From Anthoceros angustus (Eukaryota; Plantae; Anthocerotophyta), in contig MU008159.1 in the NCBI GenBank assembly GCA_010909165.1, positions 62,001 through 126,000 on the forward strand: a DNA stretch of 64,000 bases. The letters run 5' to 3'. The notes beneath the pieces were generated by a model, which saw only the letters and a program-made list of their open reading frames with translations, did no database searches and was not told the DNA's origin. A program made the translations under genes and the position numbers. Positions 1 through 64,000 of this stretch are shown piece after piece (positions within the stretch are counted from its first letter, which is position 1; each line of letters opens with the position of its first letter).

Positions 1-450
1 AGCTGCAGAGCACTGCCACCAGCGGCAGGGACCGCCGGAGCCGGCCCAGTGAGAGGAGAGAGGTGTTATTAGATATTATTACCTACTTCACTTGCACTTC
101 ACATGCGTCCCACCACCCGATTAATTAATGCCGGATGCACAGCACACGGCACGGCGGAAGAACACGACATTCATTCACTGGCCACATCACAGCACTCAAG
201 ATCCTTTTCCGTTCATATAATAGCCGCGGGGAAGGAGCGCACATAGGAAGTGAACTGGCATGCTCGCGGTCGCTCTGTGTCTACAAAATTGTGGTGGCCT
301 TGCGCTTACCACCTGTCTATCCTACATTCTTTACAGCCTCAACTGCATTCTCAACTAACAGCCCTTTTACTGTTGCTGCCCTCCGACCCTTTCTTCCTGC
401 TCCTGCATCTATTGGCGCTGAAAACGAGTTACGCGAAGAGCATCACCATA

Positions 451-1554
451 TCACTCCCCTGAGCCTGATGGTCGAGTAACTGGCAGCTTCCGCTCGGACT
501 GGAGCTGCCTCCTCTCAGGCCACAGCTCGGTCTGCTTCTTGGAGGCCTTCCTCACTACGCTGAGCACATCTTCAGGCCTGAGGGATTCTCCAGTGACGGT
601 CACCTTGTGTGTCTCGGTGTTCACCTTGAACGACCTTATGCCTGCGGAGATGACATGAACACATCGAAGGGTCATGGTCATGGCCAGGGTCAGGGCTGAG
701 GGTCAGGGTCAGGGTCAGTGCCAGGCAAAAAGCAGCAATGAACAACTACTCCTTATTAAGTCTGCAGTAATATGCCTCACCAGCCATGTTGCTCAGCGCT
801 TTCTTCACACTTTTTTTGCAGCCTTCGCAGCACATGAGGCATTTGATCTCCACCGTCTACGCATGACACCACAGCAGAGAATGTGCAGAACGTGAGAAGC
901 CGCCAACCTTTCCAGAGGCACAGACGATGTCGCACGAAGTGGAGCAGAGCGGGGGATACTCACTGTGACCTTGGGCTGCCTCACAGGCGGCTGCTGCTGC
1001 TCTTCCCTCTGCGGAGTCGGCTGAGGCTCGGACCAGTAGGCAGCAGACACGGATTCGTAGGGTGAATTGAAGAACTGCCATTCACGGGAGCAAGTCCGTT
1101 AGCATGCTGTCAATGACAGAAGAGAGGGGGCGGGCAGGGCGGAGCGGAGCGGGGCCGGGCAGGGCAGGGCAGGCAGCAGGTAGTGCAGCTGCAGCTTGGA
1201 GCATGGTCCCCGAGCTAAAGCTAAGGCGAAAGCTCCAGCCTCCAGGGGGAGGAGATGCCATTGCTTGCTACCACGGTGACCTACCTCATCATCATCCTCA
1301 AGCAGCTGCACCCCTCTCAAGCTTTTGGGAGTAAGAAAGCGCAAGAAAGGAAACCTTGAACGTGTCCTCCGCTGGAGCAGTCAGAACGAGAGATTCAAGG
1401 GCTCCCCATGCCCCAAGCTTGCACAAGACACCAGCAATACAAGGCAAAGGCAACAGCAAAAGCAGTGCAGTGCAGTTCCATAGCGAACACGGGCTTCGAG
1501 GTAGGGGCGGACCTGGTGTACAGTCCAGTCGTTGTTGCTCGTGGTGGCCGCCAT
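451..1554 (-). CDS. HMA-domain heavy-metal-associated plant protein (HPP type, no CaaX), paralog 1; 4 exons
   Basis: Hand-spliced GT-AG exons 1554-1513, 1074-964, 856-781 and 641-451 join in frame: MAATTSNNDWTVHQ|FFNSPYESVSAAYW...PKVT|TVEIKCLMCCEGCKKSVKKALSNMA|GIRSFKVNTETHKVTVTGESLRPEDVLSVVRKASKKQTELW. Shows the HMA MxCxxC motif and KVTVTG strand. Confidence 0.88.
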
Positions 1555-2545
1555 GGCGAATGCCCCTCAGGTCTCTCCTGCCAGCTGATCGATCACTGGG
1601 CCGGTGGAGGAAGCAAGCGAGGAAGCGAAGTTTGCAGCAAGGCCAGGGCAGCGGATGCAGAGTGGAGAATGCTGGCAGCTCTGGGCCTTTTTATTGTGGA
1701 GAGAGCCCGTTGCCTGACATTGCCTGCCAGGCCGTGCCGTGCCGTTTGAATTCAGGCCCGGGCGCTTCACTCACACAAGCGCCTAGAAGGCCGAGGCGGG
1801 GCGGGGCCCCTTCTCTCTCAAACGGTCGGTTACTGTGACAAACAGTCTCGGAATATTACAAAAGAAACGCAAAAGCCTCCTGGTCGGAGGTCCTGGTCTG
1901 GCCGCCGCCGGCGCTAATATGTACTCTACATACACGTATGCGTGTGCAGCAGGTACATATGTATCCTGGAAGCTGGCCCGAGGGCCGAACCTCCGAGATT
2001 CTGCGAATGCTTTTACGTGATTGTTTCAAATAAAGGTATGTATTCTATGTAGGTATACCACCTAGGGGCGCGGCGCACCACACATAAATAAATATACATG
2101 TGTTAATTGCAAACTAGGTACACACACAAGTGATTTTCCTGCAATCCGGGTGCGGTGACAGCAAAAGAACAGAGAGCGAATTGCCGGAGCACGGCAGACA
2201 ACAAAACTCGCTACGGTGTTTGCGAAGTTCAGACGGGAGAGTAATGCAGGGCGCGACCTGCCCGGACAAGGAGGGTTGGATAGGAAAATTTCTGGCGATC
2301 AATTCTACGCATCTACGACCAGCTAAGCTTCAAGCCTACAACTTGAAGGCAGTCACTTGGTCGTCTCAGATGATGGAGCTGTGGATGTGGTAAGCCAGCA
2401 GAACTTGGGAGCGGAAGCAGGCAGGGGCTTAGCTTCCCGGGCTGGGCGGAGCGGGACGGAAGGCAGAGACCGGGGGGGAGAGGAATTTCGAAGCGGAAGT
2501 GAATTGGCTGGCTGGCTCTGTCGGCAGCGGCACGGCTAAGTTCAG

Positions 2546-3450
2546 TCACTCCATCCGTGACGCCTTCTTGTCCAGCAGCCGCTTTTCAGGCCACAGTTCA
2601 GTCTGCTTCTTGGACGCCTTCTGCACAACTTTGAGCACGTCTTCCGGTCGGAGAAACTCGCCGCTCACGGTCACTTTGTGAGTCTCATTGTTTACCTTGA
2701 AGGAGCTGATTCCTGCACAGCAGCAAAGCGGTACGGTGGCGATGAGGCGAGTGCAAGCCAGGGCCAGTTGCCAGGACGTAAGCGCTGGCTTGCAAGCTTG
2801 GAATTTACCGGTCATGTTGCTCAAAGCCCGCTTCACGCTCTTCTTGCAGCCCTCGCAGCACATGAGGCATTTGAGCTCCACTGTCTGCGACGAATACAAG
2901 TTTGACGACAAGAGCGGTTAAAAACAGCAGTGAGTGCGGCTGAGGACCGAGGGTCCAGAGAGGAGAAGAGAAGAGAATAGCCATGACCTCGGAAGGAAAG
3001 AAAAAAAACATGGACGACTAATACATGGATGCATTGCTACGATTTGAACTGCCAATCTCGCTGCTATTGCTGTTGCTATTGCTATTGCTATTGCTATTGC
3101 GACGCAAGTGATTCCAAAGCAGCTAAGCCTCGCTTACGGTTGTCCTCGGCTGCCTCGACGAGTGCTCCTCGCGGTGAGGCATCGGTTGAGGCTCCATCCA
3201 GTAGGCAGCTGACACAGGGTCGTAAGGTGTGTTGAAGAACTGCAGAAGCAGGCAGAGAGACCGTGGATGTCATCTCGCGAGCAGAAGCACTTGCAAGTTG
3301 CAGGCAGGCAGACTACAGCACATTGCATTGCATGCAACACAGGAGGTCCTAGAGTAGGCGCGGGCCCAGACGCGCGGCAGCAAAACGTGGAAGTCACATT
3401 ACCTGATAGACAGTCCAGTCATTGCTCAAACTTTCCCTCAATGTCGCCAT
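2546..3450 (-). CDS. HMA-domain protein (HPP type), paralog 2; tandem duplicate of 451-1554
   Basis: Exons 3450-3403, 3239-3138, 2884-2809 and 2712-2546: MATLRESLSNDWTVYQ|FFNTPYDPVSAAYW...|TVELKCLMCCEGCKKSVKRALSNMT|GISSFKVNNETHKVTVSGEFLRPEDVLKVVQKASKKQTELW. HMA domain is near-identical to paralog 1. Confidence 0.9.
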
Positions 3451-3804
3451 GCTGATGCCGCAGGTAGCAGGTAGCCTGGAGGGAGGCGAGGCCAAGGCGA
3501 CCACGATGCGACTCGAAACTCGAATGTCGGGACAGAAGTCGGGGGGTGAAGGCGAGTTGAGACGACGCTGTAGCGTAGCGAACACAAGGAGGCTTCGAGT
3601 GTGCGGCGCGGCTTCACATTACATAGTCTCTCGCAGAGCAGGACAGGACAGGGCAGGGGGCAGGGGGCAGGGAGCAGGGGACAGGGCAGGGCAGGAGGCG
3701 GGCAGGAGCGGGCAGGGCAGGACGGGCAGCCACCTGCCCGACTCTGCTGCCTGGCGCCGGCGGCATTGGCCTTCCAGGCAGGGCGCAGCCCGCCGCTCTT
3801 TATC

Positions 3805-3997
3805 ACCATCGCCATCGCCTCGGGAACCCACCTGATCCGATCCGACTCGACTCGACTCGACTCGACTCGACTCGACCCGTTCCCCGCCCCGACCCGACCA
3901 TCGCCATCGCCTCGGGAACCCACCGATCCGATCCGACTCGACTCGACTCGACTCGACTCGACTCGACCCGTTCCCCGCCCCGACCCGACCCGACCCG
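3805..3997. repeat. (GACTC)n microsatellite inside a ~90-bp tandem duplication
   Basis: Two copies of ccatcgccatcgcctcgggaacccacc...(gactc)n...gacccgttccccgccccgacccga. Confidence 0.85.
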
Positions 3998-4564
3998 GGA
4001 TGTTGCTTCTTCTGGACGCTTCTGCGCCGCTTCGCCCCACCTGTCTCTTGTCTGTCGCCTCCAGTCTCTCCCCTTCGCCGTCACATTCATCTGACACAGC
4101 CTTCGCATACACAGGCGCCATAATCACTCGTCTCTCCTCACTCATCACGCAGCTACAGTACACGCGCCCGGCCTACCTTCCTCCACACGCTTTACGGAAT
4201 TGCACCATTGCACCATTGTACATTGCACCCGAGATCACCCGATCACCCAAACCAATTTTCTTATTTTTCATTTTCTACGAACATTTTCTATGCCCCCGCG
4301 ACCGTGCCCGGACCCCCGGCCGGGGCCCAGGGAAAGGGTACGCCAGTTGGAGTCAGAGTCGGAGTCGGACAGTTTGACGGAACTCTTTATTACTCGTCCG
4401 TCTCGCTCCCTCCCTCTCTGTCTCACCCCATTCACAACGTTTGTTCTGTTCAACTGCTACCGGTACTGTACATCCTTGCAACTAGTCTGCACACTTATGT
4501 ACACAGAGCCCCAAGCTCCCTGCGCAATCGAATGCAATGCAATACGGGCCTTTCGGGCTTCTCA

Positions 4565-5353
4565 TCAGTTTGTATATACATGGGAATACCCAAACACTGG
4601 GCCAGATGAGTAGCCGGCGGAGGAATAGCCTGGGGTGTAGGCCAGTGAGGAGGTATGCAGAGTCTCACCCCTCCAGTAATCGGCTTTCCTTCCTGTCTTC
4701 CTCACTTTCTTCAACACCTCGGCGGGAGCCACGTTTCCAGTCACCGTCACCTTCTGATTGTATACATCCACGTCCACAGTTGCCACACCTGCACAGCTTT
4801 GCAACTTGGTATGTCACTTAACCAGTTGCTTGCCGATGCCATACACTAGGGCAGGGCCCAAACAGTACACCAGTTCGTAATGGATACCTTTCAACTTGGC
4901 AAGCTTCCGCATGATGACCTTGCGGGATCTTTCGGAGCGCATCTCCACCTTGAGCTCCACTATCTGCAACGCAACGCGGTCATGTGAGATGCGGAGGGGA
5001 AGGGCCCCTTCGGGGCGAGGCCCCCGCCCCCGCCCCCGGGAGCTGTGCCACCGCCACCGCATCATGGCCGCAATGTCACCACGTCACGTTGCCACACTTA
5101 CAGGGGAAAGCTGAGGCGCATCGGCAACGTAGGTGGAGGCGTGAGGCGTGCCATGGCCGTGATGCGCAAAGGCGGAGCCTGACGAGGAGCCGTAGAAGTA
5201 ATTTCGGTCACCCTGCGGACACCACAAGCAACACACTCCATTAAACTAGTCTACTCCATTGCATTCCCTTGGAAGCTCATCATCTCGTCCAGCGCTGTGT
5301 GTCACTGACCGGCAAAGCGGTAGCAAGACACGTACCTCGAAGAGAGTCCACAT
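4565..5353 (-). CDS. HMA-fold protein lacking the metal-binding cysteines (MRSERS)
   Basis: Exons 5353-5336, 5212-5102, 4963-4888 and 4788-4565 in frame: MWTLFE|GDRNYFYG...QLSP|IVELKVEMRSERSRKVIMRKLAKLK|GVATVDVDVYNQKVTVTGNVAPAEVLKKVRKTGRKADYW... Confidence 0.82.
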
Positions 5354-6383
5354 GCTGGAGCCTTGTCGATAGACTTGGAATCCCTGGATCAACGTTCGCA
5401 AACCAACACGCACACGAGCCGCAGGCAGGGCAGGCAGATTGCGAGGGATTCTCGAAAGGCAGCAAATGCAGCGTTCGCCTCCAGAGGCGGCACAGGGACA
5501 ACGAGAAGAAAGCAATGCACGGCAACGCTGCGGTCGTCACATTTCAATTCGCTCCTAGGCGATGCTTTGGATTTAAGCCTACGCCTCGGCCCCAGCCCGA
5601 GCCCCAGCCCCAGCCCCAGCCCAATCCCCCAGCCCCAGCAGCATCCACATCCCCATCCCGGCCCCGATACCGCGTGCAGCTACCCACCTGTCAAGCCATG
5701 CTGCTGGCGACGCGTGCCGTGTAGATCTTATTGAAAATGGAGTACTGGCAACGCCTTCTTCGCTGCGCCCGCCGCTTGCCGCTGCTTCATTGGCTGGCCT
5801 GCTGAAGCACTTCTACAGGACGTCATGTCGGGCGCCGAGTTTACAGGTGACCGTTCCTTTCCTGTGTGTGAATCGGCAGAGAATATTGTATTGCCTCTGC
5901 CGCTTGTTCTTTTTGGTGAATTGCCCTTGCCGCGTTGTCTCTTCCTGTTTCATGGATTTAAAATTGATGATATATGAGCAGCGTATATATGTGTACTTAT
6001 ATCACATACGGCACAGAGCCCGACAAGCGATCAGTGGTGTGCGCCGCGGCAGGGCTGTGGAATCGGATATGTACTTGGAGGGCTGCAGCCAGCCTGCAAG
6101 CCTGCAGGCTGCAGACAGACGGATCAACATCGGGGCGAGTGGCACGAGTGAAGAGGCGGCAGCTGGACGTCTCTGCCCACGGGCCTCTGCCACCCTGCGT
6201 GAGCTTTGCCAGTGCCCCTGGCCCCCCTGCGCCTGTCTCTGGCCCTTGCAGCGGAGATGCCAGTCACCTTCTCGTCTCCACTCATCACGCCACCACCTCT
6301 CATCGTCACAGTACACAGGATGGCGTCATGCAGACAGGAAGGCAGCCTAGGGCACGGATGGCGTGAGCCGCGGGGGTCTCGAC

Positions 6384-6402
6384 TCTCGGGCTCGGGCTCG
6401 GG

Positions 6403-6438
<36 letters not shown>
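6384..6438. repeat. (GGCTCG/GGCTCA)n hexanucleotide repeat
   Basis: About 9 tandem units visible directly in the sequence. Confidence 0.85.
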
Positions 6439-6439
<1 letters not shown>

Positions 6440-9400
6440 GGCGGGTGGCCCCTCCCCTCTTCAGTCTCCCACCTTCCACTCTCCGGGCCTTTCAACCTCA
6501 TCAGTTCGTCCACACTGGCCAACCAGGCTGCAGGTGGCTACCAGCTGGCATTCTGGCCGCGCCCTTACGGCTCGCTGTGTCAGGCTCTGTACGCAAACAC
6601 ACCTATGTACCTGTCTTGTTGCTAGGACAGCAGGGCATGTGAGTTGGTTGATGCAGGAAGTGGTAGCAGGGGAAGCTGGAGCCGGGGAAGCTGGAGCCGG
6701 GGAAGCCGGATACTGGAATTGGATCCGAATGCCGGATTTCACCGTCGAGTGAGCACGACCTTGGTTTACGGCATCTGAAGAAGAATATTTCTGTTTCTCT
6801 CCCGCTGTGCTTCCCGGGTAGCTAGCTGGCGGCTCCCGGCATGGCTGAGCTTCAGCTGCCTGCACTTGGCGCCAGGAGTGCTCTGCTGGCAGGGGTGCAG
6901 GAACCGGCTGATGAAGAAGTCGTGTGACTCATTGTGCGCTAGCACCAGGAGAAATAATTCAAGTGAGTGCCGTTGTGACTGCCGTGATCCCTCTTTGACT
7001 CACCGCATTTTTGCACTCCTGTCTTTATGAATCCAGATTGCTTTCAGCAGATATGCAGAATTATCCCAGGCTTTTTCCATATGCACCGGCAAGCTTGGGG
7101 ATCAATTGTGCTGTGTCTCTCAGAGGATCATAGATTGAAGTTCTAGAATTTGCGGCAAAAATCCGCAAGAACATCGAGGACCGAACCTCGCACTGCTAGT
7201 ACGTAGTGAAGACTTTATTGTCAATATGTGCCATCAATCTGCATGCAGGTGTGTGAAGCTGCGATCAGGCAAGCAACTTGTCACTTCTTCCTTCCTCCAT
7301 GCTCTTTCATGTTCGATAAAGGCTGAGATAAATCGCTGGATTGTAAACTCCTGGAAATCGCCTTCTAAGTGCTTCCAGATGGTAAAGTGCTCTGGCGTTC
7401 GCCCCAGCCACCTATTTGCGCCTAGGAGCTGGTTGGCTTTCATTGATTTGCATGTTAAATTCTGCCTCTTTACTGGATCAGGGATGTGAATCGGTAGCTG
7501 CCCTCTCCATTATCGTCACACATTTCTGGTGGCCAACTGGTTAGCTATCTGCTTAGCTATTCCACAGTTACCCCACTGGATAGCCACCAGTTAACCGGTA
7601 TTAGGGGTAGCTAACGTCAGTGGTGGTCAGCTCAAAGTACGTACGTCATTTGCCGATGATACAATATGCTGCCCCTTTGAAAGAGGCGGTAAAAGCTGTG
7701 TTTATGCAGTGAACTCTTCGATTGTTCCCACTGGCTGAGGCCCCAGATTAGGACGGCCAGTTAGCTAGGAACTGTCTGACGTTCAACTATCACTATAGAA
7801 CGGAGGATGCTAGGTTAGTGCCAATGGTATTTCTACAAGGACATTTCTTTCAGCATATTAGATCTGCTAGAGGACCTTGCAATAAAGGGAGAGTGGAGAC
7901 TCACGGCTAGTGGCAGGAGGAAGGAACCTCTCACCACTTGTTTTCATTCATGTCGGGATTGGGGGGTAGAGTGCAGCTGCCACTGGTCTTGATGTCTAGA
8001 GAGTTATCGAGTTGAGATCTGAAGGTTAGCTGATGACCGTGCCACTCTCTGCCTAGCACGCACTCTGCTTTCTCCTCCATCTTGAAGTGCAGGGGAAATG
8101 ACATAAAAGATGAATGTCCAGAAAATGGTACAGAGTCGGTGTCCAGGCCTGCTCTTAAGTGTCTGCTTTACGGACTGCCCTGCTCCGGCTTAGAGTACGT
8201 GTTGGCTGAAGCCATCGTCACCCCCGACTACTGTGCCTAACAGGCATCCCTTTGAGCACCTCTTCCATGGCGTGTCGCTGGCTCACCCTTGAAAGAAAGT
8301 ACTTCATTGTTCCAGCCATTTCTATTTACTTTTCGTACTTGGTGCAGGATGAAAATGGTAACCAGGAGAGAGATCTAGCTGATGCTCGATCCTGTCTTGA
8401 CAAACATAAAAAATGAGCCGTGTTTATCCTCGTAACTGCTAGCACGGAGGATGCATGAGGTATTCGTTTCTGACTGATATCACTGAAGTGGAACTTGCAA
8501 TTGAAGGAAGAGATGATGATTTATTGGCAATCCATGCGCAGACTTGGGAGGGCATCACAGTCCTGTACAAACCCGTCAAGATTATCTGTAGGCACAGAGA
8601 TACTCAAGCTAAATTGTATATGAGCACGTTTCCGAGGAAGGGAGCAGCTCCTAATTCGGTTGACTGAGAAAGCTGTAGGTCGACGATGTCCTCCTGATGC
8701 TTTCTTGCATGCACGGATGGGTGCTTGAGAAGTAGATAGGCCTGGTGGGTGATTTGCATGACTTCTGCCCCATGTATCTCGGTGAGTGTTTCCTACATAA
8801 AATCTTGTGGACACTCGCTTCAATCAATTGATGAGTCTGGTTGATTTGATTAGGTGCATCGATCACATAGAATCTAGGTAGTCCTCCCAAGGAAAGGTTC
8901 CTTGGAACTCCATAGTCAAGCGTTGTTGGGACCGATAAGTACTTAGATGGGGGGATATATATTCCCCGTCTCCGCAGTGTTTGCAGGACCGCCAGTGTAA
9001 GTGCCCTATGAGGTTAGTCTAGAGATTAAACTTCGATGTATATTTTAAAATATTTATATAAATTAAACTATAATATAAAGTCTCTGAATGCTCTAAAAAA
9101 ACAGAAATCTAGGTAGGTACCTAGTTAATGATTCAAATCCTCCGCACATTTGGTTCTTTTTTCCAATATATTTTTATTTATTTATTTTATAAATTTATTA
9201 CTGATTTTTATTTAAGTATATATTAGATAATACCTGGATAGTCTTAGTCTGAGAACTTTGAGAACACATGATCTTCTGCATTTTATTTTTAATATTTTAT
9301 CTCCTTATTTCAAATATACTTCTATATATGATTCATCTCAACCAAGTATTTAAATTTTTTTATTCATTTGATAAAATAATTATAAATTCAATTTTTTTGA

Positions 9401-9558
9401 AGTACTATAAAAATCAACTCAAAATTGTGATGAATTTCCTCCTGGATAAGCTATGTTTTCAAACTCTCTGCAAATAAAACCACATTATGATCACATGTAA
9501 TAAATATATTCAAAAAATTAATTTATATAAAACATGAGAATTATATAATGTAGTTTAT

Positions 9559-11682
9559 CTAACTTGCACTAGAAGCTTCTTCACTCAATGCAACTTCTGA
9601 TGCTGTGGGTTCACCAAGAGGTATGAGACCTCCCTTAAACCTTTGTTTTGATTCCTCCTACATAAGAACAAAGCTTAATATTCTATCAATGGAGAAATAA
9701 AGCTATTAGGTACATAGAGCAACACACCACTAGTCCAGTGCACATGTATTCATAATCAACACTTCAATCACACGTTTAGTCAAAACATGTCATCTATAGT
9801 TTAATACAGTATTGAAGTGGTCCACATTTATCACTATCCCGCTATTTATGTGCTTACAATAAAAATATGATACCTGTAATTCAAAACTATCTTACATTTT
9901 TAATGCGCTTTCTGTAAATGTGAGATGTCCGACTTGAACTAGTCTTCCGCTTGCGATTCTTAGGCTTGGGTAGATTACGTCGGCGTTTGCGTTGCTTTCT
10001 TTTATAGCTCATGACTTTTCTTTTTACCTTTCGTCTCCCACTAAACATTCTTTTTCCCCGCACTTGTACTTTTCTACCTGTTCAATTCCAAATTTTTAAT
10101 AAAATAAATGCTATCATGTATCATGCAAATTTAAGTGGACATGATGTATGCACACACCTTGTTTGCGAAGAGGAGCTCGTCTCCTCTTCCTTGTTTGCGT
10201 TTCAATAAGATCATCTGTAGAAACACCTTGAGAAGTAGTGCCTTTCACAAGAGTTTCCACTTCATGATGAGGTACATGTGCATGTCTCTCTTCATGGTCA
10301 TGTTCATGAGCTTCCAACTCGTGATTCTGAACAATTCCTCTACTTCCATGTAGACCATGAGAAGCATGGCTTCCGGTATGTGATCCTCCATGTGATCCAA
10401 GTGGTAATCCATGACTACGGAGACTTGCATGACTCCCTCCATGAGAACCATGATCTGAGCCGGCTCCATCAACTAAAGTTGTGGCTTGCCCCTGCAAAAT
10501 CCAAAGCAAAATTGAGGTTAAGCCATGCTTAACCTCAAAAGAACCAGTCTTTAAAATATTAATGTATTTGGTTTACTCAGTACAATTAGCTACCATGTTC
10601 TGGAAAGGATATAAAATTTGCTTGGAATACATCACTGTGGGTTGATCATCTTGAATATAACTATGAATATTTCCTTTTTGTGCTCCGAACATATGCCCCG
10701 TCAAAGTTTCTCTTATCAATGTACATGGTATAGGGCATTCTAAGGCTTGATCAGACCCATTTGAAGATCCATGACCAAGTAACTCACACTCCTTACTAGA
10801 ACATTCAAATTCATGACAAGGTGATTCAATACCACCATTTTGTGGAGCTTTAAGGAGGTCATTAGTGGTTCCACCTGCATCAACTATGAGTTGTTGGGAA
10901 CATGTTTCGACGAGGATGGGAGAGTCATTACTACAGCCTTGATGATCTGGACCTTCATCTTCTCCTGATGATCCACATTGATTTTGTTGTGACCTACATT
11001 GACATGTGCTATTTTTGCCTTGTTCATTACAGACAGTCACATCTTCCAAGCATTCCTTACATTCATTAAGTCCATCATCTTCTAGTACTAAGGGTGGTCT
11101 CTCAATAGGGTTGAAGGCATCGTTGAATGTTTCTATGTTATTAGCTCTAAGATCAATAGTTGGCTTGACACAAGAATAACATTGTGCAGGGTCTTGTTCA
11201 TTAGGTTTTGTAGAATTTGTAGCTCCAGCATTCAAGTTACAAAGCAAGTGCTTCGACTCAAATTGTTGGGAGCTATTTTGAATAGATGCGGCAATCATTA
11301 TGCCGCCTATTTGTTTGGGGTTATCTTGATTTACATAATCTACAGATTCTTTCATGTTACAACTCATACTTTTGCTGTTTAGTTGTACACAAACAGATAG
11401 TCCCATTTGGTCTTCTTTAGTGCCAAATGAATTAGATTCATTTCGATTATTTGTTTGATATAAAGTTTTATTAGGTGCTTCATCAATAGACTTACTTTCA
11501 TCTATACATATACCCAATTCATTGGTAGAGGGAAAAGGAGACTCTTCTTTTTCCTTTTCATCCTCAATGTCGCTAGATTTTTCTGCAACTGAGTGATTTA
11601 AAGGCTCTCCATTTGGATTTTTCACAAATCGACGGCCAACTCCCAATCCCATAGTAAGTAGACTCAGAAAGATCTCAGCCAT
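9559..11682 (-). CDS. Unrecognised ~567-aa protein: acidic/Cys-containing N-terminus, His-rich GSH repeats, Arg/Lys-rich protamine-like domain
   Basis: Exons 11682-10594, 10491-10158, 10077-9896 and 9657-9559, all GT-AG and phase-compatible. Exon 2 contains GSHGGSHASLRSHG...HEHDHEERHAHVPHHE. Exon 3 encodes GRKVQVRGKRMFSGRRKVKRKVMSYKRKQRKRRRNLPKPKNRKRK. The last exon is less certain (alternative stop at 9887). Confidence 0.65.
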
Positions 11683-11934
11683 AGCAATTGAAAAGAATTT
11701 TCTTTGTGATGTTATTACCCATTTCAATCTTTATACAATCCTAACATTATATATATATATATATCAGAAAATATAATCAAAGAGTACTTTTTAAGATGAG
11801 AAAAATAAATTATTTTAATTGAAAATATCATTAAATCCTAAAACTATGATATCAAATTATAAATCTACTCTTGAAATTCCTTCCAAAATTGCAACTGTCT
11901 ATTCCAAGAAGAATGATATTTGAATCTCTCACTT

Positions 11935-12890
11935 TCATCTTGACTTGTAATACATGAGGAAAGGGGTTACCTGAATTAGCTTGATTGTTCAACAACTCCA
12001 TTCTTGATTATATAAGTGACCATATAAGATTATATGTAGACATTAACAACAAGATATGAAAGGATATATATTTTTAGGTATTTTAAAAAAATAGGAGTAT
12101 TATTAACCTTTTTGGTGACTTTTCGTCTTTTGGCTGAACTTTGTTTCCAACGCTTAACACGTTTCTTGCTGTTTGCCCTAGTTTTCCTTTTAGGTGCAAC
12201 TTTTGTGCGATACGCTATCCTTCTACGCTTTCTAGATCTTGCATTTTTCTTCTTTCTCCTAATCTTCTTTCTTTTCTTCTTGCGCTTTTTTTTCTTATGA
12301 CCCCTTCCCTTTCTCCACCTTTGTGTAAACTTCTTCTTACGAACTCTTCTCACAACCTTAGTATAGCTTCTTTTTCGTTTCCTATTGTTGGTCACCACTG
12401 GTTGTCTCCTAATAACATAAGCTCGAGTAGCAGCTGCTTTATCTTTTTTAATCTTTTCTTCTTTACTAAGATTGTATTTCCTGTAACTCAAAGTCAATCG
12501 GAATTTTCCTTTGTTCTTGGTTATTTTGTTGGCGGAAACCATTCGCTTTAATTGCTGTGCTAGGTGTTTGCTAAAAGTTTTGGACAATTTGCCCTTGTAC
12601 AAATCAGCGACGTTCTTGGTGATTGCATGTTGGCTACTACCAGCCTTTTGCTTGAGTCCCAAAATTGCATCGCGTATCATGCAAGAATAGGAGGGATGAT
12701 CTGGTCGGAGCCGCGGTTTTCGTTGTTTTTGTCCATGAATTGTTCCATCCAACGCTGTCTGAAGCCCATCTTGATGGAGACCTTGATGCACTTTATCCTC
12801 TACATGGTTGTGACCTTGTTGCTCACCATGGATAGGCCCTGTACGAGGTGGAGAGCTTGCCTCCGGTGGTAGCACCACCTCCGTGGCCAT
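11935..12890 (-). CDS. Linker histone H1-like protein with Arg/Lys-rich protamine-like C-terminal tail
   Basis: GH1/H15 winged-helix domain HPSYSCMIRDAILGLKQKAGSSQHAITK...LAQQLKRMVSANKITKNKGKFRL, an MATE start, and a very basic tail. A probable terminal intron at 12107-11971 gives the last exon VTPFLMYYKSR*; the unspliced ORF ends at 12030. Confidence 0.85.
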
Positions 12891-13823
12891 TCCCTGCGGA
12901 GGTTGCTACATTTGGTAGAAGGGAAGAGGAGGAAAAGGACGAGGACCAAAGGAAAAAGTGTGGGAAGCAAAGAGAAGGAAATTGAGCTGGTGCTTGTAAA
13001 GGTGCAAAAACATGATTGTTTTTATTTTGCTGGTGCCTAGTTATAAAACAGTGTGCGGCTAGCGCGGTAACCGTCTGCCCAAAATTCCAAAATGCCTATA
13101 CACGAAAGACCTAAAATTGTACCCACCCGAGCCGACGTGGCGGGGCAATGCGCATATCAACATCAACATCCTCCCTCTGTTTTCACAGTATATACCTGCA
13201 TGTACAGAAAGTTGGTACCATGGTGTCTTGCACGTACTGCCGGTGACCGGTCCCCGTCGCAGCAGGTGATGCTGGTGTATCGGTCGGGTCGGCGCGGGCT
13301 TATGAGCTGCCTACGAGTCTGGAAGAGAGGTGGGGTGAGCTGCGTTGCACCACAACTGTGCTGCGCTGAGCTTCAGAGATGGCGGACGCAGGTGGGGCCG
13401 GTCGTGAGATTCTCCAGTCAGTCTATGCCTCACGGCGCAGCTTTGAGGAAACTTCACGCCATCTTATTACTCTCCCCCCTCCTCTCCCACTGCAATGCAG
13501 CTAGTGCTGAGTGCCCATCCTCTTGCTAGTTAGGTACCTCGAGCTGGTTCCTCTCACCTGGAGGCCTTCTGAACACCAGCTTTCCAGAACGTTCCCCTAC
13601 CCCCCACCCCCCCCATCCTTGTCACTAATTTCGATTCCATCCCGACGGCGAGCACGACCACTTCTTTTCAGATTGTGCGCCGTCTCCATGCATCCGCGGA
13701 CTGGCATTGCCACAATAACTTTGTGAACGCGAAGGCCTGCTTCCTCTCTTCTCCTTGCTTCCGCATCAGTTGCTGAATCAGATCCGCCGCCGGCCCAAGC
13801 CAGGGCTTTCAGCTCCAGCCAGC

Positions 13824-14685
13824 ATGGTTGGCTACAGCGAGGTATGCTGCTTTCCGGCCTTCAATTTTCTGCGCTCGCTATCGGTGTCGGTAGGGTTGCG
13901 CATTTGGTGCAAATTGTGCAATAACCTTTGTGCAATGCAGGATTTCTTCGTGAGGAACTGGGATCGATACTACGGTCCGTTTAACAATTGTGGTAATCAG
14001 TGTATACCCCCTCCTCCCCCCCCAAAGAAGGAGGAGAAGAAAGAGGAGAAGAAGGAGGAAAAGAAGGAGGAGAAGAAGGAGGAAAAGAAGGAGGAGAAGA
14101 AGGAGGAGAAGAAGGAGGAGAAGAAGGAGGAAAAGAAAGAGGAAAAGAAGGAGGAGAAGAAGCCCGATCCACCGAAACCTAAGGTGCCTTGCTCTCAATT
14201 TGATGTTTGCGCCCTGGCCTTGACTTTGTTTTCTCTCAGGACCTCAATTTGTGCGATGCCATGCGATGCAGCCAATCAACGTCAAAGTGCGCATCTGCTG
14301 TCAGAAATGTGTCAAGGATCTCACCTACGCTCTCTCTGGAACGCCTGGTAGGCATCCTATCCTCGAGACTCCGATCCCATCCGATCGAGTTTAGCGCGAT
14401 TGTTTTTTTCTGACCGTCTCCAGGTTGCATTTTTCTTTCTTATCACACGGTGCTCACAGCTGTGGAAATCCTCCATGTGCAGGAATTGAGAGCTTCAGCA
14501 TCAACATATCCGGGCAGAAGGTATCTGTGGTTGGAGCAAGTTTGAAGCCCGACGAAATTCTCAAGATCATCAAGAAGGTTAAGAAGACTTCTGAGTTGAT
14601 ACCCGATCCGCCACCACCACCGAAGAAGGAGGAGAAGAAGGACGACAAGAAAGGAGACGATAAAAAAGGTGATGCCAAAAAATGA
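13824..14685 (+). CDS. HMA-domain protein with poly-Pro and (KKEE)n tract
   Basis: Exons 13824-13841, 13941-14183, 14272-14347 and 14483-14685: MVGYSE|DFFVRNW...PPPPPP(KKEE)n...PKPK|PINVKVRICCQKCVKDLTYALSGTP|GIESFSINISGQKVSVVGASLKPDEILKIIKKVKKTSEL... Confidence 0.85.
14025..14163 (+). repeat. Coding 12-bp repeat (AAGAAGGAGGAG)n = (KKEE)x11
   Basis: Visible directly; synonymous AAA/AAG and GAA/GAG variants occur between units. Confidence 0.92.
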
Positions 14686-17275
14686 CGTGCGTCGCGCTTT
14701 CTTCTTTTCCTCTTAGCTAGACTACATACCTGGAATCGTGGTGGAGGCTGCTGCCCATCCGTGACTCCCAAGTCCCTGGCTCCCGGGGGCCCCCAGGGAG
14801 GGAGGTACTCGGGACAGCCCAGGCTCCAGGTCCAGTCCAGCCAGCCATGTGTGGCAATGTGGAAGCCGCCTCATTGGCGCTTGCCTTCTGCTTTTTATAA
14901 CCGAATCCTTCAGATCTAGCCGGTAACGTGTGGTGGTATGCCTTCGCGCTTTCTTTTATTGGTCCGAAGGAAGAGATCGTCGTCTGACAAGCTTGCCAGA
15001 ACCCCGCGTGCATATTGCGTTGCATCCCGAAATGACTGATGGAGCAGCTCCTGACTTCGCCCTTGAGTCTTGGGCCACTGTGGGTGCCCAATGCCTATGC
15101 CTATGCTGGCTGCCGGTTTTCTGTAGCCAGGCTGTTTCGTTATTAGCCAGGGAACTAGTTGCCTGCCTTCTGTCGGCTCCTGACCCAGGTTTCCTGCTTC
15201 CCAACACAAGGTCAAGGTCTGACACACAATTATTTCTGCAACTCACCTGGGTACAAACAAGTTCTGGCAAATGGATAGCCAATGGATACAACCAGCTTTG
15301 GGATCTTTGTACACAACTTTGGCATAAAGGAAACGGTGTACATTATCTCACTCCTCGAGTGGATCCTCCATAACCAACAGCGTTGCCAACAAACTGTCTC
15401 TTCATCAGCCGTCCCGAAAACAGGGTCCGGGGGCCAGGTTCAATAGGTCATGATTTGAGACAATGCACCCAAACTTGGCTGCCGCTCAATCCTGATTCCC
15501 GGTAACGACACCCGTCCCGTTACTTAGGGTTTAACGCCGCCGTACGAGTCACACGAGGATTGCCGCGGCACAAATCACTAACGATCTTCCAAGGGCAGCA
15601 GCGGCCACCACCGCCATCGCGAGGCAGGTGTTTGTCTTCAGCATCACTGCCACGCATTCGGATGTATTGTAAAATGACCAACCTGCATCCACTGTGGATT
15701 TGACGCATTTACAATCTCTCGAAGCAAGGAAATCATACCTTTCAAGGCAACAGTGTTTGCTGACAAAGTCAGAACGTCGATTATCAGACTCGTCTTGGCC
15801 GGAAACTCCCACACCTGATGGTGCAGAACATCATGAGCTCGAAACCAATGCGCTGCTCAGACTCCACCTAGGCAAATTCATTAGAAAGTCTTACCAGCAT
15901 GGCGACTAGGAAGACCTTGAAGTAGCTGGATATAAGAAGTGCACGTAGCAACTCTGAGAGTCTGTTCTACGGGACAAGATGTCAGAACAAGCAAGCCTAG
16001 AGAGTGCCGGATGCGAAGCCCACGTTTGGTTCAAGAATCCAGAGCCTGACTAACCTCAAGTATGACGAAGTAGGTCTTGAAACTACCTCAGCACCAAGAG
16101 CCACAGTCCACATAAACTGCAAACTTGGAATGCACACTTGCAAGAGCATCTGCCATTTCTTTCAGACTCAGCATCCAAAGTTATAACGAGACCCTTCCCT
16201 CGCCGGCTTTAAATTCCTCACCTCCTTGTCGAACTTCACCGACTAGAACAAGTGATATTGACATAGAAAGCCCTTTCTGCCAATGACTGCCAGCTACTAC
16301 ATGGGCTAAAGGATGCGTAGGACAAACCGCATACGGCGCTAAAGGATGCATAGGACAAACCATACCTGTCTTAAGCTTGTGAAGAGGGCTGAACGACTAT
16401 CCCATCGGAAAACATGTCCCTTATTTGAACATTGCCAGGCTGAACTCTCGATGTCAAGCGTTAAACAAAATCTCTACGAAGGACATGCATGTTTGTCATG
16501 CATCGGTTGCAAACATAAAGGATACATGAAAAATCTACTAGAAGAAGCAGACTCGCACTCCACAGTAAACCCTGCACAACACCCCGGAATTTTGAGAAAA
16601 TCAAGGGTTCAATTCGGGCGTGTCGCACAACAATGTCCGTTTAAGACGCAATACCCTATGAAGGCCGGTATTCCACGTGGCGCAGCCATTGAACAAAACA
16701 TGCCGATAGGCCTCGGGTTTGAGCAATATCAAATTGATGACGACGATCTGGGGTGCGAGAAAGCAAAAGCTCAAGTGCACTCTATCCTAACTCGCTTTGA
16801 AGGAGCCCATAAAGAGAAGAACGCAAAGCTCTGCAACCAAGCAACGAGTGCAGCATTCCAACAACCCTCACCAAAAACTCGTACTCAACATACTCGTCCA
16901 CAGTCCGCCCGCATTTATTCTGTCACCAGTCAAGCACGGAGTCCGGAATTTGAGCCACCTACAGACCCTGGAATCGAGTTTAACCACGGCCACTGCTGGT
17001 AGCTGGAGATGACACTTACGCAGACACAGAGTCGGATGTTGCCAGGAGAATAGAGCACGAAAACCGAGGGCGCGGGAGTAGCGCAGTGCACGCATATTTT
17101 CTGCGCTGTGGGTGCCATGGCAACCCTGCTAGGTGGAGTACCGCAAGGTATAGTCTGGCGAGCATTTAGCTCGAAATCGGAAACGTGTCCCCAATTTCCA
17201 AAAGCCCAATTCTGTTGATGTTGGATCGGGACTCGGAGTCCAAAATGCTTGCAAATGTCATGCCATCAAATACCA

Positions 17276-18521
17276 TTAACAAAATAGGCTTTCGCGCGTT
17301 TCCACACCCGTGACTGGATTTACGCCTGTGGCTTTCTTGCACATCTTCAGTCTCTGAGACTTGTCCAGGATGGCTTCCGTGAAATCAGCCCCCGTGATGT
17401 CCGCATCTGCAAAATGGAAGCCACTTTGAGGTGTATGGAGCCATGGCCCTACGGCGTTCTGCCTCTACCTGGCACTAACTGACCTTCAAATTGCGACCCA
17501 CTTAGGATAGCGTTGGTGAAGTTCGCTGCCGGACTCAACACAAGCCATGGATGAATTAGGTCCGGGGGGTTAAAAAGCAATAGAGTGTGTGAGTCTGCGA
17601 TAAGTGTTATAAGGATGTGCGCACCATTTTGCAGGTTGGAACTGCGAAAGACAACCCGATCCGCCAAAGCCCTAACCCTGGCAACCGCAGGAAACAAATG
17701 TGAGCAATATCTGAAGAAGGGAGGAAGTGCAGTACCTAGTACACAACTACTGAGAGGACGAGGCTGAGAGAAGAATGAGTCTAGTACCAGCTGGTATTCT
17801 TGAGGTTGGCCCCTTGAAAGCCAGCGAAAGTGTCCGTGGTGTTATCCAGGTTGGACCCTTCAAGATTTATTTGTCTACAGTCACAAGCTGCAAACAAGAC
17901 CCTACAAGTGGTTTGTCTGCACGGTAGCAAGAAACGAGAAGGCGAAAGGTTGGGGTTGGGGACCGGTTTGTACCTGCAAAAACGGCTCCTCGTAGGTCCT
18001 GCTGCGAGAGGTCGGCACCTCGCATTTCAGCATGGTCGTAGCTCTGTCATCCCATTCCAGATTCAGAAGTAGTAAAATTACGTGCCTGCTACAAAGCTGG
18101 CGCGTCGGCGTGGAATTGCATACCAGGAAATTGGCGAGGGCGGTGGGTGCAGAAACAGCCAAGGTGCCGACCGAGATTCCCAGCAACGCACCGGCAGCAA
18201 TGCTGCTCAACCCTTCCCTGACTTGCTGCCTTCGCTTGCTCGATCCCTCCGAGTCGGCGAGCCCTTGGTTGCTCCTCACTCCATTGCACGATTCTGCATT
18301 AGTTGTCTTGGCTACAGTGTGGACTAGATTGGAAGTCCTTAGGCCAGTCTACACAGAGACAGGAAGGAGCATGTCACCACATGGGGGCTCCTCACGACAG
18401 ATCGGTCACGGCAGCACGGCATTGGAAGAGCAATCACCGGAGCCACAGGCAATCGAGGATTCCGAGAGTACAACGGGACAAAGATGGAGGCAGCGCAACA
18501 CCTCAGGCTTAAAGCCTCCAT
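17276..18521 (-). CDS. Thylakoid-lumen pentapeptide-repeat protein
   Basis: Spliced product has a transit peptide and a hydrophobic segment ending ALA, then NFL|[23 protein letters not shown]|[34 protein letters not shown]|[17 protein letters not shown]|[14 protein letters not shown]|[43 protein letters not shown]. Shows A(D/N)LXX repeats and the C-terminal C...GVNPVTG..TRESL.C motif. Confidence 0.88.
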
Positions 18522-18823
18522 CTCTTCAACAAAACTCCTTCCCGTACCTTCAACCACTCGTGTCCCTAAGTTGCTCTACCACTGGTGCACCTACTGTCTT
18601 CCTTTGTGTTGCCACGGAGACTTCCCACACACAGTCACGAGCTGGATGGATTTCCGTGGGTAAAGTCCCCCATACCCTTACTGAACAACCCCACCCCTCG
18701 TTATAAAAAATGAAAGGTTACCAGAATACAAAGGATCCATCACCCTAACCAGGGCGACAGAAAGAATAGGCTTCCTAGAGGCCATCATCCTACGAGAAAG
18801 CAGATTCCAGTCAAAGGTTACAG

Positions 18824-29214
<10,391 letters not shown>

Positions 29215-30519
29215 ATGGCGGCAGCGCTGCGGGCAGGCCAGGCGGCGGCCCCTCTCAGCTCCGCGGCCGTGCGTGGCGCATCCCTGGAATTCGTCGACAA
29301 GGCCGCTGCATCCCGAATCGCGAGGTTGCGGAGAAGCGCGGCCGGCCGGCCGGCATCGCTGTTGCGCGTGGTGGCTGGCAGGAAGGAGGATGCCGATGCT
29401 GCCCCCTCCGCGGCTCCCGTGGTGGCCGCCAGCAGCGTGGCCGCGGCGTTGCTGCTGGACGCAGGGGCAGGGCCTGCTAAGGCGCTGACGGCTCAGGACA
29501 TCGAGGCGGCCATCCTCAGGGCGCAGGAGCTAGTGGCGCAGGCCACGGAGTTCGGCGGCTCGGCGTACGAGACCGGCAGGGGCGTGGTGGAGCAGGTGGT
29601 GGTGACGCTGAAGCCGGCCGTGGACGTCGTGGTGCCGGTGGTGAAGGACGCAGTCAGCGCGGCCCTGGAGGCGGCGGGGCCGCTGGCGTCCGACCTGCTG
29701 GCGCAGGCGCAGAAGGCGCTGCAGAGCGCGGGACTGGACATCACGCCCGTGGTGGAGGTGTCCAAGACGGCGGCGTCCGTGGCCTCGGAGGCGGCCGGGG
29801 AGGCTTCCGTGCTGCTCAAGGAGGCGGAGCCCGTGGCGTCTTCCACCCTGGAGCAAGTGCTGGCGGCGGATCCGCTCTTCCTGGCGGGCGGCGCTGGCGC
29901 GCTCATCCTCCTCTACCTCACCGCGCCGGTTCTGCTGTCGTCCGTGGCGTTCGCGGCGCGGGGCTATGCCGGGGACTTCACGGCCCCGCAAGCGCTGGAC
30001 CTGCTGTCGCAGCAGGACTACGCGCTCATCGACGTGCGCACGGAGAAGGAGAAGGGGAAGACGGGAGTCCCCAGCCTGCCCAAGAACGCCAAGAGCAAGT
30101 ATATCGTGGTGCCCGTGGAGGAGTTCGCGTCCAAGCTCAAGTCGCAGCTGCGGAACTCGCGGAAGGTGGAGGCGGAGGTGGCGGCCATCAAGATCTCGTC
30201 CCTCAAGCGCCTCAACAAGGGCTCCAAGATCATCATCATCGACTCTCAGGGCGACATCGCCAAGGTGGTGGCCAAGGCGCTCAACGTGCTGGGATTCAAG
30301 AACGCCTGGGTGGTGAGCGACGGATTCGACGGCTCCAAGGGCTGGGTGCAGAGCCGCCTCGGCACCGATTCCTACGGCTCCTCCTTCGCCGAGGTGCTGG
30401 CCCCCTCCCGCATCATCCCCGCTGCCACCAACCTCTTCTCCGGGGGCTCCTCCAAGTCATCAACCGTGGAGGTGACGGCAGGTAACCGTCGCCTTCTTCC
30501 CGGCGGATTTGACGAGTAG
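29215..30519 (+). CDS. CAS: Chloroplast calcium-sensing receptor (thylakoid, rhodanese-like domain), single exon
   Basis: Transit peptide, a transmembrane segment (LFLAGGAGALILLYLTAP), then RGYAGDFTAPQALDLL..LIDVRTEKEKGKTGVPSLP..LRNSRKVEAEVAAIKIS.LKRLNKGS..GFKNAWVVSDGFDGSKGWVQSRLGTDSY, all characteristic of CAS. ATG at 29215 (the ORF track starts upstream). Confidence 0.95.
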   Translation: MAAALRAGQAAAPLSSAAVRGASLEFVDKAAASRIARLRRSAAGRPASLLRVVAGRKEDADAAPSAAPVVAASSVAAALLLDAGAGPAKALTAQDIEAAILRAQELVAQATEFGGSAYETGRGVVEQVVVTLKPAVDVVVPVVKDAVSAALEAAGPLASDLLAQAQKALQSAGLDITPVVEVSKTAASVASEAAGEASVLLKEAEPVASSTLEQVLAADPLFLAGGAGALILLYLTAPVLLSSVAFAARGYAGDFTAPQALDLLSQQDYALIDVRTEKEKGKTGVPSLPKNAKSKYIVVPVEEFASKLKSQLRNSRKVEAEVAAIKISSLKRLNKGSKIIIIDSQGDIAKVVAKALNVLGFKNAWVVSDGFDGSKGWVQSRLGTDSYGSSFAEVLAPSRIIPAATNLFSGGSSKSSTVEVTAGNRRLLPGGFDE

Positions 30520-32599
30520 GAAGGAGTAGTAGTCACACCGCGCTCCTGCTACTCACATCAGCAGCAGCGCGCCGCAGCGCAATCTAGCCGACCAGCTAGG
30601 ATCGCATCATCCCGTTCTCTTCCACCCACCTGTATTTCGATCATCGTCGTGTTCACGGCTGCGCATTGCAAGGCAAGATGCAATGCACTGTTGTGCGGTC
30701 CGCTCTCAAAGTTTCTCCCCTAATCTTCACACACATCCCGGGAGAAAGGCCTTGAATTTGCATACCCTTATATGTAGAGGGGAAGGATAGGGAATCCTGT
30801 ACCATCCGTTTGCTTTGTGTCCGTGCATCACCGTGTGCGAGGGAGTAGTGCATCAGTGGCAAAGGCCAGAGAAGAAGAGTGTTGAGTGTACTTGCTTTTT
30901 TCCCGCCATTGGGTTACCTACTGGTTGTGCGCACCTGCGTCCAGATACTTCCTTCTCAACTGTATGCCGTCCACACTCCATCCCAGATTTTGTGGTTGCG
31001 GTAATTACAGACCGCCCAAAGCTCACACTGCGTCCGCGGCCTGACAGGGGCTGACATCCGACGCTGTCCAGACATACATATATTCTACGAGAGAACTTGG
31101 AGAAAGCTCTTCCTCTTTCTACTATTCCTCTTCCACCAGCCTCATCAAGCAAGCGTTGACGTACGCAAACATCCCAAGGGGAATCAAAAGGGAATTCCAT
31201 TCCTGTCCACCAGAAAGACCAAGATAACGTGGGTGTCAAAAGCGTCTCTTCTTGGTCACGTGGAATCTGACAGAAAGCCCATGTTTGCTCCACACTGAAG
31301 CTGATCATCAACCAAAAACGTTCAAGCATGAGTCTTCAATCACGTCCAATGAAAAGTCCTATTGAAGTGAAGATACACCCAGTCTGGAATTCAGGTGAAA
31401 CTATGCAGAAGACACAGAAACACGCTGTCCAGCAGAGTTGGCAAGGTTGGCTAACCAGCCTTCCATGCCCTTCACGAATTTGGACGCAACACTTCAGAAT
31501 CACTGCTTCCTAGGAGGAGCAGGCACTGAGTAGGGCTCCTCTTTATGCAAACGGCCAGGCAAGAATTCCACTCTGCTGGACAGGTGAACCCGGGGGTCGT
31601 GGAGATCTTCCTTTGCTGATGCTTTGCAAGCTAGGTCTTCATACCTTTTACAAGACGAGTCATCGACACTGATATCATCTCTCTCGTTGTTACGAGTCAG
31701 GGTAGATATTTTTAATCGTTGTTAGCTGGGTAGGTATTTGAAGTGTTAACAAGTTGTTATCAACAGCTCATTCACTTGACTTGTAGCAGCTTTTTAGTCC
31801 TAGTCCTTGAATAAAATTCTTCTTCTTCTTCTTGGCGATGTAGCTGGGCTAGTAGAGATTTGAGACGAAGCGGGGCGGGTGCGTTCTCGGAGTTTGGTGG
31901 TATGGGTGGGCTGATGTTTGGCTCGGAGCGTTGTTGTTAATGGATTGGGCGACGCGGAGCGATTTTCTTTTGGGGATTTTTCTAGTTTCTCTTTTTTGCC
32001 ATGGCCCCCTTTTTCCACGTCAAGGACACTCCTTATCTCGTGTGCGGGAAATTATTCAACCTCGGGGGTCAGGAGTCTCTCTCAGGAGGCTCAGTCTTTG
32101 GTTCAGGAAGACTTCGATCGGACTACTTGGGAGGCTCAGCTAAGCTTGGTTCTTCCTCGACTACTATCCTTCCGACTCCGGATATCCCCCTTAGGCCCTC
32201 TCTGAAATCTTGGCAGTGGTTGCGAGGGCAGTTTGATCACCTCCTCGATTTATATGAAGCGCGTTCCCCGGGACCTTGCTTTTTCTGGCGCCTCCTGAGG
32301 CGCCTTCAAGACGACATCTGCCTTGAACACGATATCTTGTGAAGGGGGTGAATATTCACGAAGGGGGTTTCACGGGAAATATCCCCTGAAGGGGGTTTGA
32401 CATGGGTCCGCAACTCGTGGTTATAGAGGTATGAATGAATATAGGCGAGAAAAGAAGGGTGAACTTTCGTGTGAAGCATTGACATGAGGTTCATTTCTTG
32501 CCAGCGAAGGGTTAAGGTGCAAGAGGTAACCCTATTTTGGGTGCATATAAGACCCATGTGAAGGACCATTCCTGCCTGCCACTGCTGGTCTTCCTCGCC

Positions 32600-34400
32600 A
32601 AAAAACCCTTAACATTCATAAAAAGGACGGTGATCAGTGGATGAGCTGCGAACCCGCTGATGGCCAGGGACCGAAGGATGTTTAAGGAGTAGGGTGCCGG
32701 CCGGCCGGCGCCCTATTTCTGGCGTTGCTCTGACCTATTGGGAAAGGCGGGTAGTAGCAGGGCCTTTGCTCGCTGTGTGTACACAAAGACCATATGTGTG
32801 GGGTGAGTGGGTGGCTTCCGCACACCATAAATTGAGCCCAAGAATATAATCACATTGTTAAAACCCAAAGACTACAATCGGCATACGGGAAAACGTGGGC
32901 GCCGACTGGTTCCCGCCGTCATATCGCACACACAAACATGCCCGGCGGGCTACACATGTGTTGCTCGCCAATATGCCGAATGCCAAGCCCTTAACTACTG
33001 ACATACTTCCTCCATGTCCTGCTTGTACGAGAAATGGCTTGCACATCGAAAATTCTATAGCATGTGAAGTCTCAGGTATCAGGAGAAAGCACAACCAATA
33101 TTCTATCATCATGTTACACTCTTTTGAGACATATGTGCTAGCAACACTGCACTTAGCCTCCCAAGATCCCATGCAAGATGACATAACATTCGAGGGCTTT
33201 CTACTCTTCCGGCGCCACTCCATCATCTTCTGGGTCCCAAGCATCATGACCATCATCTTCACTATCCTCGGTGGGACTTTCACTCGGGTTGAATGAAGCC
33301 TCAACGCAATGAACTTCTCTTTGATTGCCTTCTTATCTACAGTACAAGTGTCTCCGCGTAGTCAATGTGAACCCATAATAGAGGATGAGTTTCGTGAACA
33401 AAAACCTTTTGGATATTTTTTGATGGATGGATTTCGCTCCCCTTTTTCCTGCATTGCTCATGATCAGTAGCATCCTCCGATTAAATATTCTTCTACGACC
33501 GTGCATCCGTGTTCGATTCTGTACCAATGAACAAGGAAGTGAGGTGGCGAATTGAACAGCGATTGCCTGCCAATCAAAAGGGTGTTATGCGTGTTCCGCA
33601 ACTGCACAAACATCCCTGCCTTTATTTCCGATATCACCATTCCACCGTTCCATTTCTTGTTGCCTCCCGTGTTTGGTATGCTCCCAAATACATATCTCGT
33701 TGTGGAGGTCCCTTAGCAATGCCTCCTCCAAAGACGCCACATCCGGAACATGGAGAGGTTGTTGCATCCACTTCCGATCTTGAGTACCATTTCCAAGGAT
33801 TCGTAGCACAAGGCCAATGTTGTTTTGCACACAAGAATCTCCTCTTGGTCCAACCGTAAAGCTTCCCACCATAAAAACTCCTGTGATGTCACATAAGGCC
33901 TAAGTTCAAAGACCATCCTTAAGATGGGCAACGGCTGATTGGTGATAATGTCACCGTGTTCCTTTTATCCCTTGACCGCAGCGGCGTGAGGGGCGCAATG
34001 TTATAGTCGGAAGGACAAATTTGAAACTCAAACCCCTTCCGCTTCCCATTGTGGCGAGGTGGAATCGCTTGCTCGATAATCCACGAACCCGCGTCCGCTT
34101 TCTCTTCACGGGTTATTTTAAATGCTTGGAACGATAAGTTGTTCAATCTCTTTACCGCCCATAAGTGAGGCCTCTCGCCTTGTCTAATAGGCCACATATG
34201 ACCGAAAGTCTGCCACTTCAGTCAATATCTTTACCTCTGGTGACGGAGTGTACGCATGCATCAAGATCTCTGACAATGCGGGCAGGGTGTGAGCCTCTTT
34301 CCCTACTAGAAATGGCCCCCTATGTTACAGTCGTTGTTGCAATTTTATGTTACACTTGTAACTTGCAACATCATTTGGAGGCTTGGTATTAAGTTTGTCA
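32600..34400 (-). pseudogene. Degenerate Cys-rich transposon accessory ORF, possibly related to 46900-48300
   Basis: Frameshifted coding-like fragments with weak resemblance to ORFs 47205-47741 and 46960-47220. Family not recognised. Confidence 0.3.
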
Positions 34401-36649
34401 TTTCTTTCCGCATTGGGCCTACAATCTTAACACGAACCTTGCTCTCTCTCCTACCACTTCACCCTCTTAACTACATCCCTCTCATACGCATTGTTTATGA
34501 ATTCCCTCATGCAAATGCAACATGAGTAATAAGGACCCTCTCTCTCTTCTCTATCGGTCCCCTCTTTATTACACCCCATTGGAAGTACAATTAGTTAATG
34601 TTTTTCCTATTGCTCTTCATTGCACTCTCTCTTCACAACTATTGTTAATGGCGCCCAAACACGGATATCACACTAACATGCTCATTAATTGTCTCTCATT
34701 AATTGTCTCCTTCCTCTACCAATACCATAATTCCTATATCAACCTTTTTCCCTACCATAGCTATTATTGGCTTGTATACTAATTGTTTATGGCTTACCAT
34801 AGCTATTATTGGCTTGTATACTATTTGTTTATGGCTTTTGCACGATATCTTGGTAGAGATAGAATACACATTACCTTCATACGTCGGTACCTACTTGTAG
34901 ATACGGATTTACCTTCATACGTGTACCTACTTGTAGGTAGGTATTTGTACATGAACACCGGATTATCTGATTTTTATTTCGATAATGGATATCGCACATT
35001 CTCTCTCTCCGTTTTATCTATTGCTGACCGCCTCCGTTACCTCTTGTTCTTGCAGTTGCAAAATCGTTTGACTTAACCGGCTTCGAACACGCGACCGCTT
35101 GTTCGTCACCATCTGCCTCCTCCACTCCACCAACGCGGAGTGCATGGACAACTAGGTTCCTTTATACATACATACCTTGATGTCCTGAAATTGGGAAAGG
35201 GTGGTACATGAGGACTAATCCCATGCTTTTGTCCGGTACCCATGAGCAATGGCGTCGTACGTTTCCCCAACCCGTCGCTAGTCGTCTTTTCACACATGCG
35301 AAACCTAGCAATCGTACTTCAACCCACACCTACCGGCAATTCGCTTGTGTCACAAAACAAGAATGTCACAATTGTTCATTCTTGAGTCATCGATTCGGGC
35401 AGCCACAAGCTTCTCCCTTTCGCCTTCACATCACCACGCGCCTGAACCACACATTCATCTAGATGGCGCTAACTCATCGAAGCCCTCACTTTCTTCCTAC
35501 ATAAAACTAAATCCTATGCTACTTAGGCTTCTTGCAGACACCCCTACACTCATTGGTTGTCCTCAGCGGAAGATTCTTCTTCTTCTTCCAGGTGTAGAAC
35601 CCGCTGTTTTCTTCCTTTGCTTGTTGGTGTCATGCTTGGTGCCCGCTTTCTCTTCCCTTGCTCACGCCTCACAGGCTCTGCATTTCCCACACATCCTTCC
35701 ACCTGGCTTCCTTCTTTTACGACCACCATGGGCTGCAACAAAGCACAGCAGTCAGTATTTCGCCCATTGCATCGCCATTTGCATGACATGTTACACATTT
35801 GCACTTACACTTTTCGACACGCTCCGTGTGATCCTCCGTGTCGGTGCCACCACTTCCACCGCTGTTGTCCCCCCTTCTTCCAGCCTGCCCACCAGAATCG
35901 CCTTCCCTCCCTCTCCCTCGTTGTCCCCCACCCTCTTCAACGCCTTTGCATGTGTACCGTCCTCGCCTCCCATTGCTTCCCTCTTGCATTCTGCCTCCAA
36001 GCATCCGCACATGCCACTCGGTGATCACATCACGACAAGCGTTGCCTCGCCCACTTGCCCTCTCACGCCACCGTCATGCCTTTTCCCTTACCTCTCCAAT
36101 ACTCGGCATGTTCTCCAAGCCATTCCTGCCCACCGCAGCTCCTCTACCGGCGCTCCCTCCCCACTGTACGAACTTCCTTTCAAAATCTTTCGCCCCTAGT
36201 GGACCAAAGGGATTGGTCCCTTGATCATGCTTTGCCGGCCTTGCGGGCGTTGCGGCTTCGAGGTGTTGGCCACACCCCCATTCTTGTGCAACGTCACCAC
36301 CCCCGCCCACGGCCTTCCTCCATGCCTTCGTTGTGACATTCGGCGGATGGAGCCATTTCGCATCCTTACCCTTCTCCCTCCATATCAATGCGCTTGCCTC
36401 ACCTTCTTCCCTACGTTGTGGTTCCTTGTCCGTGATGCACCGCAAACCTCGCCACAATCTCATCCCGGTCGACACGGAAACTCAATCTCTACCATACTCA
36501 CCTCTCCCTCGGACTCGTCATGGCTTGTCCACGGCACCATCAACGTCATCTTCGCACACACTAGCTCCAAGACACGCGATGGAAGGCCCTCCTCAACAGT
36601 CCTTCTTCATCCTCCACCGCATCAGCCTGATCCGCATTTTCGACCCAAC

Positions 36650-38160
36650 CTCCATCGCACAGGCGGCTGACAGCCATAAACACTCCTCCCCGCCCGTGGA
36701 GCCTGCACAATACAGCAATGACGTCGTCGAGTTGCTTACCGGCCAGCGCTGTGGTGAGTTCTCCTATCTCTGCCGGAGTTGCAGTGGTGGGGACGTCGTC
36801 CCCGTCACCCCGTTCTTCCATATCACCCACCTCAGCCTCATCCTCGCAATTGTCCTCGTCCTCGCCATTTCCATCCGCCTCGGAGTCGGCCGTCTCGGCC
36901 TCGGGCTTGCCCCTCAACCCGTCCTCATCTCCCACATCCATGTTCTTCACGGTGGAGGTCGGGAGCATGCCCTTCCTCCCTTGGCTCGCGTGCACCTCGC
37001 TCGCATTGCCGTCGGCATAGGCAAGTGGTCCCCGCCTCGGAGGCGGGATGGGCGGCCCCAGGGCGCACTTGCTGGGGCATCCATGCCACAAGGGCGGGGA
37101 CCGATGTTCGCTCATCCCGAGGACCAGCCACTCCACGGGAAGGGCCACCTGCCACCTGAGGACCAAAACCCTCTGGAGCAGCCAGAATCGCCATAGGAGC
37201 GGTGCGCTCCTCCCGAGGGGTTGATGGTGGGAAGCATCTTCCTTCCCATCCCCACCCTCGGCGGGGCAACTTCGGCATCGCCATCACCGCCTCCTCAACC
37301 TTGGAAGGGACACTTGCCGCCCATCTTCATGGTGGCGCTCCCAGTCTGTTGTCACTGCCACCCTCCGCCACGCCCTCTCCGCTGCCTCGGATGGAGCCGC
37401 CGGCCTCTATGGGTCCACCCAGTTTCCACCTCCCGCCCGTGGAGCACACTGTCTGACAATAGCGTCGTCGAGTTGCTTACCGGTATGTGGTGAGTTCTCC
37501 TATCTCTGGAGTTGCGGTGGTGGGGACGTCGTCACCCGTTCTTCCATGTCACCCACCTCGGCCTCATCCTCGCTTGTCCTCGTCCTCGCCATTTCCATCC
37601 GCCTCAGTCGGCCGTCTCGGCCTCGGTGGCTTGCCCCTCAACCCGTCCTCATCTCCCACATCCATTTTTCTTCACGGTGGAGGTCGGGAGCATGCCCTTC
37701 CTCCCCTTGGCTCGCGTGCACCTCGCTCGCATTGCCGTCGGCATAGGCAAGTGGTCCGCTTCTCGGAGGCGGGATGGGCGGCCCGTGGCGCGCTAGGGCA
37801 TCCATGCCACAAGGGCGGGGACCGTTCGCTCATCCCGAGGACCAGCGCTCCACGGGAAGGGCCACCTCACCGCCTCAGGAGGACCAAAAAACCCTCTGGA
37901 GCAGCCAGCCCATAGGAGCGGGTGCGCTCCCTCCGGAGGGGTTGATGGTGGGAAGCATCTTCCTTCCCATCCCCACCCTCGGCGGGGGCAACTTCGGCAT
38001 CGCCATCACCGCCTCCTCCGCAACCTTGGAAGGGACACTTGCCCATCTTCATGGTGGCGCTCCCAGTCTGTTGTCACTGTGCCACCCTCCGCCACGCCTC
38101 TCCGCCGTCTCGGATGGAGTGCCCGGCCTCTATGGGTCCACCGTTTCCACCTCCGGCCTT
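36650..38160. repeat. ~760-bp direct tandem duplication in acidic TE ORF
   Basis: 36720-37440 matches 37460-38160 (for example gtcgtcgagttgcttaccgg...cccgttcttccat...ggttgatggtgggaagcatctt). Confidence 0.85.
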
Positions 38161-38639
38161 CGCGTTTCCCACCGAGCCGTGACACTTCCATGACCACCGG
38201 CGCAGGGTCCCTTTCACTCGGTGCTTGCCCACCACCAGCCGCGCCGCCATAGTCGCCATTGCCATCGCCGCAGACGGACGCCCTCCTTGATCGCGCGGAA
38301 CGCCATCTTCACCGGCGGGTGTGTCACGGCGAGTTGAAGTCGGTGCGACTTTCGGATGCCAAATCCTCAAGTCCACGTCCCACACCATCTTTGTAACGCA
38401 AAGTCGAAAGCGAGCAGAGCAACCGAGACAAACAGATTGCAACCGCAAGGTGACGATTGAAAAGATGCAAGTGGAAGTAACACCGGTGACGGTCGCGAAG
38501 TAATAGGCCATGTCTCCGGATGCATGCGATGCAGCCGACTGCCACGCGCATGCCGCATTCAAAGTTTGCCACCTCATCGCCTTCCCTTATGTCTCAACTC
38601 CTCATTATAACAAGTGGGACCTAATCAGCGATGACCACA

Positions 38640-40250
38640 CTTATCACTCGTAGACATATATAGTCACCAAATTCGCACACACATTTCGACGGCCAAGAAC
38701 ATTCACGTCATTTCGAGGGCCGAGGACATATGCCGCTTGTCATTGCCCAAGGAACTATTTGTCCTTGGGCCTCGAAATCCGTCCATGTCATGGCCCATGG
38801 TCATGTCATGTCACAGCCCATAACATGCATATACATGTCATGGCCCACGGACATGACATGACCATGACATGCATATGCATGACATGGTCCAAGGAAACAT
38901 TTTCATTGGACCATGTCATGTATATGTCATTGTCATGCGCATGACATTTATATACATGCCATGGGCCAAGGACAAAGTTGTCCTTGGCCCCCATGAAATG
39001 TCATGGGCCAAGGACAACTTTGTCCTTGGCCCATGGTATATAAATGTCATGTCATATATATGCATATGCATGCGACGACATGCATATGCATGTCATGGGC
39101 CAAGGACAAAGTTTTCCTTGGCCCATGACATCCATATGCATGTCATGTGCCAAGCACAACTTTGTCCTTGGCCCATGGCATGTATATGTCATGGTTAAGA
39201 CCATGCCATGCATTTACATGTCATGGGCCAAGCTCAAAGTTGTCCTTGGCCCATGACAACTAGGCCCATCCCCATGCATGTTTGGCCACCTCATCATGCG
39301 CTCCTTGTGTTTTAAGTCCTCATAATAGCATGTCCTCCCAAATGAAGTCTACACCACACTCATCGCTATACATATATAGACACCAATATGTGGCACCTTT
39401 CCGTGGGCCAAGGACAAATTTGTCCTTTATGACATGAATTTACATGTCGGGCGGGGACAATTTGTCCTTGGCCCATGACATGAATTTACATGTCTGGGCC
39501 GTGGACAATTTGTCCTTCTGTATGAAAATTTATGTCTGGGCCACACCATGCCATGCATACGGTTTGTGGGCCAAGGACAAATGTCCTTGGCCCACGAAAT
39601 GGCGTTCATGTCTGGTCTTGACCATGCCATGCATTGACCATGGGCCAAGGACAAAGTTGTCCTGCCCCATGAAACGCCTTGTAATATACATGTCATGGCC
39701 CAAGGACAAATTTGTCCTTGGCCCATGGCAATTATATAAATGTCCTTGGCCCATGCCTATTATATATAAATGTCATGCGATGACATTTACATGCATATAC
39801 ATTTCATGGTCAAAGGAAAAATGTTTCCTTGGACCATCACATGCATATGCATGTCATGGTCATATCATGTCCTTGGCCCATGACATGTATATGCATGGGC
39901 CAAGGACATGACAAGACCGTAATATGACATGCACGCACATGTCGAGGCCCAAGGACAAATAAATCCTTGTGCAATGAGGAGGTCGCATTTGTCCTTGGCC
40001 CTCGAAATGCCAATAATGCTTGGCCGTCGCTATGTGTGAGCGAGATATTCGTGACTATATATGTTCGGCCATGACATGTAAATGCATGCCATGGTCAAGC
40101 CCATGACATGCATATACATGTCATGGCCCAAGCGCGATGTCCGTGGACCATGTCATGCATGTACATGTCATGGCGAAGGACAAATGACGGACATGGGCAT
40201 TTCCCAATCCAAGGACCATGACATGCATTGACTCATCATGGACCAAAGAC
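38640..40250. repeat. Fold-back array of GGCCAAGGACAAA..TTTGTCCTTGGCC palindromes and CATG-rich spacers
   Basis: Many copies in both orientations; ~38687-38780 is the imperfect reverse complement of ~39940-40030. Confidence 0.85.
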
Positions 40251-43149
40251 AATCCCGGTGACCACGAGACACGCCTGCGGCCACCCTTGTGAGGCACCTC
40301 GGTGCAAACGGTGCATCGTGGATAGCGTGGGTGTGAAATGAATATGTGTCATCATACCGGTCATTACAAAGCGTGCACTTGGGGTGGTCGCCATGATCCT
40401 AGGTCATCCATCCGCTGTTGCACCATTGTCAAGGTTTATACCGCATTGTTCGATGTACTGGCATCGTTGTTAATTATGCTTACCTCCCGAAAACCCGCTA
40501 CTCACGCCATCGCCGGGCGACACCACCGCCAAAGGTCGCCATGGCGACGGGTTTCGTGTGCGTGCCAATGCCTCCTGCTTGTCGCATGTAACCAGACCGA
40601 TATCGCAGATTCTCCCAACCGTAAACCGATGTTCCGGAGGCCACGATTGCGTGTAGAAATCGGCTCTTCTCCGAGATTTGCTTTAACTACGAACTCACGA
40701 TGTGAAAAGCTCCAGCTCTTGCTTAAGTCTCCTCCTGGTTTGAGGCCTACCGTGAACCCCACATCACCCTCCACCCCTCCCCACCCCTGCGTCTCCACCT
40801 GCCTCTCCGGCGCCCCCACCGCCCCGCCCCGCCCCGGCTGGCAGTATGCCCGAGCCCTCGTCCCTAGTGTCCACGGATGGATGCCGCCAGATCGTATGAC
40901 TTCGCATTCTACATCTTGAATGGGTTGGGCATACGGGCTTGCACTTTGGACACCTCCACGAGTCGATGGCCGTCAGGACCCGGTGGCTGTGCCAACCGTG
41001 TGTGTATCCTCGCCTTTTTGGAACCCTGCTCCAATGGCCAAGTGGAAGCCTCCCAACGCCTTGGAGTTCGTGTCTCGACCACCAGCCGCCGGATCTCGTA
41101 GTGGGGTTAGTTTGTGTGTGGAAGGCGTCCATGACCTGTGCCGCCCAAGGTGTCGCCTGGGATTCACCCTTTTCACTCATTGCGTTCAATAGTTTTTGGT
41201 TCCCGCATGCCGCCTTTTCCTTCCGTGCTCAACTATCTTCCTTCCAACATTGCGGTGTGTGCGGAGGTTGTGGGCCTATAGATAGGCACCGAGTATGGCT
41301 ATGAAGGATTGGACCGGCAGGCCGCGGTCACCGACGATGGCCATCAAGGACGATGGACGGAAGGTTGCTCTCCCGTCCATTGCCCCGGCGACCACGGAAG
41401 GTTGCTCTCCCGTCTGCCATCAAGGACCTGGTATGCACGGTCCTCGCTCCCCTGGCTGTTACCGTCTCTTCATAGGTACATGCTGGTGGAGGGAGGGGAG
41501 GTGTACACCTCGGAGGTCGAGGTGCGGCGGGTGTGTGGAGCGCCTTGCAGGGAATGTCCTTTCCCAACTGAATGTACACTTCAGGTGGCTGGAAATAAAG
41601 AAACGGCGCTGTGAGGTCTGGTTGGAATGGAGGGTATGGAGTGGTGCCCTCCATACTGCGCAGACACCAGTGCAACCGGCCCGCGACATTTTGTTACGTG
41701 GGTCATGATTGCCTTCAATTTCCGACAGTGTCAGCGCCGTGAGGATGGACATGAATTAAACAAAGGCTACTAATTCCGCACCTATTGCCCAAGCGTAAGG
41801 TCACCTCTAAAAGGAACCGAGTGCGGAATGTGTGCGATGCGACATGGACCCGTTAGGAAAGGAAGGAGTTCATATCCGCAGCGAAAGAAAGGACGAAGGG
41901 AGGTCCAAAGGGAAGACGAAGGCCAAGGGAGCGAGGGGCGACGTCCGAGGCCATCGCCCCTGGTGAGGCGAAGGGGAAAGAGGAAATCGGGTGGTTGAAT
42001 GCGCAGATGCGGGGCTCGCTGGGCGCAGCAACCCCTCAGGCCGAGGGGGACTCCACTGGGAAGAAGAGGCACCGAGACCGAACTGAAATTCTTGCAAAGG
42101 CTGCAGTCGGAGATGTTGTGCGTCTAAGTCGTCTGTTTTGGACATGAAGCTGCAGATGTGGAGGGTTCACATCGGATGCACCGTGGATGAAGATCCGTTG
42201 AGGCATGGACACGGGAGAGGGAGGACGGGCATGGCATGGGACGCGATTTGCAGCCATTGGGTGCGTGTCCGCTTTCCGGCTTGTTTTCGCTTGGGAGCTC
42301 TCGAGATTTCGAGAGCATGAGCTCCACGCTCGCCGTAGACAAAGTGCGATAAAGGAGGTTATGCACACTAGCGATGGTGGCGGCACGAAATGTTTTGCCT
42401 TTCATGCATTCTTGACACAAGGCATGACACCGTCAATGTAGGCGCCCCGCCAAACATATGACATTGAATGTTGCTCAAGTGGAGTCACCCACGAGCGAAC
42501 TGCTTCCCGACCGTTGTCCCCAACCCTCGATATCGACCGACCGTCATCCCTTTCTATCCCATCGCTCGCCCGGAAGGGCGAATTGGTGTGGCCGGCGACG
42601 ACGAGGCGTCCATCCGAAGACATCTCGGTGCTGAACTCCTCTTCCCCGCACTCACGCGGAGCTCGACGGTAATCCAAACACGGACCCAAGTCCGTTCCAT
42701 GCCACTCGATGGCTCGGGGTCGAGTCCGGCGGTGGCATTTGGCGCGAGACATGCGGTGATGTCTCGCAACGCTTGATTCTCGTGAGAACACCATAGGGTG
42801 CCGTCGAGGCTTCCATTGTCGACACATAGCGGATGCTTTAGCTCGCCGACGCATCCTCGAGCTCCTGTTCCCGAGGCAACGGTCGAGTCGTGAGTCCACT
42901 GCGTCCATGGTGGAAAGCAGCTCTTGCACGCGCACTTTTGTTCGAATGGGCTTCATTGTTGAAGTGCGGAAACGCCCATTTTAATCAAGTTCTTCCTCTC
43001 CGCTTCTTCCGCGTCATCCATGTCACGCAGGGAGAATGCCACGAGATGCGATGCCGTGTACATGTCGCCTTGCCGAGAGTGCGTCAGGCCGGGCCGTATT
43101 CCACCACGCCTCTCGAGTTCATTGCCTTCGCCAAGTAATGCAAGGGCAG

Positions 43150-46100
43150 CCGGCACGGACCATTGTGACCTTGATCGCCGCTCCATATGGTTCAATTGTT
43201 GTGGTTAATGGCAACCGCCCATGCAATAATTGCAGGACGATGGGCATGGGCAACCGTATGGTGGCCACCATGCATCCCCGCCGGACACGGTGTCACATAT
43301 GTCCGAGGGCACGGTCAACAGCGAAAGCGATGCTAACGGTGATAGCAGCGAATTAGACAGTTCGGAAGAGGAGACGGATGGTGAGGACTTGCCCACCGGG
43401 TACACAGTGGATGAGTTGTTGGCGGCAACCGACCTTGGGCGGAACGGAAGGGCAAGCGATGGGAGGACAGCGGCGTGCCGGGCGGCAGGTGAAACGCCCT
43501 TGTACCACATCCGCGAAGGGCATGTTTCGAAGGAAAGCAGGCTAAGCGCCACACTCTTATTGTTGTCTTGGCAATCAATGTATGACATCGACGCCGCCAT
43601 GACAGGACTTTTGCACTGCACCGATATTGCCACCGAACTCGCCCAAAGACATGTACGAGGCCAAGGCACTTTTACATGTTTGGGCCAAGAGAAAATCCAC
43701 TCGTGAGAGGGATGTTTTATAGGGAGAGCCGACTACACGCATTGCCGTAATGCGACACACACGGTTTAGGGAAGGGTTTGATGAGGAAGATGAAATACCG
43801 CGTAAGGTGCTTTGGCATTTTCCGTTGAAGGCACGACTGGCGCGAATGTTTCAAATGCCACATACAGAGATGATGACATGGTATGTGGGAAAGCAGACGG
43901 GACATGACCATCATGGTCGATACACCAGCTTGACAGCTCTTGATGGAGTAGACGGCTTTGGGGAAGAGCAACGAACGAGGTTTGCATTGTGCATGATGGC
44001 TTCAATCCATTTGGCCAGTGTCCGCAAACACATCCATATGGCCGGTTTTGTTGTTCGTGCACAATATGCCACCATGGGCCAGCACAAAGGATGCGAATGT
44101 GATTATGCCGTTGATTGTGCCCGCATCGCCAGAATTTCGATGTCTTTATGGCGCCTTTAATCGAGGACCTGCAGGACCTTTGGAGAGGCATGGACACGGA
44201 AGACTTCTCCAAACCGGTCAACCATCCAAACAGGCATTTCAAACTACGAGCAGCGATTTTGCACGTCATAGCAGATTACCCAGGCCTTGGGACCCTGACG
44301 GGATTGCAAGTGAGGGGGGCCCGTGCATGTGTTGATTGCTGGGAGGACTTGGATTCACGGTATTCTTCGGACTTGAAGAAAGAAATATATGCTGGTTGCA
44401 GGAGATGGCTTCCGCGACGGGACGGTGGATGACGTGGGGCTGGTACAATGGAGTGGCGAGTATCGGCCCCACCGCCCGCCATCTTCGTCGATGTCATCAA
44501 GATATGGCAGAGTGAACGCGACCGGCGGACCGCCATCGAGGCCGGTTTGGAACCCGACGAAGGTCGGCCTTGTTTGTAGACCTCCCATACTTGGCGGTTT
44601 TGAAATGGGCACCAAAGGACGTTATGCACGCCGAGAAAACAACGCCAAGCCATTTGGCATACGTGAGAGACCGAGATGACATAGCCTCACGGATGGACAT
44701 GGAAGCGAGTGGAGGGAAAGGGTGGTTATGGCAGGAGAGGATGGCCATTGCCCCGGCATATGTCCCGGTCGAGAGGAATCAAACGGGTTATTGCGGAAAT
44801 GAAACGCATAAAGTCGCCAACGGGTACGGATCTAACATAGCGAAAATCGCGAGCGCAAGGTTGGGAGCTGGTGCCATGGTGGCACATAATGATGGAAGTA
44901 GTCTTCCCTATTGTCCTCCGAGGGTGCATAGACCCCGATGTGTACAAGGCGGTGGTCAAGTTAGGCCAGATGTGGATTTGCCGGACAATACCGGGCCATG
45001 AAATCCAAGCAATGAAAGAGGAGGCAGAGGGTGATGTGCGATCCGGAAAAGCCCTCCAAAATGTTTGATATATCGACTCACCGATAATCCATCTAGTGGA
45101 CGAGGTAGTCGGTTTGACCGGTGCACACGAGGTGGATGTACCTCGAAAGATACCTTGGGACGAGGAAGCGGATCGTCCGTGGGGAGGCGATAGCGTTGGG
45201 GTACTTGAAGGAGGAGAGCATGCACTATGGGATGGCATTTTTGCGGCGTTATTATGGTCACGTTGGAGGGCTATGGAGTGCGAGCGAGCGAGAAGGAGAG
45301 AAGGTACTCGGTGCTGGGAGGCCGTACAAATTGGATGCCGTGGAGGCACGGCAGGCGCACACTTATGTGTTGTACCACATGGAGGTGATGCAGCCGTTTC
45401 TAGATATGTACGAGGAAGAGGTCAGGAGGTATGGTTCACGTGGAGACCGGCGAACTTTCAAGGTTTGGCTGCATGCGGGAAGGCTGCAGTGGGAGAATCA
45501 CCCGGCTATAGCCGGATGAAGTGCGCGCTATCATGGGCGGTCCACAGATGGAGGCGATAGCTCATCGGCATATGTGGAACAAAGCGCAGCGATTTAGAAA
45601 CGATAGAGGCGGATAGGCAGCGGGCACTAAGGGCGATGCAGTGCTTGCAAAATCTTTAATAGGCGGGGCGGAGGATGAAGGTTGTGAAGGAGGCGAGTGT
45701 TTTATGGTCACATCTGAGGAAATTTTCGTGCATACAGGAATCTGAGCTGTTATCTGAAGATTCGTTGAGTGCAGTGTGAGCCGAGTGGACCCGAGCCATC
45801 ATTACGGACATCGTACCTGGATTCGACCTCGTGAACATGGAGAGACTTTGCACATACAAGGTGCGCTCCATCGATGGCCCATTTGTGTGGCCCTGCGGTA
45901 ACCCAATGCATACCTACATCCGAGGCGATGGATGAAAACATCGGGTGGGCGGTGGCGGTTCGCACCGGCCACGGGATGGAGGTAGGAACCCATGGATTGG
46001 CGGAATGGGAATGATCGTGGGGTGAGATGATGGCGAGCAAGTGACGGGTTTTGCACGCATAATATGGCGGGCTTGCGACCATATTAATCCTCCTTGTATA

Positions 46101-46150
46101 AACGAATAAGCGTCGATTACCAGCCACAACACTAAATACCTCGAATGCAC
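43150..46150 (+). pseudogene. CACTA/En-Spm Tnp2-family transposase, frameshifted
   Basis: Fragments RKVLWHFPLKARLARMF, DGFNPF..SIWPVLLFVHNMPPW, FDVFMAPLIEDLQDLW, LRAAILHVIADYPGLG, DLPYL..DVMHAEK and HLVDEV..VHTRWMYLERYL are diagnostic of Transposase_21/DUF4218. Confidence 0.9.
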
Positions 46151-48639
46151 ATTGGTGTGTGCAGGTGGTGAGGAAGTCAATGAACAAGGGATATGAGTGC
46201 GAGGCGGCGTCCGCGCGTCATGTTTCGCAATTGCCTCGAGGCGCCATGGATGGCTCATATGTTTCAAATCTAAGGCCCGGCCGGTTATGCGACGAGGTGC
46301 AATCGCCGCAGGGGCGAAGGCAAGGAAAAGGTTGCCTAGGAGGGCCAAAAATTGCGGGAAGGGTGAGCATACACGAAATGGCGTGGGGACGGATGGGGTG
46401 GCCAAGGATGTCAACGTGTCACGGGGGGCATACCACAATCGGAGTCGTCTACGGTGCCTGACGAGAGACCGTAGGAAGGTGGAGGGATGAGGAGGGGTAG
46501 GTCGTCTTGTTGTTTCCCTCGATTGTCTTGGCCAGAGCCTTAAGTGCGGCTTGTAGTATTGCAGCATGGTCCATAGCCATGACACCATCCTATTTCCATA
46601 CCATGCCACTCATCATGCCACCACACACACTCACACACACACACCATCCTCAGTTCTTATCTACCTCTTCCACCTTGTGCCATGGCGGTATCGGCCCACG
46701 GCCGCATAAGCGGGCATGGCGCATATGCCATCTATCAAAATCCACAAAAAAGAAAGTCTTTCAACTACTTGCTATCAACTCGTAACCTTGGGCCCACATG
46801 GTTATCACCACCTCCACCTCACTGCGTTTGCAAAATGGCCCCATTAAGTTGGGGCTTGGATGGCAAAGCGTCATGTTGTAAGCACCACTTTGGCACTCTC
46901 AAATGCCATTAGAATCGTGTCTCGGAACATACCATCCCTCGGTTGTGGTTCGCGGTTTATCATGATCCATTCTCCACAGCTAATACGTGACCACGTCGCT
47001 CTTCCGGATCGAAATACTCATCAACATGCTTTGCCACTGTGTACCCGTTCTTTGGCTCGATGCCGGCCATGAGCTCTTCTTCTTCATCGCTATCTAGTTG
47101 GTCTTCACTCTGGGCAGCCACCCATTCAAACCATTTTATCTTGTTTTTGATGCCTCGGATAATCACCCACATTGTCGTTCGGAAGATACCAAGACTCGGT
47201 GGCTTCATCCATTCCAACACTCCACGTAATAAGCAACAAACACCACAACAAAAAGCTCGTGGGTGTCAGGTGGGCTTAACACCTTCTCTACATGCAGTGA
47301 CTTAGCCAAACTTTCGAGACTTCGTAAGTCGGCTGGTTTTCCTTGTGCATACATTAAGAACCCTTGATGGGCGGTGATCAAACACACGATGCATGAGCGG
47401 TGATGTTCAGTTTCGAAGGCCCCTTCACGATGGCGGGTCCACGAGCTTTGCTGTTCATGCCCCTTCACGCGGCTCAAAAGATCTCGATGATCATAAGGAA
47501 AACTCTCGATGTTGCAGCCCTCATGGTGTGATTCCATATACAGCAAAAATGCTTGCAGCTCCAGATATGTCTCGGGTCGTTCGGGTTTCCCAGGCTGATA
47601 CTTCCTTACCAAAGGTGTTTTCCATTTGTCTTCCCATGGCCTGTCTGGAAATTGTGGAACACTTGTGCTCATTCTCCGGAAGCATGACTTGCAAGTGTGG
47701 TCTGCTTCCATATCCATGTCAACCACACATGTTGTCCCCAATGGGAATCCCTCTTGATGCTCTCACAATTCGGAGAAAGCGGTGTTGTTAGTGTTGGTCA
47801 AACAACCATATGATTTGATTCACAGAAGACTACCTATGTTTGCAAGCTTTGGCGAGTGTCTTACTGTTAGTCAACACATGGCGATTGCGGCGGTAAGATG
47901 TCACTTGGTCTTACACATGGGTCGTCACCTTGCTTATTGCCTCTACACAACAAACATACCATGCACCCTCTGCTCGTGCTCACATCCAGATGCTTGATGC
48001 CATGACCACCTTAGCACTTGTTCTTCACCCCCAGTTCTTCTGTGATCACCGCCTTCTCACTTTTGTCACTTGAGCTGCCTATTATCCCTATCTACAGCAC
48101 GCTTCATGCATAACAATTACGATGACCGCTCGATCGTGTGCTTGACTACGATGTTCCATGCTTCATCGCCCTTCCTTCAGCTGCAACAACTCGCTGTTGA
48201 TGACCCGAATCAGGCCGCCTGTCCTTGCTTCTCGCACCCACACGGCGGTTACCGCAATTAGCTTTCTCTCTCACATGCACTGTGACAACCCCCTGCCGTT
48301 CACCTTTCTCGCACCGCTACCTGCAGATCGATGCACTCACACCTGTATTTCTCCAGCAAATTGCCAGGCCTTCTCCAATAGATCGTTGAATCCTCCAGTC
48401 TATTGCAGAATCCCCCTTCGTGCCCGCCAATCCTTTGTCCACACTTTTACTTCCCTTGTGCTCGCCAACCCGCATCGTCTCACAACAACCGTATATCGAT
48501 AAGGCAAACGGTTTTATAGACCTTCCCTCTTAGTGGCGCTCTTCCATGCACCGTGAGTGCGCGTTTACACAGCCCCCACTTCCTTTCTTCTTTTCCGTCG
48601 TGCATTTGTGACAAAACCATTCTCTCCGGGATCGCTTTC

Positions 48640-49790
48640 AGCGGTCGAAGACAAAAGACATGATGTCCTTGGTTGCTGATCACACAACACGGATCGAGGT
48701 CGATTGATTTGACCATAGTGTATTGCGGCAGGTCAGCAGTGGCTTCCATGCTTGTGGTTGTATACGGCGTATCAAGATTCGGCAAATGGCGGGGGGCGGA
48801 TGTCGCATGTGCTCCTTGCATGGCGCCATCTTGCCCTTCCAACTCGATGACCCTGCTCACCAGCGTTCACCACTCTCAAAATTAACCGTCCGTGCTTCGT
48901 CCAAAGTGCCGGAAGGGCGATGTTGAAGATACAAATCACCTACTTGAACTTTACGGCCTTTGGCTTCCATGATCCTCCTCGTGAATGCATACCTCGGTGA
49001 TCTACGTAACGTGCGATGGCCGGATTGTCCATCGCCGGGTATCACTCGTTGTAACAACTTGGCGGTTTAGTAACTCGAGCAACACTCATCCACATCTTGT
49101 GTCCGATCCCTTTGGTTTTGGAATATGTGCCGCCTGTTGGGCACTGACATTCTGCCAAACATGATATAGTAAGGATGAAGTTGCCGGTGCTAGCCGATTA
49201 CGTGGCCCGGGGCAGCGTGGTAACAACTCATCCCAACAATTGGGCTCGATCTGCATGCGTGCTTGCAGTGAATCCTTGAAAGTTTGCACCAGCCTTTCTG
49301 CTAAACCATCTGCCTAAGGATGATCCCGTGACGTGCGTCTGTGATCTATCAAACTCCGATCTAACAACGCTTGGAACTCTCCTCTGAATTCGTTTCCTTG
49401 ATCTGTCAGCACCTCTGCACAGCTTCCATATCTGCTCAAAACACACTGTAGGAAAGCTCGTGCCGTGAATTGGGAAGTTCTGACTGGAAGGATTGCCAAT
49501 TCCACCCACTTGGAGAAGTGTTCTATCATGAGCATACAATGCTTGTTGCCTTGCTTGGTCAATGGTAGCTCGGCATGAGGTCAGCGGACCATCGAAGAAA
49601 CGGACCGAATAGGCGTGCGAATGCAACACCACATCACATTGTTGAACCTTGCTTTAATCGCATCACAAGCACATCTCGACACCACTCGCTCGGCCGGAAT
49701 ACATTCCGGACCAAAAATATGCACTCTTCAGCATATGATGCGTCCTTTTACACTGCCCAAAGCAGTCTGCGCAATATCGGTGATTCTTGA
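48640..49790 (-). mobile_element. Ty3/gypsy integrase fragment (degenerate)
   Basis: Fragments GNKHCMLMIEHFSKWVE, LSRYGSCAEVLTDQGNEFRGEF and HRRTSRDHP*ADGLAERLVQTFK, with an upstream Zn-finger remnant (KRTHHMLKSAYFW). Confidence 0.85.
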
Positions 49791-49819
49791 AATGAAATTT
49801 GGGCAAAAGCGATAAACTT

Positions 49820-50470
49820 TCCCATCATCATATCCAAAAAAGATGGATGAAAACATCGGGTGGGCAAGCCCGCACCAAAGACGGGATGGAGGGGTAGGAA
49901 CCCATGGATTGAGTAGGAATGATCGAATTGGGGTAGAGATGATGACGCGCAAGTGACGGGTTTGCCGACCATAATATGGCGGGCTTGCACATTATTAATC
50001 CTCCATCGATATGAAACGAATAAACGTCAAAGACAACAACACTAAATGCCTCGAATGCACATTGGTGACGCTGTACCCGATGGTAGGCTGCCGGAAGTCA
50101 ATGAACAAGGGATATGAGTGCAGGAAGCGGCGTCCGCGCGCGCGTCATGTTTCGCAATTGCCTCGAAGGACGCCAAGGATGGCTCATATGTTTCAAATCT
50201 AAGGCCAGCCAGTTGTACGGACTGGAGTGCACGATACCGCCATGAGGGACGAAGGGAAGGAAAAGGTTGCCTACAGAGGGAGCGAAAAAATTGCAGGGGA
50301 AGGAAGGTCAACGATGCACGTAAATGGCGTGAGACTGATAGAGGTGGCCAAGGATGTCGACCGTATGCGGCCGACGAACCTACCACACCGGGAGGCGCCT
50401 ACGACGGCGCGCGATGAGACCGAGGAAGGTGGAGGGATGAGGAGGGTAGGTCGCTTGCCTATCCTCCTCA
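49820..50470 (+). repeat. Second diverged copy of the CACTA transposase 3' segment (45925-46505)
   Basis: Shared blocks gatggatgaaaacatcgggtgggc, aagtcaatgaacaagggatatgagtgc and ggaaggtggagggatgaggaggg. Confidence 0.85.
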
Positions 50471-52028
50471 TCCGCCCATCCACCTTCCGCTCAATCGGCG
50501 AGCACGGGAGGAGGCCCATCGCGCAAAGGAGGCAACAAAGCGTGAAGGAGGGAAGCACGATGGCGGGCATGTAGGTTCAGTTCGATGACGCCGAAACTTG
50601 GCACCTTCCATCCCCGACGACGATTTAATTGAGCAATGCAGCCGAGCTGCAGGACATGGACCAAGAAAGCGAAATGTGGACTGGTTAGTGTGTTGTGGCA
50701 CAGATGATATCGTGACGCCAACACATTGTAATGGTTCGATATATAGACCAGATCCGGGATGAACGCTATTTCCATGTGCATTGTGTGAATGCAGCTGGAT
50801 GCACGAAGACGATGGATGGCAAGTAGGGGGAATGGGAACTATCAAGGGAAGAGGAGAACAACACGCCACGCGGAGGGAGTTGGATGTAAGAGAGGAGGAC
50901 GAAAATGCGGGAATGCATGAAAGGTAATGCATACAGTGCAACGGACGGAGGGAGGGAGGACAGCAGAAGGACCGACTGCAGGCCCTAGAAAGGGAATGGC
51001 GGGCGGAATTTGTTGCGGTGGAGGTGTCATATCAACCGCCAAGGCGGTGGAAGGACAGGCACAATAGATGTGAATGCCCTCGTAAATGGTGTTGATAACG
51101 AGGCCTTGGTGAATGCTTTGCGCACAAGCATGGAGTGAAATGGCTGAGGAACGAATTGACAGAGTTGTGAAAGGCGCTTGGGCACCGCGGTTCTATGGGC
51201 TAAGCGAAGGAGACATAAGAAATGCCGAGCTAGTCAGACAAAGGTTGTGAACGCACTGGGTACCGACAAGGTGGAGGGACGCCCAAAAGCGTAGAAGGCC
51301 CGTTAATCATGTATAAGCCTTCCCAGTTAGTCTTTGAAGGTCAAGTCGCATAAGTAGACATTTCTCTCAAATGGCGACGCTGAATGCCGGATGTGATCTG
51401 CAAGGTGTTGGAAGAGAGGGTGGGCTATGCACTGAGCAGGGAAATAAGTAGGGTTTCGCTTTTTAGGATTGAAGGATAAATAAGTGCTAAAAGGAGGAAT
51501 AAATTGGGGTAGCGCCGGACGAGGCTCCGGAGTATACTCCGACTGGAGTGAACAACGGACCCCGCAGACCACTATGGCAAGCCCGACTACGAGTAACGGA
51601 TAAGTCCGAACCCACCTGTGTCAAAATAAGTACGCCAGGAAAGTAACCCAGGAGCGGAGGCGTGAGGATGAGGCGGCCACGGACGGCCCCGAGTGGAGGT
51701 CGGCATGCTGAGGCCAGACCGAACCTGCAGGCCGCAGGCAGTATTCACGCCCGCGCGCGCGGCGTAAGGCCGCAGGGCGAGGGTCGAGTAAGCCATGCAC
51801 TTCGCGCACGGACAACGAAGAGGCGCCTTCCGCCCAGCATTTCCACAAGCGCCAAGGAGGGAGGTGCCGCGCAGCCTCCGCATAATCCTCATAGCCCTTG
51901 CGCCCGCAATCCCGCTATCTTTTGGGCTTTTTAGAGCGCGCGCACTGCCAAGGTTGGAGCAACGAACGCGAAGGAGGAACATCGTGCCGGACTGGCCAGC
52001 CTACAAAGAACAAGAGGAGGAGAAAGCA

Positions 52029-54090
52029 ATGGCACCCAAAAGCCGACGGAAGTCTGGGAGCCATGGACCGTGGAGCGCAACATTGTGACCCGCGCTATCC
52101 GACCCGGCCGGAGGAAGCAGGGAATTGGTGGAGTGGCATCCGACGTGTTCCAAATGGTCTGGACCTTTGACAACGCTACCTAGTCCGGAGTTTGCCCAAG
52201 ATGCCGGCGATCAACAAGGAGGTCCGATCCAAGAACCTCCGGAGGACTCGAGGCGATGGACCTTGAGGTCCCGAGGATGGCCTACAACCGCCCAAGGAGG
52301 AAGAAGGGGCGTGGTGCCGAGCCCCTTAAGGCGAAGGGAAGATAGGGCCGCCGGGCCGGCTCGAACGCAGCGACAACCAACGGATGGTTGATATCCGATC
52401 CGCCGGATACGAGTAAGGGCGGTAGCCCGGATCATTGTCCATTGAACTCGCCACCAAGGTGGATCACCTTGGTGATAACTGCTGGTATTCTCGCATGCGC
52501 CCAGGGAAGAGAGCGACTGGGAAGGATTATCTTCGCCTGCCTGGGGAGGCACGCTAAGGAGCGAGAAGCCTCGCCATCGGGGTCGACCCTACACCGATTC
52601 ATGTATGGGGACATTTCGAGCTCAAGGAGGGAGAGCTTGAGCGGGCGCCCCGGGGCCGGAGGCCCCGCAAGTAGAGCGTGCAAGGGCGCCGAGGTGGGGG
52701 TCGCCCTTCAAGACCAAGCGGACTCGGAGGAGGACGATCGAGGATTCCTGACTCCATACGTCTGGAGCGAACCCCTCACCACCTGTGGAAGTTTGGGAGG
52801 CGATTCCCCTTCCTCCTTTTGGTGCCCTCCGAGCAAGACAGAGGGAGCCGATGCCGGAGGGCGGCGGCCCGCACCGGCGTAACAACAACCACGACGGCCG
52901 CCGAGCCCCGACGAACTCAACGGGAGCCAAGAGGCGGAAGACGGTGCCGCTTACCAACGCAAAGACCAAGGTGCCAGATTCTTACCCCCGCCACGAGTGG
53001 CAAGAGGTCAAGAGGCGGTAAGGAGGGCAAAGGGACGTGGCCAAGGAGCAGGAGGTCACCGCGAGCCCCCACCTCGAGCCGGCCCTGCCCCGGCTGTGAA
53101 GGGGCAAAAGAGCTTGCTCCTGACCCCTCACCTCCTCCGAGCCCTGTGAGAAAGAGGGCACAAAGGAGTTAGAGGCCAAGAGGGCCAAGAGGGTGAGACT
53201 GACCACCACTGTGACCCGAGGGTCCCGATTAGGTCCGAGAACCCCCCGACTTACTCCGGATCGGGTATGGAGGTCCTTGGCGATCGAGAATGCCGGCCCC
53301 ACTACGGACTTTGTGGGGGCCTCACTGCGGCCGTGGAAGAACACGGCGAGTCTGCTACATATGGACGGAATGCTTTGGGGTCTCGTGGTACATGAGAAGA
53401 CCTGAAGTGGAGGCCACCCGAGGAGGATGGTGGAACCCAAGAGCAAGTGAAGGCGGCCGAGGGGCAAAGGAAAGGCGGAGTCCCTCCGGATCGAGGAAGG
53501 GAAACGCCGGGTGGCGAGCGAGGCCCCGGGCCACAGATTTAAGGTTCTTCAGCGAATAAAGCAAGCTGAGGCCCAAGCGGGCGGAGGACCTTGCAGCGAA
53601 GAGGGAAGCGCAGCAGAGGCGGAAGAGGCCCGGCACAAGAGAGAGAGCTCGGACCGGGCGGAGGCGGGCCAGAGTAGGCCAAGTGGGCGAGGCCTGTAAA
53701 GGCGGCGAAGGAGCTCAAGTCGCAAGAGCGACCGGATCAGACGTGATCGAACCGTGGAGAGAGTCAGTACCGAGGCTAACTCAAGGCCGACAAAGGCGCT
53801 ATGGAGCAGTAAGGGCCAAGACGGGAGATAGAGGATCTCCGTACAAATGCAGGAGGTAGAAGGAGGCGGGATGGAGGATGAAGGACACGCCTGGAGCTAC
53901 AACCCAAGATGCGCTTGAGCAGCAGTGATTCTCAACGAGAATCCACGACTGCACGAAAGAGAAGCCTCGCCCCCTCAAGACGGAGGAAAATCGCGACTAT
54001 CCAAGGAGTTGGACGCTGCCAAGGAGCCGGAGGAAGTCCGAGGACGGAGGTATCCGACCGCCTGAGAGGGAGCGAGCTAAAGGCCGAATG
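52029..54090 (+). pseudogene. Degenerate ORF inside the LTR (plant-transposon-protein-like domain plus coiled-coil region); second copy at 61860-63860
   Basis: Frameshifted read-through from the two copies: MAPK..TEVWEPWTVERNIVTRYPDRP..DAAINKEVRSKNL..NSPPRWITLVITAGILAC..DWGRIIFACL, followed by E/R/A-rich heptad-like sequence. Confidence 0.55.
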
Positions 54091-54683
54091 AACGGGAGCG
54101 CGAGCACCGGAAGCGTAAAAGAAGCCGCCGTCCACCGAGAAAGGCGGAAGGGAACGCCGCGCTATGGCGGTAAGTCGGCGGAAAGGAAACGACGGAGCCG
54201 GAGCAGGAGCCGGGCACTGCAGAGGTGACCGAGGCCGCCTTGTAGCCTCACGTGATACGCCCGCCCACCACAACCGGGCAGAGAGGTGGCCCAACAAGCA
54301 AAGACGCCTCCCTAACACTTATGGCGGAGGGAGTATCGGTGCCCGCACACGTGGAAGAGGCACCAACAAGTCGATCTGACTTTGCCTATTACCACACCGA
54401 GCTCCTGGCGAGAAGCCTCTCGACGCCCACCGCACACGGACTCTCCTGAAGGAGATGAAGGCCACGGGGATGACAGGACCCTAGTGGCCCTGCTTGGAGA
54501 TGACGGAGCGCGGAGAGGAGCAACCGAGAGGAACGAGGGAGCGCGGATGCGATCGAGGCACCCGCACCTCACCATGGAAGGAGGGGCCAACGGGAGTCAC
54601 CGGGCGATCGGGAACATGGAGGACTTCGAGGAGAGCCACGGAGGAGTCCCGTGAGGGAGGAAACCCGGTGGAGTCTGACTTTG

Positions 54684-54800
54684 TCCGGACCTGGGAGGCC
54701 GGACCTCAAGTCCGGACCAGAATAAGTCCGGACTCAAGTCCGGACTTAATAAGTCCGGACTCAAGTCCGGACAGAAGTCCGACCCCGAGGTCCGGACCAG
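54684..54800. repeat. Tandem AAGTCCGGAC palindromic mini-repeats in the LTR
   Basis: About 7 copies of gtccggac. Confidence 0.8.
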
Positions 54801-55789
54801 AGAGACAAGGTCGGACCCAGCCCGACCTGTGAATAAGCCGACTCCTGTGAGTCGAGACAGACCTCGAGGACCGGCAAGAAGGAGGAGCCCCTTCGACTTA
54901 CGCTTAGGGGAGCCGATAGGTGGCCCCACCGGCCAAGGACCTGTGGAGGCCAGGGAGGATGACGTCGGTAACGGCGGTTGTCGACCGCCGCCAGAGCCCA
55001 ACCCCGACTGTGATTCCGGGAGAGAGGGCCCGCCACGGATCATCCGATTGGGGTACCACAACCGCTGTGACGGGGATTGACCACCCATTCCGAGGCGGGG
55101 GCCTGTGGACCTTCCCACTACAAGGGCGGAGATAGGGGAGATAGGGGTAGGCGGCGATTAGGTATACCGAGTCCACGCCGTAATAGGGGTGTAATAAAGA
55201 CGCCACCTGGGCGCAGATAAGAGGGCCGAGGTCGCCTAGTAAAGCATCTTTCTCTTGGTGTTGATGCCGCTGCCTGCACCTTTGTGAGTCTTCTTGCTAA
55301 CGTGAGTCCCGAGTCACCGAAAGGTGCACCCCGGGAGATTGATCAAGGTCCCGTGACGGACTTAACGCTGTGGTGTGCAGGAAGGGTGATCGTGACCGTG
55401 CTCCCGAGCCGCGTCCGACACCGAACGGATCGAACGCGTGAGCCGGAGGAACTCCGGAGGGTGTGTAGAGCCCGGACGAGAGGCCCGGAACGAGAGGAGG
55501 TCCGGATCACAGAACTGGGCTTTTCTAAGATCAAGAGTGTAGCGTGAGAGGAGAGAGGAAAGGATCGATGCGTGAGGATGGTGAACGATACGGACGCGAA
55601 CGGTCCTCAAACGCTTGGCCATACCGGCTCAGACGGTGAACGCAGAGTAGTTAGTATGTGTGTGGAGACCGAACGAGCGACGAAGAATCACCAAACGCGG
55701 TAACGGGCCTATCATTCTTGGGAACGGACTTCTTCCTACAACGACACGGATTGTGCGCTACCGCCATCAAGAAAAGTCCCGCCACATTT

Positions 55790-55807
55790 TGGCGCTGCTG
55801 CCGGGAA
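55790..55807 (+). other. Primer binding site (tRNA-Asp-like)
   Basis: TGGCGCTGCTGCCGGGAA resembles the Athila-type PBS TGGCGCCGTTGCCGGGGA. Confidence 0.75.
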
Positions 55808-55849
55808 TGAAATCGGTGCAAAGTGCGCCTTAGGAAGAGAAGGTAAGTG

Positions 55850-58800
55850 AATGCGTGTCGAGACGCCAAGAGTGAACTGCCGGAGGATCGGACGTGGTCA
55901 CCTGCTCTCCGAGCCGTGAGAGGAGAGACGAAACCCAAACCCAGAGAGCACCGCCGATCGAGGAGGGAGAACGTGGTCGAATTGTCGGACCAAGACGAGT
56001 ACGGGTACGAGGGACGCCAACGGAAGAAGGTAGGATGCCCCACGCCTAACCCATCGATGGCGCAGCCCATGGCCCCTACCGACCAAACAAGCGATCCATA
56101 TTCGGAGGAAGAAGGAGCGGATGCGAGACCTTTGTGGAGGACTTCATGTCCAAAGCCAACTTCAACGGAGAGGGAGCCGACGCTCATCCAGCTTTTCCAA
56201 GGGGTTCTCCGAGGACACCTCAATGGTATCGGAGAAAGTACCGACCACCGGAGAATGCCCCACCCGCGCTTGAAGCTTTGAAAATGCCTTCTTAGAACGG
56301 TTTCGAGGGATCACCGTGAGGGGTATGTATTATCAAAGTTTCGAGGGAAGAAGGAGAAGCCGGGCTCAGACATCGAGCGGTTCTATGCCCGAGGATCGGC
56401 ATCCAACCCATACCACGATGCAAGCGACGGTGGTTCGCGGCCGGTCTAGCCAAACCCATGGCTGTGCACGCCCCGGCCGAGAAGGACGTGGGCAAGGCGT
56501 CGAGCGCCGAAAACTACGAGGAATCGCTACATCGAGGATAAAGAACCGCCAAGGAGGCAAGAAGAAGAAGAAGAAACGGGTTCGACTCGAGGAGGAAGAG
56601 TCTGAGGAGGAGGAAGACCAATGAGGTGTCTTCGAGGAGGAGCGTCCAAGAAGAGACGAGGTCTCTAGCGAGGAAGAGTATCCCGCAAGAAGAAGAGCAA
56701 GAAGGCCCCGCCAAAAAGAAGGTGGTAAGAAGGAGGTGGTGACACCAGACCGTCCGAGAAGCTCCACCGGACCCGACTCCTCAAGGAGGTAGCAGTCCGG
56801 AGGACCGGAAAAGTGATAAAGAGAGTAGAGGACCGCGATAAACTGTTAAGGACCGAGCGCGGAAAACACCGACTACGGCGAACGTGATTGTGCCGCCAAG
56901 AACCATTCGAAGTCCAACCGCCTCAAGGCCGGCATCAAGTGGACTACGAATACGAGGAGGAGGCCGAGGAGCAATGGGAAGAGGCCTATCGTGCATGTGA
57001 AGCCCCTCCGGGCCGCGATATCCCAAAACCATGTATCCGCCAACCGGAGGTCCGTCAATACAACGGGCCCCACCGATGCAAAGACCGCATGGGAGCCCTT
57101 CGTATCCTCCGACGGCCGTGGTCTGCTGGAACTGCGGAATCTCGCCATTACTCCAACGCGTGTCCGCACTCCAACGAGGTGGTAATGGGGACTTCGAGCT
57201 GTGGTGGCGATCGCAAGCCGGGCATATGACAGTGCAAGACGCTATGTCCCAACCTCAAGGACGGTACGATATGCCACACCAAGCGGAGAACCCGACCACC
57301 AACGCCACCTCCTAAGACTGTACTGCACGGCAAGTCAAGATGCTCTGGCGGAGGAAGAGATTCCCAGGTACGCGAGATGGAAAAGAACAAGAAGGTACTG
57401 GGGTGTCGAAAGGAAGGAGTCGGAGTGGAAATCTTGAGGTGTCTACTCAGAAAGGAAGGAGCGACGAGAAAGGCGCCATTGAAGAAGAACAAGATCGAGG
57501 AAGCCACGACGCCGAGGAAGGCAATCAAACCAAATACCAGCAGAGGATCCGAATGAAGGAGGGCGGACGCAGCTCACGGAGGGATTACCCAAGGAAGTTC
57601 TCCCAGATGTGGAAGGAACGGTGCCTCCGCGACGACGTTAGCTTCCACCGGACGTAGTCCGGAGGTGACGAGATGTTGCAGGAGGAAATGCGCAAGCATC
57701 CGGAGAATACCGTAAGTGACCGGGAGAGGATGAGGACGCAGCAGGATCCTCGATTGGGGTAGAAGCCTCGCCTTTAATGTGGCGACTGATGATGAATCGC
57801 CAGACCTTGTGTCCTTTCGAACCCGAGGATAACCGGCAAGAGGTCCGTCCGTTAGGGGAAACCCAGCGGAGCACCAAAGCCGGGTGAAGGTGTGAAGTGA
57901 GTGGTGTCCCATACGACCTGTGCGTACAAGTGGAGATTGGATGTATCATCAAGGATGTACTGCTGGACACGGGTCCGAGTCAACCTCATCACCGACCAGA
58001 CGAAAATTGGGCTTCACATCCTTCAACCTCAACGAAGACTCGAATGGCGTATATGTCAAGAAGAGATCCGGGGAGTTAACCGAGTCTTGGCCACCATAGC
58101 GCGGCACCCTACAAACCGGATTTTGTTGTGATCAAACCGCCGGACCATTAGGGTATGAGGTGTTGGGCCCATGGCGGGGTTGGCCTGCACGCTACACTTT
58201 GGAAGGAAGGAGATTCACTGCCGGTGGACCGACCCAAAAGAAGGGAGGTTGCTATCACCGGAGCAAGGACACCTATTGTGGGGAAACCGTGAGCACTACA
58301 AGGGTATACCTCATGGAGGACTCCAATCTAACAAGATAGTTCCGAGGAGGCGACTTTCGCCAAGATCCGCCGGTCCGAGGAGGAGATGGACTACATGGAT
58401 GCCTTTGGCGGAAGTGGTTGATTGTTTTGAGTAAACGCCACAACGGGCCGGAGGAAGGAAGTGAAGAGGAGGTCGGACCAAAGACAAGGGGAGACAACAA
58501 GAGTCGGACCAAGGAAAAGCGACATCAAGGAGTAACACGATTCACCTCCGACGAGCTCTTCAGAGAATGGGGATGCGAGAGGACGATCCCGAGAGGAGGA
58601 CGAGGGGTTTGACGCATGAGGCAGACGGAACGGAGACGTGAACCCGGACGACGTGGAAGAAGTGGAGGTCCGCCAGCAAATTCTCAAGTTTAAGAAAGGC
58701 ATGCCTCCGGACCAAGGAAGGACTAAAGCCGGGGAGTTTTATGAGGTGTTCGCCTTCAAGGTCACGGACATGAAGGGCATTCAAGAAGTGGGAGAGCATA

Positions 58801-61215
58801 AGATCGATTTGAAGCCGGAGCCACCGAATCCGACAATACAAGCTCAACCCCAAGTATTCGATCAAGGTGAAGGAGGTCCTTGATAAGTACCGGAGGCAGA
58901 CATCATTTTCCCCATCGTCAATAAAGTGGGTCGCTACATTGTGGTTCCCAAGAAACAACCAGACAAATTCGGTATGCCAAGATTGAGGAAGCTCAACGCC
59001 GAACGAGAAGGACCACTTCCGATGCCATTCAGAGACGACATTTTGGACAAGGTGGTCGGACGGACTACTTACTCCTTCCGGATGGCTACCGGATATAACC
59101 AATTGCACCTAAGGGAGTTTGACCGGGACAAGACGACCTTCACTACGAGTGGGGTTGCTTTGCCTACAAGAGAAGTGCCTTTGGGATGACCGAGCGCTGT
59201 GGTCGCTCATGCGTATGGTGACCAACGCCTTCCGTGACTCGAGGGACTTCATGGAGATATTCCCGGATGATTTTGTGTGCATGGGGAGCAGGACAAACAC
59301 CTTGGGCACATCTAAGAAGGTGCTTGAGCGCCGGAGACTCAATTGAGCCTACACCGAGAAATGCTACTTTGGAATGACGAGGGAATCTTGTCGTGCCGGG
59401 GAATCGAGGTGGACCAGACAAGGTCCGGTCATCCGCCTCCACCACGACAACCTAAAGGAGCCGAGAGGTTTCGGAATGGTGGGATACTACCGGTTTATTA
59501 AGGACTTTGCAAGAGGGCTAAGTTGATGTAATCATGGAAGGAGGAGGTTTGGACCGTCACGAGCGAGAGGAGGCCTTCGGATTTATAACACCTTGGTAAG
59601 CGACCTTCTAAGAGGACCGGATCGAGCAGAAATTTCATGTATGTAGATGTCCGCTTTGCTATGAGTAGTGCCGAGCCGTAAGGACGAAGCGGGATTATCC
59701 GTATACTACCGGACGAGCTCACCCACGCGAACGAAAATACACAACTAAAAGCACGGGTATGGTATATGTCAAGAAATTCGACACTACCTACTACCCAAAG
59801 GAGTTTGTGTTCTATGTAGACCACTTTGCGTCAAGCATCCGGTGAATAAGACGGACCGTCCGACGGACAGCAAGGTGGATATTGTTGCCGCAGGAGTTCA
59901 CGACGTCAAGTGGAAACAAGACAAGGAGGCAAGACCAAAATGCATTTCGTCACGATTGAAAACAGAGTGTGTTGAGAGATCGTGAAGATGCGCTTGGATG
60001 AGACATTGGTTGCCGCAGAAAGTACAACCGAGGAGCCCACCGACCGAACCCCAAGCTACGAACTGGCACTTAGCGGAGAAGGGAGGTCCGCCGCCGTCCG
60101 ACCCACGAAGAAATAGAGCGGTACTGGGAATGGAGCTCAAAATCGACTGTGATGAGGGAGGCATTCGTGCACTATGCTCGACCCTTCGTAATGTACAACG
60201 GTGTGTGTTCAAATTAGGGCCGGAGAGTAGAACGAAGGTACTTGCAACCGCAGAGACAGGAGCTAAAGGGAATGCACGAAGGATTGGGGTGGACACTAGT
60301 CACCACCAAAAGATTTGAAGCGGATACCGGTGGCCAACAATGTATGGGGACACCCACCGCTTAGGAAGAAGTGTGATGCTTGTCACCGGATCTAAAGCCA
60401 ACCCCGACGACCGCTAGTACCGATATTGGCACCGCACCTTCAAAAAGTGGGGTATTGACTTTGTTGGACCTATACACACGACAAGACACACACAAAGGAG
60501 ATACATCCCGTGGCAACGGACCATCGCACTGTGGGTAGAGGCGTGGCGACAAGAACGGACTAAATACCGTGGCCAAATTCTGACGAGAACATCATAACCC
60601 GACGGATGTCCGCCGCTTGGTAAGTGATAGGGGAACCCATTTCCTTAATGATGTGGTGGCCGCCATGAGTATTTCGCATCAATCATCGCAAGACGGCACC
60701 CTACAATCCTAAGGCCAATGGGTCGACAGAGAAGACAAATGGGCTCATCTGCAGGATCGAATAAACTCAACTACGCCCATGACTGGATACCAAGTCGCCA
60801 TCCGCACTGTATGCCCGACAGCAGAAGGTGACCACACAACGGACCCTTACTTGACCTACTGACACTCCCGTAATGCCGGAGTTTGAAGTGCCCACTTTTC
60901 GAGTAATGATGGAAGGAGATCGATAAGAGGAAAGCCACCGAGCGACTCTTGGGGTTTGACAGAGGATGGAAGAAGCTCACAAGATGCACAGGTGCAAAAC
61001 CAAAAGATTTGGCACGATCGCCGATCGCGAATCGAGTATGTAAAGGAAGGGACCGCCTCCTTTATGATAGTCGACATGCATTTGTGCAAACTTCACCGAG
61101 ATGGATGGGTCCGTACAAGTGGTGCAAGTATATGACAACGGGTCCGGCCCACCACGGCCTAGATGGAGAGTCGCTGCCCACTCAAACGGGTGGGTGAAGA
61201 AGTATCATGCTTAGT
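55850..61215 (+). pseudogene. gag-pol of the gypsy element, heavily frameshifted
   Basis: gag (IQLFQGVLRG), Zn knuckle (CWNCG..HYSNACP), protease (KDVLLDTG), RT (MPFRDDILDKVVG..GYNQL..DKTTFT; MEIFPDDF) and integrase (SDRGTHFLN; YNPKANG). Confidence 0.88.
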
Positions 61216-61232
61216 GTTGGCGAGACGCCAAC

Positions 61233-61246
61233 AGATGAGAAGGGAG
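61233..61246 (+). other. Polypurine tract
   Basis: AGATGAGAAGGGAG directly before the TG start of the 3' LTR. Confidence 0.7.
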
Positions 61247-61248
61247 TA

Positions 61249-64000
61249 TGTGGGCTATGCACTCGGGAGTTAAGAAATAAGTAGGGTTTCGCTTTTTAGG
61301 ATTGAAGGATAAATAAGGCGAAAAGGAGGAATAAATTGGGGTAGCGCCGGACGAGGCTCGGAGTATACTCCGACTGAGTGAACAACGGACCCCTGCAACC
61401 ACTATGGCAAGCCCGACTACGCCGGAGTAACGGATAAGTCCAACCCACCTGTGTCAAAATAGGATAAGTACGCCAGTGAAAGTAACCTAGGAGCGAGGCG
61501 TGAGGATGACGAGGCGGCGCCACGGACGGCCCCGAGTGGAGGTCGGGCATGCAGAGGCCAGACTGCAACCTGCCGAGTTATAGCAGGGTATTCACGCCCG
61601 GCCGCGCGGGCGCGTAAGGCCGCAGTAAGCGAGGGTGAGCAGCCATGCACTCGCGCACGGACAACGAAGAGGCCTTCCGCCCAGTTACTTCCACAAGCGC
61701 AGGAGGGAGGTCCGCAGCCTCCGCATAATCCTCACAGCCTTGCGCCCGCTCCTCCGCCTTTTGGCGCTTTTAGAGCGACCGCCAAGGTTGGAGCACAACG
61801 CGCGGGAGGAACATCGTGCCCGGCGGACTCGCGGCCACTGACAAGAGGAGGAGAAAGCAATGGCACCCAAAAGCCGACGGAAGTCTGGGAGCCATGGACC
61901 GTGGAGCGCAACATTGTGACCCGCTATCCGGACCGGCCCCGGCCGGAGGAAGCATTGGGAGTGGCATCCGGACGTGTTCCAAATGGTCGGACCTTGACAA
62001 CGCTACCTAGTCCGGAGTTTGCCCGAAGATGCGGCGATCAACAAGGAGGTCCGATCCAAGAACCTCCGGAGGACGAGGCGATGGACCTTGAGGTCCCGAG
62101 GATGGCCTACAACCAAGGAGGAAGAAAGCGAGCCCCTTAAGGCGAAGGAAGATAGGGACCCGCGCCGCGAGGCTCGAACGCAGGGACAACCAACGGATGG
62201 TTGATATCCGATCCGCCGACAGTAAGGGCGGTAGCCCATCATTGTCCATTGAACTCGCCACCAAGGTGGATCACCTTGGTGATAACTGCTGGTATTCTCG
62301 CATGCGCCCCGGGAAGAGAGCGACGGGAAGGATTATCTTCGCCTGTCGCCAGAGGCACGCAAGCTAAGGAGCGAGAAGCCTCGCCATCGGTGACCCCATA
62401 CCGATTCATGTATGGGGACATTTCGAGCTCAAGGAGGGAGAGCTTGAGCGGCGCCAAGGGGCCGGAGGCCCCGCTGTAAGTAGAGCGTGCAAGGGCGCCT
62501 GAGGTGGGGGTCGCCCTTCAAGACCAAGGACTCGGAGGAGGACGATCGAGGATTCCATACGTCGTGAGCGAACCCCTCACCACCTGTGGAAGTTTGGGAG
62601 GCGATTCCCCTTCCTCCTTTTGGTGCCCTCCGAGCAAGGCACAGGAGGGAGCGATGCCGGAGGGCGCATGGCCCGCACCGGCTGACAACAGCAACAACCA
62701 CGACGGCCGAGCCCGACGAACTCAGGGAGCCAAGAGGCGGAAGACGGTGCCGCTTACCAACGCCTCAAGGTGCCGGATTCTTACCCCGCCACCTGAGTGG
62801 CAAGAGGTCAAGAGGCAAGGAGGCGTAAAGGACGTGGCCAAGGAGCAGGAGGTCACCGCGCACCCCGAGCCGGCCCTGCCCCCTGTGAAGGGGCAAAAGA
62901 GCTTGCTCCCGACCCTCACCTCCTCCCCTGGAGAAAGAGGGCACAAAGGAGTTAGAGGCCAAGAGGCCAAGAGGGTGAGACTGACCACCACTGTGACCCG
63001 AGGGTCCCGATTAGGTCCGAGAACCCACCGACTTACTCCGGATCGGTATGGAGGTCCTTGGCGGATCGAGAAATGCCGGCTCCACTACGGACTTTGTGGG
63101 GGCCTCAGTGGCCGTGGAAGAAACACGGCGAGTCAGCTACCGTCATGGACGGAATGCTTTGGGGTCTCGTAGTACGTGGAGAAGACCCGGAGTGGAGGCC
63201 ACCCGAGGAGGATGGATGGTGGAACCCAAGAGCAAGTGCGGAGGGCAAAGGAAAAGGCGGAGTCCTCGCCGGATCGAGGAAGGGAAACGCCGGTGGCGGA
63301 GCGAGGCCCCGCGGTTCAGCAGACTTTAAGGTTCTTCACAGGCGCAAGCAAGCCTGGAGGCCCAAGCTGGAGGACCTTGCAGCGAAGAGGGAAGCGCAGC
63401 AGAGGCGGAAGAGGCCCGGCACAAGCAGAGAGCTCGGACGGAGGCGGCCGGCCAGAGCCGCCAAGGGCGATAAAGGCGGCGAAGGAGCCAAGCCGCAAGA
63501 GCGACCGGATCACTACACGTGATCGAACCGTGGAGAGTCAGCAGTACCGAGGCTAACTCAAGGCCGCACAAAGGCTATGGAGGCAGGGCCAAGACGGGAG
63601 ATAGAGGATCTCCGAGTACCCAGGAGGTAGAAGGAGGCGGCAGATGGAGGATGCAAGGACACGCCGGAGCTACAACCCAAGATGCGCTTGAGCAAAGCAG
63701 TGATTCTCAACGAGAGAATCCACCTCGAGGAAATAGAGCCCCTCCGTCTCAAGACGGAGGAAAATCGCGACTATCCAAGGAGTTGGACGCTGCTGTGCTG
63801 CTGTATGAGCCGGAGGAAGTCCCGAGGACGAGGTATCCGACCGGAGAGGGAGTGAGCTAAAGGCCGTAATGAACGGAGGAGCGAGCATCGGAAGGTAAAA
63901 GAAGCCGCCGTCCAGAGAAAGGCGGCGGGAACGGGCCATGGCGGTAAGTCATGGAAGGAAACGACGGAGCCGGAGGCGGAGCAACAGCACTGCAGGAGGT
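61249..64000 (+). repeat. 3' LTR (partial)
   Basis: Starts TGTGGGCTATGCACT and is colinear with the 5' LTR. Confidence 0.85.

What the first reader, a model, noticed from the sequence alone, without database searches (positions are those of the whole stretch)
9559..12890. Two-gene candidate protamine/sperm-chromatin locus: an H1-derived protamine-like gene next to a globular-domain-less basic protein
Seen: two co-oriented genes ~250 bp apart, both encoding long Arg/Lys blocks and both far more AT-rich than their neighbours. Known: protamine-like sperm nuclear basic proteins derive from linker histone H1 by Arg enrichment and later loss or cleavage of the winged helix; animal protamine/transition-protein genes are clustered; Marchantia has an H1-related protamine-like gene. 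Inference: this is a clustered sperm chromatin-condensation module in a flagellate-sperm land plant, possibly showing two stages of the H1-to-protamine transition side by side.
Basis: partly seen in the sequence, partly recalled or inferred. Interest (0 to 1): 0.85.

Follow-up and report, generated by a model that had tools for sequence, protein, structure and literature searches.

The report
Conserved H1-variant plus orphan gene pair
A hornwort-like plant carries a real linker-histone H1 variant with an unusually Arg/Lys-rich, protamine-like tail. Beside it lies an unknown gene with a short basic block, and the pair is kept together in a second, very distant genome, but a role in sperm could not be tested here.

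Summary
Two co-oriented minus-strand genes lie in the most AT-rich island of the window.

**Gene 1 (12890-12030)** is a true linker histone.
- Pfam Linker_histone scores 3e-13, and the AF2 model matches H1.0/H5 globular domains at rmsd about 1 A.
- Its C-tail is an outlier among 97 relatives: 53% K+R, Arg/(K+R) 0.44, 9% Ala+Pro, and no S/TPXK motif.
- It sits on a long branch with a single partner (P0001).

**Gene 2 (11682-9559, four exons)** is not a basic protein overall.
- It is an orphan with four parts: an acidic Cys-bearing region, a His-rich region, a basic block of about 72 residues, and an acidic Ser-rich end.
- It shows no detectable relation to H1 or to any known family.

**Conservation.** The same gene pair, with the same exon layout and intron phases 0/1/0, occurs on one contig of another organism. 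That organism is so distant that synonymous sites are saturated.

**What is not shown.** Sperm-specific use is plausible by analogy with the H1-derived protamines of Marchantia. No RNA run holds the locus, and the Marchantia sequences were out of reach. The idea of "two stages of H1-to-protamine" is not supported.

**Verdict.** This is a candidate first hornwort protamine-like H1 with a conserved novel neighbour. Its function is untested.

The parts
12030..12890 (-). Gene 1: H1-variant ORF, 286 aa, with no intron in the globular domain
   Evidence: ORF list. Pfam PF00538 scores 3.3e-13. The orthologue is P0001 on L001 at 976-1917.
12699..12890 (-). Gene 1 N-terminal region (aa 1-64): near-neutral, with some His and Pro, poorly conserved
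   Evidence: pI 6.6. 30% identity to P0001 over this part.
12495..12698 (-). Gene 1 GH1 winged-helix globular domain (aa 65-132)
   Evidence: Pfam. AF2 pLDDT 84, with three helices and a beta hairpin. Foldseek best hits are H1.0 and H5 globular domains, TM 0.74/0.84, rmsd 1.0-1.2. pN 0.17 against pS 0.84 versus P0001.
12108..12494 (-). Gene 1 hyper-basic C-terminal tail (aa 133-261), ending in the conserved KRRKVTK
   Evidence: 51-53% K+R, R/(K+R) 0.44, 9% A+P, no [ST]PX[KR] motif. This is outside the range of 97 relatives' tails. The motifs RWRKG..KKKKR..RKKIR and KRRKVTK are shared with P0001.
12030..12107 (-). Uncertain 3' end of gene 1: either 25 further codons of aromatic/hydrophobic residues or the start of an intron (GT at 12107-12106)
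   Evidence: The frame stays open in both species and the translated ends are weakly similar (41 of 2000 shuffles reach the score). GT donors are present in both species.
13069..13075 (-). Single match to the DUO1 consensus RRCSGTT, 185 bp upstream of the gene 1 ATG
   Evidence: Motif taken from PMC6290024 and scanned. The window density is 0.5 per kb and L001 has no match in the same position, so this is weak evidence.
11683..11749 (-). Conserved leader of gene 2, just downstream of a TA-rich, TATA-like run at 11748-11764
   Evidence: It is the only conserved block in the intergenic DNA (local alignment). TATA-like sites in both species. (TA)8 found by TRF.
11675..11722 (-). Upstream ORF of 15 codons whose TGA overlaps the gene 2 start (ATGGCTGA); same length and position in L001
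   Evidence: Read from the sequence and the alignment.
10594..11682 (-). Gene 2 exon 1 (363 aa): conserved N-terminal peptide MAEIFLSLLTM, then an acidic region with 19 Cys
   Evidence: pI 4.5. BLASTP against the L001 exon 1 gives 6e-17, 36% over aa 1-137. dN/dS is about 0.29 over that part. No hit in Pfam, PDB, the Atlas or the 5.8-billion-protein database.
10158..10491 (-). Gene 2 exon 2 (111 codons plus 1 nt). It holds a His-rich segment (about 10455-10264, 17 His), the conserved KGTTSQGVSTDDL (10245-10207), and the start of the basic block (10191-10158)
   Evidence: Splice sites GT..AG, intron 1 in phase 0. blastn match 10245-10208 to L001 3758-3795.
9896..10077 (-). Gene 2 exon 3: basic block, 60 full codons, 50% K+R, no acidic residue
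   Evidence: The L001 counterpart at 4206-4357 is 48% K+R and has the same phase-1 entry and an RKRIK end.
9559..9657 (-). Gene 2 exon 4: acidic, Ser-rich end with the conserved SEEASSAS, then the stop
   Evidence: blastn 9596-9557 against L001 4903-4941, 87.5% identity. Translations.

Best explanation
The locus holds two real, independently promoted, co-oriented genes that have stayed adjacent over a very long time.

Gene 1 is a replication-independent linker-histone H1 variant. Its winged-helix domain should seat it on the nucleosome and linker DNA like any H1. Its tail has been remodelled into a much denser, Arg-enriched polycation without the Ala/Pro spacers and CDK sites of somatic H1. 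Such a tail should neutralise and compact DNA more strongly, as the protamine-like (PL) H1 relatives of animal sperm do and as the H1 precursors of Marchantia protamines do.

Gene 2 is a lineage-restricted, fast-evolving protein. It has a basic block of about 72 residues (a DNA-binding or nuclear-targeting block) flanked by acidic regions and preceded by a His-rich stretch.

The most likely setting for both is chromatin condensation in spermatids. Under that reading, gene 2 is an accessory or precursor protein rather than an H1 derivative.

Shown: gene reality, the H1 fold, the tail composition, conservation of the pair and of its exon structure, and the AT-rich, CpG-poor island.

Inferred: stronger compaction, tissue restriction, the sperm role, and any functional link between the two genes.
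For: - GH1 domain: Pfam 3.3e-13. AF2 pLDDT 84 with H1.0/H5 as best structural matches. The invariant GH1 residues are kept.
- Tail: outlier against the tails of 97 relatives in K+R, Arg share, Ala+Pro and S/TPXK motifs.
- Divergence: a long, well-supported branch with one partner only among 1.84 billion representatives. The next relatives are ordinary bryophyte and other streptophyte H1s at 45-50% identity.
- Promoter: none of the three plant histone promoter elements searched (Oct, Hex, Nona; consensus sequences from my own knowledge) upstream of gene 1.
- Pair conservation: the pair is conserved on L001 with collinear matches, the same four-exon gene 2 and phases 0/1/0, although dS is saturated.
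- Island: AT-rich and CpG-depleted in both species.
- Expression: no RNA run was listed for the locus, while earlier notes of this scan report RNA for other loci of this genome. That is consistent with restricted expression but does not prove it.
- Precedent: Marchantia protamines come from male germ-specific H1 precursors (title of D'Ippolito 2019 as cited). MpPRM is an Arg-rich, DUO1-dependent, sperm-specific gene.
Against: - There is no expression or protein evidence of any kind.
- Lys still outnumbers Arg in gene 1 (R/(K+R) 0.41-0.44), so it is far from a true protamine.
- The single DUO1-type motif upstream of gene 1 is not conserved in L001 and is expected by chance about one time in seven.
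- Gene 2 is mostly acidic, and its basic block could simply be a nuclear or nucleolar localisation signal.
- Adjacency alone is weak evidence of shared function. From my own knowledge, hornwort genomes are highly syntenic.
- Orthology to the Marchantia male H1s was not tested.
- The host's identity as a hornwort was not verified here.
Confidence: 0.45

Rival explanations
1. Gene 1 is a specialised H1 variant used outside the male germ line, for example for compaction in spores, dormant or stressed cells, or for heterochromatin. Gene 2 is an unrelated neighbour whose basic block is a nuclear or nucleolar targeting signal.
For: - All the evidence for an H1 variant fits any compaction role equally well.
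- Lys exceeds Arg.
- No conserved DUO1 motif.
- Gene 2 is net neutral and has no known domain.
- Hornwort synteny is generally high (own knowledge), so adjacency may be passive.
Against: - From my own knowledge, known stress or variant plant H1s keep Lys-rich tails with little Arg. None of the 97 relatives' tails combines this charge density with this Arg share.
- In the 975 bp and 1.8 kb of flank that L001 offers, nothing else matches the window, so the conserved unit seen is exactly the two genes.
Confidence: 0.33
2. Gene 2 encodes a secreted or membrane-targeted Cys- and His-rich protein with a cationic C-terminal part, such as a precursor of a cationic peptide or a gamete-surface protein. 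It would then not be a chromatin protein.
For: - The N-terminus has a 13-residue hydrophobic run followed by G-V-G and RR.
- Exon 1 has 19 Cys.
- The layout of an acidic pro-region followed by a cationic end resembles peptide precursors (own knowledge).
Against: - The n-region is acidic, and L001 has an Arg inside the hydrophobic run.
- The N-terminal 18 residues are far better conserved (16 of 18) than the rest, which is unusual for signal peptides.
- Cys number is not conserved: 19 against 8.
- The AF2 model is unstructured, pLDDT 31, though from a single sequence.
Confidence: 0.12
3. The two ORF sets are one transcription unit. Gene 1 would splice from the GT after KRRKVTK into downstream exons. 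In the window its last exon could be the short frame that ends at the TGA overlapping the gene 2 ATG. Alternatively the pair is read from one dicistronic RNA.
For: - GT donors follow the conserved KRRKVTK in both species.
- In the window an AG at 11743/11742 would join in phase 0 to the 'uORF' frame (read).
- The two genes are co-oriented and close.
Against: - L001 has no AG at the matching place, and its only nearby AG is out of phase.
- Gene 2 has its own TATA-like run and a conserved leader.
- The gene 1 frame stays open and weakly conserved beyond the donor.
Confidence: 0.07
4. The ORFs are decaying or chance ORFs in an A-rich, AT-rich island and make no functional product.
For: - AT-rich, CpG-poor DNA.
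- No RNA evidence.
- No relatives of gene 2 in databases.
Against: - ORFs of 286 and 369 codons stay open in DNA of 35-40% GC.
- Both genes are intact in a second genome with saturated dS.
- GH1 pN is 0.17 against pS 0.84.
- Exon boundaries and phases are conserved.
Confidence: 0.03

Closest known systems
Male germ-specific H1 precursors of Marchantia polymorpha protamines, including MpPRM (Mp3g14390). Sources: D'Ippolito et al. 2019 J Biol Chem, known to me by title and abstract only because the paper is not held; Higo et al. 2016 and 2018.
   Same: Both are land-plant H1-family proteins with an Arg-enriched basic region. They come from a bryophyte with flagellate sperm. Both are replication-independent variants.
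   Different: - Expression, cleavage and C-terminal modification are unknown here.
- The hornwort-like gene sits on its own long branch. Of the 20 hits I named, none was from Marchantia; the other 130 of the 150 best GH1 hits are unnamed.
- No conserved DUO1 motif.
PL-type (protamine-like) sperm nuclear basic proteins of animals, for example the bivalve PL-I proteins with a winged helix (own knowledge; the classification is cited).
   Same: An H1-type globular domain is joined to a tail with about 35-50% Lys+Arg and raised Arg.
   Different: It belongs to a different kingdom, so any likeness would be parallel evolution. Presence in sperm is not shown.
Canonical plant somatic H1 (the nearest hits come from Mesotaenium, Physcomitrium, Sphagnum, Calypogeia, Selaginella and angiosperms).
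   Same: GH1 is 45-50% identical and keeps all invariant residues. The layout is tripartite.
   Different: - Tail K+R is 53% against a median of 32%.
- R/(K+R) is 0.44 against 0.09.
- Ala+Pro is 9% against 31%.
- There is no S/TPXK motif.
- The wing sequence differs: KNKGKFRL where relatives have KVKxSFKL.
- There is no intron in GH1.
Mammalian protamine P2 precursor and transition protein TP2 (own knowledge), as analogies for gene 2 only.
   Same: His-rich, potentially metal-binding segments are combined with a strongly basic DNA-binding block. P2 is made as a longer precursor that is trimmed.
   Different: There is no sequence relation. Gene 2 is far longer, with a 363-aa acidic first exon. 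Processing, metal binding and nuclear location are all untested.

Membership tests
Linker histone H1/H5 (Pfam PF00538) | GH1 domain recognisable by sequence above the curated threshold | tested here: met
   50.1 bits against a cut-off of 22.4, E 3.3e-13, aa 65-132. 1082 H1-type hits with the GH1 profile.
Linker histone H1/H5 (Pfam PF00538) | Winged-helix fold: three helices plus a beta hairpin | tested here: met
   AF2 pLDDT 84, H14-25, H33-43, H52-65, E69-72, E75-78. Best PDB matches are H1.0 and H5 globular domains at rmsd 1.0-1.2 A.
Linker histone H1/H5 (Pfam PF00538) | Tripartite layout: short N-tail, GH1, long basic C-tail | tested here: met
   64 aa, then 68 aa, then 129 or more aa with pI 12.
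Canonical (somatic) plant H1 | Lys/Ala/Pro-rich tail with S/TPXK sites and little Arg | tested here: not met
   R/(K+R) 0.44, A+P 9%, no motif; outside the range of the relatives.
PL-type sperm nuclear basic protein | H1-related protein with about 35-50 mol% Lys+Arg and raised Arg (criterion from own knowledge) | tested here: inconclusive
   The protein up to aa 261 is 34% K+R and 14% Arg. The tail is 51-53% K+R and 22% Arg. This is borderline for the whole protein and met for the tail.
PL-type sperm nuclear basic protein | Expressed in spermatids and present in sperm chromatin | not testable with these tools
   No RNA run was listed. The one related run laid nothing on the locus.
Marchantia-type H1-derived protamine precursor | Orthology to MpPRM (Mp3g14390) and its two male-specific H1 paralogues | not tested
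   The Marchantia sequences were not obtainable. D'Ippolito 2019 is not held.
Marchantia-type H1-derived protamine precursor | Post-translational cleavage that releases small Arg-rich peptides | not testable with these tools
   This needs mass spectrometry of sperm nuclear proteins.
True protamine (P type), considered for gene 2 | Small protein in which Arg dominates (about 30 mol% or more; own knowledge) | tested here: not met
   The gene 2 model is about 567 aa and net neutral. Even exon 3 alone is 27% Arg and 23% Lys. It could qualify only if a basic fragment is cut out, which is unknown.
H1-derived protein that has lost its globular domain, considered for gene 2 | Residual similarity to H1 (GH1 or tail) | tested here: not met
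   hhalign of GH1 against exon 1 gives probability 0.1%. No tblastn match between gene 2 pieces and gene 1 at E below 1.
GH1-HMGA and GH1-Myb plant proteins | AT-hooks (GRP core) or a Myb domain beside the GH1 | tested here: not met
   Linker_histone is the only significant Pfam hit; a marginal HemN_C match (E 0.098, 13.2 bits against a cut-off of 24) is below threshold. There is no GRP in the translated sequence.

The most novel reading that the evidence does not exclude
The pair is a co-regulated sperm-chromatin module, and gene 2 is a new class of plant protamine or transition-protein precursor that does not derive from H1. Its acidic first exon would mask the basic block until it is cleaved near the conserved KGTTSQGVSTDDL. 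The His-rich stretch would bind metal, as in mammalian P2 and TP2 by convergence. The conserved overlapping uORF would delay translation, as protamine mRNAs are delayed in animals.
Probability: 0.15. Interest if true: 0.8.

Novelty: new member of a known kind. Interest (0 to 1): 0.5.

Why it matters
Sperm nuclear basic proteins are described for liverworts, but I found no paper describing them for hornworts. Four papers hold both words and none treats hornwort proteins.

If gene 1 is made in spermatids, it gives a second bryophyte lineage in which H1 has moved towards a protamine. That would make a direct test possible: was the shift inherited from the common ancestor, or did it arise in parallel?

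The conserved orphan neighbour would then be a candidate for a wholly new sperm chromatin component. Anthoceros can be transformed (PMC8717380, listed), so reporter and knockout tests are feasible.

Tried and rejected
- **RNA evidence.** The look-up of sequencing runs listed no RNA holder, and laying run X1 gave zero contigs. Expression and splice sites therefore remain models.
- **Word-based protein searches.** The whole of gene 1 and its GH1 region each found only P0001. Gene 2 exon 1 found nothing.
- **Metagenome scans.** Scans with gene 1 and with the gene 2 exon 1 alignment found no relative.
- **Exact look-ups.** The window's own ORFs are not on record. P0001 and its neighbour gene occur on one contig only.
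- **Gene 2 characterisation.** No Pfam family for any exon, no usable Atlas hit, no PDB hit, and an uninformative single-sequence AF2 model with pLDDT 31.
- **Atlas on the gene 1 tail.** Only weak H1-like leads at 0.76.
- **DUO1 motif.** One unconserved site, so it was rejected as evidence.
- **Paralogues.** None in the window. The matches at 14023-14175 are a simple GAA-type repeat in another gene.
- **RNA families.** None in 8500-13500.
- **Flanking synteny.** None beyond the pair.
- **Literature.** D'Ippolito 2019 is not held.
- **Joined model.** Each exon was searched and measured separately by reference, and the joined step was left out.
Full report
**What is there**

On the minus strand, an ORF runs from ATG 12890 to TAA 12030 (286 aa). 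About 350 bp further on, a second gene starts at ATG 11682 and ends at TAG 9561-9559. The whole stretch 9000-12900 is the most AT-rich part of the 64-kb window:
- GC is 0.35, against 0.45-0.64 in every other 2-kb bin.
- CpG o/e is 0.40-0.49, against 0.7-0.8 elsewhere.
- Third codon positions are also AT-rich.

One correction concerns gene 2 and is given below.

**Gene 1 is a genuine linker histone**
- Pfam Linker_histone matches aa 65-132 at 3.3e-13, 50 bits against a cut-off of 22.
- An AlphaFold model of aa 55-140, built on 30 GH1 sequences, has pLDDT 84 and the three-helix plus hairpin winged helix.
- Its best matches among solved structures are the globular domains of H1.0, H5 and H1 on nucleosomes, with TM 0.74/0.84 and rmsd 1.0-1.2 A.
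- All residues invariant in 30 plant-type GH1 domains are kept. The wing and the second helix carry lineage-specific changes.
- The domain lies in one uninterrupted ORF.

**The tail is what makes gene 1 unusual**

Residues 133-261 are 51% Lys+Arg, with Arg/(Lys+Arg) 0.44, only 11 Ala+Pro residues, and no [ST]PX[KR] site. I compared this with the C-tails of 97 of the 150 best GH1 relatives found by an exhaustive HMMER scan of 1.84 billion representatives.

| Measure | Gene 1 tail | Relatives' tails |
|---|---|---|
| Lys+Arg | 53% | maximum 43% |
| Arg/(Lys+Arg) | 0.44 | median 0.09 |
| Ala+Pro | 9% | median 31% |

Only one other protein, P0001, shares the pattern. The basic block is not a DNA microsatellite. 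It carries motifs shared with P0001: RWRKG, KKKKR..RKKIR and KRRKVTK.

**Relatives of gene 1**

With the GH1 profile, only P0001 scores below 1e-30. The next hits are ordinary H1s at 45-50% identity. The ones I could name come from Mesotaenium, Physcomitrium, Sphagnum, Calypogeia, Selaginella, conifers and angiosperms.

In a GH1 tree, the window protein and P0001 pair with SH-aLRT 99 on a long stem. The path to the nearest other row is 1.67, against a median tip length of 0.23. So this is a divergent streptophyte H1 lineage, not the canonical H1.

The three plant histone promoter elements I searched for (Oct, Hex, Nona; sequences from my own knowledge) are absent upstream. That fits a replication-independent variant.

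**Gene 2**

Using GT..AG sites and the orthologue, I model four exons. The intron phases are 0, 1 and 0.

| Exon | Window | L001 | Length |
|---|---|---|---|
| 1 | 11682-10594 | 2285-3151 | 363 aa |
| 2 | 10491-10158 | 3464-3842 | 111 codons + 1 nt |
| 3 | 10077-9896 | 4206-4357 | 60 full codons |
| 4 | 9657-9559 | 4842-4943 | 32 aa |

The model is not confirmed by RNA. The product has four parts:
- A highly conserved N-terminal peptide (16 of 18 residues identical), followed by an acidic region with pI 4.5 and 19 Cys.
- A His-rich stretch with 17 His and GSH-type repeats.
- The conserved peptide KGTTSQGVSTDDL, followed at once by a block of about 72 residues at about 50% Lys+Arg.
- An acidic, Ser-rich end, SEEASSAS.

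Counted exon by exon, the protein has 70 K+R against 73 D+E. It is therefore not a basic protein. It is a protein with one basic block.

No exon matches any Pfam family. Exon 1 has no relative in the 5.8-billion-protein set, the Atlas or the PDB. A profile comparison with GH1 gives nothing. tblastn shows no similarity between the gene 2 basic exon and the gene 1 tail. I therefore find no support for the idea that gene 2 is an H1 that lost its globular domain.

**The pair is conserved**

P0001 lies on a 6.7-kb Logan contig, L001, from another organism. Directly downstream and co-oriented is the gene 2 orthologue, with the same exon layout and phases. The divergence between the two organisms is deep:
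- Synonymous sites are saturated.
- GH1 has pN 0.17 against pS 0.84.
- The first 137 residues of gene 2 give dN/dS of about 0.29.
- The rest of both proteins keeps composition rather than sequence.

The AT-rich, CpG-poor island is also shared. Nothing in the short flanks of L001 matches the window. Both genes are therefore under selection, and the pairing is old. From my own knowledge, however, hornwort genomes are highly syntenic, so adjacency by itself does not prove a shared function.

**Function**

The fold predicts ordinary H1-type binding at the nucleosome dyad and linker DNA. From my own knowledge of these proteins, a tail with higher charge density, more Arg and no spacer or CDK sites would be expected to compact DNA more tightly and with less cell-cycle control.

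The known precedent in land plants is Marchantia. Its protamines are cut from male germ-specific H1 precursors (D'Ippolito et al. 2019, known to me by title and abstract and cited). MpPRM (Mp3g14390) is an Arg-rich, DUO1-dependent gene expressed late in spermiogenesis. By analogy, spermatid chromatin condensation is the most likely role, and I put it at about 45%.

The evidence I could gather on that specific point is thin:
- No RNA run is listed for this locus and the one related run gives nothing. Earlier notes of this scan report RNA support for other loci of the same genome. That is compatible with restricted expression but proves nothing.
- A single DUO1 consensus site (RRCSGTT, from PMC6290024) lies 185 bp upstream of gene 1. 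It is absent from L001 and expected by chance about one time in seven.
- Lys still exceeds Arg.

A role in another compaction setting, with gene 2 as a mere neighbour, remains a serious rival at about 33%.

**Open structural points**
- Gene 1 3' end: after the conserved KRRKVTK, both species have GT donors. Both also keep the frame open through very AT-rich DNA, for 25 codons in the window and 53 in L001. The translated ends share Y[IF]LSY ... VV.[VI][YF]I, and 41 of 2000 shuffles reach that alignment score. So the protein may end in a short aromatic/hydrophobic peptide, or an intron may start there.
- Gene 2 leader: gene 2 has its own TATA-like run and a conserved leader of about 65 nt. The leader holds a 15-codon uORF whose stop overlaps the main ATG, identical in length and position in both species. 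This points to separate transcription and possibly translational control.

**Host**

Earlier notes of this scan call the genome hornwort-like. I did not verify this. I can say only that the GH1 is of streptophyte type and that its nearest relatives are mostly from bryophytes.

Earlier first-reader notes on these same coordinates (s1-655672, s1-655707) describe gene 2 as tripartite and gene 1 as an Arg-rich H1 without a GH1 intron. My tests agree with both.

**Verdict**

Calling gene 1 an H1-derived, protamine-like gene is supported by structure and composition but not by expression. Reading gene 2 as a basic H1 derivative, and the locus as two stages of one transition, is not supported.

This is a candidate first hornwort PL-type H1 with a conserved orphan partner. 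I class it as a new member of a known kind, of moderate interest until antheridial expression or sperm proteomics is available.

Noticed in passing
window 11675-11722 (minus strand); L001 about 2238-2292: A 15-codon upstream ORF in the gene 2 leader starts at a strong-context ATG and ends at a TGA overlapping the main start codon (ATGGCTGA). Length and position are identical in both species, but the peptide is not conserved. It may be a translational brake.
   Followed up: partly
window 12030-12107 (minus strand); L001 1741-1917: Beyond the hyper-basic tail, the H1-variant frame continues into an aromatic/hydrophobic peptide that is weakly similar between species (Y[IF]LSY ... VV.[VI][YF]I). 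It is either a real C-terminal sticker-like peptide or intron read-through.
   Followed up: partly
window 9000-12900; L001 1-5000: The gene pair sits in a sharply bounded AT-rich, CpG-depleted island (GC 0.33-0.35, CpG o/e 0.34-0.49) inside DNA of 50-60% GC. The island is conserved in both genomes, introns and spacers included.
   Followed up: partly
window 22939-26874 (minus strand) and 21631-22548 (minus strand): About 10 kb from gene 1's upstream side lie a 1311-codon uninterrupted ORF for an SNF2-family chromatin-remodelling ATPase (SNF2-rel_dom 4.5e-90, Helicase_C 9e-28) and a Myb-domain ORF. These are further chromatin or transcription genes nearby.
   Followed up: no
window 13755-14351 (plus strand): An ORF next to the gene 1 promoter encodes a proline run followed by a long (KKEE)n repeat. 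It comes from a GAA-rich simple repeat that also gives spurious K/R-rich hits in another frame.
   Followed up: no
proteins P0002-P0005: The top-scoring GH1 hits include proteins with two to seven tandem GH1 domains, for example a 746-aa protein with seven. This multi-GH1 architecture is unrelated to this locus but is unusual.
   Followed up: no
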